Of a DNA stretch of 64,000 nucleotides, positions 1 through 64,000 are shown in pieces. The notes under the pieces were generated by a model. The model worked only from the letters and a program-made list of their open reading frames with translations. It did no database searches and had not been told where the DNA came from. The stretch is from positions 32,001 through 96,000 of the forward strand of contig CAVOKF010000001.1 of NCBI GenBank assembly GCA_963696385.1, given 5' to 3'. This DNA comes from an uncultured delta proteobacterium. Its GTDB lineage: Bacteria; Myxococcota_A; Polyangia; Polyangiales; Polyangiaceae. The number at the start of each line of letters is the position of its first letter. The first letter of the stretch is position 1. The position numbers and the translations under genes were made by a program.

Positions 1-1671
1 CCGGCTGACAGCGGCAGCGACGCCACAGGCATCGTGGACGCGCACGCCGACTCGTCACCGGACGCGAGCGACGCGGGCGAGAGCGACGCGGCGGATGCGG
101 GCGATGCGGGCGAGGGCGGCCCGGCGGACGCCGGCGACGCGGGCGACGCGGGCGAGGGCGGCCCGGCGGACGCCGGCGATGCGGGCGAGGGCGGCTCGCC
201 CGACGGTGGGGACGGGGGAGCCGAGCTCGCGTCGCTCCAGCACGTCGTCATCATCTATTTGGAAAATCACAGTTTCGATAATCTGTTTGCCAGTTGGCCC
301 GGTGCGGACGGCCTCGCCGACGCGGGCTTGGCCGTTGCCCAGGTGGGTCCCGACGGCGGTCCTTACGGGACTCTTCCCGAATACGGTCCCTCCGGCGCGG
401 GCATCGAGTCGCTCGAGGGCGCCTCGATCGCGAACGCCGCGTTCGACCTGACCGCGTACTTCCAGGAGGGCGCGCTCACGAACGATTTGCTCCATCGGTT
501 CTACCAAGAGCAGGCGCAAATCAACGGCGGCAAGATGGACTCCTACGTGCTCTGGAACGATGAGAGCGCGGGGCAGAGTTTGGGCTACTGGCCGACCAGC
601 TCGCTGCCGATGCCCCAGTGGATGAGTGCTCATCCCACGTACGTGACCTTGCTCGATCATTTCTTCCATGCCGCATTCGGCGGATCGTTTCTGAACCACT
701 TCTGGCTCATTGCCGCGCAGAGCCCGACATTCCCGGACGCGCCGGCCGCCATTGTCGCGACGCCCAACGACGCCGGTCAGCTCGTTTCGCCGCTCGACAC
801 GACGACGTCTCCCCCGAGCGAAGTCTACAACTCGTCCAACGCCGACGGCCAGGTGACGCCCGACGGTTACGCCGTCAACACGACCTATTCGGTCAACGAG
901 CCGCATCCCCCGGCGTTCGACACCGGATCGAGCAACCCGACGCATCTCTTGCCGCAGCAGACCTTCACGACCATCGCCGATGAGCTCGACGGAGCCGACG
1001 TGAGCTGGGCTTGGTACGCCGGGGGTTGGAACGACGCCCTGGCGTATGCCGGCGTCGCTTCGGTCGGCACGGATGCGGGCAGCGAAACCATCCTGGGTGG
1101 AACGGCGGAGGTGCTCAATATTTTCGAGTACCACCACCAGCCGTTCGTCTACTTCAAGAACTGGGGCGGTACGGCGGCGGACGGTGGCGTGGCCGGTCCC
1201 GGCACAGTCCCCAATGGCAAGTGGGCCGTGAACCATAACCTCCAAGACGAAGAAGACTTCATTGCCGCCGCGGCGGCTGGAAAGCTGCCCGCGGTCTCGT
1301 TCGTCAAGCCGCTCTTTGACGAGCACCCCAACTACACGACGGAGACGGATAGCGAATCGAACACCGTCAGTCTCATCAACGACGTTGTCAACGGGCCGCA
1401 ATGGAGCAGTACGGCCATCATCATTACGTATGACGAAAACGGCGGCTTTTGCGACCACGTTCCGCCGCCGACGACCGACAAGTGGGGTCCGGGCACTCGT
1501 GTTCCGGCCATCGTCATCTCGCCGTTTGCCAAGGGGGGCGTCGACTCGACCCCGTACGACACGACCGCGATCCTCAAGCTCATCGAGAAGCGGTGGAGTT
1601 TGAACGCGCTCGCGACGCGGGATGCCGCCCAAAACGACCTGTCGGCCCACGCGCTGAACTTCGCGCCCTAA
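1..1671 (+). CDS. Phosphoesterase / acid phosphatase (AcpA, phospholipase C family), 5' partial
   Basis: HVVIIYLENHSFDNLF, DLLHRFYQEQAQINGGKMD, ITYDENGGFCDHVPP and GPGTRVP motifs; frame is open from base 1; DAGDAGEGG repeat linker at the N-terminus. Confidence 0.9.
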   Translation, partial: PADSGSDATGIVDAHADSSPDASDAGESDAADAGDAGEGGPADAGDAGDAGEGGPADAGDAGEGGSPDGGDGGAELASLQHVVIIYLENHSFDNLFASWPGADGLADAGLAVAQVGPDGGPYGTLPEYGPSGAGIESLEGASIANAAFDLTAYFQEGALTNDLLHRFYQEQAQINGGKMDSYVLWNDESAGQSLGYWPTSSLPMPQWMSAHPTYVTLLDHFFHAAFGGSFLNHFWLIAAQSPTFPDAPAAIVATPNDAGQLVSPLDTTTSPPSEVYNSSNADGQVTPDGYAVNTTYSVNEPHPPAFDTGSSNPTHLLPQQTFTTIADELDGADVSWAWYAGGWNDALAYAGVASVGTDAGSETILGGTAEVLNIFEYHHQPFVYFKNWGGTAADGGVAGPGTVPNGKWAVNHNLQDEEDFIAAAAAGKLPAVSFVKPLFDEHPNYTTETDSESNTVSLINDVVNGPQWSSTAIIITYDENGGFCDHVPPPTTDKWGPGTRVPAIVISPFAKGGVDSTPYDTTAILKLIEKRWSLNALATRDAAQNDLSAHALNFAP

Positions 1672-2305
1672 GTCCACCGCCCCCAGAGCCAGGGGTCAGC
1701 CGGGCGTCGCGAGCGATTCGAGGCAAGGAAGGCCGAGCGACGCAGCGAGGCTGACCGACGCGTCGAACCGCGCAGCAGCCTGTTGAGCACGGTCTCAGGC
1801 GCCCCCACCGCCGACTCGCGGCCGGCCCGGATGGCTTCCGCCGTCCGGGTCCGGGGATCTCTCCCGTACGGCCGAGGCGCGCCGCTGCAACAGTGGGCGC
1901 ACGATCGTCGGATGCGCGTGCCAGGCGCGGTCGTCACCGCTGAGGCCGTTCGGGGTCGAATCACACCCGGGGCTCGCCTGCTGGCAACAGGACGCGCGGG
2001 TGAGCCCCGGCCGCGCCCCCGGGGCGCGGGCAAGGCGCGGGGCTAATAATGGCCCAAGAGCCCGCCCGAGGCCTGCCGCGGCCTATCGTAGGCGGCGCGT
2101 TTGGGGCGCCTGTGGAGGGCGGCGTCGCCTGCGCGGAAATGGTCCTCCACGGCTCGGCCGGCGGTCGAGCTATCGGACCGTTCCATTTCGGCTGCCCACC
2201 GAATGTACAGGACAGGGCGGCCATCTTCCGATAGTAACGTCGCGACTCGTGCCGAAGTCGCTCCACGCGCAGCGCCTTCGTGCGTGTTCATAAGGAGTAG
2301 AGCAA

Positions 2306-2512
2306 ATGGCAACCGGCACTGTTAAATGGTTCAACGATACGAAAGGCTTCGGATTCATCACGCAGGACGGCGGCGGAGAAGACGTCTTCTGCCATCAGTC
2401 GGCCGTTCAAGCGACGGGCTTTCGCTCGCTGACCGAGGGACAGAAAGTGGAATTCGAGGTGAAGCAAGGCCCGAAGGGCCTTCAGGCGGCGAACGTTCGC
2501 GTCATTGCCTGA
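2306..2512 (+). CDS. cspA: Cold-shock protein
   Basis: [15 protein letters not shown] (RNP1) and DVFCH (RNP2); AAGGAG RBS upstream. Confidence 0.97.
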
Positions 2513-2820
2513 AGCGGGGGAAGTTGGGCTTCGTACGCCCCGGCTGCCGACGGACTGGATGCACTCGTCCGTTGGCACCGGACTCTACCGACGATCGCGC
2601 GGTTGCGTGACTCGCACGATCCGCTGTTGACGGAGTTGTGCGTTGTCTCCTGACGCGAGTTCTGCCGGTCGGACTCCGTGATCTCTCCGATCACGATTTG
2701 GAAACGAACGGCGGCGTCGCGAGGCAAGGCCACGCGCGTCGCACAGACCGGCTCCTCGTCCTGCCGCGCGCATCGCAACGATCGATGCGCGCAGGCCATC
2801 GGGGCCGCAACGATCCCGGA

Positions 2821-3546
2821 TCAGGTCGTGGGAAAAGGCTCTCTCTCGGCCCCCTTCGGGTTGGATGCGTCGGTGCCTTCGGCGAACTCGGTTCCGGCGG
2901 TCGACTCGACGAACGGCCCTCCGCGCTCCTCGGGAACGACCTGGTTGAGGACATCTTCCTCCCGACTCTCGCCGCTCGTCACGGTCTCGACGAACTCCTC
3001 CCCGAACGTCTCGGCCAGGTCGTCGTTCGACCGCGATTTCGTGATGAAGGCGGTTCCCTCATCCTCGTGGCCGCCACTTTTGGCCATGAGCTCCGCGGCA
3101 TACTTCGGATCGATGTGCCCCGAACCATCGCGTCGGCGGACCGCCTGCCGGATCGAAGGGCCCGCGCCGCGCTTCGCCTTCGGAGTCACGGGCTTTGCGC
3201 GAGCCATCGCCTTCGGAGTCACGGGCTTTGATCGAGCCGTCGCCTTCGGACGAGCTCGCGTCTTGACGGGCGCGCGCGTCGTCTTTCGCGTGACGCTCGA
3301 CGGGATCGCTTTGCGCGCGCCGCCAGCCTTTGCCGCCGGGGCCGCTTTCGCCCGAGCGGCCGGCCGTCGGGCCGGGGTCTTCTTCTTGGCGGCCTTCCGG
3401 GCGGCCGGCGGGTTGGGACGCGCCGCACCGCGCTTTTTCGCGGCGATTGCACTCTTCTTGCCCCTCGCCTTGGGCGCTCCCTGAGCGCGGCGGGTGGGGG
3501 TTTTCGACGAGCTCGCTGCACCCCTTCTTGTCTTCTTGGTGGCCAT
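2821..3546 (-). CDS. Histone H1-like Lys/Ala/Arg-rich protein with acidic C-terminal domain
   Basis: Basic low-complexity N-half (AARKAAKKKTPA, KPVTPKA twice); acidic C-half (DDLAETFGEEFV...EERGGPFV). Confidence 0.7.
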   Translation of the reverse strand: MATKKTRRGAASSSKTPTRRAQGAPKARGKKSAIAAKKRGAARPNPPAARKAAKKKTPARRPAARAKAAPAAKAGGARKAIPSSVTRKTTRAPVKTRARPKATARSKPVTPKAMARAKPVTPKAKRGAGPSIRQAVRRRDGSGHIDPKYAAELMAKSGGHEDEGTAFITKSRSNDDLAETFGEEFVETVTSGESREEDVLNQVVPEERGGPFVESTAGTEFAEGTDASNPKGAEREPFPTT

Positions 3547-3782
3547 ACCCGCTATCCTAGCCCCTCTCGGGCGAGGGAGAAGCGCGCCGGTTCGGCGGGG
3601 TTAGGGCCCAAAGACCGCCTTGCACCAATGCCCCATTGCCAAGGGGGCTCGTTTCGTTGGTGTTTCCAGATTGGCCATTCGTGCGGTTTCCCGAATCTTC
3701 GTTGTTCGCCGAATCCCTCGAGCACGTTGGATTCGCGTATCGCTTGCTTCGTCTTGCTGGGTGGTACAAATTTCGGTTCGGC

Positions 3783-4706
3783 ATGGATAGCGCCATTCCG
3801 CAGGGCAAGCGTGAGGTCATCGACGGGCAGCTGCGCGTTCACTATTTCGGATATTGGATCAAGGCCTACGTCGTTCCTGCGGATACGCTTCTCGCCAAAA
3901 AACGCCTCATCGAAGCGCTGACGAGGCGACTCTTCGACCACTGCGAACACGGCATCAACGTCCCCGGCGCGTGCCTCGACCAGGCGCGCCGATCGTTCGA
4001 CGCCGAAACCGATCCGGAGCGACGGCGCGTCAAGGGAGCGATGCTCGCGGGAGCCCTCTTCAACCGGGCGACGGACGTTTTTACCAAGCTCGTCGAGATT
4101 CAGGCGCTCGGCGTGAAGATTGAATACGACAACGCGTTGATGCGCGAGTGCGGAGAGCACCTGCAGGAGGCGCTGTCGCTCGGGAAACTGGTCCTGCATC
4201 GCAGCGGCGAGGAGGGCCTCGACGAGCTGTGGGGAGAGCCGTTCAAAGCGTTCGCCTTTCCGATCGAGGATTTCTACAACAGTCGCTACATCAAGATCGC
4301 GCAGAGCATGCAAGCCATCGACGGCATTCGAGACGAGCTCATCGGGACTTTGTCCAATCTTTCGATGTTCGACGGTTCCGAGTCGCGCATCGACGACTTC
4401 GCCCGGGCCGCAAAGGTCAAGTGCGAAACGCTGCGCACCGACCCCGAAATTTTCGACGTATGGACCTCGTTCGTCGTCGCGGCCGAGCGGCTGGCCCGGT
4501 TCGAGCCGCGGCTTTGCTCCGAGGCGTCGATGCCGGATCAGCGCCAGGCCACGCAGGGCACGCAGCTCATCGCCAAGGGCCGAGACCTCATCTCGTACGT
4601 GACTCGCGCGCGCGTTCCGATGCCCAAGACGGCCGCGGAGTTCGTGGATCGCTGCCGCCAGTTTCGCACCCTGTACGTAGCCCCTCGCGCGCTCAGCGTA
4701 GCCTGA
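3783..4706 (+). CDS. Hypothetical protein (helical, unknown function)
   Basis: Protein-like composition from MDSAIPQG (ATG 3783, in frame with ORF 3636); YWIKAY and HRSGEEGLDELWGEPFKAF look like conserved blocks. Confidence 0.7.
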   Translation: MDSAIPQGKREVIDGQLRVHYFGYWIKAYVVPADTLLAKKRLIEALTRRLFDHCEHGINVPGACLDQARRSFDAETDPERRRVKGAMLAGALFNRATDVFTKLVEIQALGVKIEYDNALMRECGEHLQEALSLGKLVLHRSGEEGLDELWGEPFKAFAFPIEDFYNSRYIKIAQSMQAIDGIRDELIGTLSNLSMFDGSESRIDDFARAAKVKCETLRTDPEIFDVWTSFVVAAERLARFEPRLCSEASMPDQRQATQGTQLIAKGRDLISYVTRARVPMPKTAAEFVDRCRQFRTLYVAPRALSVA

Positions 4707-4835
4707 TCGGTCTTTGCCCGGTGCGGGCGGGCGAACGGCGCCTTCCTGACGGCCATGGTACGCGGTGGCGATCGGACGCGATGGCGGCTACGCCGCCCAG
4801 CGCGCTCGCGTTGGCGCTCGCGTCCCCGATGCCCC

Positions 4836-6767
4836 ATGATCGACGTCGTTCATCTCGCAAAGTCGTACGGTGCCCGAACCCTCTTCGAGGGCGTATCGCT
4901 CAAGCTCGTGGCCGGATCGCGCTACGGGTTGGTGGGAGCGAACGGTTCGGGAAAAACGACGCTCCTCGAAATCATCGCCGGCGACGAGTCGCCCACCGAC
5001 GGCTCCGTTACCATCGCCAAGTCGGCGCGTACCGGGGTTCTTCGGCAGGATCGCTTCCTGCGTGACGAGGACGCGATCCTCGACATCACGATGGCCGGCG
5101 ACGACATCGTCTGGGGAGCCATGGCCGAGCAGCGACGCATCGTCGCCGAGGACCAGCCGGATGCGGCCCGGCTCGCCGAGCTCGAGGATCGAATCGCGGC
5201 GCACGACGGCTACACGCTCGAAGCGCGCGCGAGCGCCATTTTGGAGGGGCTCGGCATCCCGATCGCATCCCATCGGCGGCCGCTCGCCACACTCTCCGGG
5301 GGCTTCAAGTTGCGCGTGCTTCTGGCTCAGGTGCTTCTCGGCGGGCCCGACGTGCTGCTGCTCGACGAGCCCACCAATCACCTCGACATCCTGTCGATTC
5401 GCTGGCTCGAGCAGTTCTTGGCCGGCTACTCCGGATGCGCCCTGGTCATCTCGCACGACCAGCGGTTTCTGGATACCGTGGCGACCCACATCCTCGACGT
5501 CGATTATGGAACGGTGACGTGTTACCCCGGCAACTACACGGCCTTCTTGGCCGAAAAAGCGGCCGTCCACGAGCGGAAGTCCGCGCAGATCGCGCGTGCC
5601 GAAGCGATCGTCGCGGACAAGCGTGCGTGGGTCGAGCGATTCGGTGCGAAAGCGACCAAAGCGCGGCAAGCCCAGAGCCGGCTCAAGCAAATCGAGAAAA
5701 TCGAAATCGTCAAGCTCGAGCCGACATCGCGGCAGTTTCCTAAGTTCCAGTTCACGCCGTTGCGCCCGAGCGGGCGCGACGTGCTCGCGATCGACGGTCT
5801 CTCGAAATCGTACGGCGACAAGCGCGTCCTCGAGAGCGTGTCGCTCGTGGTCCGCCGCGCCGAACGAGTCGCCATCTTGGGACCCAACGGCTTGGGCAAA
5901 TCGACCCTGCTCAAGATCGCCACCGGCAACCTCAACGCCGACGCGGGATCGGTGACCTGGGGGCACGAGGCTCGTGTCGGCTACTTCCCCCAGGATCATC
6001 GCGAGGTGCTGGCGGACGCCGCGGCCACGCCCATCGACGTCGTCTGGAGCGCGGTACCCACCGAGTCGACGAGCTACGTGCGCGGTCAACTGGGGCGCGT
6101 CCTGTTTTCGGGCGACGACGTCGCAAAGAAGGTGGGGGCGCTTTCGGGAGGCGAGGCGGCGCGGCTCGTGTTCTGCCTCCTCATGGTCGACCGCCCCAAC
6201 GTGCTCGTCCTCGACGAGCCGACCAATCATCTCGATCTCGAGGCCATTCAGGCGCTCGTGCAAGCGCTGCGCAACTTCGAAGGGACGCTCGTGTTCGTGT
6301 CGCACGATCGGGCATTCGTCTCGGCGCTGGCGACGCGAATCCTCGAGGTGACCGAAGACGGATTCCGCGATTTCCCAGGCACCTACGACGAGTACCTGGA
6401 CAAGCTCGGCGACGATCACCTCGATGCCGACGCGGTCGTGTTGCGGGCGAACAAGCGACGAGCGATGGCAGGTCCGTCGAAGCTGGCGCCGCTTTCGCCC
6501 CGCTCGTGGGAAGAGCAAAAGAAACGAAAGAACCGGCAAAAGCAGCTGCCCTCGCTTCGAGACGCAACCGTGAAGTCGATCGAGGTCGCAGAGGCGCGCA
6601 AGGCGTCGATTCATGCGCTCTGGTGCGAGCCGGGCTTCTTCGAGCGGAGCCCGCCCGATGCGGTCGCCGCGCTGCAGGCCGAGGAAGCGAGCCTCGTGCA
6701 GCGCATCGAGGCCCTAGTCGGCCAATGGGAAGCGTTCGAGAAGGAGATCGAAGACACGGCGGACTGA
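4836..6767 (+). CDS. ABC-F family ATPase (YbiT-like)
   Basis: Two ABC domains (GANGSGKT/LSGG/LLDEPTNHLD and GPNGLGKS/LSGGE/VLDEPTNHLD), KARQAQSRLKQIEK linker, no TM segments; start placed at MIDVV. Confidence 0.93.
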   Translation: MIDVVHLAKSYGARTLFEGVSLKLVAGSRYGLVGANGSGKTTLLEIIAGDESPTDGSVTIAKSARTGVLRQDRFLRDEDAILDITMAGDDIVWGAMAEQRRIVAEDQPDAARLAELEDRIAAHDGYTLEARASAILEGLGIPIASHRRPLATLSGGFKLRVLLAQVLLGGPDVLLLDEPTNHLDILSIRWLEQFLAGYSGCALVISHDQRFLDTVATHILDVDYGTVTCYPGNYTAFLAEKAAVHERKSAQIARAEAIVADKRAWVERFGAKATKARQAQSRLKQIEKIEIVKLEPTSRQFPKFQFTPLRPSGRDVLAIDGLSKSYGDKRVLESVSLVVRRAERVAILGPNGLGKSTLLKIATGNLNADAGSVTWGHEARVGYFPQDHREVLADAAATPIDVVWSAVPTESTSYVRGQLGRVLFSGDDVAKKVGALSGGEAARLVFCLLMVDRPNVLVLDEPTNHLDLEAIQALVQALRNFEGTLVFVSHDRAFVSALATRILEVTEDGFRDFPGTYDEYLDKLGDDHLDADAVVLRANKRRAMAGPSKLAPLSPRSWEEQKKRKNRQKQLPSLRDATVKSIEVAEARKASIHALWCEPGFFERSPPDAVAALQAEEASLVQRIEALVGQWEAFEKEIEDTAD

Positions 6768-6775
6768 CGCCCGGG

Positions 6776-6815
6776 GTCGAGGTCGAGGTCGAGGTCGGGC
6801 TCGGGGTCGGGCTCG
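6776..6815. repeat. Intergenic (GAGGTC/GGGCTC)n hexamer tract
   Basis: ggtcgaggtcgaggtcgaggtcgggctcggggtcgggctc just after the ABC-F stop. Confidence 0.7.
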
Positions 6816-6822
6816 GCAGTTC

Positions 6823-8175
6823 GTGGTACCGTCGGTGCTCGTGCCCGCGTTTCGCTCTTGTGTCCGACTGGCGGTGACTCTCTTCAGCGTCGCCGGCGGC
6901 GCGTGCTCTCAAGCGTCTTCGACTGGGCCCGTGAGCGGCGTTGGCGCCTCCTCGTCGTCCAGTTCGGACCACGCGGGCACATCGTCGTCCGCGGGGGGCG
7001 GCGGTTCATCGAGTACCGCGACCGGCTCGTCCGCGACCGGCTCGTCCGCGACCGGCTCGAGCGCGACCGGGTCGACCGGATCGTCCGCGACGAGCTCCTC
7101 CGCGTCGTCGGCCTCCAGCGGGTCGACCTCGAGCGGGTCGACATCGGGAAATGACGCAGGCACGCTTGGAGCATCCGACGGCGGAACGGGCCGCTTTACG
7201 TGCCCCGCCGGGCCCTTTGCCGCCAATCCGATTCCAGCCGGGGCGACGCCGACGAGGATCGCGGGAGTGCCTCCGCCCGACGAGACCGGTGGCACCATTG
7301 ACCAGAACGGGACGGGCTTTTCGACGATCGAGGGCCCGGTATGGATCAACGCCCTGTTCGTCTCGGAGTTTCCCGGAAGCCCGAATCCGCCGCCCTCGCG
7401 GATCATCGAAATCACTGGGGCAGGAACGGTCAGCGTTCCCGGCCCGGCGGGGTGGAACCCCGGATCGAACGGCCTCGCCGTGGATCCGTCGGGAAACCTC
7501 ATCGCCTGCGTACACAAGGACGGGTCCATCTCCCGCATGGACGTGGTCGCGGGCACGGCAACGCCCATCGCCTCGTCCTATATGGGGGCGCGGTTCAATG
7601 CCCCCAACGACTTGGCGATTCGAAGCGATGGCACCATCTACTTCTCGGACCCCGCCGGCTTCCAGTCTCCCACTCCGGCGCCCCAGGCCCAAGAACGCGT
7701 CTACCGGATCGCCCCCGGCACGAATGCGGTCTCGGTGGTGGAGCCTCAGTCGGGCGCGACGCCGCTGACGAACCCCAACGGCGTCTCGCTCTCGATCGAC
7801 GAAAAGACGCTCTACGTCTCGTCGAAAGACGGCGTCTACGCGTATCCCGTGATGGCTGACGGCAGCGTTGGCGCAGCGCCCTCGACGCCATTTTCGGCGC
7901 TGGACATCGACGGCATGACCCTCGATTGTTCCGGCAACATCTACGGAGCGGTCATTGGTACCAAGACCGTGGCCGTCCTGAGCCCCGCGGGAGCGACGAT
8001 TGCCACCATCACCGTCTCCGGCGGATCGTCGACGACCAACACGGCCTTCGGGGGCGCCGATCACCAGACGCTCTACATCACCACGCAGGGGTCCGGCGGT
8101 GGGCAGACCCCGTCGGCCGCAGGCGCCCAGGGCATATTTCAGGTGGCTCTCGCCATTCCGGGATGGCCGTACTGA
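6823..8175 (+). CDS. SMP-30/gluconolactonase family lipoprotein
   Basis: Lipobox-like GGAC, Ser/Thr linker, EGPVW, SNGLAVD, FNAPNDL, NPNGVSLS, DGMTLD, TNTAFGG. Confidence 0.88.
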   Translation: MVPSVLVPAFRSCVRLAVTLFSVAGGACSQASSTGPVSGVGASSSSSSDHAGTSSSAGGGGSSSTATGSSATGSSATGSSATGSTGSSATSSSASSASSGSTSSGSTSGNDAGTLGASDGGTGRFTCPAGPFAANPIPAGATPTRIAGVPPPDETGGTIDQNGTGFSTIEGPVWINALFVSEFPGSPNPPPSRIIEITGAGTVSVPGPAGWNPGSNGLAVDPSGNLIACVHKDGSISRMDVVAGTATPIASSYMGARFNAPNDLAIRSDGTIYFSDPAGFQSPTPAPQAQERVYRIAPGTNAVSVVEPQSGATPLTNPNGVSLSIDEKTLYVSSKDGVYAYPVMADGSVGAAPSTPFSALDIDGMTLDCSGNIYGAVIGTKTVAVLSPAGATIATITVSGGSSTTNTAFGGADHQTLYITTQGSGGGQTPSAAGAQGIFQVALAIPGWPY

Positions 8176-8242
8176 GGATCGCCATCGCGAACGGCCGCCG
8201 GCGCCTTGCGCGCGTGGGCTGACCCGATTAGGCCCATCGCGT

Positions 8243-8456
8243 GATGCGAAGACCCACCTCTCGCGCTGGCCCGCGGCCGGAGGCCGCGGAAATCGTCGTC
8301 ACCCGAAATGGGCGCCCGGTGGCCAAGCTCGTGGCCGCCACGGCCATCCGCGGGCCGCGTACGCTCGGCGTCCTCAAGGGGCGCATCCGGATTCACAAGG
8401 ATCTCGACGTGCCTCTTTCGGACGACGTTCTCGATGCGTTCGAACGCAAGGCGTGA
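8243..8456 (+). pseudogene. Phd/YefM antitoxin remnant
   Basis: DAKTHLSR lies in one frame and EIVVTRNGRPVAKLV...LGVLKGRIRI in another; no proper N-terminus. Confidence 0.75.
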
Positions 8457-8540
8457 GGCTTCTCCTCGACACGCACGCGCTTCTCTGGGCACTGGCCGCT
8501 CCGGCGAACCTTCCGGCGCTTTCGGCGGGGGCCATTTTGC
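8453..8540 (+). pseudogene. VapC (PIN) toxin N-terminal fragment
   Basis: GTGA overlap with the antitoxin stop; MRLLLDTHALLWAL is a typical VapC start; similarity is lost after about 25 codons (end approximate). Confidence 0.75.
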
Positions 8541-8609
8541 CTTACATCTCGGGTCTCGGTTCCGGGCGAGAAAACTTCCGTCTAGAAGGGGGAAAGAGGA
8601 GAGAGACGC

Positions 8610-9533
8610 ATGAACGAGGTGATTCGCGTGGGAATCGTCGGTGCCGCACTGGCGCTGGCCGGGTGCGTTTCCGAGGGCCAATACGATGCCGCGGTAAAGG
8701 ACCAGCAGCAGGCGCGAGCCGACGCGCAGCGTGCGCATGACGAAGACCAGCAGCGTGCCGCCGATCTGGCCAAAGCCCGTGCTCAGATCGATCAGTTGAA
8801 CGCCTCCATCGAGGACTTGCAGGCGCGCGCCGCCGAGCGCGACAAGGCCTTGGCGAGCGAGCAAGGCAGCGCACGCGAGTTGCGAGCGAAGCTCGACGGC
8901 GCGATCGCCGAGAACGAGCAGCTTCGCAAGGAGCTCGCGCGACTCGGCACGAACGCCGACACGCTGCTCGCCGAGAAAGGCTCGCTGGCGAGCGCGCTCT
9001 CCAATGCGAAGGCGCGTCTCGAGGAGTTGCGCAGGGCCCAAGCGGCGGCGGACGCGCGCGCAGCGCTCTTCAAGCAGCTTGCGCTCAAGTTCCAGAAGAT
9101 GATCGACGCGGGCGAACTGAAGGTTGCGCTTCGCAACGGTCGCATGGTCCTCGAGCTGCCCAACGACGTGTTGTTCGACACCGGACAGACGGCGATCAAG
9201 CCGGCGGGCAAGCAGGCGCTCACGAAAATCGCCGCCGTGCTTCGCACGATCTCGGATCGGCATTTTCAGGTCGCCGGCGACACCGACAACGTCCCCATCG
9301 ACACCCCCCAGTTTCCCTCGAACTGGGAGCTGTCGACCGGGCGCGCGGTGCAGGTCGTGCACTTCCTGCTCGGGCAGGGGATGCGGCCCGATCTGCTCTC
9401 CGCCGCTGGCTACGGTGAGTTCGACCCGGTCGCTTCCAACGAAGCGGCCGATGGACGAGCCCGCAACCGCCGGATCGAAATCACCCTGCAGCCGAACATC
9501 GACGAACTCGTGTCCGTCCCCAAAGGCTCCTGA
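8610..9533 (+). CDS. OmpA/MotB family lipoprotein
   Basis: LAGC lipobox, coiled coil, VLFDTG, GDTDNVPI, SNWELSTGRA, GYGEFDP, RNRRIEI. Confidence 0.92.
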   Translation: MNEVIRVGIVGAALALAGCVSEGQYDAAVKDQQQARADAQRAHDEDQQRAADLAKARAQIDQLNASIEDLQARAAERDKALASEQGSARELRAKLDGAIAENEQLRKELARLGTNADTLLAEKGSLASALSNAKARLEELRRAQAAADARAALFKQLALKFQKMIDAGELKVALRNGRMVLELPNDVLFDTGQTAIKPAGKQALTKIAAVLRTISDRHFQVAGDTDNVPIDTPQFPSNWELSTGRAVQVVHFLLGQGMRPDLLSAAGYGEFDPVASNEAADGRARNRRIEITLQPNIDELVSVPKGS

Positions 9534-9557
9534 GGGCGGGTTGTTTTCTTAGACTTC

Positions 9558-9754
9558 GATCACCCGGACCACCCTGAGCGTTCGCGCTGCTTTACGATCA
9601 CCCGCGATACCCTGAGCGTTCGCTCCGCCTCGACTCGCTTCGCTCGCTCGGCTTCGCTCTCGCGGACCCGGCCCGCACGACACGTCGAGGGGAGCGAATG
9701 CCGCTCCCCTCGAGCTCCCCAGCAGGCCCAGCAGGAGACGAGACGGGTACCCGT
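9558..9754 (+). repeat. REP/BIME-like hairpin repeat, copy 1 (uninterrupted)
   Basis: Two gatcaccc...ccctgagcgttcgc heads, a cgcttcgctcgctc tract, a 12-bp stem tcgaggggagcg-aatgc-cgctcccctcga (9685-9713), ccccagcaggcccagcagg, and palindrome acgggtacccgt; recurs at 11944 and 16845. Confidence 0.85.
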
Positions 9755-9896
9755 CGAGCGCGAACGAGAGTCCAAAGAGGGAAACCTCGAGAGCCGTTTC
9801 ACCCGCTGCGAGATCCAGGGTGAGCCCCAATCGGTTCGCAGTTCCAGTTACATCGGGGCCAATCGTCCCCAGTCTCAAGCATGCTAACCTCAAGTC

Positions 9897-10157
9897 ATGG
9901 AGAGCGTTGAGATCATCGTCTCCGTGGCGCTTCCGAGTGCCGCTCTCGACCGCGAGCCTCCCGATGCGATCCAACGTCGGTTACGGTTGCTGTGGGCGCT
10001 GGATGAAATTCGGGCGGGGCGTCTCACCCGAGTGCCGGGCGCCCGGTGGCTCGGTCTTTCGCTTGATGACTTGCTGGCGGCGGCGGGTGAGCACGGCCTT
10101 GCCGCGTTCGACTACGAAGCAGACGACTTTCGCTCCGAGCTCGCTTCGCTGACGTGA
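9897..10157 (+). CDS. UPF0175 family putative antitoxin
   Basis: 86 aa; AGRLTRVPGARWLGLSLDDLL...GL...DYEADDFRSEL pattern; GTGA-coupled to a PIN-like gene. Confidence 0.7.
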   Translation: MESVEIIVSVALPSAALDREPPDAIQRRLRLLWALDEIRAGRLTRVPGARWLGLSLDDLLAAAGEHGLAAFDYEADDFRSELASLT

Positions 10158-10246
10158 TCGTGGTCGCGGACACGACGCCTCTGCTCTATTTGTCGCGCAT
10201 CGGCCGACTGAATATTGCGCAGGCGCTCGACGCGGTTCTGCTGGGG
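10154..10246 (+). pseudogene. DUF3368-type PIN protein truncated by a transposon end
   Basis: MIVVADTTPLLYLSRIGRL is a typical start; the frame then runs into the terminal repeat at 10247. Confidence 0.75.
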
Positions 10247-10403
10247 GGCTTTGCCCATAAAGGCCGCCTCGGCCCGTCTTTTACGGGCAGCGGGCGATCT
10301 TGCCCAGAAAGTCGAGCGATGAACCGAAGCCGCCGATCTGATACGACCATTCTCTATGGCCGAGCCGCTATCGCCGGACAAGGACTGAGCGAGCGGAGTG
10401 CTA

Positions 10404-10769
10404 TCACTTCGACTTACCGGAAGAACTTGGCTGATTTTTCGGCGAAGGAGGCCGGTCGCCGATGATCTCCTCAACTCGGTACAACTCTGACGGAAGGCAC
10501 CGACCGCAGTTGCTCGTTACTGCCGCCTCGCGAGGGAAGCTAACGCCACCTCTATAGAAGTAGGTCGGCTTCGAAAGTCCGAGCACTCGGCCGGTATGGC
10601 TATTGGGGCCAATGGCAAGACACGCTTCTTGCCGTTGCGTACCCGTACCAACGACGACGAGCCACCTATCCGATTGATCCGGATCGCCATCGCGCGCCGG
10701 CATCTTGCGTACAACTATTGCCGGCCGATATTTGTCGGCTTGAACCCAAACGCAATCACCCGGCGCCAA
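10404..10769 (-). CDS. PemK/MazF-like putative toxin
   Basis: PGDCVWVQADKYRPAIVV matches the GDxxWV..KxRPxxV start of PemK/MazF folds; later GLSKPT; TTG 10769 (or GTG 10781) overlaps the upstream stop. Confidence 0.55.
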   Translation of the reverse strand: MAPGDCVWVQADKYRPAIVVRKMPARDGDPDQSDRWLVVVGTGTQRQEACLAIGPNSHTGRVLGLSKPTYFYRGGVSFPREAAVTSNCGRCLPSELYRVEEIIGDRPPSPKNQPSSSGKSK

Positions 10770-11514
10770 TGTCCGGGTCACCGAGCGGGGAGTACACATC
10801 CTTGCCGCTGGCGAAGGCTTCGCGGCGCCAGGTCTCGATCTCACCCTGATCGAAAGCGGGCTTCGTTGGTCCCTGCGCAGCCGCAATCAGGTTGGCAAGA
10901 AACTCGTTCACTCCGTCAGCGAGGTGGCGGGCGAGGGCTAGGGCGAGCCACGGTTCGAGCCTCTTCCCCAAGTTGACTGCTCTAAAGACCCCGATGGCTG
11001 CGACGATCGCCTTCGACAGCGCCAACATCGCGCGGCGCATCTCGAGCGGCGCATCGGTGTCGTAAAACATATCAACGGGCGTGTGCGTCGCACGCGCCAT
11101 CTCGCTTGGTGACGCTCGCTGAATCACCGGGACCATGGCCCTCGCAAACGAAGCCATGTGCTCCCACCCTCCGCAAAAAATCTTCATCGGCTCTTCGCCG
11201 AGCGTTCGGCGAAGAGGTGGGCTGAAGCGATCTAAAATCCAGTGACGACGACGCCGCGCCCGCTTGAGGGTCGCTTGGTTGGGCAACGACCTGACCCAGA
11301 ACGACGGGTCGCACGCGACCAGCTCCAATCGCTCCGACAAGTCGTCAACGCTTGACGCCTCCAGAACATTGTCCGCGAACGCATCGAAGTGGCACTGCAA
11401 GGCTCTCGCGGTCGCATTCGCCAAAGCACGGTCGTCCGGTCGCGGCTCGAAGAACCCCAAGAGCAGCGACAGCCCCAAGTTGTCTGCGGCAGCTACAGCG
11501 TTCATCGTCTGCAT
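10756..11514 (-). CDS. Hypothetical protein (possible partner of the PemK-like gene)
   Basis: 252-aa helical-looking ORF coupled to the downstream gene inside element 1. Confidence 0.55.
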   Translation of the reverse strand: MQTMNAVAAADNLGLSLLLGFFEPRPDDRALANATARALQCHFDAFADNVLEASSVDDLSERLELVACDPSFWVRSLPNQATLKRARRRRHWILDRFSPPLRRTLGEEPMKIFCGGWEHMASFARAMVPVIQRASPSEMARATHTPVDMFYDTDAPLEMRRAMLALSKAIVAAIGVFRAVNLGKRLEPWLALALARHLADGVNEFLANLIAAAQGPTKPAFDQGEIETWRREAFASGKDVYSPLGDPDIGAG

Positions 11515-11943
11515 CCGAAGTTCACGTCGTCGTGACCCACCTCAATCATGCGTCCCGCCCGTCGATCGAAGCCGGTGCATGGCGAGCGGAACGACCAGCG
11601 ACGCACTCGTAAATTTTGCCATCGCCATCGCGATTGTCGAGGGCACCGGAACGTACACGCGGTTGGCCGTTGCTATCAAGCGTTACAGAATAGAGCCACT
11701 TTCGCTCAGTGCTACGCCGCGTGCCGCTATATGACCTACGCTTGACGTTACGAATCGGCGCGACGAAAAATGTAAGCCGCAGCGTCCTACACCGCACCGT
11801 GGCGGGAACTCAGCCGGATTTTGTCTACATTGTGGGCGTCCACTAATCATTAGGCTGGACGTCCACTGGTCATACGCCGGTCATACGCGATTTATGGGCA
11901 TCGCATCGATTTTACGGGCAGGTCGCGTTTTATAGGCAAAGCC

Positions 11944-12108
11944 CCCCAGCAGGAGACGAGACGGGTACCCGTGTTGATGCGATCACCCGCGACACCCTGA
12001 GCGTTCGCTCCGCCTCGACTCGCTTCGCTCGCTCCGCTCCGCTCCCGCCGTACCACCGGGGCTCACGTCGAGGGGAGCGAAGGCCGCTCCCCTCGAGCTC
12101 CCCAGCAG
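11944..12108 (+). repeat. REP-like repeat copy 2, permuted (tail then head), bounded by ccccagcag direct repeats
   Basis: ccccagcag at 11944-11952 and 12100-12108; same hairpin and palindrome as copy 1. Confidence 0.85.
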
Positions 12109-12474
12109 GGCTTTGCCTATAAAACGCGGCCTGCCCAGAAAAGCGGCAAGCTGCCCAGAAAAAGGCGTCGGCCGCGCCGTGTCGATAATCGACAGCAGTA
12201 GCGTGTATTGTCGGACGATGACGCTAAGTGCAACATCGCATCTAGATGTCGGAATAGTTCAATATTTCTGCGGTAAGATGTCGTAGCCATCAATTGCTGC
12301 ACAATTGATCGCCAACTTTCCGCCTACGCGAAATGGCTCAGCTCGGGGTGGTTCGCGAAACCAGGATCACGCGTGGTCATTGGCGATGTTTGAAGCTCCT
12401 GTCGTTCCTGATAGTTGCAGCTCGTCCGATCAAATCTGTGGCGCATGCGTCGATGATAGCTTATTCCATGGACC

Positions 12475-13068
12475 ATGCGATACGAGGTCCTGACAAGAGA
12501 CGGTGTCCGTATAGTGGCGTCGTCTCCAGCCGATGCCGTTGCGTTGGCGAAGGCCGTAGCAGAGGACGAGGCGGCTTCGCAGAAGAAGGCGCGCCGAGCC
12601 GTTAGTGGCTCGGCCAATGGCCACGCGCCGACCGCACCACCGGCTAACCTTTTCGAGAACGAGGACACTGAGGAGTTGAACAGCCTTGGTGCCTCCTCCG
12701 AGGTCAAGCAATACTGGACGAAGCTAAACTTGGCCCAGCGTATGGCGCTGCGTTCGATCATAAGATCTCCGAACGGCGTCGCACTGGAGGAGATTCGTTC
12801 CGCAGCCGACCTTGCGTCTACCCGCGAGACTTCTGTCTTGTTGAGCCAGTGCGCCAGAGTAGCCGGCAAATGTGGGATTAAGCTGGTCCGATCTGGCCAC
12901 GTTCGAGATCCGCGGTGCGCGCGAGCAGCGCACATCCGTCTACTTTCCAGGACCCCTACTTCGCCGGCCGGAGGAAGCACCGACATAGGCCACCAATCCG
13001 CCAGTGGCGGAATTCAGACAAAGAAAAGCCGCGACAACATTAGAGTTTGCGGGCCGGTGGCGAAGTAG
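12475..13068 (+). CDS. Hypothetical protein, possibly winged-helix; possible frameshift near 12884
   Basis: WTKLNLAQRMALRSII.SPNGVALEEI resembles a wHTH; a shifted frame gives WSDLATFEIRGAREQRTSVYFPGPLL ending at 12988. Confidence 0.45.
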   Translation: MRYEVLTRDGVRIVASSPADAVALAKAVAEDEAASQKKARRAVSGSANGHAPTAPPANLFENEDTEELNSLGASSEVKQYWTKLNLAQRMALRSIIRSPNGVALEEIRSAADLASTRETSVLLSQCARVAGKCGIKLVRSGHVRDPRCARAAHIRLLSRTPTSPAGGSTDIGHQSASGGIQTKKSRDNIRVCGPVAK

Positions 13069-13349
13069 GAACGCGTCGGAGCTGCCACTCCGATACGAAT
13101 CGGTGCGATCCCGATCCGGCCCTTTTCACTCAGTTATCGCGGCTTTACGGCCCGGACGGGGTACGGCCGAGACGTTTCGCAGCAGAACGCCTTGTTTCGT
13201 AGCACGCCCTCCGCACGGGCGCTCGAAAACCGCGTGCGTGCGGAGAGGAAAGGTGTGTTGTGCGGTCACATGACCGAACGTTATTACGGATAAGTTGAGA
13301 TCCAAGATGTAATCCGGCCCGGTTCGGCGAAAGCCTTGAGCCGGGCGGT

Positions 13350-13544
13350 TCACTTGTCTGCCTTTCGCTCTGCTTTGGCGGCGCGGATCAGGCGCTCGAC
13401 AGCCCACGCGCTGACAGTGATGCCCGCCGACGAGGCAGCTTCCTTGACGAGCGCGTCTTGGTCCGGCGTCAGCCGAACGCGAAGGAAGACGGTACGCCTT
13501 GCCTCGTCTGGCTTTCGCCGTTCGATCGCCTTGGACTTCGCCAG
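13350..13544 (-). pseudogene. Ribbon-helix-helix (DUF1778-like) regulator lacking a canonical start codon
   Basis: Manual translation, not in the ORF track: (L)AKSKAIERRKPDEARRTVFLRVRLTPDQDALVKEAASSAGITVSAWAVERLIRAAKAERKADK*; begins at CTG with no in-frame ATG/GTG/TTG upstream. Confidence 0.7.
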
Positions 13545-14691
13545 AGCGGCGCGGCTGACGGTTACGTCGTGGACGTCGCGGTCGGCAAGTGCTCATGCCC
13601 CGACCACGAGACGCGGGCGGTCAAGTGCAAGCACCAATGGGCCGTGGAGTTCGTTCAGAAGCAGACGACGATCGAGACGATGACGAACGCGGATGGTACG
13701 TCGACGGTCCGCGAGACGACGCGCGAGGTGCGGGTGAAGTACACCCAGAATTGGCCAGCGTATAACGCAGCCCAGACGACCGAGAAGGAACACGTCGGCC
13801 GGCTTCTGCGCGCGCTTTGTGATGGCATCCAAGAGCCACCGCAGGCGCGTGGTCGCCCTCGTCTGCCGCTCGCCGACGTCGTCCACGCCGCCGCGATGAA
13901 AGTCTACGTTGGCATGTCCGGTCGGCGCGCCTCGACAGACGTCCGGGAATGCGCGGAGAAGGGCTTGATCGCGCACGCCCCGCATTACAACGCCGTGTTT
14001 TCGTATCTCGAACGCGCCGAACTTTTCCCGCTTCTCAAGACGCTAGTGGAAGAGAGCGCGTCGCCGCTCAAAGTGGCAGAGCGGAGCTTCGCCGTCGATT
14101 CGACGGGCTTCGCGACGAGCACGTATGCGCGATGGTTCGATCACAAGTGCGGGCGCGAGATCAAGGAGCAACGCTGGATCAAGTGCCACGCGATGGTCGG
14201 CGTCGCCACGAACGTCGTAACGAGCATTGAAGTGACTGACGGCGCTTCCGCCGATTGCCCGCAGCTGCCGAGGCTCGTCGCCGCGACGGCGCGGAACTTC
14301 ACAATCGCGGAATGTGAGCGCCGACAAAGCGTATCTCGCGCGAGCCAACATCGACGCGATCGAAGCTGTCGGCGCCGTGCCTTACATCCCGTTCAAATCG
14401 AACTCGAAGGGCGACGGTCCCGCAGCGTGGCGCCGAATGTTCGCGCTCTTCACGCTCGAGCGTGAGCGCTTCCTATCGCGCTATCACGCTCGGTCGAACG
14501 TCGAGACGTCGTTCTCAGCGATCAAGCGGCTCTTCGGCGGCGCGGTGCGCGCGAAACTCCCGACGTCGCAGAAGAACGAGGTGCTTCTGAAGTGCCTCGT
14601 GTTCAACCTGACGTGCCTCGTCCACGCGATGCACGAGCTTGGGATCGAACCGACGTTCGGGCCAATCGAGAACGCGAGGTTAGCGTCGTGA
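13541..14691 (+). pseudogene. DDE transposase (IS5/IS4-like) with N-terminal SWIM zinc finger; 5' truncated and frameshifted near 14313
   Basis: CSCPDHETRAVKCKH (SWIM), NWPAYN, AVDSTGF, ADKAY, YHARSNVETSFSAIK (Y-2-R-3-E-6-K); removing one T in GAA-T-GTG joins ORFs 13458 and 14314. Confidence 0.88.
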
Positions 14692-14999
14692 GCGACCTGA
14701 CGGAGGATCAGCAGGAGAACGTCCGCGCCGCGCTCCGATTCTTTCGGACGCGATCGGGAAGCTGGGAGCCCATCGGCCGCGCGCTCGGGTTCGGAAAGAT
14801 GACGCTTTCGCTCGTCGCGAGCGGAAACAAGCCCGTCAGCCCGAAGATGGCGTTCCGCGTGGCGAAGCTGGCAGGCGTCGGCGTGGATGACGTGCTCGCC
14901 GGGGAGTTCCCAGCGCCAGGGACGTGCCCGATGTGCGGGTATCACAGAATCAAGGGCGCCGAAGATTTTGGCGGAGCGTTGATCCACGTCGAGACGTAG
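14688..14999 (+). CDS. XRE-like HTH protein with a CPxCG motif
   Basis: GTGA-coupled to the transposase; SWEPIGRALGFGKMTLSLVASG..VSPKMAFRVAKLAGVGVDDVL; CPMCG. Confidence 0.7.
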   Translation: MSDLTEDQQENVRAALRFFRTRSGSWEPIGRALGFGKMTLSLVASGNKPVSPKMAFRVAKLAGVGVDDVLAGEFPAPGTCPMCGYHRIKGAEDFGGALIHVET

Positions 15000-15001
15000 C
15001 G

Positions 15002-15544
15002 TTAGTTCGACACCGCACCGCTACCCGGATCAGTGGGCGTGATGGACACGTTTTTAGTGAATTCGCTGATGATTTTGTATTTGCTCTGCAGGCGCCACAA
15101 TGCGATTCGCGCAACCGCATAGTAGCTCGACATGAGAAGGACGCAGAGAACGATGGGCCCAGTAGCCATCGCAAGCACGATCAAGGTCCACGTCCATGGG
15201 GCCAACCGCGAGCACTCCCTCTCGCCGTTGACGGCCGCGCATACCAAGAGCAGGATCAGACCGATCACGCATATGACAGCCAATACGAGACATGTCCGCT
15301 GGCACCACGACGTGCGCCGCTCCAGTTTCGCTGGCACCACTGCAATCTTCGCGGTCTCATTCTGAATGGCCGCCGAGTCGCTCGTGAATCGGTCAAGCAC
15401 GATGGCCCTCAGACCATCGGCCGTGGCGACGAGGGAGGCCCTCACGCGAGCCGTAATAAAGCCTCTATAATGCTCCAAAATTCCGAACGCAAAATTGACC
15501 GCGATACCCGCATCCGCGAGGTGGGTCAGAGATTCGATTCGCAC
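15002..15544 (-). CDS. Hypothetical two-TM membrane protein (cargo)
   Basis: Two hydrophobic stretches (CLVLAVICVIGLILLLVCAAV; WTLIVLAMATGPIVLCVLLM); start uncertain. Confidence 0.55.
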   Translation of the reverse strand: MRIESLTHLADAGIAVNFAFGILEHYRGFITARVRASLVATADGLRAIVLDRFTSDSAAIQNETAKIAVVPAKLERRTSWCQRTCLVLAVICVIGLILLLVCAAVNGERECSRLAPWTWTLIVLAMATGPIVLCVLLMSSYYAVARIALWRLQSKYKIISEFTKNVSITPTDPGSGAVSN

Positions 15545-15591
15545 CCTTCGTCTGCCCCCTCTCGTATGCCAGGGCGTAGCCCGTGCGTGAA

Positions 15592-16197
15592 CTAGATGGC
15601 TCCGGCAACCGGCAGCATAGCTGGATGTGCCATTACAAACGCGCGGTCGAATGTAGAAGCAAGTTCGGACGCCACGCGGGGCTCGTTGAAGTTTGCGATT
15701 GCGGACGTGCTCGAATGATCGGTCTCGAATCTGTACCCGACGCTGTCCATGACAGCGATGTGCTTCGCCGCGTTCGTAGCATATGCGCCACGCGCGAATC
15801 GAACGAGCAAGCCTGTGGATCCGCCATGCAAACTGGTCGCCGCCTTGATTAGCGGGCGCTCCAAGAGATCGGCTAGCGTGTTCTGGATGAGAATCTTCAG
15901 CGTTGCGCCAGGCTTCCTTAGAAATCGCGTGGCCGCCTCAATGAGAAACGGCGCGTTGTACGTGCTTGGCGACAGCGAGCCCGTGAAGATGCGCATGTCA
16001 GATGTTGCGCGTTCGAACATTGCTTCCAGCAGGATGGCCGCATGGATTGGCTTCCCGTTCGGGATGCGTTGGTCGATCTGACCCGTTGCGAGTTTGAAGA
16101 TCAGCTTTCGGTACTCGATGACCTCTGGCGCTTGTAGAGCCTGCGCCATCTCAGCCAGTTCGCGCCGAACCTCCGATGGATCTCGTTCGTGCGCCAT
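15592..16197 (-). CDS. Hypothetical protein, possible degenerate PLD-like fold (cargo)
   Basis: RBS then ATG 16197; A..DMRIFTGSL, LKILI, HIAVMDSVGYRFE, ANFNEP..A..L...FD follow the order seen in PLD-like nuclease domains, but there is no HxK. Confidence 0.6.
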   Translation of the reverse strand: MAHERDPSEVRRELAEMAQALQAPEVIEYRKLIFKLATGQIDQRIPNGKPIHAAILLEAMFERATSDMRIFTGSLSPSTYNAPFLIEAATRFLRKPGATLKILIQNTLADLLERPLIKAATSLHGGSTGLLVRFARGAYATNAAKHIAVMDSVGYRFETDHSSTSAIANFNEPRVASELASTFDRAFVMAHPAMLPVAGAI

Positions 16198-16501
16198 TGC
16201 TCCCAATCCTCTCTGCGTCCGCCGATCGCGAACGGTTTGCTTATACCATGCCATACGGCCGTCAAGATGCCCCCAAGAAGGGGGCCCATCGCGCGTAGCA
16301 ATGTTCGAGCGCACTTAGCTGAAAAGGCCAAGTAATTGAACATTTTACGCGCATAGATCGCAATCGCATCCTTCTGGATGCTGAGGCGCCCGGCGCGCCC
16401 GGCCGCGCGAGGTCATCCGGACCAACGGCGCGCCAAAGAAGGCTGGGTAGCGACCCGATCCGCGACGAGGTTCGTGATCGGCCACTTCTGAAATTGCTCA
16501 G

Positions 16502-16699
16502 TCACGGACCTGGAAGGCGACGGTCGATCTCGTCGGCAAACTCCTTCAGCTTGCCCTGGACGATCGGGTTCGTATGGTCATCCTTCATCTTGTCTAGCTG
16601 ACAATGCATCCGCAGCGACATGAAGCCGGCCAGCAGATCGCTCGTCTTGAACGTCCGAGGGTCCCACGCGGATATCGTCTTCTTGTATTCTTCGCTCAT
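16502..16699 (-). CDS. Small hypothetical protein (cargo)
   Basis: 65-aa ATG ORF with protein-like composition next to end A. Confidence 0.4.
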   Translation of the reverse strand: MSEEYKKTISAWDPRTFKTSDLLAGFMSLRMHCQLDKMKDDHTNPIVQGKLKEFADEIDRRLPGP

Positions 16700-16844
16700 C
16701 GTGCGAGCGTACCCGTGGGAATGATTTCGGCCTCCTCCACCGGCAGCATCTGCCGCGAATCGCTCCTCGGTCGATCAGCCTTTCTGGGCAAAATCGCCCG
16801 CTGCCCGTAAAAGACGGGCGGAGGCGGCCTTTATGGGCAAAGCC

Positions 16845-17098
16845 CCTGCTGGGCCTGCTGGGGAGCTCGAGGGGAGCGGCATTCGCTCCCCTCGACGTGT
16901 AGCGGGCCCCGGTACGGCGGGAGCGGAGCCGAGCGAGCGAAGCGAGTCGAGGCGGAGCGAACGCTCAGGGTGTCGCGGGTGATCGCAAGGCCGTGCGAAC
17001 GCTCAGGGTGTCGCGGGTGATCGCAAGGCCGTGCGAACGCTCAGGGTGTCGCGGGTGATCGCAAGGCCGTGCGAACGCTCAGGGTGAGCCGGGTGACC
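16845..17098 (-). repeat. REP-like repeat copy 3 (inverted) with 38-bp tandem expansion
   Basis: Reverse complement of the copy 1 head; unit gaacgctcagggtgtcgcgggtgatcgcaaggccgtgc at 16959, 16997 and 17035, partial at 17073. Confidence 0.9.
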
Positions 17099-19109
17099 TG
17101 GGACTTAGCGCCACCCCGCGGAAGTATTCCGTGCCGCCCGCGCTGGCGACGGCGACGACGCTCGATGTCCCGTTCCAGGGATTGGACACGCCGTCGTCCG
17201 TGAATACGGCAATTCGGTTGGGAATCTCGGCGGCCGTGGTCGCGATGAGCGTGACCTGCGAGCTGCCGGTCTTCAACCCTGCAAGACCTCGAAAGCCGAC
17301 CGCCGCCGCTCCGCCGTCGGCCGACGGCAGCGTCAGCGTCGCAGTTTGCGTCCACGTCCCTGCGACGAGGGAGAATCGTGCGATCCCCAGGGCCTGACCG
17401 CTGACGAGTGTGTCGTCGGCGACGTACAGGGTGTCCGGCCCTGAGCCGCTTGCCCTCAGGTTGACGAAGACGAATTGCCAGGGGCTCGCCGACGTCGACG
17501 ACACGGTCGGTAGGCCCGGCAGTGTGGCGAGCGCCGGCGAGCCGCCGTCGGGCAAACCCGCACCGACCGAGAACACTTCGCCGGCCGTCGTGTCGCCGCT
17601 GCCGTAGAGCTGACTGTCGTAAATGGTCAGCAGGCGGACCGCGGTCGGGTTGAGCATCATGCCGTCGACGACGCCGAACGGGATGTACCAGATGCCACCG
17701 GTCGTTCCTCCGTCGACCGTGCCACCGAGACCGCCCACCCAGAAAGAAGTCCCGTCGGCCGTGACGGAGCTGCGGATGCTGTTCGCACCGTGGAATGCGG
17801 CACTCGAGAATTGCGTCGAGGTGTCCACGTTTCCGGCCGAGTCGATGCGTGCGACGACGATCGTATCCGCCGAATTGGCGGGATTGGCCGTGCCGAGCGC
17901 GGCGTTGTAGCCGGCCATGGAGAGGTACCGGCCGTCCTGCGATCGGGACAGGCCTGCAATCGCAGCGATTCCAGGCATCGTGAGCAGGTCCTGTCCGGCA
18001 TCGGGGACTCCCGTTGGCAGTGCGACGGGGGCCCCCACGAGTCCGCCATCGGACACGAGGCGCTGCTCGATGAAGACGGGGGCCGCGACGGCCGTCAGGA
18101 CTCCGCCGTCGGTCGCACCGATTCGCACGACGTCGAACGTGAACGGAACGCAGGCTCCGGCGCCGTTGCAGATGTCGCCCGCCCCGCACGACGTTCCCTC
18201 GGCCGTCTCGGCAACGCCGCACAGACCCCCGGTACAGGTCGGGACCGAGCAGATCGTGTCTTGCCCGGGACAGTCCGACGCCACAGCGCACTGGGGCTCG
18301 CAGGCGATCGTGGCGGACAGTGAAGTGAATGCCACACCCGTACACGCACCACTATCGACCAGGCCGATGCTCACGGTCACGGTCACCGTGGTGCCCGGAG
18401 TCGAGCATAGGAACTCCGGCGCCAGGGACGTAGCGCCCGGCCCGCCGTCGACGGGGTTCACGAAGCTGCCGCCGGTCGGCGGAGTCACGCTCCATTCGAC
18501 GGTCGAGGGGGCGCTGGCCAGGACGCCGAGCTGCGCGCCCTGGCCGACCGCGAGTGCGGCCGGATTGATTGAAAAGGAGGCGATGGCGGGGCAGAGGATG
18601 GGGGGCTGGTTCACCAGGATGACGCCGGCGTCGACCGCGAACGAGCCGGTCTGGATGTCGGCGTTGAGGCTGGCGTCGGTCGGAACGGTACAGGTGACGA
18701 GGAGGGCGACGTTCGTGATCTGACCCGCCACGACCCCGAATGGGTTCGAGGATCCCGCGCAAGGATCACCCTCGCTGTCGACGCCGAAAACGGAAATCGT
18801 GTAGCCGGATCCCGCAGCGATGCCTCCGGCGACGAATTCGACCGATTGTGCGTCGCCGATCGGTTCGACTCCGCTGTACGAGTTCGGTCCCGAGATCGTC
18901 CAACCCAGCGACGCCAAGGTGACCTGGGTGCCGATCGTCAAAGTCGCACCGACCGCCCCGGTATCGCCTCCGAGGCCCGGGTGGCCGCTGCCGGTCGTGC
19001 CCGTCGGATTGCCTCGATCCGGGGTCCCTTCGCGTGGGCTCGAACAGGCGAGAAACAACGCCCCTGCCATCATCAGCGAAGCGAAGAAGACCTTGGCGAG
19101 TCGTGTCAT
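17079..19109 (-). CDS. Large Cys-rich lipoprotein with beta-rich C-terminal domain
   Basis: MTRLAKVFF...FLAC lipobox; Cys-rich CAVASDC...CNGAGAC segment; ends FRGVALSP. Confidence 0.75.
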   Translation of the reverse strand: MTRLAKVFFASLMMAGALFLACSSPREGTPDRGNPTGTTGSGHPGLGGDTGAVGATLTIGTQVTLASLGWTISGPNSYSGVEPIGDAQSVEFVAGGIAAGSGYTISVFGVDSEGDPCAGSSNPFGVVAGQITNVALLVTCTVPTDASLNADIQTGSFAVDAGVILVNQPPILCPAIASFSINPAALAVGQGAQLGVLASAPSTVEWSVTPPTGGSFVNPVDGGPGATSLAPEFLCSTPGTTVTVTVSIGLVDSGACTGVAFTSLSATIACEPQCAVASDCPGQDTICSVPTCTGGLCGVAETAEGTSCGAGDICNGAGACVPFTFDVVRIGATDGGVLTAVAAPVFIEQRLVSDGGLVGAPVALPTGVPDAGQDLLTMPGIAAIAGLSRSQDGRYLSMAGYNAALGTANPANSADTIVVARIDSAGNVDTSTQFSSAAFHGANSIRSSVTADGTSFWVGGLGGTVDGGTTGGIWYIPFGVVDGMMLNPTAVRLLTIYDSQLYGSGDTTAGEVFSVGAGLPDGGSPALATLPGLPTVSSTSASPWQFVFVNLRASGSGPDTLYVADDTLVSGQALGIARFSLVAGTWTQTATLTLPSADGGAAAVGFRGLAGLKTGSSQVTLIATTAAEIPNRIAVFTDDGVSNPWNGTSSVVAVASAGGTEYFRGVALSPRSPGSP

Positions 19110-19533
19110 CGCGGCTCCAACGATCTGCGCCGCGCCCCCAGGAACGTGGCCGCCCCGCACCAACGCGCAGCTGGTTCGAATTAGCACGAACACCCGTGGC
19201 GTTTTGACGAACTCATCGCGACGATTTGTGTCACCCATCCAAACACGCGGCTCGCGCGCCCGGACGCCCTTCGGGGACACGTCTGCCATCGGTGAACATT
19301 TGCTTCGGAACCGGGTATTTGCCGAATATTTGCCGAGGGAGGCTTCGCGACTCAGACCCTCTCACCGCCAGCCCAATGCCCAAATGCCGGCCGGCCGTGT
19401 GGCGACGCGCAACGGGTGCGCCTGCGTGCATCCTTGTGCGGTCCGGCCGTCCTCGCCTCAGGACGGCGGAGGGGATTCTGCCTGGCGGCGCCGTGTGGGA
19501 TGTTCAGGCACGGCGCGTGCCTGGCGGCCGGTC

Positions 19534-21033
19534 ATGGTCAGCGTTGCGCTTCCGACGGACCCGCAACTCCGGGGCGCTTTCGACGCCCTCGTGGCGCTTC
19601 GGGCCGAGATGATCGCCCGCGAAGACGGCCTTGCCCCCGTTGTCGACCGCATCAAGAGCCGCTGCAACCTGGTCCACTACTTGGTGTTGCGTGGGCGGGA
19701 CATGCGCCCCTTGCAGGAGACCCTGGCGAGGCACGGCCTGTCGTCGCTGGGTCGGTGCGAAGCGCATACCCTTGCGAGTGTCGATGCGGTGCTCCGCATT
19801 CTGGCGCGCCTGCTCGCCGCCGATCTCGTGTTGCCCGAGCACCCTCGGGCGCCCGGCTTCGACGAAGGTCCTCTGCTGCTCGAAGCCAACGCATGCGCTT
19901 TGTTTGGCCCGACTCCGCCGAAGAGAGCCGTCCGGATCATGGTGACGTTGCCCTCCGACGCGGCCTACGACGCGGCGCTCGTCACCGACCTCATCGCGCA
20001 AGGCACCAACGCCGTTCGAATCAACTGCGCTCACGACGACCCGCAAACGTGGGCACGCATGGTCGAGCACGTCCGAACCGCCCGGCGAAGGGCCGACCGG
20101 CCGTGCGCGATCCACTTCGATTTGTGCGGCCCGAAACTGCGTACGGGAGCCGCCGCCCGTCCCATCCCCCTCAAGGCTGGCGATCTCATCGTACTCACCA
20201 AGAGCCCTCAATCCGCGCCGGCAACCGTCACGCCGCCCCGAATCCCATGCACGCTGCCCGCGGCCCTCGAACAAGTCCGATCGGGGGAACGCGTTTGGTT
20301 CGACGACGGCAAGCTCGGCGGCGTGGTGGAGGACGTGTTGCCGGAAGGGGTGTCGGTCCGCATCACCTACGCGCGCAAGGGCCAGCGCAAACTACTGCCC
20401 GATCGAGGGATCAATTTCCCCGAGAGTGCGATCGACATCGACGGCTTCACCGACAAAGATCGCGAGGATCTGGCGTTGGTCGTGCGCTACGCCGACTCGG
20501 TCGGGCTCTCGTTCGCGCAACGCGTCGTCGACGTGGGGGCCCTTCAACGAAGGCTCGCTGAGCTCGGCGCTCCCCGTCTCGGGCTCGTGCTGAAGATCGA
20601 GACCCGTCGCGGCTTCGAGGCCCTGCCCCAGTTGCTGCTCGAGCCGGTGGGCGAGCACCCGCTCGGGGTCATGATCGCGCGCGGCGATCTCGCGCTCGAA
20701 GTGGGCTATGAGCGTCTGGCCGAGGTGCAGGAGGAGGTCCTGTGGCTTTGCGAAGCCGCCCACGTTCCCGTGATCTGGGCGACTCAGGTCCTCGAGAGTG
20801 TGTCCAAGAACGGAATGCCGACCCGCGCCGAGATCACCGACGCGGCCATGTCGCAGCGCGCCGAGTGCGTCATGCTCAACAAAGGCGCTCATGTCGTGAA
20901 GACCGTGCACGTTCTCGACGACATTCTGCAACGTATGGAGGCGCATCAGAGAAAGAAGAGCGCGACACTCCGGCCGCTCCGGGTCTCCTCCGGGTCAAAC
21001 GACGTTTCGTCGGCCGAGGGATTGGCCGAATGA
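19534..21033 (+). CDS. pyk: Pyruvate kinase
   Basis: IMVTLP, RINCAHD, DLCGPKLRTG, WFDDGK, KIET, MIARGDLALE, WATQVLES, PTRAEITD, CVMLNKG. Confidence 0.92.
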   Translation: MVSVALPTDPQLRGAFDALVALRAEMIAREDGLAPVVDRIKSRCNLVHYLVLRGRDMRPLQETLARHGLSSLGRCEAHTLASVDAVLRILARLLAADLVLPEHPRAPGFDEGPLLLEANACALFGPTPPKRAVRIMVTLPSDAAYDAALVTDLIAQGTNAVRINCAHDDPQTWARMVEHVRTARRRADRPCAIHFDLCGPKLRTGAAARPIPLKAGDLIVLTKSPQSAPATVTPPRIPCTLPAALEQVRSGERVWFDDGKLGGVVEDVLPEGVSVRITYARKGQRKLLPDRGINFPESAIDIDGFTDKDREDLALVVRYADSVGLSFAQRVVDVGALQRRLAELGAPRLGLVLKIETRRGFEALPQLLLEPVGEHPLGVMIARGDLALEVGYERLAEVQEEVLWLCEAAHVPVIWATQVLESVSKNGMPTRAEITDAAMSQRAECVMLNKGAHVVKTVHVLDDILQRMEAHQRKKSATLRPLRVSSGSNDVSSAEGLAE

Positions 21034-21062
21034 CGTCCTGACCGGGTAGCCTAATCGGAGAC

Positions 21063-21785
21063 ATGCCCGCGCCTCCTTCCGTCCCGTCGTGGCAGCTCGC
21101 GTTCCACGACCGCGTGGACCCACACCGGCGCGGTTCCTCCCTTTCCGACATCATTCTCGGCGGCCAAGACGCCATCGTGAATATCCTGGGCGTATTGCTC
21201 GGCGTCGCTGCGGCGAGCGACAGCAAGCGCCTTGTGTTCGCCGCCGGACTCGCGACCGCTTTCGCGGAGTCGCTCTCGATGGCCGCCGTCGCCTACACCA
21301 CCAACATCGCGCAGGGCGACGTGTATCGCAGTGAGCGCGAGCGCGAATACCGCCACGTGCGCACGGTACCGGCGGTCGAGCGCGAAGAAGTGCGGCAGCT
21401 CTACGCGCGAAAAGGGTTCGACGGAGAACTGCTCGATCGCATCGTCGATCGCATCACGGCCGATCCGGACGTTTGGGTCGCGGTGATGATGACCGAGGAG
21501 CATCGCCTCACGCCGATCGACCGGCCGCGCGCCTTGCGTTCTGCCGTGGTCGTCGGACTGGCGTCGATCGTCGGGTCTCTCTTGCCCCTGTCGCCGTTCG
21601 TGTTTCTCGGCACGCACGCCGCGGCTTGGGCAACGGTCGTCGTGGCAGCCGGCATGCTCTTCGGCGTGGGCGCGTACAAGGCGCGTGCGACCCTGGGGCG
21701 GCCCTGGAAGTCGGGATTGGAGATGACCGCAATCGGAATGGCCAGTGCCCTCGCGGGCTGGGCTGTGGGGGCGTTGTTCCGGTAA
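21063..21785 (+). CDS. VIT1/CCC1 family Fe/Mn transporter
   Basis: DIILGGQDAIV, AESLSMA, EREEVRQLY..KG, MMTEEH, TM helices. Confidence 0.88.
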   Translation: MPAPPSVPSWQLAFHDRVDPHRRGSSLSDIILGGQDAIVNILGVLLGVAAASDSKRLVFAAGLATAFAESLSMAAVAYTTNIAQGDVYRSEREREYRHVRTVPAVEREEVRQLYARKGFDGELLDRIVDRITADPDVWVAVMMTEEHRLTPIDRPRALRSAVVVGLASIVGSLLPLSPFVFLGTHAAAWATVVVAAGMLFGVGAYKARATLGRPWKSGLEMTAIGMASALAGWAVGALFR

Positions 21786-21802
21786 GCCTCGGATCGCCCC
21801 CG

Positions 21803-22627
21803 ATGCGTTCGATCCCCTGCGCCATCGCCTTTGTCGTCGGCCTGAGCCTGGCCGCCGATTCGGCGCAGGCCCAAGACCCCTTCGAGATCGAGGTCTACGA
21901 TGCCACGGCCAACCCCGTGGGCATCGCCGGACTCGAGCTGCACTTGAACGATTGGGTCACCGGTCATCGCTTTCCGACCGGGTCGGAAGCTCCGCTGCAC
22001 GGACAGTTTCACGCGACGTTCGAACCATCGTGGGGAGTCCTGCCGTTCTGGGAAGTGGGGGCGTACGTGCAGTTCGCCGTGAGATCCGACGACGGCGTCG
22101 CGGACTGGGCGGGTGCGAAGCTCCGCTCGAAATTCGTGACGCCGCCGACCTGGGACGCCCACTGGCGCCTCGGGATCAATCTCGAGGTCTCGTACCTTCC
22201 GGCCACCTACGACGCGAACCGCTGGGGCAGCGAAGTGCGGCCCATCGTGGCCTACGAAGACGAGCACTGGCTTTTCGCATTCAATCCCATTTTCGATCAG
22301 GCGCTCGCCCGGCCGGGTGCGTCGGACGGCCCCGTGTTCGATCCCGCGCTCAAAGCCGCGCGCAAGGTCGGGCCGGTCGCGCTGGGCTTCGAGTACTACG
22401 GCGGCATCGGTCCGGTCGCATCGCCGCTGCCTCTGGCCGACCAGACGCACCTGTTGTTCGAAGTGATCGATCTGCTCTCGATCGAGCACGTTGAGCTGAA
22501 TCTCGGCCTGGGCGAAGGCCTGACGCCGTCGAGCGCCGGGACGATCGTCAAGGCCATCCTCGGCTACACGTTCGAAAAGTCGGCGACGCCGCCACCCCCG
22601 CCGGTTCCGCAGAGGATCGCGCGGTAG
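21803..22627 (+). CDS. Secreted, putative outer-membrane beta-barrel protein
   Basis: Signal peptide ending AQA, EIEVY...LELHLN, amphipathic strands, GFEYYG, KAILGYTF. Confidence 0.65.
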   Translation: MRSIPCAIAFVVGLSLAADSAQAQDPFEIEVYDATANPVGIAGLELHLNDWVTGHRFPTGSEAPLHGQFHATFEPSWGVLPFWEVGAYVQFAVRSDDGVADWAGAKLRSKFVTPPTWDAHWRLGINLEVSYLPATYDANRWGSEVRPIVAYEDEHWLFAFNPIFDQALARPGASDGPVFDPALKAARKVGPVALGFEYYGGIGPVASPLPLADQTHLLFEVIDLLSIEHVELNLGLGEGLTPSSAGTIVKAILGYTFEKSATPPPPPVPQRIAR

Positions 22628-22653
22628 GGCTCGGCCCGACCAATCCCGGCCGG

Positions 22654-23910
22654 TCACTTCGGAATCTTCAAGAGCACGCCGTTCGACGACCCCGGGGTGG
22701 TCGGGACGACGAGGTAGGCGCTCGTGTCGTCGATCGCGAGGGCAACCGTCGGTTCGGTCCCCCCGCTATTTCCGCAACCAACGGCGCCGTTCGTGGCGGT
22801 GGTGGCTCCGAGGTTGCCCGCCAGGCGCATCGGTGCGCCGCCGTCGCCGGTGGGGAACTGCCAGAGGCTCTCGTCGGTCGCGACGTACACGGACGACGAG
22901 TCGGCCGCGATTTGAACCGGCTGCTCGGAGGTGACGAGGGTCGCGAGCGTCGTCACGCCGCCGCCGGTCTCGGGAACGCGACTCACCTGAAGCACGCAGG
23001 TACTCGCGTTGTCGTTGCCCATCGTGACGCTGCCGCTCGTGGCCCAGTACACATCCAATCCGTCCGTCGCGATCGCGTTGGGGCAGCCGTTGGCGTTCGG
23101 GGCGATCGTCGTTACCGTCCCGCCCGCGATCGGTGCTCGATCGATCTCGCATGGGCCGTTCGGTAGGGTGACCACCGCGTAGATCCCGTTGGCGTCGACC
23201 GCGAAGCTTGCGTTGGCATTGCCGAAGCTCGCGACGACGGACACGGCGCCGCCGCTCGTCGGTACGCTGCCCACTTGAAAGGTCCCGTTGACGTTCCAGG
23301 ACAGGAAGATCGTGGCTTGAAAAATGACCATGGACGACAACGAGCCGACGTTGCTCGTCGCCGGGAACGTCCCGACGGCGGACGGCGGCGAGGCGCTCGC
23401 GTCGGGCGCATTCGTCGGACTCGCGGCGACGTACCAGCCGCCCGTGCCCGTGAGGTTCTGCGCCAGGTAATAGATGGCGGAGTCGTCGACCGCGAAGGGC
23501 ATGTCGGTCGATCCACCCTGCTGCGACGGCGTGACGGCGGTAACCGGACTGCCCCCGGCTTTCGGGACGTCCTCGATCAGGGGGTTGGCCGACGACCAAA
23601 AGAAGACGTCGTCCGAATTGATCGCGATGGGTCCGGGAACCACGCCGGTCGACAGCGTGAGGGGACTGGTCGTGCACGAGCCGTTTTCGCAGCGTGCGCC
23701 CTGGTCGCATGCCGCTCCGCACATCGAGCAGTTCTGCGGATCGCTCGTGATGTCGGTTTCGCACTGATCCGGGGTCGAGCAGCTCGCAAACCCGACGGTG
23801 CAGGGATAGGGACCGTCGAACGACGGGGTGCACCCCTGCGCGAGGGCGGTCGAGGCCGCAGCCAGAACCGCGCATCCGATCGCCGCGCGCGCCGTCCCTG
23901 TGAGCGGCAT
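22654..23910 (-). CDS. Secreted Cys-rich / beta-propeller protein
   Basis: Signal-like start MPLTG...; CETDITSDPQNCSMCGAAC; repeated IAxDxxxVYW blades. Confidence 0.75.
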   Translation of the reverse strand: MPLTGTARAAIGCAVLAAASTALAQGCTPSFDGPYPCTVGFASCSTPDQCETDITSDPQNCSMCGAACDQGARCENGSCTTSPLTLSTGVVPGPIAINSDDVFFWSSANPLIEDVPKAGGSPVTAVTPSQQGGSTDMPFAVDDSAIYYLAQNLTGTGGWYVAASPTNAPDASASPPSAVGTFPATSNVGSLSSMVIFQATIFLSWNVNGTFQVGSVPTSGGAVSVVASFGNANASFAVDANGIYAVVTLPNGPCEIDRAPIAGGTVTTIAPNANGCPNAIATDGLDVYWATSGSVTMGNDNASTCVLQVSRVPETGGGVTTLATLVTSEQPVQIAADSSSVYVATDESLWQFPTGDGGAPMRLAGNLGATTATNGAVGCGNSGGTEPTVALAIDDTSAYLVVPTTPGSSNGVLLKIPK

Positions 23911-23912
23911 CC

Positions 23913-25637
23913 TCACAGCCCTCCGGTGCGCAGTCCGAAGGGCGTTGCACGTTCCCGCCGGCATCGCGCGTTCGGCTCGTAGAACGCGCCGATCTGGAGT
24001 GTGCCGGCCGGCCCTCCCCCGTTCGCGTCGCTTTGGCCCCACAGGTCGGCGACGACCCGTGCCCCCCAGTCGCAGAGAGGCTGGATGTCGATGGCCGCCC
24101 ACGTGCCGTATGTGGCCTGAACGCGGCCGGTTTGAACGTCTTTGATGTCGAGTTCGATCGTTCCGACCTCGGGGCCCACGTTCAAAGCCACCGCATCGAT
24201 AGGGATTCTCAGCGCGATCCGCACGGTCGACGCATAGGCGGTGACCTGCGCTTGGGCAGGAAGGGCGTAGTTCGTATGGAACGTCGCCCGCTGCATCGTG
24301 CCGGACCCCCAGGCGGTCTGCAGGAACGTTCCGAACCAGCGCGTGATGATCCCACCCGCCAGCGACACGCCGGTCGCTGCGCCCACTCCGCCTCGGTAGG
24401 TTTCGGGCATCTCGTTGGTTCGAAAGCTCGAAGGGTCGAGCATCCAGACGTCGAGGCCGATCCGAAAGCGCCCCGGAGTCCCTTGTGGACCGGCGAAGGC
24501 GAACGGAGCGTCCGACCGAAGCGCACCCGTCAGGTCGACTCCCTTGTCCGGATCCACGACGACGTCGGTTTCGAGCCACGTGCACTCCGGGATGCGGGCG
24601 CGGATCGTATGCCGACCGGCAGCCACGGCGTAGTCCACGTGCTCGACGACGTTATGCCCGAGCGAGTCGCTCCACTTGCGCTTCACGTCCGCTGGCGCGA
24701 GCACGTCGGGGCCGTCGAGATAGAGCACCAACCCGTCTTCGGGGCCTCGCGGCTCCGGCCCGTCACACCCGATCGCCGCGCGGATCTTCGGTTTTTCCGG
24801 CAGGGCGATCCGGTCCAGGACGACGTCGACGGACCGCACCTCGCGGTCCTTGATGACGACCTCGGTCTGAAACGGGCGCATCCCGGGCGCCGTGACTCGG
24901 ATCGCGTGACCGCCGGACGCGACGGCGAGATCGATCATTCCGGTGGCGATCGGCTTGGCGTCGAGCTCGATCGTCGCCCCGGCGGGCGCGCTGACGACGA
25001 GGCGCCCTTCGTGCAACTCCTTGTCGAGCTTCACGTCGAGTTTCACCGTCGCGCTTCCGCCGACCGGCAGCGTCTGCTCGAACGGCCGGAACCCGTCCTT
25101 GACCACACGCAGGTGCCTCTCGCCGATATCGAGGGCCACCGGCCCCGGCAGCGGGGAGACCCCCACGACCGAATCGTCGACGGTGATCTGCGCGCCGTCC
25201 TCGCTCACCTTGAACGTCGCGTCCGTGGTGAACGGCGCCAGGGCCTGGACGAGGTCGCGCGCGTCCTTCTTGTCCTTTTCGGTCAAAGTGCCGGCCCCTT
25301 CGGCCAGGTAGCGATGCAGTGTCGCGATGACCTTCGCGTAGTGCCGCAAATTCTTTTCGCAGAACGCCACGTTCCACAGCAGCCGCACGTCGTGCGATTG
25401 CTCGTAGGCGCTCGAGAACTTGATGAGCGCCCCGGCGAAGTCGCCATCGGACGCCAGCGTTCGGCCGGCCTCGTAGTCGGCCTTGGCCTGACCTGCGAGC
25501 GCTTGCGCCAGGGGCCGCGAGGGCGTCGTGGAGCCGGCGGCCGCCGTCTGCGCGCTCGCGTCCCCCGCGCACGGCAGCCACTGAATCGCGGACACGACGA
25601 CGACGGCCACGCACGGGATGACCGCGCGTTGGGTCAT
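23913..25637 (-). CDS. TPR/PEGA-domain secreted protein
   Basis: ATGA-coupled to the kinase; TPR-like DFAGALIKF..AY...LLWNVAFC; PEGA-like GAQITVDD..VG..PL...GERHLRVVKDGF. Confidence 0.82.
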   Translation of the reverse strand: MTQRAVIPCVAVVVVSAIQWLPCAGDASAQTAAAGSTTPSRPLAQALAGQAKADYEAGRTLASDGDFAGALIKFSSAYEQSHDVRLLWNVAFCEKNLRHYAKVIATLHRYLAEGAGTLTEKDKKDARDLVQALAPFTTDATFKVSEDGAQITVDDSVVGVSPLPGPVALDIGERHLRVVKDGFRPFEQTLPVGGSATVKLDVKLDKELHEGRLVVSAPAGATIELDAKPIATGMIDLAVASGGHAIRVTAPGMRPFQTEVVIKDREVRSVDVVLDRIALPEKPKIRAAIGCDGPEPRGPEDGLVLYLDGPDVLAPADVKRKWSDSLGHNVVEHVDYAVAAGRHTIRARIPECTWLETDVVVDPDKGVDLTGALRSDAPFAFAGPQGTPGRFRIGLDVWMLDPSSFRTNEMPETYRGGVGAATGVSLAGGIITRWFGTFLQTAWGSGTMQRATFHTNYALPAQAQVTAYASTVRIALRIPIDAVALNVGPEVGTIELDIKDVQTGRVQATYGTWAAIDIQPLCDWGARVVADLWGQSDANGGGPAGTLQIGAFYEPNARCRRERATPFGLRTGGL

Positions 25638-27247
25638 TTCAACTCCATGTGCAGTCCGCCGGTGCTCGTGCTCGCCGGCGGCGGAGCGGCCGGTGCTGTC
25701 GTGGCACGAGCGGCCGTCGCGGGCGCCGGCGCACTGGCGACGGTGTCCTTGGGCGGTGGCGAGTCGATTTCGACCTTCGGCGGCAGGGGTCCGTCCTCGC
25801 CGATCGTGACGTCCGCAGACGCTTGGCGCCGTCCGGCCGACAGGCGGACGCGGTGAACGCTCCCGAGTGGCCCGGTTACCGCCACGACCCCGCCGCGTAC
25901 GGGTGCGTCCGCCCCATCGACCTGGGCTTGCGCGTTCGCCGGAAGCACCACGACGCGCACGGTTCGATCCGGCACCGGCCGTTCCGAGGGCAATGGCGCG
26001 AGCGTTTCGGCGGCCAGGGGCTCCACCCTCGGCACAGGCGCAAGGACCGCTGTCGCCTGGATGGGCTCGCCATGCAATCCGGCCACTCGCCACGCGCCCC
26101 AGGCGAAGACGGCCGCCAGGACCGCTATAACGGGGACGATCCAGGCCGCTCGGGCGGTGCGCGAACGGGCCTTCGGTCGAGTGTGGGTCACTCCCATCAT
26201 CGTGGCGTCGGCCGGCGCCGCCGTTGCGACGACCCGGGGGGCCGGCAGCCCTTCGAACGACGGCGCGGGACTGCGCATTCCGGAAGTCAGCTCGAGCCTC
26301 GGCGCCGCCGAAGCGCAATCCCGGTCCGCCAGGGGCACGAACATCGCCGCCGTGAGCGCGTGTCCGGCCGGCAGCTGCGCGCCGATGGCATCCGCCATCT
26401 CGACCGCGGACGCAAAGCGCTGCGCCGGGTCGAGCGCCAACGCACGATGCACGATGGCGGCCACCTCGGGGGGCACCCAGGGCGCGAGCTCCTGAACATG
26501 GCGAGGAACCGCAGAGCAAATCTGGAGGATGAGTTCCCCGAATGTCTCGACGTGCCCGTGCGGCGTCGAGCCGGTCAACGCCTCGTAAAGCACGACGCCG
26601 AGCGACCAGATGTCGGTGCGATGATCGAGGTCTTTTTTGCCGCGCGCTTGTTCGGGCGACATGTAAATGGGCAATCCGAGCATGGCGCCGGTCTGCGTCA
26701 GCCCGGCCCCTTCGGCCCCCGCGAGCGGGTCTTGGTGGACCTTGGCGATGCCGAAGTCCAAGAGCTTGACGACGATGTCGCCGTCCTCGCGCTTCGCGAG
26801 GAATAGGTTGGCCGGCTTGATGTCCCGATGCACGACGCCCGCCTCGTGCGCCTTGCGCAGCCCGAGGCAGGCTTGCGCGGCGATGCGCAATGCCAGCTCG
26901 GGCGCGACCGCCCCGAGCCTCTCCATCGCCTGCTGCAAGTCCTCGCCGACCAGCAACTCCATCACCGTGTACGGGCCGCCCGTCGCCGGGTCGACGCCCG
27001 TGTCGAGCACCTGCGCGATGTACTGCGACTCGATCGCGCCGCTCGCCATCGCCTCGCGCTGGAATCGGCCGATGACCTCCGGGTTTTGGGTGAGCGACCC
27101 GGTTGCGATGACCTTGACGGCTACGCGCCTGCCGGTCCCGCGGTGGCGGGCTTCGTAGACGGCGCCCATCCCGCCCGCGCCGAGCTGTCGAACGATTTGG
27201 TACTTGCCGTCGAGGATAGCGAGCGGCGGCAGCGCAGCGGATTGCAC
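25634..27247 (-). CDS. Membrane Ser/Thr protein kinase
   Basis: LGAGGMGAVY, VAVK, HRDIKPAN, DFG, YMSPEQ, DIWSLG, TM helix. Confidence 0.95.
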   Translation of the reverse strand: MQSAALPPLAILDGKYQIVRQLGAGGMGAVYEARHRGTGRRVAVKVIATGSLTQNPEVIGRFQREAMASGAIESQYIAQVLDTGVDPATGGPYTVMELLVGEDLQQAMERLGAVAPELALRIAAQACLGLRKAHEAGVVHRDIKPANLFLAKREDGDIVVKLLDFGIAKVHQDPLAGAEGAGLTQTGAMLGLPIYMSPEQARGKKDLDHRTDIWSLGVVLYEALTGSTPHGHVETFGELILQICSAVPRHVQELAPWVPPEVAAIVHRALALDPAQRFASAVEMADAIGAQLPAGHALTAAMFVPLADRDCASAAPRLELTSGMRSPAPSFEGLPAPRVVATAAPADATMMGVTHTRPKARSRTARAAWIVPVIAVLAAVFAWGAWRVAGLHGEPIQATAVLAPVPRVEPLAAETLAPLPSERPVPDRTVRVVVLPANAQAQVDGADAPVRGGVVAVTGPLGSVHRVRLSAGRRQASADVTIGEDGPLPPKVEIDSPPPKDTVASAPAPATAARATTAPAAPPPASTSTGGLHMELK

Positions 27248-27408
27248 GAAATGGCCCCTTACTTGCCACGTTACCCGCTCGCACGGGACTGTGAAACCCG
27301 GTTAACCGCTCGAACGACCGCGCCACCTCCCGGAGGGCCGCGGAGGGGGAGGGCGCCTGTCTGCGCCGGCTCACCGCCCGGGTGCGACCCGCACACCCTT
27401 CAGCCCCA

Positions 27409-27424
27409 TGGCGCGGAGCATGCA
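27409..27424 (+). promoter_or_regulatory. Possible sigma54 -24/-12 site
   Basis: tGGCGCggagcATGCa (GG-N10-GC) about 30 nt before ATG 27453. Confidence 0.35.
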
Positions 27425-27452
27425 AGCTTCGAGATCCCAATCGAGGCCACCC

Positions 27453-27605
27453 ATGCTGATGATCATTCTCGTCGTGTGCTTGTTGTTCGCTCTGGGCGCT
27501 GGAGGATGGGGGCATTCTCGTTGGGGCTATACGGGTTGGTCACCGGCGGGGGTGATCGTGGTCGTGCTGGTGGTTCTGTGGGCCACCGGAAACCTGCACA
27601 CGTAG
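27453..27605 (+). CDS. Small membrane protein, DUF3309-like
   Basis: 50 aa, two hydrophobic segments around WGHSRWGY; GAGG RBS. Confidence 0.7.
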   Translation: MLMIILVVCLLFALGAGGWGHSRWGYTGWSPAGVIVVVLVVLWATGNLHT

Positions 27606-27708
27606 AGCGCCCGCACGACTGGAGCGCCCGTACGAAGGCGACCGGGCGACGGGAGCGCCCGTACGACCGCGGCCGGGCGACTGGAGCGTCCGTACGACCG
27701 CGGCCGGT
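27606..27708. repeat. Imperfect ~31-bp intergenic tandem repeat
   Basis: ggagcgcccgtacgaccgcggccgggcgact-like units between convergent genes. Confidence 0.7.
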
Positions 27709-27718
27709 CGATGGGGGA

Positions 27719-28216
27719 TTAACGGCCGGGGGGCAAGCCGGCTCCTGCGGCTGGCGGACCGGCTATCGTCTTGACGTTGCGTCCGGTTGGCTCGGTTTCT
27801 CCCTCGGCGTCGAAGACGGCGTGCCCACTGGCCGTGGCGTAGGCCAATGCGGGCGGAGCCGGCAATGGTGCGCCTTTTGCATTTTGCCAAAAGCTGGGCG
27901 CATAGAAGGGTCTGCCGTCCGCGGCTCGAACCAGGACCCAGGGCGCATAGCGGGCGCCGGCGGGCGTTCGAACCCAACGCCCGAGAAGCCAGTACCAGCG
28001 CCCGCGACGCAGCACCCATTCGCCGTTGACCCACGCGTCCGCGCCCGCCGGCCGCGTCGGGATGACTTCGACTCGTCCGGGCGGGGGCCCGAAGGCGACC
28101 GCCGTAAGCGCGGTCGTGGCTTGGGCTGCGTACGGTGGGTGGGGCAGCGACTCGCCGCACGCGCCGCCCGCCACGAGGGGCCAGACGACGAGAAGTCGGG
28201 TCACGCTCCGCCACAT
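27719..28216 (-). CDS. YXWGXW-repeat-like lipoprotein
   Basis: GGAC lipobox; PPPGRVEVIP, AWVNGEW..RGRWYWLLGRW. Confidence 0.7.
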   Translation of the reverse strand: MWRSVTRLLVVWPLVAGGACGESLPHPPYAAQATTALTAVAFGPPPGRVEVIPTRPAGADAWVNGEWVLRRGRWYWLLGRWVRTPAGARYAPWVLVRAADGRPFYAPSFWQNAKGAPLPAPPALAYATASGHAVFDAEGETEPTGRNVKTIAGPPAAGAGLPPGR

Positions 28217-28295
28217 GCCGATGGCTGAAGTACAAGAAGTACAAGAAGTACAAGAGGAACTCGGTCGATTGAAACGGTTCTCGTCAGCTCGGAGG

Positions 28296-30536
28296 ATGCC
28301 GGCGGTGTGGCTTCGTGTCGGAGGCCTCTCGGCTCTGCTCGTTTCGGCCGGAGCGTGCAGTCGCATTCCCCAGGGCCGCTCCGCGGTGGACTCCGTCCGC
28401 ATCTTGAACACCCATGAGCTCGACTCGGCAGCGATCGAAGACAAGATCGCCACGCAGGCTTCGACCCGGTTCCTTTTCCTCTTCCAGGGCATCGCTTACG
28501 ACTATTCGGTCTACGACGAGGCGACGCTCCAGCGCGACATGGCTCGTGTGGAGCGGTTCTATCGATCGAAAGGCTTCTTCGACGCGCACGCGCGCGTGGC
28601 TCACGTGCGGCAAGTGAGCCCCAGTCACGTTCGCATCGAAATCCTCGTCGACGAAGGTCCCCCGACGCGGAATCGAAAAATCACCCTCGCCGGAATCGAC
28701 GCGTTGCCCTCGGATGTCGTCGCCGCGGTGCACAAGGCGGCGCATACCGCGCTGGTCGATGGCGCCCGGTTCGACGAGACCCGTTTCAAGGATTCCGAGG
28801 ACGCCTTGAAGAAGGCGCTCACCGACCTCGGCTACGCGTACGCGACGGTCGAGGCTCAGGCCGAAGTCGACATCGGGACCCATTGCGCCGACTACGGGTT
28901 CAAGATCGTGCCCGGGCCGATGGCCACATTTGGGCCGATCACGTTCGAGGGTCTGGATCGGCCCGGGGCGCCCAAGGATTCGATTCCGAAGGCGCCTCTG
29001 CTGCGAGCCATCGACATTGCGCCCGGAGCGACGTACTCGACGGCGCAAATCGGCGAAGCGACCCAGGCGCTTTTGGACTTGGGCGTGTTCGCCTCCGTTC
29101 AGATCGTTCCGACGCTCGACCGACCGCCGCCGGATCCTCCGAGCGTGCCGCTCACCGTCAAAGTCGAGCCCGCCCGGCTACGGCAAATTACGCTGGGGGG
29201 CGGGTTCGAAATCGACGAGATCAAGACCGAGATCCACGGGATTGCGCGATGGGAAGATCGAAATTTCCTGGGCGGCTTGCGCGACTTCAGTGCGACGTTC
29301 CAGCCGGGTGTGGTCCTGTATCCCTATCGCATCAATTACTTGAAAGGGACGCTGCAGTCGCTGCCCGAAGAGCGGCTGAGAATGGAACTGCGCCAGCCCG
29401 GCTTCATCGAGGCGAGGACGACCGGTTTTGTCCGGCCCGAGTTCAACATCTTCCCGATGCTCGTTGAAGTCGTGTCGACGCCCACGCCCCCGAGCGGTCC
29501 CGTGCCCGGCTTCTTCGAAGTGAAACTGCCGATCGGAGTCGAGCGGACGTTCTGGAAAAGGCTCTACGTCGCCCTCGGCTACACGTTCCAGATCGAGGCT
29601 CCCTTTTCGTACGTCGACAGCCTCGATCCGGGTCTCCGGACGGTCACGTTCTCATTCCCGGAGCTCGATACGCATGTGGATCTTCGCGACAGCGCAACGC
29701 ACCCCCACGCCGGGATCTACCTCGGCAATGCGCTTCAGGTTGCCGGCGGCATCTTCGGTGGGACGGCGACCGACGTACGCGTGCAGCCGGAGGTTCGAAC
29801 GTACCTTCCGATCGCGCGTGGCGTGACGTTTGCGACGCGGGCTTCGGTGGGCTTTCTCTGGTCGTCGAACTACGGCAAAGGGTGGAATAGCGAGCTCGAG
29901 AACTCGGCGACAACCGTGGCGAACAGTATCTCCGTGCCGCCGCCGACCGCGACGCAGGAAGCGGCGCGGGCGACGCTCGAGCACGACGTGGAGACGATGT
30001 ACTTTCGCGGTTTCTTTTCGGGCGGCCCGACGACCAACCGCGGCTTTCCCCTGCTCGGCGTCAGCCCCCACGGCGTCATCCCGTTTCTCAATCCGGGGAC
30101 GGCCTCGCAACAAGTCAGTTCCAACTGCAACACCAACGCGCACATGACGCAAACGCCCCAGCAATACGCTGCGACGTTGGAAGAGAATTGCTTTTTGCCC
30201 GTCGGCGGCTTCACGCTGTGGGAATTTCAAAACGAATTGCGCGCCGAGATCGCGGGGCCGCTTTCGGGTGCCGTGTTCTGCGACATGGGCGATGTGTCGC
30301 CTCAGGAAGGCGATATCCGTCTCGGTCACCTCCACCTTTCGTGCGGCATCGGCGCCGCCTACGACACGCCGGTCGGTCCCATTCGGCTCGACCTCGGTTA
30401 CCGCGTGCAGCCGTTGCAAGTGCTGGGGTTCAGAAGCGAAACGGCCGCATCGACCGCCGATCCGGTCAACGGCGCCCCGCCCACGATTTTCAAGATCCCG
30501 GTCGCGCTGGCTGTCGGCATCGGGCAAGCCTTCTAG
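28296..30536 (+). CDS. tamA: BamA/TamA (Omp85) family outer-membrane protein
   Basis: POTRA-like DMARVERFYRSKGFFDA and LTDLGYAYA; FFSGG...RGF, YDTPVGPIRLDLGY, terminal IGQAF; start uncertain. Confidence 0.88.
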   Translation: MPAVWLRVGGLSALLVSAGACSRIPQGRSAVDSVRILNTHELDSAAIEDKIATQASTRFLFLFQGIAYDYSVYDEATLQRDMARVERFYRSKGFFDAHARVAHVRQVSPSHVRIEILVDEGPPTRNRKITLAGIDALPSDVVAAVHKAAHTALVDGARFDETRFKDSEDALKKALTDLGYAYATVEAQAEVDIGTHCADYGFKIVPGPMATFGPITFEGLDRPGAPKDSIPKAPLLRAIDIAPGATYSTAQIGEATQALLDLGVFASVQIVPTLDRPPPDPPSVPLTVKVEPARLRQITLGGGFEIDEIKTEIHGIARWEDRNFLGGLRDFSATFQPGVVLYPYRINYLKGTLQSLPEERLRMELRQPGFIEARTTGFVRPEFNIFPMLVEVVSTPTPPSGPVPGFFEVKLPIGVERTFWKRLYVALGYTFQIEAPFSYVDSLDPGLRTVTFSFPELDTHVDLRDSATHPHAGIYLGNALQVAGGIFGGTATDVRVQPEVRTYLPIARGVTFATRASVGFLWSSNYGKGWNSELENSATTVANSISVPPPTATQEAARATLEHDVETMYFRGFFSGGPTTNRGFPLLGVSPHGVIPFLNPGTASQQVSSNCNTNAHMTQTPQQYAATLEENCFLPVGGFTLWEFQNELRAEIAGPLSGAVFCDMGDVSPQEGDIRLGHLHLSCGIGAAYDTPVGPIRLDLGYRVQPLQVLGFRSETAASTADPVNGAPPTIFKIPVALAVGIGQAF

Positions 30537-33500
30537 TGGCCGAGCATCCGACGCCGGGGCCCTTGGCAGGGGCTGAGCTCCACGATCGATCCGATCGGCG
30601 CGCCGCCGAACCGCGCAGGCCGACCCGCATCCTGCCGCTCGTCGCTCGGGCGACGGGGGTCGTGCTGACCTTCGTCGTCAGCGCCGTCCTCGGCGCGATC
30701 GTTCATCTGGACACCCCGCGCGTTCGCGTGTGGTCCGCGGAGTTGGTCAACGGGATCTTGGCGCCTCTGTTTCAGGGACAGATTCACATCGACCGCATCG
30801 GCGCGCTCGGGCCGTTCGGCGTATCGGACGCGGACGTCACGATCGACGACGCGACCGGACGCCCCGTCATCGTCGCTCGGGGCGTTCGATCGAGCATCCG
30901 AACGCTCGCGCTCGTCCGTTCGGCGCTGCTCGCGCGGGGGGCGCCGCTCACGATCGATCTGTTCGACGTGTCGATCGACCAGGGCGACGTGCGGCTGGAC
31001 ACCGACGCCCAAGGTCGGCTCGACCTCGTCGGCACCTTCGATCCGAGGACGCCGAGCGCGTCCTCGAGTGCGAAGGATCGCGGGGTGCGGTTGGCCATTC
31101 GCGGCATCGCGGTGGGACACGTCCGCGTGCACGGTCGGATCGCCGGCGCCCCGGCGATCGATGTCGATCTGAACGACATCGCGGGCGCGTTCGCGTACTC
31201 GCCCGACGCGATCGAGGGCGACGTCGTCCGGGCGTCGATCTTCGCTCATCGGATCGCGAACGGCGCGGATGTCGTCGGGTCGCTCCGAGGGCACGTCCGA
31301 GGGCCCTTCGATCCGAAGGCGAAGATCGCCGGGCACATCGACTGGCAAGGGATCGTCGGAGGGATCGCCCATTCGGTCCAACTCACGATCGACCGCGACC
31401 GGGTCGATGGGACGGCCGACGCCCCTCGCATCGATCCGGTCGCCCTGCGGTCGCTCGGGATCGACTTGCCGATCCATCGACCGGCCGCGCTTCGCGTCGA
31501 AGCGCGCGGCACGCTGCCCGATCTGCACTTCGATGCGAATGCCGCGTTGGGCGATGCCGGCTTGCATGCGGCCGGTTTGCTGTCCCTGGGCGCCGACCGG
31601 CACGCCCGCGTCTCGTTCGAATCGCACGGCGTCGACATCCGCGAGCTCCTCGGGTCCGGCCCCGCTTCGCGCCTCGGCGTCAACGGCGACGTGGCGGCCG
31701 CGATCCAGGCGGACGGCGCCGTCACCGCGGATGCGACCCTGCGCCTCGGCGGCACCGTCGGATCCTACGAAATCCCGGCGGCATCGATCCGCGCCACGGT
31801 CGGGCGTTCGCACACGAGTCCGCTGACCGGGCGCGCCGACGTCGTGATCGACGAGCCTTCCGCACCGACGCGCCTTTACGTGACCGTCGGGCCCAAGAGC
31901 CTGTCCACCCTCGACTTTGCCCTGACGTCGGATGCCGTCGATCTCGATCGGATTCCCCAAATCCACCGCGCGGCGCAAGGCCGAGCGCACCTTCAGGTCG
32001 ACGGCAGTCTGGATCTCGGCCGCATGACCGTCGACGCGCGGGTGCAGGCTCGCGCCGCCCAACTCGCCCGGGGATCCACCCGCGCCGACCGCATCTCGCT
32101 CGAAGCTCGAGTGCACGGCTTCGTGGCCGATCCCGACTTCGAAGTCACGTTGCACGGTGAAGGCCTCGTCGTCGGGGGGGAGCGCCTCACCGTGGGCGAC
32201 GTCCGCGCCGTCGGTCGACCGACGGCTTGCCACGTCGTCGCCTCCGCGCACGGGCCGAACGTTGGGGAGGCGGATGCCCGCTTCGATGCGGAGGTCGACG
32301 GCGGGCTCTCGCTCACGGCGATGCACGCGGCACTCGCTCGATCGGGCGAACGGGCCGTCGTCACCGCGAACCGCGTTCGGGTGGACGCCGAGGGCATCCG
32401 CGTCGAGCAGGCGCGGATTCAAGGACTCGGCGCCCCGGTGACCGCCACGTTTGCGCTGTCGCGAGCCACTCTGCGCCTGCACGCGTCGACGGTCGGAATC
32501 GATCTCGCGCGCGCCGGTCGGCTGGCGCATGTCGATAGCGTGCTCGAGGCCGGAACTCTCGCCTTCGATGCGGACATGGACGTGCGCCGAAGCGGCGGGG
32601 CCCGCGGCCGCGCCACCGTCACGCTGAGCGGGGCCTCGCTCGGAGGCGTTCGGAATGTCGGCGCCGCGCTGGAGGTCCAGATCGCAGGGCGCACGATCGC
32701 CGGCAAGGCCCACGCCGAAGTTCCCGGCGTCGGGTCCCTCGGGATCGATGTGCCCAAGCTCGACATCGCCGGCACGGCGCCGCTTTCGATCGCTTCGTGG
32801 AGGCAGGCGTACGGATCCGTCGGCATCGACGCGCACGTCGATCTGGCCAAGGCGGCCTCGATCCTTCCCGCGGAGACCGCGTGGCTCGGCCAAGCTCGTG
32901 GAGACGTCGTGCTCCGGGCGCACGGGCGGCGCGATCCGGCGTCGACGCCCGAGATCGGCATCTCGGTCGCGACGCACGACCTGGCTTACGCGCCCAGGAC
33001 GCCGACATCTCGTCAGATCGACGGGGTCCTGGTGATCGAACCGCCGCCTTGGCACCTCGATGGCGTCGACTTCGACGTCGACGGCACCGTCGACGCCCAG
33101 ACCGGCAGGGTCGACTTCGTGACCCGCATCCACGATCACGATGGGAATCTCGCCGAGGTGCATGCCTCTTCGCCGAACTTTCCGGTCGAGGATCTCATCG
33201 AGCAACCGGATCGCCTCGCATCCGATCTCCGACAAACGGCGTTCGACGTGCATGTCGACGTGCCGGAGCGAGAGCTGGGCGACCTACCGGACCTCTTGAA
33301 GCAGGACTTCGTCGACGGCACGCTCAAGGCCGATCTCCGTCTCAAGGGCACAGTGCTCGACCCCGAAGTCGTCCTCGCCGCGACGCTAAGGAACTCTCAC
33401 TTCTCGAGCGAACAAGCATCCGCGACTCCGATCGATTTCGACATCGCGGCGCACTACGACGGCCGTCACGGCACCGCGTCGGTGAAGGCCCGCGCCGACG

Positions 33501-35302
33501 GGCGGCCGATGCTCGACTTCGAGGGGCAGGGCGATTCCGCCGTGGGGTCGTGGCTCGATAGGACGGGCTCGCCGGCATGGAAGGCCTCGGCTCGAGCCCA
33601 CTTCTCCGACTTCCCGCTCGAGACGATCCCCGCCCTCGACGACAAGCTCGTCTCCGGTCGAGTGAGCGGCGACTGCTCTGTCGTCAACCTCCACGACGAC
33701 GCCCGTTTGGAGGGAACCCTCGATGTCGAAGCACTGCGGATCGGCAGTTACCGGTATCGCTCCGCCCAGATCAAGCTGGGTGCCGACGGTCACGATGTCG
33801 ACGCGGACGCTCGCATCGACCAAACCGACGGCTTTGCTCAGGTCAAGGCCCGTGCGGCGATGGCTTGGGGGTCCAGACCGATCCCGACGCTGGATCCCGG
33901 CCGGCCACTCGACGTCGACCTGACGACCAAGAATTTCCGCATTGGCGTGCTGCAGGTCTTTCTGGGCGGCACGTTCGACGAACTCGACGGACGGCTGGAC
34001 GGGGAAACGCACATCGAGCTCGACCCGAAAACGAGAGGCGCGAAGCTCTCGGGCAACCTGGCGTTGAGCCGTGGCGCGATCGAAGCCTCCGCGGGCGGTG
34101 GCGAGTTCCACGACATCGCCGCCCAAATTCGCTTCTCGCCGGACGGGACGGTGGCTCTTCAGTCGCTCACGGCCTCGGGCGTGACGGGACGGCTGCAAGC
34201 GACCGGGTCGGCGCAGCTGGACGGCACGCGCCTCCGGTCGGCCAAGGCGGTCATCGAGATCCCCCACGGTTCGGGGGTCCCGATCAGCGCGGCCGGCGCC
34301 GAAGTGGGGACGATCGACGGGCGGATCGAGGTCTCGGCGGTGACGTCGGATGAGGGACGCACGACGGGCGTCCGCGTGACGGTGCCCCATTTGCGGGTCG
34401 TATTGCCGGACGCAGCGACGAACGACGCGATCGCACTCGAACCGATGCCTCGTGTTCGCATCGGCGTGCATCGAGGGCAGCCCGACACGTTCGTTCTCGT
34501 TCCGATCGATCCCGTGCAGCCCGCCGCGGGATCGTCGCGGGCCCGGGCGCGTCTGAACATCGCCGCGAAGCTCGTCGACGTTCAGGTGGTCCGCGGCACC
34601 GACATCCGAGTCGACCTCGACGGCAGCCTGACGATCGAAGCCGGAGCGACCACCGACGTCACCGGACAGATCCATTTGAAGAGCGGCGGTCAGATCGCAT
34701 TTCAGGGCAAGAATTTCACGGTCGAAAGCGGGACGGTGACGATGGTCGGGCCGGATCCATCGAACCCGCAAGTCCTCCTCAAGGCCGGTTGGACGGCCCC
34801 GGACGGCACGATCGTGTACGCGAACTTCATCGGTCCGCTCAAGACCGGAAAGGTCACGCTCACCTCCGAGCCGCAGCTGCCGCAAGAGCAAATCGTCGAG
34901 CTCTTGGTCTTTGGGTCGGCGATCGGGCAGCAGGAGCAAGCGTCCTCGTCCTCGTCCTCGACCTCGACCTCGACCTCGGCCGCGACGACCGCGGTCGGGC
35001 CGGTCGGGGGTCAAGCCGCACAACCCTTGAACCACATACTGAATCAGTTCGGTCTCGGCGCCGTGACGACGACGGTCGACACGACCCAATCGGCGAACCC
35101 GAAACCCGAGGTGGCCGTCCGCATCGCACGCGACATCACGGTGCAGATCGCCTACGTGCTCGGAGTGCTTCCGTACGGCGTGAACCCGGATACGACGCTC
35201 GTGACCGTCGACTGGCGCTTCGTGACCCACTGGTCTCTCGCATCGACGGTCGGCAATGCGGGGTCGGCGATCTTCGACCTCTTGTGGAAGGCGAGCTACT
35301 GA
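30536..35302 (+). CDS. tamB: TamB family translocation/assembly module protein
   Basis: About 1590 aa, N-terminal TM anchor, beta-rich; C-terminal FQGKNFTVESG, LTSEPQLPQEQIVELLVFG, DLLWKASY; directly follows tamA. Confidence 0.88.
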   Translation: MAEHPTPGPLAGAELHDRSDRRAAEPRRPTRILPLVARATGVVLTFVVSAVLGAIVHLDTPRVRVWSAELVNGILAPLFQGQIHIDRIGALGPFGVSDADVTIDDATGRPVIVARGVRSSIRTLALVRSALLARGAPLTIDLFDVSIDQGDVRLDTDAQGRLDLVGTFDPRTPSASSSAKDRGVRLAIRGIAVGHVRVHGRIAGAPAIDVDLNDIAGAFAYSPDAIEGDVVRASIFAHRIANGADVVGSLRGHVRGPFDPKAKIAGHIDWQGIVGGIAHSVQLTIDRDRVDGTADAPRIDPVALRSLGIDLPIHRPAALRVEARGTLPDLHFDANAALGDAGLHAAGLLSLGADRHARVSFESHGVDIRELLGSGPASRLGVNGDVAAAIQADGAVTADATLRLGGTVGSYEIPAASIRATVGRSHTSPLTGRADVVIDEPSAPTRLYVTVGPKSLSTLDFALTSDAVDLDRIPQIHRAAQGRAHLQVDGSLDLGRMTVDARVQARAAQLARGSTRADRISLEARVHGFVADPDFEVTLHGEGLVVGGERLTVGDVRAVGRPTACHVVASAHGPNVGEADARFDAEVDGGLSLTAMHAALARSGERAVVTANRVRVDAEGIRVEQARIQGLGAPVTATFALSRATLRLHASTVGIDLARAGRLAHVDSVLEAGTLAFDADMDVRRSGGARGRATVTLSGASLGGVRNVGAALEVQIAGRTIAGKAHAEVPGVGSLGIDVPKLDIAGTAPLSIASWRQAYGSVGIDAHVDLAKAASILPAETAWLGQARGDVVLRAHGRRDPASTPEIGISVATHDLAYAPRTPTSRQIDGVLVIEPPPWHLDGVDFDVDGTVDAQTGRVDFVTRIHDHDGNLAEVHASSPNFPVEDLIEQPDRLASDLRQTAFDVHVDVPERELGDLPDLLKQDFVDGTLKADLRLKGTVLDPEVVLAATLRNSHFSSEQASATPIDFDIAAHYDGRHGTASVKARADGRPMLDFEGQGDSAVGSWLDRTGSPAWKASARAHFSDFPLETIPALDDKLVSGRVSGDCSVVNLHDDARLEGTLDVEALRIGSYRYRSAQIKLGADGHDVDADARIDQTDGFAQVKARAAMAWGSRPIPTLDPGRPLDVDLTTKNFRIGVLQVFLGGTFDELDGRLDGETHIELDPKTRGAKLSGNLALSRGAIEASAGGGEFHDIAAQIRFSPDGTVALQSLTASGVTGRLQATGSAQLDGTRLRSAKAVIEIPHGSGVPISAAGAEVGTIDGRIEVSAVTSDEGRTTGVRVTVPHLRVVLPDAATNDAIALEPMPRVRIGVHRGQPDTFVLVPIDPVQPAAGSSRARARLNIAAKLVDVQVVRGTDIRVDLDGSLTIEAGATTDVTGQIHLKSGGQIAFQGKNFTVESGTVTMVGPDPSNPQVLLKAGWTAPDGTIVYANFIGPLKTGKVTLTSEPQLPQEQIVELLVFGSAIGQQEQASSSSSSTSTSTSAATTAVGPVGGQAAQPLNHILNQFGLGAVTTTVDTTQSANPKPEVAVRIARDITVQIAYVLGVLPYGVNPDTTLVTVDWRFVTHWSLASTVGNAGSAIFDLLWKASY

Positions 35303-35327
35303 CCCCGCGGTCCACGCGAGAGTGGGA

Positions 35328-36221
35328 TCACGCTCGGGAGCCGGTGAGCGCCTCGAAGCCGGAGATCACGTCGAACAGTTCCTCGTCGATGCCGCTCTGG
35401 CGCAGCCGGTGAAACGCGCCTTGCAAATGCTCGATCAACTCGTCGATGTTCTTGTCGGCTCGCTGCATCGCCGCCAGGCGGCTCGCGTTCTCGCTCGCAA
35501 GCGACTCGGCGCAGGCCCGGAAGAGCGAGATGAAAATATGCTCGCGAACCAGCGCGAGCAGCGTTGCGCCGCCGTGACCCAAGACCTCCGGCAGGGGGCC
35601 CTTCGGCCAGCGCATGCCGACGAGCTTGTTGCGCCACTCTTCGTCGAGCGGGAGCAGTCGTTGACCGACCGGCTCGTAGGCCGATCCGGCCGCGGGGCGG
35701 TTGTGGAACAGGTGCAGTTCGGTGACCTCACCCTTGCTGTGGCGAGTCTCGGTCTGAACGAGAATTTGCTGTACCAGAGGAGTGATGGCGGCGACACCGG
35801 TCGGCACGGTCAAAGGATCCATCAGCGGCAGGCCCGCGTCCGAAAAGCGCGCGCGAACGCGCGAACCGACGGCCCAAACCAGCGCCATTCCCGGAAGCGC
35901 TCGGATGGCCTGGATCGCATAATCCGCCACCACGTCATTGAACTGGCCGACGAGCCCCTGGTCCGAACCGAATACGACGGCACCGGTCACACCCCGATCG
36001 GTCCGTCCTTTCCCCTGCCGGGCCCGAGCCGCCGGTTCGGTGTTGCGAAAGCACGCGCCGAGACCAAGCTCCACGGTCCAGTAGTAGTCGGCAAGTGCCC
36101 GCACCGACTCCCTGTACTGTTCGATGCTCGACGAGGCCAAGACCTTCATCGTGCGGACGACGGATTGGAGCTCTCCAGCGCTCTCGATTTTTCGACGCAG
36201 ACTGGCGGTCGTTTCGCTCAC
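35328..36221 (-). CDS. atpG: N-ATPase gamma subunit
   Basis: [47 protein letters not shown]-coupled to atpA. Confidence 0.95.
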
Positions 36222-37975
36222 GGTTTCGCCTTCGGCGCGGTCTTGGTATCCGCTGGGGGCGTGACTGCAGGGGCAACCTGGGGAGGGGTCTCGGGCTTGG
36301 GCGGATTCGGCGCGGTCTTGGTATCCGCTGGGGGCGTGACTGCAGGGGCAACCTGGGGTGGGGTCTCGGGCTTGGGCGGATTCGGCGCGGTCTTGGTATC
36401 CGCTGGGGGCGTGACTGCAGGGGCAACCTGGGGTGGGGTCTCGGGCTTGGGCTGAAAGGGCGCGAGTGCGGCGCGAGCCGTGTCCACCGTCGTCTTGCGA
36501 TCCGCATCGCTCAGCTTGGGTGCGGTCTCGAACCGGGCGAGCACCTCCGCCGAAATGCCGGCCGCCGCGGTTTGCACGGCGCGTTCGGCGTCGGTCATCC
36601 GGTCCATCGGTACCGCATCGAAGAGTTCGGCGGTCAGCGCGAGCAGGACGGCGATTTGCGCCGGGACCGATACCGGACTGAGCTCCGGCTGCTTGAGGCA
36701 CGCTCGGATTCGCCTTCCGTGCTCGATGGTCTTGCGCGTGCCGTCGTCCAAGCGGGCGCCGAAGCGCGCAAAGCTCTCGAGCTCTTCGAACTGCGCATAC
36801 GCGAGCTTCAGGTCGCCGGCGACCGATCGGAACGCCGCACGTTGCGCCTCGCCGCCGACACGCGAGACCGATTTGCCGACGTCGACCGCGGGCAGCACGC
36901 CCAATTCGAACAGAGACGGCGACAGGTAAATCTGTCCGTCCGTAATCGAGATCAGGTTGGTCGGAATGTAGGCGGAGATGTCCTGCGCTTCCGTTTCGAT
37001 GATCGGAATCGCGGTGAGCGAGCCGTTGCCGAGCTCCGCACGCAAGTGGGTGGCCCGTTCGAGCAGCCGCGAATGAATGTAGAAGATGTCGCCGGGAAAT
37101 GCCTCGCGGCCCGGAGGTCGTCGGAGCAAAAGGGAAATCTCCCGATAGGCCCGGGCGTGCTGGGTGAAGTCATCGAAAACGATGAGCACGTCCCGACCCG
37201 CTTCCATGAAGTGCTCCGCGATGCTGGTCGCGGCATACGGAGCGATGTAGATGAGCCCGGGTGGGTCGTTGCCTTCGGCCACGAGGACGACCGTGTGATC
37301 CATCGCGCCTCTCGCCCGGAGGGTCGCTACGGCTTTCGCCACCGCCGAGGCGCGCTGGCCGATCGCACAATAGACACACACGACGTTCTGGCCTTGCTGG
37401 TTGAGAATGGTGTCGAGGGCAATGGCCGTTTTTCCGGTCTGCCGATCGCCCAAAATCAACTCGCGCTGGCCGCGTCCGATGGGAATGAGCGCATCGATGA
37501 CCTTCAATCCGGTCTGCAGGGGCACGGTGACTGCCGCGCGGTCCATGATGGGCGTGGCGGGACGCTCGATCGGCAACCGATGGCTCGAGACCACCGGTCC
37601 CCGACCATCGAGGGGCTTTCCGAGCGGATCGATGACGCGTCCCAATAGTCCGTCGCCCACGGCCACATCCATGACGCGACCCGTGCGCTCCACCTCGTCG
37701 CCGGCGTGCAGGTGAGAATAGTCCCCGAGCAGCACGACGCCGACTTCGCTTTCGTCCACGTTGAAGGCGATGCCGAGCGTGCCATCGGGGAACCGAACCA
37801 ACTCCTCGAAACCGACGCTTGGAAGGCCCGAGATTTTGGCGATGCCGGTGAAGACGGCCGTCACCCGACCGACCTCGTGCGCCACGAGCCCCGCCGTGAA
37901 GCCCTCCCGCGCTCGGCCGAGATCCTCGAACGCGCCGTCGAGGACGCTGGCCAAGCTCTCAGGCGTGGGGTTCAT
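36218..37975 (-). CDS. atpA: N-ATPase alpha subunit with Pro-rich repeat tail
   Basis: [40 protein letters not shown]. Confidence 0.97.
36231..36451 (-). repeat. 75-bp coding tandem repeat x3 in atpA
   Basis: Units at 36231, 36306 and 36381 encode [25 protein letters not shown]. Confidence 0.95.
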
Positions 37976-38765
37976 GGGCCTGGGTCGGCGGGGTGGGTGG
38001 ACTCTTGGCCTGCTGGTCGAGGATCTCGCCGACGCGCTCTTCGAGCGAACCGAGGTATCCCGCGAGGGTCCACGACAGTTTCTGGCCGTTCGTCGCGATT
38101 TCGACTCCGCTGATCAGCTCGGGCGCCGTCTCGAATCGAATGCGAACTTCGGCGGAGAAGGTCTCGTTGAGCGCATTCTGGATCGCGGCGCGCTGGTCCT
38201 CTGGCAGTCCGAACGCGCTGCGCACGATCGCCGGCTCGGACGCCGTTTTCAGAGCGTCGCCGAGCCGTGCCTTCCCCGGGCCGTCCATCTGTCGCAAGCG
38301 ACGTGTGAAGATTTCGCCCATGCGCTCTTCCAGACTCGTCGTGGCCAGATCGGTCAGCGCCTTGCGCGCAACGGCAAACACTTCCTGTTCGGTCCGGCGA
38401 GCGATGGCTTGATTGAGGTCGCGCGCCTCGCTTTTCAAACTTTCCTGTCGCTTGGCTCGCAGGGCGTCGGCCGCGTGCGTCGCTTCGCCGATCAGCCGCA
38501 GACGTTCGGCCTTGGCGTCCTCGGTCGCTTGACTCAAGAGCGCCGCTCGCTTTTGGTCGATCTCTTCGTTCTTCTTCGCGAACTCGTCTCGCTCTTTTTT
38601 GGCTTCGGCCTTCTTCGCATCGGCGTCCGCCATCTCCAGAGCGATCCGCTTCTCTCGGGCATCGATGGCGTGCAGGATCGGCTTGTAAAGAAAGCGCTTC
38701 ATCAACCACACGAGGATGACGAAGTTGAGCGCCTGCGCGCCTACGGTAAACCAGTCGATCAGCAT
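37959..38765 (-). CDS. atpF: N-ATPase b subunit (extended, delta-like C-terminus)
   Basis: [15 protein letters not shown]...[28 protein letters not shown]. Confidence 0.95.
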
Positions 38766-38768
38766 GGG

Positions 38769-39044
38769 TTACTTTCCCGCGGCGATGACGTGGTTCCAGA
38801 ACGGATTGGCAAATAGGAGAATCATCGAGACCACGAAGCAGTAGATGGCCGTGGATTCGATCATCGCGAGGCCCACGAACAGGGTCCGGGTGATGGTGGC
38901 GGACGCATCGGGCTGCTGGGCCAGCGATGTCACGGCCGTGGCGACCGCTCGCCCTTCCGCCAGCGCGGGCCCCATCGTGCCGAAGGCGATCGTGATGCCG
39001 GAAATGACGATGGATGCGAGCGCGATGGTTGTCGTATTGTCCAT
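38769..39044 (-). CDS. atpE: N-ATPase c subunit, Na+-type signature
   Basis: GPALAEG (Glu in helix 1), QQP loop, MIESTAIY. Confidence 0.96.
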   Translation of the reverse strand: MDNTTTIALASIVISGITIAFGTMGPALAEGRAVATAVTSLAQQPDASATITRTLFVGLAMIESTAIYCFVVSMILLFANPFWNHVIAAGK

Positions 39045-39075
39045 GATAAATCCTTTGGGGGGGTCGTCGGGCGTT

Positions 39076-39771
39076 TCAGGGTCGAGGCACGGGCTTTGGC
39101 TTGCGATCCCGCGTCCGCGTCGCGGCAGCGATGTAGACCGCGGCCAAAATGCTGAAAATGTAGGCTTGAACCATGCCGGTGAGCAGGCCGAGCACGGTCA
39201 TCACGATCGGAAAGAAGAATGGAGTGATCGTCAGTAAAATGCCGACAATCATCGCCCCGCTCATCATGTTGCCGAAGAGGCGGACGGCCAGCGCCAGCGT
39301 GCGCGAGGCTTCGCCGATGATGTTGAACGGCAGCATCATGGGGGTCGGCTCGACGTACGACTCGAGGTACCGGCCGAGCCCCTGTTCCTTGATGCCGTAG
39401 AGCGGCACGGCCACGAATACGCACAGGGCGAGTGCGACGGTGGTCGACAGCGAGCCCGTAGGGGGTTCGAAGCCGGGAATGACCGTGCAGAGGCTCGACG
39501 TGGCGACGAAGAGAAACAGCGTTCCCAGAAAGCCCACATACTTCTCGGGGTGGGCAAGGCCGACGTCTTCGATTTGGCTTTGGATGGCGGTGACGACGAT
39601 TTCCAGACCGTTCTGCCAGCGGGCACGCTCGAGGTCCGTGGAGAGTTTGCGCGTGATGAGTCTCAATCCGACGGCCAGGACGGCCATCAGACCCCATGTG
39701 AACGCAATCGTGGCGTTGATTTTGAACAACCCGTATCGCCAGAAGATCCATTCATCGGGGCTGAGGCGCAT
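39076..39771 (-). CDS. atpB: N-ATPase a subunit
   Basis: SRTLALAVRLFGNM, VQAYIFSILAAVYI. Confidence 0.96.
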   Translation of the reverse strand: MRLSPDEWIFWRYGLFKINATIAFTWGLMAVLAVGLRLITRKLSTDLERARWQNGLEIVVTAIQSQIEDVGLAHPEKYVGFLGTLFLFVATSSLCTVIPGFEPPTGSLSTTVALALCVFVAVPLYGIKEQGLGRYLESYVEPTPMMLPFNIIGEASRTLALAVRLFGNMMSGAMIVGILLTITPFFFPIVMTVLGLLTGMVQAYIFSILAAVYIAAATRTRDRKPKPVPRP

Positions 39772-40075
39772 GGCGGTCCTCCCGTCCCGGGCCGATCCGG
39801 TTTCGTCCCGACGGCTGCGTCAGCGCCGTTACGGCGGGACGCGCCAGAACGAATCCGAACAAGCAGAAAAGTAGCCGTGGCGCGTGCCCGCCGCCAACCC
39901 AGGTAAGGCCCGTCAACGCCACCGCCATTCGCACGACAAAGCTGAAAACCAGCCAAAGCGCCGGCCGCCGGGACGAGGCTGCGCAGAGAACCGTCCACCA
40001 CAGGCCGCCGAAGAACGTTGCACCCAAAAGGCCCCCGGCCACCCACGCGAGCATCCATGTCACCGCGTCACTCAT
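39752..40075 (-). CDS. atpR: N-ATPase subunit AtpR
   Basis: GATFFGGLWWTV...SFVVRM...GFVLAR; lies between atpQ and atpB. Confidence 0.88.
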   Translation of the reverse strand: MSDAVTWMLAWVAGGLLGATFFGGLWWTVLCAASSRRPALWLVFSFVVRMAVALTGLTWVGGGHAPRLLFCLFGFVLARPAVTALTQPSGRNRIGPGREDRHAPQPR

Positions 40076-40476
40076 CGGGGTCTCCTCGTTGCTCGCGCCC
40101 GAGGGCCTCTTGCTCCTTGGCCACCCAGCGCCATGCATTCCAACAGCCGAGCGCGAGCCCTGCCATGAGCAGCGCGAGCGTCCAGGAAAACCGGCCGGGG
40201 TGCCTGGCGTCCAGCCACAGCCCGAGAGCCGTTCCGAGCAGGGTCGGAATCGCCACCGACCACCCGATGAGTCCCATCATGCCCAAACCGAACCAGGCGC
40301 CTTCGGAGCGACGCCCCGCTCGGATCTTGCGCGCCGCCTTGGCGCCGACCTGTTCGGCGAACGTCGGAGCGTGCTTCGCGGCTGTCCCGGTCGGCGCGTC
40401 CGTCTTGCGCGCCGGCTTGGCGCCGACCGGTTCGGCGAACGTCGGGGCGTGCTTCGCGGCTGTCCCGGTCGGCTCG

Positions 40477-40484
<8 letters not shown>
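40068..40484 (-). CDS. atpQ: N-ATPase subunit AtpQ (AtpI/AtpZ-like)
   Basis: WFGLGMMGLIGWSVAIPTLLG...WLD...GCWNAW; 78-bp internal duplication near the N-terminus. Confidence 0.88.
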
Positions 40485-43834
<3,350 letters not shown>

Positions 43835-43971
43835 GTCGACTCCTGCGGTTTTCGTCATCGACGCGGCAAGTTAACCACGATCGAGGCGCGCCGCCTCGAC
43901 CCCGGTCCCCCCGGCTCTTGTGACCGTCCAGGTCGACCGGCACCGCGTCGAACGCCCCGCTTCGCGGGCCG

Positions 43972-44944
43972 TCAAAACGTGTCCTGCCACTCCGCCCCCT
44001 CTTCAGTGGTTGTGCCCCGCTCGGAGGTGTACCACGGCCCGCTTTCGTCGGAAGCCCTCGACGAGAGCGGCGTGCCGTACATCGTCCAGAACGCATCGCG
44101 CACGGCCACCCGCATCGCGCGTGCGTCCCGCCACCGGGCGGCGCGGTCGCGGCGGAGCGCCCGGTCGACGAGGACGACGATCGCTCGAATCGGCTCCCGG
44201 CAGCGCGGTCGACAGAGATCGAGCGGGGATGGCCGCGCTCGCCACGAGCAATTCCGGCACGGTCGTCTGCGGGTGCACGGCTTGACCGGAGAGCAGGGTG
44301 AATGCCGTCGCGCCGAGCGACCACAAATCGCTCTGTCCGTCCACCCAATCCCATCGCCCACGAGCTTGCTCGGGCGACATGAACCCGGGAGTTCCCATCG
44401 CGAACCCAAGGGGAGGCGCGGGAAGCGGCGCCGAGGTCGGCCCGCGCAGACCCGCGATGCCGAAGTCGAGAATTTTGACTTCCCCCTCGGTCGTGAGAAA
44501 TAAGTTCGCTGGTTTGATGTCGCGATGAACGATCCCCGCATCGTGCAGAGCGATGAGGCCCTCGAGCACTTGATCGAGGATGTAGAGGACTCGGTCGGCG
44601 GCAAGCCGGCCGCCCGCGGCGAACGCACACTCGCACAGCGTTGCCCCTTCGAGCAGCTCCATCACGACGCAAACATTGCCCTCGTCGTCGACGGCATCGT
44701 CCAGGACCCGCACCGTATGCGGGTGTTCTTCGCGCAGGAACGGGCACGCAATCTCCGGCGTCATCGACCAGTTTGGGTGCAGGATCTTGATCGCACTGCG
44801 CCTTCCATTCCGGTGGGTGGCGGCGTACACGGCGGCCATCGTGCCGACGTCGATGAGCTCGTCGTACCGCCATGTTCCGTGCAGCGTGCCTCCGACGCGC
44901 GCTGCGGCACGGGATTGATCGTCGGTCGTGAAGCTCTGCAGCAT
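43972..44944 (-). pseudogene. Ser/Thr kinase, divergent N-lobe, frameshift near 44190
   Basis: HRDIKPAN, DFG, GTPGFMSPEQ, DLWSLG; C-terminal VDRAL...RW.DA.AM is in another frame, which stops at 43972. Confidence 0.75.
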
Positions 44945-44964
44945 GGCCGGCGTAGGAGGCGTGT

Positions 44965-44980
44965 CGCACGTTCCATGCCG
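44965..44980 (-). promoter_or_regulatory. Possible sigma54 -24/-12 site
   Basis: cGGCATggaacGTGCg about 20 nt before the kinase ATG. Confidence 0.35.
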
Positions 44981-44989
44981 AACGGTTGC

Positions 44990-47815
44990 CTAGGGCGGCG
45001 GAGTAGGCCTGCGTGTGGCGGCCTCGACACTTCCTCGCATTTTCCCAAAACCGGTTGGCTCTTCGCGAAAAGAACGTCCCACCGATCGCTCGTGCGTTCG
45101 GAGCGCCGCCGCCTGACGCGCGAACCAGCTCTCCGCGCCGAACAGCAAGAACTTCGGGCCATCGCCGGCAATCGTGAATCCCAGGCGCAGGCTGCCGGAG
45201 CTCACCAGCACCATGCCCTCCTTGTCGGCGTCGTGCTTGGCGTACTCGAGTCGAACGAGAGTCCCGCGGCTCCTGGCCACGACCGAACGCAGCTCGAGCG
45301 AGGAGGGCGTCTCCCGGATCTCCCCATCCGCGTGGAGGTCTTCGGTCGGGAAGGCGTCGAGCGCCCATCGCGGCACGGCGGTCACCCGGGCGAGCAGGGC
45401 TTGCACCGGCGAGGCGTTCTCGGCCGTCACATGGACGGTAGCCCGGAAGCGAGTTTCGCCGGCAAGCTGCAGTCCGGCATCGCGGAGCGAGACGCGGGCC
45501 CACCATGCCTCGGTGGACGGTGTTGCGCGGCTCGTGAAGGCCAACGTGCTGCCGGACAGAACGGTCATGTTGGGGTCGACCCCCCGGTTGTCGGCCCGGA
45601 GGGCCACGTCGAGCTCTCCCTGATACGTGTCGGTTCCCACTTGGACGCGAAGATTGCGCGCGACGAGGTCGGTGGTCCCAGCCGCCGAGAGCGAAGACAC
45701 GTCCGCCCGCACGTGCATGGATGCCGAGGCCTCGCCCCGCGTGATCTTGACGGCCTTGGAAAGATTCAACGAACCGGTGAGTGCGGCGATATCCGCGATT
45801 TCGGCGGCGGGTAGGTCGACCGAGATCGTTCCGCTCTTGCCTTGGGGACCCAAAGCGAGGCGAGGCGCGCGGACGAAGACCACGGGCGCGGTCATGAGGC
45901 CGGGTTCTCCACCGGGCGCCATCAAAGATACGTCGCGCAGGATGACCTCTGCGCTCGACAGGTCGACCAATCGAGGGCCCCAGTTCCACCGGGCGGTCGA
46001 AGCACGGGCGGTCAGGCGGCAAGAGACGGCCAGCGGGCCGCCGAGGCGCAGGACCAACCCCTCGGTCGCGATGCGTGCCGTCGCCGAGACCACGCGATCC
46101 CGGAGACGAAGGGACGCTTTTCCGGACACGCGCGCGCGGCCGCCGGCCACCCGGATGCCGCCGGACCACAGAGCGTTGAGGTCGCGCAGGTTCGTGACGG
46201 AGGCCTCCGGCAGATCGAGATCCACGTCGAGGTCCGGTGGCACGCCGCGCTGGATCACAGCGCGTTTCGCGTGCAGGGCAAGCGTTGGGGCTTGCACGCG
46301 GAGACCCCCCACCGAGGCGACCCCATCCGCGAGATCGACGTCACTGTCGGTCAGATCGACCTCACCGTCTCGCAGCGAACCAGATTCGATCCGGATCGTG
46401 GCTTGGACGTTTGCGCCGATTCGATTTGCGCCGCGCGCCACGGACAGGTCGCGAATGGAGAATCCGACCTGGCCGCGCGCGGTGGAGTCGTCCAGACGAC
46501 CTTCGAGGTGGGCCTCTGCGCGGACCGCGCCGGAATCGGCCATCACGCCCGTAGGAAGCAGGGGGCCCAGAAATGCCACAGTGGGCGCATGCGCCCCTTT
46601 CAACTCGACCGCAAAGGAGGCGGCCTCGACGGAAGGGTTCGCCAGATCGACGTCAGGACTCGTCAGCCGGAGCGAGATCGCACGGGCGCCGCCCACATCG
46701 ACGCCGCGCCGGGCGATGGAGAGGCTGGACACCTGGACCGCGAGTTGTGCGACGGGCGGGTCGCCGTCGACGTGCATTTCGGCCGCGACCCCGGCGCGCA
46801 AAGACCTGTTTGCGACAACGACGTGCGCCTCTTCCGACGACATGGTGGCGCGTGAACCCGATCGAAGCACACCGGTTTCGACGCGGAGCCCCAGGTCGAT
46901 CGGACCTTCGCCCTGTTCGACGCGCCACAACGGGCTGGGGCCCCATGCACGGGTCAGCTCTGCCGTGTCTGCGGATCCTTGGACGTCGGTGTTCGCGGAG
47001 ACGTAGCGCAGGATCTTCAGGCCATCGGCCTTCCTCAAGTCAAACGGATGCACGGTCGCCGCGACGCTGCCGTGCAGACCGGCCAAGAGCGGGCTCGTCA
47101 GCCCATAGGAGACGTCGAGCGTCTCGATGTCGATCGCGGCTGGCCCGATTTCGAGCCACCGCAGCGGACGAAAGACCCAGCGTCCGCGCACCCTGAGGTC
47201 GCCTGCGTACCGCAGCGTGTGGACCCAGATTTCGTGCACATGCTGGGCGTCGACGTCATCCAGGCGGACGCTCCAGAGTTTGTACGTGGCGTCTGTGAGC
47301 GGAGGCGTGGGCGGTCCCGTCTCCAAATAGGGCGGATCGGAAAATCCGGGAACGGGGGGCAGTGCGGCCACGACCCGGGGGTCGACCTCCGTCGGTTCGA
47401 GCCTCATCCGGATGCGCATCGAAAGGCCGGAACCTCGGACGTGGGTGGCGTGAAACTGTCGGTGCAGAAGATCCAAGAACTGCACGCGAAAGTCGCAGAC
47501 GTCAATCCTCAGAATCCACTGCACCGCGCCGTCGCTGCCCCGAATGCTCAAGCCGTCCACGTGAATCCTGCCGGGCCAAATCGAATACGCACGGGCGTAC
47601 TCGACCCGGATCTGGTCCGGCGAGAAGTTGATCGCGCTTCGAAACCAGCGCGTTCCGAGGAACCCATTCATCCCGACGAGGTACCCGAGAATCAGACCCG
47701 CACAGACTCCGAGCACGATCCGGAAGACTCTCCCACGGGGCCTTTGCGGGCGCGCATCCTTCGAGGTCTGAGGGCCAGGCCGCCGGTTCGACGGCGTGCA
47801 GTCGTGTAAGTCCAC
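44990..47815 (-). CDS. Large membrane-anchored beta-rich protein (possibly AsmA-like)
   Basis: N-terminal TM helix followed by about 880 aa of amphipathic strands; start uncertain. Confidence 0.65.
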   Translation of the reverse strand: MDLHDCTPSNRRPGPQTSKDARPQRPRGRVFRIVLGVCAGLILGYLVGMNGFLGTRWFRSAINFSPDQIRVEYARAYSIWPGRIHVDGLSIRGSDGAVQWILRIDVCDFRVQFLDLLHRQFHATHVRGSGLSMRIRMRLEPTEVDPRVVAALPPVPGFSDPPYLETGPPTPPLTDATYKLWSVRLDDVDAQHVHEIWVHTLRYAGDLRVRGRWVFRPLRWLEIGPAAIDIETLDVSYGLTSPLLAGLHGSVAATVHPFDLRKADGLKILRYVSANTDVQGSADTAELTRAWGPSPLWRVEQGEGPIDLGLRVETGVLRSGSRATMSSEEAHVVVANRSLRAGVAAEMHVDGDPPVAQLAVQVSSLSIARRGVDVGGARAISLRLTSPDVDLANPSVEAASFAVELKGAHAPTVAFLGPLLPTGVMADSGAVRAEAHLEGRLDDSTARGQVGFSIRDLSVARGANRIGANVQATIRIESGSLRDGEVDLTDSDVDLADGVASVGGLRVQAPTLALHAKRAVIQRGVPPDLDVDLDLPEASVTNLRDLNALWSGGIRVAGGRARVSGKASLRLRDRVVSATARIATEGLVLRLGGPLAVSCRLTARASTARWNWGPRLVDLSSAEVILRDVSLMAPGGEPGLMTAPVVFVRAPRLALGPQGKSGTISVDLPAAEIADIAALTGSLNLSKAVKITRGEASASMHVRADVSSLSAAGTTDLVARNLRVQVGTDTYQGELDVALRADNRGVDPNMTVLSGSTLAFTSRATPSTEAWWARVSLRDAGLQLAGETRFRATVHVTAENASPVQALLARVTAVPRWALDAFPTEDLHADGEIRETPSSLELRSVVARSRGTLVRLEYAKHDADKEGMVLVSSGSLRLGFTIAGDGPKFLLFGAESWFARQAAALRTHERSVGRSFREEPTGFGKMRGSVEAATRRPTPPP

Positions 47816-48017
47816 CTCGTCGGGGGAGCACGAACCGGGCCGCGTTCAGGTCGCCTCACTCGCCGTCCAGTGCGACCGTCTCGGTCCCGCCCGGTGGGCG
47901 CCGCGAGGCAAAGTGCCAACGGCCACCTCGCCGAATGCAAAAGCGAATCGACGAATGGGGCCGACGTTCGTCGATAAGCAACGCCGGAAAGCTGCCCACA
48001 CGTCCGTACGGCCGCGC

Positions 48018-48033
48018 CGGCACGGACCTTGCG
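48018..48033 (+). promoter_or_regulatory. Putative sigma54 -24/-12 site
   Basis: cGGCACggaccTTGCg, intergenic, upstream of the DUF4398/OmpA pair. Confidence 0.5.
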
Positions 48034-48336
48034 CTCGTCGCCGTCGACGGAATTGAAAATGCAAATCATGTCTCGTCGCTCATTGGCCGCTTGCCGCAAG
48101 GGTCGATCCATCGCGACGAGCGCGCGTTTGCCGTCCTAACGCGCCTTGCCGACCGATCGAACGTGCGAGACAGAAAGACAGGATTGGACCATGAACTGGA
48201 ATGCAATGACGAAGGCGTGGCTTCGGGCCCGAGCGCTGATGGGATCGAAAGGCAGAGCCGTTTATCGGGCCATATCCGAAGAGTGGCTCGCCAAATTCAG
48301 GCTGAAGGCCCATTACACCAACCGAAGGAGTCCCTC

Positions 48337-48744
48337 ATGATCGCTTCGAACATTTCGCGATCGACGGCGTCGGCATTCGTGGTCGCATCCCTCGTCCTCG
48401 GCTGCGGGGCCGGCATGGCCGCTCCGACGCAGCGTTTGGCGAACGAGCAGTCCGCCGAACGCAGCGCGGTCGAGCTCGGGGCCCCCAATCTGCCGCAAGC
48501 CCAGTTGCATCTGCAGCTCGCCCGCGAGCAGACGGTGGAGGCCAACGGGGCGATTCGGGACGGCAACAACGAAATGGCCGATCGTCTGCTCGCCCGTGCG
48601 ACGTCGGACGCCGAGCTTGCCATCGCTCTGACGCGCGAAGAGAACGCGAAAGTCGCGGCGCAAAAGGCTTCGACTCAATCGAACAATCAACAAATCACCA
48701 ACGCGAATACGAACGCGAATGCGAACCTGGGAGCACAGCCATGA
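48337..48744 (+). CDS. DUF4398-like lipoprotein
   Basis: AAGGAG RBS, VLGC lipobox, AQLHLQLAREQ...RATSDAELAIAL. Confidence 0.8.
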   Translation: MIASNISRSTASAFVVASLVLGCGAGMAAPTQRLANEQSAERSAVELGAPNLPQAQLHLQLAREQTVEANGAIRDGNNEMADRLLARATSDAELAIALTREENAKVAAQKASTQSNNQQITNANTNANANLGAQP

Positions 48745-49631
48745 CGACGCTTCGAAATTCGGGTTTCTTACTCGCGATCGCCACGACCGCCGGCTGTGCC
48801 GCGTCGATCCCGCCGCAAGATCTCGTCACGGCGCGCGCGGCCTATGCGCGCGCAAATCACGGTGTTGCGGCGACGTTCGACCCTGCCGACGTGCACGCGG
48901 CCGCCGAATCGCTCGATGCGGCCGAGCAGTCATTTGCCAAAAATGGCGCAAGTCCTCAGACCGTCGACCTCGCCTACGTCGCCGACCGCCGCGCCGAGAT
49001 CGCGGAGGCGCGCGGAGTCGCGCTGCAATCGGCGGCCGAGCAGCAGCAGACCGTCCGCAACATGCACGATGCGCAGACGGCGCAAGTGGCCGTGACCTCG
49101 GCGGAACTCGGTCGCGCGAATGTGAAGATCGCCCTTCAGGGCCAGGCGCTGCAGAATCAAGACCAACAGCTGCAAACCGAGCGTCAACGTCGCGCCGACG
49201 CCGACCAACGAGCGGCCAAAGCGGCCTCCGACCTCGCCGCGTTCGCGTCGGTCAAACAGGAGGCGCGCGGCATGGTGATCACCCTTTCGGGCAGTGTACT
49301 GTTCGCCTCGAATCGGTCGGATCTCCTGCCGAGTGCGCAGGCCAAGCTGAATGACGTCGCCCAGGCGCTCACCAAGCAGGACGCGGAATCGAAAATCATC
49401 GTGGAAGGTCATACCGATTCGCAAGGGGATGCCTCCTACAACCAGGAGCTGTCCCAGCGGCGCGCGCAAACCGTACGCGACTACCTCGTCTCCCAGGGCA
49501 TGGCCGCGGACCGAGTGACATCCCAAGGTTTCGGACTCACACGCCCGATTGCGGACAATTCATCGCCCGAGGGCCGCGCGAACAACCGGCGGGTCGAGAT
49601 CGTCGTGCAGCCTCCACGCCCGGCCCTCTAA
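48741..49631 (+). CDS. DUF4398-OmpA family lipoprotein
   Basis: TAGC lipobox, RGMVITLSGSVLF, EGHTDSQG, NQELSQRRA, NRRVEIV. Confidence 0.92.
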   Translation: MTTLRNSGFLLAIATTAGCAASIPPQDLVTARAAYARANHGVAATFDPADVHAAAESLDAAEQSFAKNGASPQTVDLAYVADRRAEIAEARGVALQSAAEQQQTVRNMHDAQTAQVAVTSAELGRANVKIALQGQALQNQDQQLQTERQRRADADQRAAKAASDLAAFASVKQEARGMVITLSGSVLFASNRSDLLPSAQAKLNDVAQALTKQDAESKIIVEGHTDSQGDASYNQELSQRRAQTVRDYLVSQGMAADRVTSQGFGLTRPIADNSSPEGRANNRRVEIVVQPPRPAL

Positions 49632-49732
49632 CTCCTTCGCTGTTCGTCGTGCCGTCCAGCCGGCGATCGCACTCCTTACTATGCACCCTGTCCTCGGCCC
49701 CGTAACCACACGCTGCCATGCATGCCATGGCA

Positions 49733-49748
49733 CGGCATGCCCGTTGCT
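49733..49748 (+). promoter_or_regulatory. Putative sigma54 -24/-12 site
   Basis: cGGCATgcccgTTGCT just upstream of the response regulator. Confidence 0.5.
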
Positions 49749-49760
49749 ACTTCTCCGGTC

Positions 49761-50159
49761 ATGAGTATCCCGGCGCCGGCTCCCTCTTCGCTGCGCAAGA
49801 GCATCCTCGTCGTCGACGACGACGACGAGATGCGCGCCGCGCTCACGGCTCTTCTGTCCTGCACCTACGGCGTGACGGTCGCGGTCGACGGCATCGACGG
49901 CTGTGAAAAGGCGATCGAGCGGCAGCCGGACCTCATCATTGCGGATGTCCGGATGCCGCGGCTCGACGGCGTCGCCATGATTCGTCGCATCCGCGAGTCG
50001 GAATCGCTGCGCAGCGTGCCGGTCATCTTTCTCACCGGCCAGATGTCGGCGCAACAGGTCACCGAGGGATTGTCCGTAGCCCCGTTTGCGTACCTTCCGA
50101 AGCCGACCGACCCGTGCCTTCTCCAGAAGCGGGTGCAAAGGGCGCTCGGCGGAGACTGA
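49761..50159 (+). CDS. Single-domain response regulator
   Basis: ILVVDDD, PDLIIADVRMPRLDG, IFLT, KP. Confidence 0.9.
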   Translation: MSIPAPAPSSLRKSILVVDDDDEMRAALTALLSCTYGVTVAVDGIDGCEKAIERQPDLIIADVRMPRLDGVAMIRRIRESESLRSVPVIFLTGQMSAQQVTEGLSVAPFAYLPKPTDPCLLQKRVQRALGGD

Positions 50160-50216
50160 GTCCACCGGCGGCCGATTCGACCCATCTGCACTCCGCTTCA
50201 GGGATATATTGCGTTT

Positions 50217-51296
50217 ATGCTCCACGACTTTCTAGCTGGAAATAGGGGGGCGATCGTCGCGAGGACCCGTGCAAAGGTCTCCGCGAGGCTTTCGCCACGC
50301 GCGACGGAAGCCGAGCTCGCGAGCGGCATTCCGCTCTTTCTGGACCAGCTCACCGAGACGTTGCGGCTTCTCACACCGCACAGCCAGGCCATAGCCGAGA
50401 GCGCCAGCCTCGCGATGGCCGAGAGCGCCACGAGGCACGGTCGGGAGCTTCTGAGCCGGGGGTTTACCGTAGCCCAGGTCGTTCACGACTACGGCGACCT
50501 CTGCCAAGCCGTCACCGAGCTGGCTGCCGAGTCGAAGGCGGCGATCACGGTCGACGAGTTTCAGGTGTTCAATCGATGCCTCGACGATGCCATCGCCCGG
50601 GCCGTGACGGAATACACGCGCACCCGCGAACAGACGATCACCGACGAGGGCATGGAACGTCTGGGCAATCTCTCGCACGAACTTCGCAATTCGCTCGGCG
50701 CCGCGATGCTGGCGTTTCAGACTCTGAAAAACGGCAGTGTCGGCCTCGGGGGTAGCACGGCCGCCGTTCTCGACCGCAGCCTGCGTCGAGCCTGCGCCGT
50801 CATCGACTCCTCCGTGGCTCAGGTGCGCCTGGAATCGGGAACGCGGGCGGTGGAGCGGGTTTCGATGCGCGACTTCATCGAAGAGATCGAGGTGGGCGCT
50901 TCGATGGAGGCGAGTGCCCGGCATCTGACGCTCACGATCGCGCCCGTTGCGCCAGGGGTCGACGTGGCGGTCGACCGGCAGCTCCTTGCGGGGGCGCTCG
51001 TCAACATCCTTCAAAATGCGTTCAAGTTCACGCGTGCCGAGAGCCAGGTCTTGCTCACGACCTCGGCGACTGCGGAACGCGTCGCGATCGCGGTTTCGGA
51101 CGAGTGCGGAGGATTGCCGCCCGGCAAGGCCGACAGTCTGTTTCGACCGTTCGCGCAGCGAAGCGCGGACCGCAAGGGCCTGGGCCTCGGCCTGTCCATC
51201 AGTCGAAGGAGCGTCGAAGCCATTGGGGGCGCGCTCGGTGTGAAGGATATTCCCGGGACGGGATGTGTCTTCACCATCGACCTGCCCAGAGTCTGA
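50217..51296 (+). CDS. Cytoplasmic sensor histidine kinase
   Basis: HELRNSL H-box, NILQNAFKF, DECGGL, GLGLGL; helical N-domain with QVVHDYGDLCQA. Confidence 0.92.
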   Translation: MLHDFLAGNRGAIVARTRAKVSARLSPRATEAELASGIPLFLDQLTETLRLLTPHSQAIAESASLAMAESATRHGRELLSRGFTVAQVVHDYGDLCQAVTELAAESKAAITVDEFQVFNRCLDDAIARAVTEYTRTREQTITDEGMERLGNLSHELRNSLGAAMLAFQTLKNGSVGLGGSTAAVLDRSLRRACAVIDSSVAQVRLESGTRAVERVSMRDFIEEIEVGASMEASARHLTLTIAPVAPGVDVAVDRQLLAGALVNILQNAFKFTRAESQVLLTTSATAERVAIAVSDECGGLPPGKADSLFRPFAQRSADRKGLGLGLSISRRSVEAIGGALGVKDIPGTGCVFTIDLPRV

Positions 51297-51561
51297 TCGA
51301 GAGCCACTTCACGTCGAAGCCCGAGTTCTGGAAGGCGCGCAGCGCTGTGTACGGCCTGAGTACACCGCCCCAGAGCAAGCTTCGGAACTGGCTCAGCCGG
51401 GCAACAGCAGCCACCGCAGCATACTTTTGAACGCGCTGCCGTGGGCGGGGAGCCAGAGCGGCGCGCCTGGCCCCATCCGGGACCGGTCGCGAAATCCTTC
51501 CGCGCGTCGTTGCTCGGCCTTACGCTGACGGTCCCATGCTTTCGGACTGGAGCCGTCCGTC

Positions 51562-51972
51562 ATGACCCTCGCCGACATCATGTCCACCCGCGTGGTGACC
51601 GTCGGTCCCGACCAAGACCTGCTCGCGATTCGCAAGCTCTTCGACTCGCACCGATTCCACCACGTTCTGGTGGTCGAACAGGGGTGCCTCGTCGGGGTCA
51701 TCTCCGATCGCGACGTGCTTCGTGCGGCGAGCCCGTTCGTCGACACGCTCGCCGAGCGGCCTCAAGACGTCGCGACGCTCCGAAGGAAGGCGCACCAGAT
51801 CATGTCGCGCAATCTGGTCGTGGCCCATCGCAACGACTCCGTCAAAGACGCGGCCGCCTCGATGCTGGCCCACGCTGTCTCGTGCCTGCCGGTCGTGACC
51901 CACGACGGCCGCATCGAAGGGATCGTGTCGTGGAAGGACCTGTTGCGCTCGCTTCTCGGAAGGCTGACCTGA
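51562..51972 (+). CDS. CBS-domain pair protein
   Basis: DIMS..VVTV, LVGVISDRD, CLPVV...GIVSWKDL. Confidence 0.9.
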   Translation: MTLADIMSTRVVTVGPDQDLLAIRKLFDSHRFHHVLVVEQGCLVGVISDRDVLRAASPFVDTLAERPQDVATLRRKAHQIMSRNLVVAHRNDSVKDAAASMLAHAVSCLPVVTHDGRIEGIVSWKDLLRSLLGRLT

Positions 51973-52273
51973 CGAGAGCTTGATCGAAGCCACCGCCGAG
52001 TGGTTCGGTCTTGAATAGGTTCGCTATAGGTGAAATATTGGCGCTATGGTTGAATTCCGCCGTGCCGCCCGTGCCCAACCGACGCGCTCGCTGCCTCATC
52101 CAAACGCGGTCGCGGTACAATTCCAGCGCCGAACGCGAAGGGGCTATTTCGCGCCAGGGTGAGTCGAGGGTGAGACGAACGTGTCGCTTTAGCCGCAGTG
52201 CCGGTCATTGAGCGCGGTAGCCGCGAAGACAGGGTGAGACGAGCGTGTCAGTTAACACCAGGATGTTGATATC

Positions 52274-53191
52274 ATGAAGAATTTTAGGGTTACTTATGCC
52301 GTCCTCTTCGGTGTGGTTGTGGCGGCGTGCGGGGGGAGTGAGAACGAGACCCCGACGCCGACCGAGGACGGCGGGGGCACGAGCTCGAGCTCGAGCGTGA
52401 CCACGGGAGCCAGCAGTTCCTCGGGCACGTCGTCCTCGGGCACGTCGTCCTCGGGCACGTCGTCCGCGACCTCCGCCGCGAGTTCGAGCGGCTCGGGAAC
52501 GTCGACGAGCACTCAGGCTTCTGAGGACGCTGGCGAGGACGCGACCCTGACCTCGAACCCGACCTCCACCGCAACGGGGTCCAATACGAGCACGCCCGAA
52601 GGCACGGGGACGGGGACCGGTACGGCAAGCAACACGGGGTCCGGCACCATGATGGCGACCGGGAGCGAAAGCAGCGTAGCCACCTACACCGAGACGGCCT
52701 TTGGCACCGTGACGCGAACGGACATCGTGACGGTCACCGAGACCGCCGCGGCCACCGGGACCCATACGGGCACAGTCACCGAAACCGCGACAGCCACCGG
52801 GACGCACACGGCCATCGGCACCGTCACCGTCACGGACACGGGTACGGGCACCTACACCCGCACTGAATTTGGAACCGTCACGCGCACCGCGATCGGGACC
52901 GTCACGCATACGGCCGAGGGCACCGGAACCAACACGGCGACCTTCACGGAGATCGGTACGGCCACGGAGACTCGGACGGCCCCCGGCACGGTCACCGGGA
53001 CGGCCATCGATACGGGGACCGGCACGGGCCGCGGCACGATGACGAGAACAGGGTTCGCCACGGACACCGTCACCCGGACGGCTCGCGGCACGGGGACCGA
53101 CACGGGGACGTTCACGCGAACCGGGTTCGGTACCGAGACCATCACCGAGACTGCCTTCGGCTTCGGTACGGGCCCCGTCATGGGACTTTAG
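52274..53191 (+). CDS. Thr/Gly-rich lipoprotein with long TxT arrays
   Basis: MKNF...VAAC lipobox, Ser linker, roughly 170 aa of alternating Thr. Confidence 0.75.
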   Translation: MKNFRVTYAVLFGVVVAACGGSENETPTPTEDGGGTSSSSSVTTGASSSSGTSSSGTSSSGTSSATSAASSSGSGTSTSTQASEDAGEDATLTSNPTSTATGSNTSTPEGTGTGTGTASNTGSGTMMATGSESSVATYTETAFGTVTRTDIVTVTETAAATGTHTGTVTETATATGTHTAIGTVTVTDTGTGTYTRTEFGTVTRTAIGTVTHTAEGTGTNTATFTEIGTATETRTAPGTVTGTAIDTGTGTGRGTMTRTGFATDTVTRTARGTGTDTGTFTRTGFGTETITETAFGFGTGPVMGL

Positions 53192-53289
53192 GCGACCGGA
53201 CCGCGACCGCGACCGCGGGGACCTCTAATTCGGCGACCGCGACCTCGACCGCGGGGACACTCGCCGCGAGCGACGTCGGCCCCTTGGCC

Positions 53290-53784
53290 CTAATGAGTCT
53301 GCTTGTGCGGTTCGCGAAGAGCGTCTTGCTGGTCTACGGGAATGCGGACGGTGTCCCGCAGCGCTTGCGCCAACCCGCGCGCATCGACCTGGGTCATCTC
53401 TCGGTCGACTGTCGCCAGAAGGTGGCGCTGCAGTTCCGGCGTGAGCTCGCGCTTCATCAAGCCGAGGAAGTGAGGTGGCGCGACGAGCACCCATCGCCGA
53501 AAGCGCGCCGATCGCATCGCTTGGTCGAGCGTCTGGCCCAACGAGTGGGCGAAGCGGGCGTGCTCGACCTCTTTGGGCGATGACGCGGGTGCGAGGGCGT
53601 TATGGTGCACCGATCGCCCCTCGGAGGATCGGGTCCCCGAGTGATCGCTCACGAGGTCGCTCGCCTTGCTTCGGGATTCTTCGTGAGAGACCTCGCTCAC
53701 CAATTGCCACGACGAATCGGGCCCGCCCACCTCGAAAAACCTGGCTTTCGCCGAATCACAAACCAGAACCCAGACCGTATTCAT
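53290..53784 (-). CDS. Host attachment family protein (baeRF-like)
   Basis: WVLVCDSAKARFF, FAHSL, LVAPPHFLGLM. Confidence 0.82.
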   Translation of the reverse strand: MNTVWVLVCDSAKARFFEVGGPDSSWQLVSEVSHEESRSKASDLVSDHSGTRSSEGRSVHHNALAPASSPKEVEHARFAHSLGQTLDQAMRSARFRRWVLVAPPHFLGLMKRELTPELQRHLLATVDREMTQVDARGLAQALRDTVRIPVDQQDALREPHKQTH

Positions 53785-54032
53785 GGGCCACCTCTCGTGC
53801 GGGTCGTCGAAGTCCGGTTCGCCCGACCCTAATGATCCGAACTCGGATTCTGAGCTCTGCACCTTATCGCGCACCCTGGGCAATTCGCAAAACGGGATGC
53901 GCCCCCTAGGATCTGCCGCATCGCCGTTTCTTTTCGGCTGGTTTGGTTTCAGCCGTGCCATGAGGCCAAATCCCGACCCGGCTGCCCGGGTCGGCTTCGC
54001 GCGAAGCTCGAAGGACGCTCGTTCGACCTGAC

Positions 54033-54048
54033 CGGCACGGTGATTGCT
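54033..54048 (+). promoter_or_regulatory. Putative sigma54 -24/-12 site
   Basis: cGGCACggtgaTTGCT about 17 nt before ATG 54065. Confidence 0.55.
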
Positions 54049-54064
54049 ATCCCTGTGCGCACCT

Positions 54065-54985
54065 ATGCACGTGAAAAATGGTTTTTCGATCCGCGCGGTA
54101 CGGTGCGGCAGTCTCGGCCTGGTCCTCGGCGCGGGCATCGGTCTCGTCGCGTGCGGCGGCAGTTCGGCCCATGGCGTTCCTGCGACGAGCGCAACGAGCT
54201 CCCCCGTGGACGACGAGACGACGGCCGATTTGACCGAGCACCACCGTTACCACCATCACGGCGGCATCACGCTCTTCATCGCGATGAGCCTCGATACCCT
54301 GGGTGTTTCACCCGAGCAGCAGGCCGCCGTCGAGAGAATTCGCAAGGACCTGCATGCTCGGATGCAACCCGCCCGGGCCGCCGAACAGAACCTCACGGCG
54401 GTGCTGGCCAACGGAATCGCGACGGGCAGCGTGGACACCGTGGCGGCGGACGCCGCCTTGGCGCAGCTGGTCGCCGCCGCGGCCGCCGTGCAGGACGCCT
54501 CCGCGGTTCCGCTGAACGATCTGCATGCCCTGCTCACGCCGCCGGAGCGAGTCGCACTCGTCGACAAGGTACAGGCGCATTGGGCGGTCTGGCAGAAGGC
54601 GAACGCGGATCAGGCCGGGCCGGCGCAGACCGAGGGCGGCTATTTCGACCGGCTCGCGACCGACCTCGGCCTTACGGCCGAGCAGGTGGGAAGGATCCGC
54701 GCGGGCCTCGCCGACGCGTCGAAGGCGGCGCCACCGTTCGACCCTCAAGAAGTCTCGGCGGTTCTGGCTGCGTTCGGCGATGCGTTCCGGAGCGACCACT
54801 TCGACGCCGTCGCGTTTACGACGGCGCGCAGCGCGAACGCCCATATGGTCGGCTCGGCCGCGGCGCACATGGCGCACTTCCTCGAAGCCGTGAGCCCCGT
54901 GTTGACCGCGGAGCAGCGCGCCGATTTCGCGCAAAGACTCCGCGAGCACGCGAGCCACAACCCGAGCGCCGAGGCGACCCCATGA
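54065..54985 (+). CDS. Tandem Spy/CpxP-like (LTxxQ) lipoprotein with His patch
   Basis: LVAC lipobox; LGVSPEQ, LLTPPER, LGLTAEQ, VLTAEQR; EHHRYHHHGG. Confidence 0.75.
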   Translation: MHVKNGFSIRAVRCGSLGLVLGAGIGLVACGGSSAHGVPATSATSSPVDDETTADLTEHHRYHHHGGITLFIAMSLDTLGVSPEQQAAVERIRKDLHARMQPARAAEQNLTAVLANGIATGSVDTVAADAALAQLVAAAAAVQDASAVPLNDLHALLTPPERVALVDKVQAHWAVWQKANADQAGPAQTEGGYFDRLATDLGLTAEQVGRIRAGLADASKAAPPFDPQEVSAVLAAFGDAFRSDHFDAVAFTTARSANAHMVGSAAAHMAHFLEAVSPVLTAEQRADFAQRLREHASHNPSAEATP

Positions 54986-55359
54986 GCCGAATGAACCAGA
55001 TGCGAGTCGTACGGAGCGCCGCCTGCGCGTTCGCCCTCGGCGTGACGGTCCTCGGAACAGCGGGATGCGGCATGGAGGTGGGGGCCGACTATCCGGCCGG
55101 CTACTACGGCGACTACCCGCCGGACGCGTACATTGCGGAGACGGAACCATTCTACTACGGGGGGTACCCGACCTACTGGTACGGCGGCTACTGGTACTAC
55201 CGCAACGGCGGTCGATGGGGCCGTTACGACCGGGAACCGGCGGGCCTCTATCAGCGCCGTATGGCCGGCGCGCCGAGGCAGCACGGCTACGAAGGCGGGC
55301 GCTCTGCCGGTCACTTCGGGGGGGGCCATGCGGGCGGCCGCGCCGGCGGTCGCCGCTAA
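54982..55359 (+). CDS. Small Tyr/Gly-rich lipoprotein
   Basis: ATGA-coupled; TAGC lipobox; YYGGYPTYWYGGYWYYR. Confidence 0.7.
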   Translation: MSRMNQMRVVRSAACAFALGVTVLGTAGCGMEVGADYPAGYYGDYPPDAYIAETEPFYYGGYPTYWYGGYWYYRNGGRWGRYDREPAGLYQRRMAGAPRQHGYEGGRSAGHFGGGHAGGRAGGRR

Positions 55360-55404
55360 ACGACGTTGCCCCGATCCGCGATCGCACCCCGGGACCCTGA
55401 CGGC

Positions 55405-55470
55405 GACGACCTCGACCTCGACCTCGACCTCGACCCCGACAACCCCGACCTCGACCCCGACCTCGACCCG
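55405..55470. repeat. Intergenic (CGACCT/CGACCC)n hexamer tract
   Basis: About 10 imperfect hexamers between convergent genes; reverse complement of the tract at 6776. Confidence 0.75.
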
Positions 55471-55475
55471 CGATT

Positions 55476-56693
55476 TTACGGTCCACCCGAACTCGACGCG
55501 CTCGAAAACGACACGGCCGGCGCGTTCGCGCAGCACCGGAACCCGATCTGATAAAAGAAAAAGCCGTCTCCGTGAGCGCGCGTCGTTGCCCGGCACGTCG
55601 TGCGAACCGGGCCCCAGTAGCCGCCGTTGAGGATCGACGGGCGTTCGCCCGGAATGACGGACGTCGTCCACTCATCGACGTTGCCGATCGTGTCGTCCAC
55701 GCCGAACGGGCTCCGGCAAAGGGGGTGAGATCCAGACGGCTCTCCCTGCCAAAGCCGGTCGATCTCCGCAACGAAGCGGGCACCGCTTCGAACGTCGAAG
55801 AGGCTCATGTCGACTGGGCGGTACGGCCGGTCGATGACGCACGCCCCGGGGTCGCGCACGTAGCCGTTTGGAAAAGGGCGGGCTTGTTCGCCTTCGCAGG
55901 CGAAGGTCCACTCCTCTTCCGTGCACAGCCGCTTGTCTTCGCGCGCGCAGAGACTCTGCGCTTCGCCGAACGTGACCACGATCCAGGGATATGCGCCGCG
56001 CTGGTTCGGGTATTCGTAGCGATCGATGCAGTAATGCAACGGCACGCTCGGAAGGCCCGCGGACAGCGCGATCCACCGGTCGCGATCGTAGCGCGCGCAA
56101 CGTTCCGGATACTCGCGGCTGATCCAGTCGGTGCACATCGACTTTTGCAGCTCCTCCACGGGCTCGTGCTTGGCGGGGTCCTCGGTCTTCATCCGCCCGC
56201 GAATCTCGACCATCCCGGGCCGGCACGCCCCGGGAGCGCCTTCCGCGGCGTCCGTGACGTCGGCGTCGGGCCGGCACGCCCCGGGAGCGCCTTCCGCGGC
56301 GTCCGTGACGTCGGCGTCGGGCCGGCACGCCCCGGGAGCGCCTTCCGCGGCGTCCGTGACGTCGGCGTCGGGCCGGCACGCCCCGGGAGCGCCTTCCGCG
56401 GCGTCCGTGACGTCGGCGTCGGGCCGGCACGCCCCGGGAGCGCCTTCCGCGGCGTCCGCGACCTCGGCGTCCTCCGATCCGGGCGAAACAATCTGCCAGT
56501 ATTTTCCCTCTCGCTGCTGCCATTCGTGTTGCATGGGCGGATGCGCAAGCCCGACGCTCGCGATCATGCCGGCGAGTTCGGCCTCCCGCTCCTCCGGTGG
56601 ACTCTCCCAATGGGCCACCCCCATGGCGGCTAGGAAGACGAACGCAAGAGCCCCCCCGAACGCCTTACCCAGGCCTGCTCGGACGCCTCGCAT
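55476..56693 (-). CDS. Formylglycine-generating enzyme (SUMF1/FGE-sulfatase) domain protein
   Basis: CIDRYEYPN, KRLCTEEEWTFACEG, SPFGVDDTIGNVDEW, IGFRCC; N-terminal signal/TM. Confidence 0.87.
   Translation of the reverse strand: MRGVRAGLGKAFGGALAFVFLAAMGVAHWESPPEEREAELAGMIASVGLAHPPMQHEWQQREGKYWQIVSPGSEDAEVADAAEGAPGACRPDADVTDAAEGAPGACRPDADVTDAAEGAPGACRPDADVTDAAEGAPGACRPDADVTDAAEGAPGACRPGMVEIRGRMKTEDPAKHEPVEELQKSMCTDWISREYPERCARYDRDRWIALSAGLPSVPLHYCIDRYEYPNQRGAYPWIVVTFGEAQSLCAREDKRLCTEEEWTFACEGEQARPFPNGYVRDPGACVIDRPYRPVDMSLFDVRSGARFVAEIDRLWQGEPSGSHPLCRSPFGVDDTIGNVDEWTTSVIPGERPSILNGGYWGPVRTTCRATTRAHGDGFFFYQIGFRCCANAPAVSFSSASSSGGP
56217..56474 (-). repeat. 51-bp coding tandem repeat x5
   Basis: Units 51 bp apart (56221, 56272, 56323, 56374, 56425) encode DADVTDAAEGAPGACRP. 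Confidence 0.95.
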
Positions 56694-56754
56694 GCCTCGG
56701 AACGAAGTTTACATCACGGTGGCCGTGCCCGCCGCACAACGGGCGGAGCGCCGT

Positions 56755-56770
56755 TGGCGCCGGAATTGCG
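56755..56770 (+). promoter_or_regulatory. Putative sigma54 -24/-12 site
   Basis: tGGCGCcggaaTTGCg upstream of the lipoprotein at 56827. Confidence 0.5.
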
Positions 56771-56826
56771 TGAGCGAGTCCGAACGCAGAATTTTGTCCC
56801 ATCCACCTCCCGAGGAGGCCATCGCC

Positions 56827-57309
56827 ATGATTCGTTCTTCCATACTCGCCACGACCGTCCTCTCCCTCACGCTCGCCGCGGCGTGTGACAACGCGTCGAG
56901 CGACGCACAAAAAGCCGAGGTCGCGCAGACGGAGGCCAACGACAAGAGCGCGGGCGCCATGAAGGTGGCTGACGACGCGGTCAAGAGTGCCCAGGCCGAG
57001 GCCGACGAAAAAGTTGCGGCGGCGCAGGCGGACTTCCTAAAACTGAGGGAAGACTACCGGCACAAGGTCACCACCAACCTCGTGGAGCTCGACCGGAAGA
57101 CGGCGGACCTCACGGCCAAGTTGGACCAGTTGCGCGGCAAGGAGAGAGCCGAACTCGATGCCAGTTTGAGGCAGATTCACGCTGGGCGTGACGCGTTTGC
57201 CCGAGACTATCAGTCGCTCGAGGGCGATTCGGCGCGCACTTGGGACAACACGAAATTTCGACTCGACAAGGAGTGGGCCGATCTCAAAGCGCTCGTCGAC
57301 AAAGCCTAA
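56827..57309 (+). CDS. Coiled-coil lipoprotein
   Basis: GAGGAGG RBS, AAAC lipobox, helical, W...K...DKEW..LK end. Confidence 0.78.
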   Translation: MIRSSILATTVLSLTLAAACDNASSDAQKAEVAQTEANDKSAGAMKVADDAVKSAQAEADEKVAAAQADFLKLREDYRHKVTTNLVELDRKTADLTAKLDQLRGKERAELDASLRQIHAGRDAFARDYQSLEGDSARTWDNTKFRLDKEWADLKALVDKA

Positions 57310-57543
57310 AGCGGTCCGTCGCGGTCCCCCGAAGTCACTGCCTCCGGTCGCCGCCATGGCGCTTGGCAAGGTACCTCCGCCGGATCGGCACAACGCAAAA
57401 CTCCGCGTGCTTCGGGGCCTCTTCGTCGATCGGTCCAAGGCTCCGTCGCGGTCGCGCCCCAAAACTACAATGGCATCGATTGTGCTTTTCGGTCGCGATC
57501 TCGAGGGACCGCTTGGGTCCCTCGTCGAAACCAAGGCCTCCCC

Positions 57544-57984
57544 ATGCCTCTTCCAGCCCTCGCGGGTCCTCGCACCACGGTGAGCATCGAAGCGGCCCCG
57601 GGCATTGCGCACCGCACTATGCGGATCGAACTCGCGTGTGCCCGCGCGCTCTTGGATGCTATCGAGATCATTCTCAACGTCCCGAGCAGCGCCCGATCGC
57701 GAAGCGACGTCGTCGCTCAGATCGCAGACCAGCTGTCGCGTGTGGCGATTATCATCCAACAGTGGCAAGACGGACCACACGACGACGAATTCCCGGAGGC
57801 GACTTCGGAGGAATCGAGTGAGCGCGCTTGTTGCATGTCCGGCGTCAACGACACGGCAACGCGCAACGAAAACGAGCCAAAGACGGCTTCCTGGCTCCGA
57901 TCTGAGCCAGTGACCGTGCGGATCCAGCAACGCGCGCCGTCGTTGGCGTCAGCCAGCGACAAGAGCGAGGACGACTCGCAATGA
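57544..57984 (+). CDS. Hypothetical protein
   Basis: ORF fills the gap before pgm; tGGCATcgattGTGCt at 57471-57486 upstream. Confidence 0.35.
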   Translation: MPLPALAGPRTTVSIEAAPGIAHRTMRIELACARALLDAIEIILNVPSSARSRSDVVAQIADQLSRVAIIIQQWQDGPHDDEFPEATSEESSERACCMSGVNDTATRNENEPKTASWLRSEPVTVRIQQRAPSLASASDKSEDDSQ

Positions 57985-58084
57985 TGAATGGGGCACTTTC
58001 ACTTGCAAGACGGTCGACGCAGGCCGACCGCCCAATGGCCCTGGCAGCGCGCCGCGGCCGTGCGACGACGCGTAGGAGGCCATC

Positions 58085-59761
58085 GTGCAGATCAGTCCTT
58101 TCGCAGGAAAGCCGGCCACCGCATCGGGGCTGGTCAACGTCCCGAGACTCGTGACCGCGTACTACACCGAAGTCCCGGACCCTTCGGTCCCGGCACAACG
58201 GGTCGCCTTCGGCACCTCGGGACATCGTGGATCCGCTTTCGACAAGGCGTTCAACGAATGGCACATCCTGGCCATCAGTCAGGCTATTTGCCAGCATCGC
58301 GAGCTGAACAAGGTCGATGGCCCGTTGTTTCTTGGAATGGACACGCACGCGTTGTCCGTGCCGGCTCTCGCGAGTGCGCTCGAGGTCCTGGCGGCAAACG
58401 GGGTCGAAGTCATGCTCGCCCAGGGCGACGAATACACGCCGACCCCCGCGGTCTCCCACGCGATTCTCACGTACAACCGTGGGCGCGATCGAGGGCTCGC
58501 AGACGGCATCGTCATCACGCCCTCGCACAATCCGCCCCACGACGGCGGGTTCAAATACAATCCTGCCAACGGGGGCCCGGCCGAGTCCTCCGTAACGGAC
58601 TGGATTGGGCACCAGGCGAACGCTTTTCTCGAGAAGGGTCTTGGAGGTGTCCGGCGAATTCCGTACGAACGAGCTCTGCGCGCCTCGACGACGCACCGTC
58701 ACGATTATCGCGAGGCCTACGTGGCCGATCTGGCCCATGTCATCGACATGGACGCCATTCGCGCAGCTCAGATCCCCATCGGAGTCGACCCGATGGGCGG
58801 CGCTGGAGTCCACTACTGGGAGCCGATTGCCGAACGCTACGGGCTGAACCTCACGGTCGTCGACGAGATCGTCGACCCCACGTTTCGCTTCATGACCGTC
58901 GACTGGGACGGCCAAATCCGCATGGATCCCTCGTCTGTTTACGCCATGCAGAGGCTCATCGCCTATAAGGATCGTTTCGCGATCGCCTTCGCTTGCGACA
59001 CCGACCACGACCGGCACGGGATTGTCACGAAAAGCGGCGGCTTGCTGGCTCCCAATCACTATCTCGCAGTCGCCATCTCGTTCCTGTTCCGGCATCGGCC
59101 GAAGTGGAGCGAGAAGGCGGCCATCGGCAAAACGGTCGTGAGCACCACGATGATCGATCGCGTCACGGCCGATCTCGGGCGCAAGCTTTACGAGGTGCCG
59201 GTCGGCTTCAAGTGGTTCGTCGACGGGTTGCTCGACGGCTCACTGGCCTTCGGTGGCGAAGAGAGCGCGGGGGCGACGTTCGTCCGCCAGGATGGCAGCG
59301 TTTGGACGACCGACAAGGACGGCATGGTGCCCGCGTTGCTCGCAGCGGAAATCACCGCGCGGATGGGCAAAGATCCCGGAGAACTCTACCAGGAACTCAC
59401 GCGCCATTTCGGTGAGCCGATCTACGACCGCGTGGAGGCGAAGGCCACCCCGTCCGAGAAGCAGGCGCTCGGCAGGCTTTCGGCCCGAGACATCCGCCTC
59501 ACGGACTTGGCAGGCGAGAAAGTGGAGGCCATCCTCACTCGCGCGCCGGGCAACGACGCGCCCATCGGCGGCGTGAAGGTCGTCGCAAAAAGCGGGTGGT
59601 TTGCGGCCCGTCCGTCCGGGACCGAGGCCGTGTACAAGATCTATGCGGAAAGCTTCCGTGGAGCGGACCATCTGCGCCGCCTGCTCGAGCAAGCCCAAGC
59701 CGTCGTCGGCGCGGCTTTGACCGTTGGGACCGAAGGGTCCTTATCGGGGAAACGGCCATGA
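58085..59761 (+). CDS. pgm: Phosphoglucomutase
   Basis: FGTSGHRG, TPSHNPP, DTDHDRHG, GGEESAG, RPSGTE. Confidence 0.97.
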   Translation: MQISPFAGKPATASGLVNVPRLVTAYYTEVPDPSVPAQRVAFGTSGHRGSAFDKAFNEWHILAISQAICQHRELNKVDGPLFLGMDTHALSVPALASALEVLAANGVEVMLAQGDEYTPTPAVSHAILTYNRGRDRGLADGIVITPSHNPPHDGGFKYNPANGGPAESSVTDWIGHQANAFLEKGLGGVRRIPYERALRASTTHRHDYREAYVADLAHVIDMDAIRAAQIPIGVDPMGGAGVHYWEPIAERYGLNLTVVDEIVDPTFRFMTVDWDGQIRMDPSSVYAMQRLIAYKDRFAIAFACDTDHDRHGIVTKSGGLLAPNHYLAVAISFLFRHRPKWSEKAAIGKTVVSTTMIDRVTADLGRKLYEVPVGFKWFVDGLLDGSLAFGGEESAGATFVRQDGSVWTTDKDGMVPALLAAEITARMGKDPGELYQELTRHFGEPIYDRVEAKATPSEKQALGRLSARDIRLTDLAGEKVEAILTRAPGNDAPIGGVKVVAKSGWFAARPSGTEAVYKIYAESFRGADHLRRLLEQAQAVVGAALTVGTEGSLSGKRP

Positions 59762-62304
59762 CAGACCCATTTCACATCGACCCCTCGGCGGTTCGTCCGC
59801 GGCTCAGCGGGTTCGAAGGGTTCGACGTTCTCGCGAAGCTGGCGCTCAACATGCGTTGGTCGTGGAACCACGCGACCGACGAAGTGTGGAGGAGGCTCGA
59901 CCCCGAATTGTGGGGCATCACGCACAACCCCTGGGTGGTTCTGCAGACTGCCTCGCGTGACCAAGTCGAGCGCGCGTGGGCCGATCCCGTGTTTCGCAGA
60001 GAGGTGGACGGCTTGGTGCAGACACGAAGGCAGGCCTTGGAGGCGCCGGCGTGGTTTCAGCAGAAGCATGCGCAGGGTCCGCTGACGTGCGCTGCGTATT
60101 TCAGCATGGAGTTCATGCTGAGCGAAGCCTTGCCGATCTATTCGGGAGGGCTCGGCAACGTCGCCGGCGATCAGCTCAAAGCCACGAGCGACCTCGGCGT
60201 GCCGGTCGTGGGCGTGGGTCTTCTGTACCAGCAAGGCTACTTTCGCCAGGTCATCGACAAGGACGGTTCGCAAGAGGCCCTTTTTCCGTACAACGACCCG
60301 GGCCAGTTGCCGATCACACCGCTCCGCCAATCGAACGGCGAGTGGTTGCGTTTGAAAATGGATCTGCCCGGTTACTCGGTGTGGCTGCGCGCCTGGCAGG
60401 TCCAGGTCGGCCGCGTCAAGCTTTACCTTTTGGACAGTAACGACGCGGCGAATCTTCCCGTTCATCGGGCGATCACGAGCGAGTTGTATGGGGGCGGGGC
60501 GGATCTGCGTCTGCAACAAGAGCTGGTTCTCGGAATCGGTGGATGGCGATTGCTCGAAGCGCTGGGCCTCGATCCCGAAGTCTGTCACTTGAACGAAGGC
60601 CACGCGGCATTTGCCGTGTTGGAGCGGGCCCTCGGCTTCATGCGAAAGACGGCGCAGCCGTTCGACGTCGCGCGGGCCGTCACGCGGGCGGGCAACGTCT
60701 TCACCACCCACACGGCCGTTGCGGCCGGCTTTGATTGCTTCCCGGCAGACCTCATCGCGCGGTACCTCGGTGCCTATGCGGAGCAGAAGCTCGGCATCGC
60801 GCAAAGCGACCTGCTGGCGCTCGGCCGGAGGGACCCGAACGATGCCTCGGAGAGTTTCAACATGGCCTACCTGGCCGTGCGCGGCAGCGGGTCGGTCAAT
60901 GCCGTGAGTCGCCTGCACGGCGAGGTGAGCCGGCGCATCTTTCGGCCGCTCTTTCCATCTTGGCCGGAAGACGAAGTGCCCGTCGGCTACGTGACCAACG
61001 GAATCCATACGCCGACCTGGGACTCCGCCCCGGCCGACGATCTCTGGACGGAGGCCTGCGGAAAGGACCGCTGGTTGGGGACGGCGACGACCTTGGCGGA
61101 AGACGTCCGCCGCATCTCCGACGAAAGGCTTTGGGGGTTTCGCGCCGCCGCCCGCAAGAATCTGGTCGAGTACACCCGGCAGCGATTGTCGCGGCAACTG
61201 ACCGCGGAGGGGGCCGCGGCCGAAATCGTGGACGAGGCCAGGCGTCGATTCGACCCGAACGCGTTGACGCTCGGTTTTGCGCGGCGCTTTGCGACGTACA
61301 AGAGACCCGACCTCCTGTTGCACGATCCCGCGCGGCTGCTGCGCCTCTTGTCGAACCCCGACCGCCCGGTGCAACTCATCCTTGCAGGCAAGGCCCATCC
61401 ACAGGACGAGGCGGGTCAAGCCTTGATCCACAGATGGATCGATTTCATCCGACAGCCGGCAAACCGTCCCCACGTCGTCTTTCTCAGCGATTACGACATG
61501 CGACTGACCGAGCACTTGGTTCAGGGCGTCGACGTTTGGGTCAACACTCCGCGGCGCCCGTGGGAGGCCTGTGGAACGAGCGGCATGAAGGTGCTCGTCA
61601 ACGGCGGGCTGAATCTTTCGGAATTGGACGGCTGGTGGGCCGAGGCGTATTCCCCCGAAGTGGGGTGGGCTTTGGGCGACGGCCGCCAGCACGACGACGA
61701 TGCGGCGTGGGACGCCGTCGAAGCCGACGCGCTCTACGACGTGCTCGAGCGCAAGGTGGCCCCGGAGTTTTATACCCGCGACCCGAGCGGCATTCCGACC
61801 GCATGGGTAAGGCGCATGCGGGAGAGCATGGCGCGGCTGACTCCGCAGTTTTCGGCCGACCGCGCCGTGCGCGAGTACGCCGAGCAGCACTACCTTCCGG
61901 CCGCCGCCGCTTACCGCACACGGTCGGCCGACAATGCCGCCCTTGGCCGAGAGTCGGTTCGCTGGCAAGAGACCGTCGAGCGAGCCTGGGCCTCGCTGCA
62001 CTTCGGCAACGTCAAATGCACCACCCGCGGCGACCAGCACGCGTTCGAGGTCGAGGTCCACTTGCAAGACCTCGATCCGAGCGCGGTGCGGGTCGAGCTC
62101 TATGCCGACGGCGCCGGGAGCGGCCCGCCCGTGCGCGTGGAAATGGCACGCGTTCGTCCCATGGCCGGCTCCTCCGGCGGCTCCGTGTACGGCGGTTCGG
62201 CGCCCGCGGCCCGCTCACCCGCGAGCTATACGGCGCGCCTGATGCCGCGCCGCGAGGGCGTGGCCGTGCCGCTCGAGGTCCATTCCATTCTCTGGCAGCG
62301 TTGA
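59758..62304 (+). CDS. glgP: Alpha-glucan (glycogen) phosphorylase
   Basis: [41 protein letters not shown]-coupled to pgm. Confidence 0.96.
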
Positions 62305-62363
62305 AGGCTCGCCGATCGATGAAACAGCGATCCCCACGAGCCGACGTCCCGAATCGGATCGCC

Positions 62364-63011
62364 ATGAAGCGAGCGATCCCGATCACGACGTTGTTTCTCG
62401 ACATCGGCGGGGTCGTGCTCACCGACGGGTGGGATCACCGCGCCCGCAAGCGGGCCGCGACCGCCTTCGATCTCGACTGGGCCGAGATGGAGGCACGGCA
62501 TCGCATGACGTTCGAGTTGGTCGAAGAAGGAGAGCTTGCGCTCGACGACTATCTGAGCCTCGTGGTTTTCTACCAGAAACGGTCCTTCACTCGATCCCGA
62601 TTCCGGCGTTTCATGTTCGCGCAATCCGAACCGTACCCGGACATGATCGACTTCATCTCCGGGCTCAGAGCGCGCCACGATCTCAAAGTCGTCGTCGTCA
62701 GCAACGAAGGGCGGGAACTGAATCGCCATCGCGTTCGAACGTTCCGACTCGACGACTTCGTGGACGTCTTCATTTCGTCGTCCTTCGTTCATCTTCGAAA
62801 GCCGAACCCGGACATCTTTCGGCTGGCGCTCGACGTCGCCCAAGTGGAAGCGTCCGAGGTCCTGTATCTGGACAATACCGCGATGTTCGTCCACATCGCC
62901 GAGGGGTTGGGCATTCGAAGCGTCCTGCATACCCATTTCGCGTCGACGCGCACGAAGCTTTTGGCCTTCGGCTTGCAGAGTGGTGGAGGGATCATCCAAA
63001 AAACCGGATGA
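62364..63011 (+). CDS. HAD family phosphatase
   Basis: [23 protein letters not shown]; alternative start at 62319. Confidence 0.87.
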
Positions 63012-63121
63012 GCCGCGCATGGGGATCATCCGTGCAGGCTCGTCGAGCCACCATTCACCAGGATGGATCCGCGGCCGCGTGTCCGTCTTCAATGTCCGCT
63101 CACCTTGGAAGGATTCGATCG

Positions 63122-64000
63122 ATGCAACCAAACCCGCTCTCGCCCGAAGAGTGCCGGCGAATGCACGCGTACTGGCGCGCCGCCAACTATCTGTCCGTTG
63201 GCCAGATCTATCTGTACGACAACCCTTTGTTGAAAGAGCCTCTGAAGCTGTCGCACGTGAAGCCGTTGGTCGTCGGGCATTGGGGCACGACACCGGGTCA
63301 GAACTTCATTTACGCGCATCTGAATCGGGTCATCAAAAAATACGACCTCGACATGTTCTACGTCGCCGGTCCCGGTCACGGGGGCCCGGCGCTCGTCGCC
63401 AACGTGTATCTCGAGGGCACCTACAGCGAAGTGTTTCCCAACATCGGCCGGGACGAGGCGGGACTGAAAAAACTCTTCACGCAGTTCTCGTTTCCCGGCG
63501 GGATCTCGAGCCACGTCGCGCCGACGACTCCGGGGTCGATTCATGAAGGGGGCGAGCTCGGGTATTCGCTGAGCCATGCCTTCGGTGCCGCTTTCGACAA
63601 CCCCGATCTGATCGTGGCGTGCGTGGTCGGCGACGGCGAAGCGGAAACGGGCCCGCTCGCCACCTCGTGGCAGTCCAACAAGTTTCTCGATCCGGTCACC
63701 GACGGCGCGGTCCTTCCGATTCTGCACCTCAACGGCTTCAAGATCAGCAACCCGACGGTCTTGGCTCGCATCGAGCGGGAAGAATTGGAGCAGTTTTTCC
63801 GCGGCTCGGGCTGGACGCCGCTCTTCGTCGAAGGCGATGACCCGCAAGAGATGCACCAACGCATGGCGGGTATCGTCGAGCAGGCCGTCGAGAGCATTCG
63901 CCACATCCAGCAGCAGGCGCGGCGCAAGAGCGACACCACGCGGCCACGCTGGCCCATGATCGTCCTGAGGTCGCCCAAAGGCTGGACGGGGCCGAAAGTC
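63122..64000 (+). CDS. xfp: Phosphoketolase (Xfp), 3' partial
   Basis: Manual translation, absent from the ORF track: [61 protein letters not shown]. Confidence 0.96.

Follow-up and report, generated by a model that had tools for sequence, protein, structure and literature searches.

The insertion sequence IS903 measures about 1 kb, encodes only a transposase and has short inverted repeats of simple structure. Its termini begin GGCTTTG and its target duplication is 9 bp (ISfinder/'Everyman's guide' tables). The family of elements described here has termini that also begin GGCTTTG and a 9 bp duplication, which in the locus analysed is found only crosswise between two elements; its transposase has the DDE_Tnp_1 domain, and the nearest curated model is of the IS5 family. 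The family differs from IS903 in several respects. The transposase has about 100 additional N-terminal residues, with a CxCx9CxH finger; the elements are 2.5–9.5 kb and carry passenger genes, as against the one gene of IS903; each end has three motif copies over 55–65 bp and the two ends are unlike; and many relatives encode a zinc-ribbon microprotein.

The MULE element MuDR has a DDE transposase with a SWIM-type CxCxnCxH finger attached, and its ends contain subterminal repeats. The SWIM domain was reportedly described in 2002. The present family also joins a SWIM-type finger to a DDE transposase and has subterminal repeats. However, it differs from MULE and IS256 elements in that the catalytic domain is DDE_Tnp_1 (IS4/IS5 type) and the finger is N-terminal, and no Pfam or NCBIfam match to a MULE- or IS256-type catalytic domain is found in the window or its relatives. 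In Tn7 and phage Mu, each end contains several repeats to which the transposase binds, and their arrangement differs between the ends. The family has several repeats in each end, unlike in arrangement and presumably also bound by the transposase, but is without a TnsB/MuA-type (rve) transposase, an ATPase partner, a 5 bp duplication and TG termini.

In the transporter IS (tIS) concept, as set out in PMC9330008, passenger genes and one transposase gene lie inside a single end pair. The original prediction of a cargo-transposon family agrees with this concept, as the passenger genes share one end pair with the transposase gene and vary between copies. A resolvase or res site, found in Tn3-type unit transposons, is absent from the Pfam matches of the window and of the relatives' elements. 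The family is of a known kind, the IS5/IS903-like transporter IS. The literature searched has no description of an IS903-like, SWIM-bearing cargo family of this architecture, and the family is apparently not described in print.

Two elements with paired, unlike ends

The pattern GGCTTTGCCYATAAA has exactly four matches in the 64 000 bp stretch of DNA analysed (the window), at 10247 (+), 11943 (−), 12109 (+) and 16844 (−). After dinucleotide shuffling the mean is 0.03 matches, and four were reached in 0 of 100 shuffles. The four termini bound two elements in opposite orientation, with the lengths originally predicted. El1 (10247–11943, 1697 bp) has an A-type end at the left and a B-type end at the right and is non-autonomous, having no transposase. 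El2 (12109–16844, 4736 bp) has the B-type end at the left and the A-type end at the right, and bears the transposase. Both are real but now inactive members of a widespread IS903-like family, the cargo of which is often anti-phage defence or toxin-antitoxin genes in relatives.

Each end contains three copies of a TGCCCATAAA-like 10 bp motif. In the A1 end (10247–10311, plus strand) and the A2 end (16780–16844, minus strand) the copies are at end positions 6 (direct), 34 (inverted) and 55 (direct). In the B1 end (11889–11943, minus strand) and the B2 end (12109–12165, plus strand) they are at positions 6, 24 and 44, all direct. Reading both pairs reproduced the identities first reported: 63 of 65 nt between the A ends, which differ at end positions 25 and 53, and 27 of the first 28 nt between the B ends. 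Inverted-repeat comparison gives 97% complementarity over 67 nt for the A ends and 81% over 54 nt for the B ends.

The interiors are unrelated, as had been claimed; in BLASTN, El1 matches the genome and El2 at the ends alone. Each element is single-copy in the host genome. The flanks exceed the element interiors in GC content; for El1 the values are 0.65–0.72 and 0.55–0.65, respectively. The transposase was also rightly assigned to El2 only, where DDE_Tnp_1 is found in two pieces that represent the one transposase match in the whole genome. A composite transposon in the sense of two copies of one IS around cargo was considered and rejected, as El1 has no transposase and the El1 and El2 interiors share nothing.

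The transposase and its family

The El2 transposase gene is a pseudogene. The N-terminal piece (13458–14312, plus strand) contains the finger and the first part of DDE_Tnp_1, and the C-terminal piece (14314–14691, plus strand) is in the +1 frame. The predicted frameshift was located to one extra T at 14313 by comparison with the intact 415 aa relative P0002, along which one piece stops at residue 291 and the other starts at 292. The same letters are read in contigs of X2 and X4, two runs that may include the sample from which the window was assembled. The sequence EERCVVRSHDRTLLRI (13245–13292, plus strand) is a possible remnant of the transposase N-terminus, with weak similarity to residues 6–21 of P0004 (E 0.024); a stop and about 55 additional codons lie between it and the rest of the gene. 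With at least two breaks in its transposase gene (the extra T and the disrupted 5′ end), El2 is no longer autonomous.

The two pieces score 25.4 and 30.7 bits with PF01609 (DDE_Tnp_1; cut-off 23). Full-length transposases of relatives score 58.7–86.1 bits and a truncated copy, L195, 43.0 bits. NF033579 (transpos_IS5_2) is the best-scoring NCBIfam model both for the window pieces (50.8 and 68.5 bits, against a curated cut-off of 140) and for all five intact relatives, which score 96.6–128.2 bits, five of five under that cut-off. Judged by its sequence, the transposase is IS5-like rather than IS4-like, and the IS5/IS4 affiliation first proposed is narrowed to its IS5 part. The nearest named plasmid elements, ISAte1 and ISRusp1, have 27–29% identity over transposase residues 96–284.

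The N-terminal CxCx9CxH finger has the sequence CSCPDHETRAVKCKH. For the proposed SWIM-DDE fusion, the motif is present and relatives pass the Pfam threshold (L140 at 25.4 bits, and 8 of 11 metagenome transposase open reading frames at 22.5–32.5 bits), but the window copy itself, at 17.2 bits (PF04434, E 0.0036), is below the gathering score of 19.6. Transposase homologues number 4114 at E ≤ 0.001 among 7426 candidates and are mostly 400–420 aa; a precomputed SWIM match is present in 34 of the 120 homologues listed.

Elements with homologous transposases are found in several phyla and are 2.5–9.5 kb in length. Their termini are GGCTTTGCC, and each end has three copies of the 10 bp motif at fixed positions. 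The end usually upstream of the transposase gene has the motif at 6, 24 and 44, all direct, and the other end has it at 6 (direct), 34 (inverted) and 54–64. These positions recur in Planctomycetota, Acidobacteriota, Myxococcota and the window's own phylum. In reference genomes, the same termini together with a 9 bp target duplication delimit elements of 3205 bp (L076), 3630 bp (L082), 9491 bp (L137) and 9320 bp (L138); L087 has paired ends without a duplication. In metagenomes, with a strict terminus pattern in the end search, 14 of 80 loci qualify, 11 with an exact 9/9 duplication and three with 9/9 at a one-base offset, and these represent 12 distinct elements of 2464–7865 bp. Nine other loci are end pairs without a duplication and 57 are without one or both ends. 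The shortest duplication-delimited element is 2464 bp, and none approaches the length of a bare transposase gene (about 1.25 kb). Miniature copies of 88–98 bp with a 9 bp duplication are found at L012, L047 and L060.

Paired termini with variable cargo, proposed as a test of the original prediction, are thus present in both reference genomes and metagenomes. The cargo differs from element to element and includes restriction-modification, toxin-antitoxin and PD-T4-7 genes; the combinations seen are EcoRII, Vsr and Dcm; SNF2, ParB and PAPS-reductase; HTH and Gp49; Fic/Doc and Panacea; and a PD-T4-7 match. The zinc-ribbon microprotein is encoded in 40 of 90 relatives. In the host genome, where the only transposase copy is broken, there is no recognisable gene for it.

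Mobility may be pictured as follows. Several transposase subunits would bind the motif arrays, with the zinc finger as the likely reader, pair the two unlike ends and cut out or nick the element. Insertion with a 9 bp stagger would then carry along any DNA between the ends. As the two types of end, with the same motif arrays, are also present in El1, an El2-type transposase could move it in trans.

Taken jointly, these observations raise a broader reading, to which we give an even chance of being correct. The elements would form a large, undescribed class of IS5-derived unit transposons, whose SWIM transposase reads asymmetric 10 bp motif arrays. A zinc-ribbon microprotein would usually accompany it, and some lineages would also have a tRNA gene, type-II-shaped ones with anticodons such as CUA among them. 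The class would play a major part in carrying restriction-modification, toxin-antitoxin and other defence genes across bacterial phyla, and would spawn cargo-only derivatives such as El1 that ride on the transposase of a relative. If the family is what it seems to be, a transposase as simple as the one-gene IS903 type mobilises kilobases of any cargo, a large part of it defence genes, in many phyla of soil and sediment. Defence genes would thereby travel by a path to which annotation pipelines now give no label but 'transposase'. The fixed asymmetric arrays provide a directly testable model of a SWIM finger directing a DDE enzyme. Two contributions of the window are El1, a partner with matching ends that carries cargo alone, and what may be a worked case of two elements rearranging a chromosome via recombination between their ends.

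Flanking sequences and the history of the locus

The A1 flank (10238–10246, plus strand) is CTGCTGGGG, the reverse complement of the B2 flank (12100–12108, plus strand). The latter is CCCCAGCAG and is the end of a unit of a dispersed host repeat, termed F. The B1 flank (11944–11952, plus strand) is also CCCCAGCAG, and with a one-base offset forms a direct repeat with the A2 flank (16845–16853, plus strand), which is CCTGCTGGG and is the start of an inverted F unit; CCTGCTGGG is common to both at that offset. A one-base offset is also found in L138, L176, L191 and L222. The flanking 9-mers are therefore inverted within each window element and direct only from one element to the other (A1 pairs with B2, B1 with A2), and neither El1 nor El2 as now arranged has a direct target duplication.

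El2 has an F unit at each side; the two are 98–99% identical and inverted with respect to each other, and F units elsewhere in the host genome are in direct tandem arrays. F contains a 29 nt hairpin. In the sister genome G403, one F unit and nothing else is found between the same two flanking genes. To the left of El1, a 31-codon 5′ remnant of a PIN toxin gene (10154–10246, plus strand) is cut at the A1 junction. The UPF0175 antitoxin gene at 9897–10157 is its partner, and a full-length PIN homologue has 163 aa (L160:1219–1707). A run X2 contig (10041–10594) bridges the present junction of PIN, A1 and El1 interior.

Very probably, El1 and El2 are unit transposons (transporter IS) based on an IS903-like SWIM transposase, dead at this locus, where two insertions were followed by an inversion. 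Both elements would have inserted at the CCCCAGCAGG end of F units, each with a 9 bp duplication. Recombination between the near-identical inverted 65 bp A ends would then have flipped all the DNA between them, swapped the outer flanks and left El2 between inverted F units that had been in tandem. The un-inverted order is in no read or relative examined; run contigs are short and break at repeats. Two details run against such a history: the El1 duplication requires the one-base offset, and the El2 target would be a 5′ piece of the PIN gene joined to an F unit beforehand, so that a further, earlier deletion has to be assumed.

Inverted flanks might also arise with no inversion, either because an element enters a pair of palindromic repeats or because the transposase causes a flank to be duplicated in inverted order, and the hairpin in F is compatible with this. 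Three elements have inverted flanks, El1, El2 and the metagenome element L213/L215. The last has 18 nt inverted flanks, and its contig shows no other element over about 2.4 kb to the left and right, and therefore a mechanism other than two-element recombination may make such flanks. We nevertheless consider this explanation unlikely for the window. A single inversion explains both elements and restores the 9 bp duplications as well as the tandem F units, a 9 bp staggered cut in a palindrome would still leave a direct repeat, which is not seen, and ordinary direct duplications are present in 18 of 21 other elements with readable flanks. These comprise seven of eight from genome searches (L087 being without) and 11 of 13 distinct metagenome elements (L213/L215 is inverted and the L211 pair is doubtful).

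Another possibility is that 10247–16844 moved as one composite transposon on the two inverted A ends, with El1, a 165 bp spacer and El2 as its content. The A ends are suitably inverted and near-identical, and with one G added to each terminus the outer flanks have CTGCTGGG in common as a direct repeat. That repeat is just 8 bp, however, whereas the family makes 9 bp, and family members pair an A-type with a B-type end, never A with A in the elements compared. A single unit also does not account for the direct CCCCAGCAG outside the B ends or for the inverted F units; moreover, the right flank is F DNA that is present in the sister genome and the left flank is a PIN gene that is absent there. 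We regard such a unit as quite improbable. That the termini are the product of chance or misassembly, with no transposons here, is scarcely credible. The single-copy state of both elements would fit, as would 120 reference-genome 15-mer matches that are mostly unrelated, with a transposase homologue in only three. Against it are the shuffles, the recurrence of the 55–65 nt end architecture in other phyla with a homologous transposase and 9 bp duplications, and the absence of the region from the sister genome. In addition, contigs of four runs cover the region with 0–1 differences each.

Passenger genes and a tRNA-like gene

PADLOC has no match on the window's own cargo, and therefore the predicted toxin/defence-type character is shown for the elements of relatives and not for those of the window. 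Except for the small gene behind the transposase, the window cargo proteins are absent from the other family elements compared. El1 encodes a 252 aa all-alpha protein (10756–11514, minus strand; codon-position GC 0.64/0.49/0.75), which has 69 representative homologues at E ≤ 0.001 and no Pfam, PADLOC or PDB match.

At the left of El2 there is a 197 aa open reading frame of uncertain reality (12475–13068, plus strand) without a family match; contigs of three runs are without one base at 12883, which gives 170 aa. A tRNA-like gene is at 13051–13123 (plus strand), with an Rfam tRNA score of 44 bits against a gathering score of 29. The anticodon loop is aberrant, 8 nt by Rfam and 6 nt by ARAGORN, and the T loop is off-consensus. 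ARAGORN calls it 'tRNA-?(Ala|Gly)(gc)', and it resembles no host tRNA. Relatives have well-formed, partly odd tRNA genes at the corresponding place, so that this gene is a further contribution of the window.

Just downstream of the transposase gene, a small gene (14592–14999, plus strand) appears HTH-like by eye and has one CPxC; it is without a Pfam match. By tblastn it is kept, immediately behind the transposase gene, in the closest relatives, L082, L139, L165, L167, L168, L169–171, L174 and L196. The remaining El2 cargo is a row of minus-strand genes, headed by a 65 aa open reading frame (16502–16699, minus strand) without a family. A 180 aa protein (15002–15544, minus strand) has two hydrophobic stretches, which by eye suggest a membrane protein, and sub-threshold Pfam matches only.

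The phospholipase D superfamily has the canonical catalytic motif HxK(x)4D. Between the two genes above lies that of a DUF7931 protein (15592–16197, minus strand; 201 aa from the P0122 database start; Pfam 36.9 bits), for which a PLD-like fold is predicted (model pLDDT 82.7), with the non-canonical motif KHxAVMD...AxANFNE. Foldseek matches of the model to TrmBL2 (1.4e-6), Nuc (1byr, 1.8e-5), NucT and Zucchini have E values of 1e-6 to 1e-4 and TM scores of 0.46–0.58. Among 10 homologues the residues K145-H146...D151...N169/N171 are invariant, unlike the canonical HxK order.

Termini and transposase of the two elements

The terminus pattern GGCTTTGCCYATAAA occurs at four sites in the 64-kb window, 10247 (+), 11943 (-), 12109 (+) and 16844 (-); shuffled sequence gives a mean of 0.03, and 0 of 100 shuffles reach four. 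These termini bound two elements, El1 (10247-11943, 1697 bp) and El2 (12109-16844, 4736 bp), as the original prediction had proposed. The A ends (10247-10311 and 16780-16844) are identical at 63 of 65 positions, and the B ends at 27 of the first 28, beyond which only a repeated motif is in common. No further sequence is shared by El1 and El2 outside their ends, and the predicted near-identity of ends with unrelated interiors is thus borne out by sequence comparison. The 6.9-Mb genome has no termini beyond these four and no copies beyond El1 and El2. GC content is 0.53-0.66 within the elements and 0.65-0.72 outside.

The DDE_Tnp_1 protein of El2 is split into two pieces (13458-14312 and 14314-14688), and among curated models the IS5-family NF033579 fits it best. 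All five intact relatives examined reach 97-128 bits with NF033579, short of its 140-bit cut-off. The pieces meet at residues 291/292 of P0002, an intact 415-aa relative with 78% identity, and the break therefore consists of one extra T at 14313, which agrees with the frameshift originally proposed. The same letters around this position are present in contigs of two sequencing runs, X2 (13911-14715) and X4 (14165-14376), both from one study that possibly includes the source sample of the window. The 5′ end of the gene is also damaged, with a stop and ∼55 extra codons after a putative N-terminal remnant; in frame, 13245-13292 resembles the N-terminal motif of relatives (...RGLAL.KDKRI...) weakly at best. 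Residues 44-58 of the transposase, CSCPDHETRAVKCKH, form a CxCx9CxH motif. The Pfam SWIM model gives 17.2 bits on the window copy, against a threshold of 19.6, which is exceeded in locus L140 and in 8 of 11 transposase reading frames from metagenomes. The nearest named plasmid elements, ISAte1 and ISRusp1, display 27-29% identity to the El2 transposase, over residues 96-284 only.

Relatives, end architecture and accessory genes

The transposase belongs to a large protein family, with 4114 matches at E<=0.001 among 7426 candidates and a usual length of 400-420 aa. It is rare in the phylum of the window, where it occurs in 7 of 400 other genomes, with a single copy in each. Scanning reference genomes for the 15-mer yielded 120 loci, the majority chance matches; three of them have a transposase homologue and four more have miniature copies. 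Delimitation by termini gave L076 (Planctomycetota, 3205 bp) with duplication GCCACAATA, L082 (Kofleriaceae, 3630 bp) with duplication CGGTGCCGG, and L087 (Pyrinomonadaceae, 3198 bp), which is without duplication. It also gave the miniature copies of L012 and L047 (88 bp each) and of L060 (98 bp), all with a 9-bp duplication. The phylum search added L137 (8111-17601, 9491 bp, duplication AGCGCTATT), from a genome of the same family, L138 (9320 bp, duplication CCCCACACG at a one-base offset), and L140, where the element makes up the whole contig of 3392 bp. Among 80 metagenome loci, 14 (12 distinct elements, 2464-7865 bp) are bounded by GGCTTTGCC termini with 9-mers that match, exactly in 11 and at a one-base offset in three. 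In nine others the ends are paired and a duplication is lacking; in 57, one or both ends are missing under the strict pattern, many of these loci being on short contigs. No duplication-delimited element is near the size of the transposase gene alone.

The two ends of these elements differ in architecture. A motif, defined as the ten letters after GGCTT (TGCCCATAAA in the window), has copies at positions 6, 24 and 44 (or 55/65), all direct, of the end that is upstream of the transposase gene. At the opposite end it is direct at 6 and inverted at 34, with a third copy at 54-64. This layout is found in El2, El1, L076, L082, L087, L138 and L140, and the motif letters vary between lineages. El1, with one of each end type, thus has what the family transposase would need. 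The direct-array end lies upstream of the transposase gene in six of seven transposase-bearing elements. The seventh, L137 (8111-17601), has the gene reversed relative to its end types, opposite to the six others, which suggests an internal inversion in that element.

These properties support, with caveats, the placement of both elements in a widespread IS903-like transporter-IS (tIS) family with multi-site, asymmetric ends. The tIS concept is treated in PMC9330008, and the IS903 group in Paracoccus in PMC3281130. Full-text literature searches gave no paper that describes an IS5/IS903-like family combining a SWIM finger with passenger genes. El1 and El2 represent a cargo-only relative and a dead transposase-bearing element, respectively; the original observation is confirmed, and its interpretation is supported with caveats.

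A tRNA-like gene is present in El2 at 13051-13123 (+). It scores 44 bits with the Rfam tRNA model (threshold 29), and ARAGORN reports tRNA-?(gc). The anticodon loop has 8 nt (or 6; the 8-nt form is GCUGCCAC), the T loop is off-consensus, and the gene is unlike any host tRNA. Well-formed tRNA genes (52-63.5 bits) occupy the corresponding place and strand in relatives: Gln-CTG (L169:7392-7466), Asp-GTC (L183:7542-7613), Thr-CGT (L195:3364-3437), and genes with a long variable arm and anticodon TGC (L176:7526-7610), GGG (L205:163-248 and L223:662-747) or CTA (L228:930-1013). A long variable arm with one of these anticodons (three such) is unusual. The tRNA and tRNA-like genes sit on the transposase strand, 50-570 nt upstream of the transposase gene. 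ARAGORN found ten genes on that strand and none on the other in 80 kb upstream of the transposase gene in 91 loci; relaxed thresholds added one match (L191), which Rfam at its gathering score did not bear out. Action of the tRNA-like gene as a suppressor of the transposase frameshift was considered and is rejected: reading would need a +1 shift at GAA-T-GTG, and no four loop letters pair with GAAU or UGUG.

Of 90 family loci, 40 (L076:8671, L137:8971, L138:10742, L140:2173, L168:7719 and 35 others) have a gene for a zinc-ribbon microprotein, about 50-70 aa long, whose motif is ...RCxRCxHEWxPR...CPKCKSPYW.... The microprotein gene mostly lies just upstream of the transposase gene, in divergent orientation; a conserved 45-57-nt stretch among family elements is the coding DNA of the microprotein. 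The motif is absent from all six reading frames of the window, and the best tblastn remnant there has E = 4 (13342-13389, minus strand). This absence is in keeping with the decay seen there.

Cargo genes

Cargo is different in every family element. It includes EcoRII, Vsr and a C5-methylase in L194; SNF2, ParB and PAPS-reductase in L222; HTH and Gp49 in L195, to which L076 is similar by eye; Fic/Doc and Panacea in L082; a PD-T4-7 match (E 4.5e-26) in L138; PDC-M04B in L087; DUF2779 in L137; and P63C in L168. Many further cargo proteins of relatives have no known identity.

In the window, a small gene directly behind the transposase gene (14592-14999) encodes the sole cargo protein seen again in relatives, with homologues in L082, L139 and six distinct metagenome elements among the closest transposase relatives. 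The minus strand of El2 has a row of three genes: a 65-aa open reading frame, the gene for a DUF7931 protein, and one whose product has two hydrophobic stretches. PADLOC gave no matches to the seven window cargo reading frames, and with Pfam, at E values up to 5, DUF7931 was the only match above threshold. The DUF7931 protein (15592-16197, -) belongs to a Pfam family with no assigned function, and its model (10 sequences, pLDDT 82.7) has a phospholipase-D-like fold; Foldseek matches to the model are TrmBL2, Nuc, NucT and Zucchini (E 1e-6 to 5e-4). Its invariant residues are KH...D...N.N instead of the canonical HxK...D. The 252-aa protein of El1 has 69 representative homologues and no family, fold or defence match: Atlas gave unnamed clusters only (0.91), Pfam had a meaningful match to 0 of 30 family members, the best Foldseek hit in the PDB has E 0.19, and the best Z in the wide VIA search is 6.3, to helical proteins. 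The original reading of a cargo transposon family is supported, with caveats, for the family; defence or toxin cargo is documented in relatives and may also be present in this window.

At 12883, one base is missing in contigs of three runs (X1, X2 and X4), which cuts the open reading frame at 12475-13068 from 197 to 170 codons. An error of assembly or a variant within the population would account for this difference.

Flanks, host repeat and a proposed inversion

Read towards the ends, the flanks are CTGCTGGGG at both A1 and B1, the ends of El1, and CCCCAGCAG at B2 and CCCAGCAGG at A2, the ends of El2. As the elements stand, the two flanks of each are inverted, not direct. Paired crosswise, the flanks behave as duplications: A1 and B2 give a perfect 9-mer, and B1 and A2 give CCTGCTGGG with one extra G, a one-base offset also found in L138, L176, L191 and L222.

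Three of the four flanks lie at the end of a dispersed host repeat, F, present at 9557-9754, 11978-12108 and 16854-17100 of the window and on two contigs of the genome (C5 and C8). Its units are 118-134 nt with a 29-nt hairpin and a terminal CCCCAGCAGG; 38-nt sub-repeats are seen at 16950-17096. Another ∼35 matches, many of them in direct tandem arrays, are spread over four contigs, and F also occurs in genomes of the same genus. The units on either side of El2 are 98-99% identical and in inverted orientation.

If the inverted A ends recombined, one inversion would have exchanged the outer flanks; before it, both duplications would be direct and the two F units in tandem order. Such a rearrangement of the pair is the most likely reading of the crosswise flanks. 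Inverted flanks of family elements might instead arise otherwise than by inversion between two elements, and one 2337-bp family element (L213:567-2903 and L215:2415-4751) points this way, as it is flanked by an inverted repeat of 18 nt, lacks a direct duplication and is the sole element on its contig. Logan contigs from four runs of one study list no joint of the un-inverted order; most pieces break at repeats, and hence these contigs neither support nor contradict the inversion here.

In G403, the closest genome of the genus, both flanking genes are present at 90-95% identity and lie ∼207 bp apart (L145:2497-2704, which is G403:C65:4179-4386), with a single F unit between them. The 7.5 kb of window 9534-17100 are missing there; this segment is thus lineage-specific in the window. 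Codon 31 of a PIN toxin gene forms the fourth flank; on the inversion model, the PIN remnant would already have adjoined an F unit when El2 inserted. At 9897-10246, an intact UPF0175 antitoxin gene is followed by only 31 codons of the PIN gene, which is cut at the A1 junction; the full-length PIN homologue in another genome, G408, has 163 aa.
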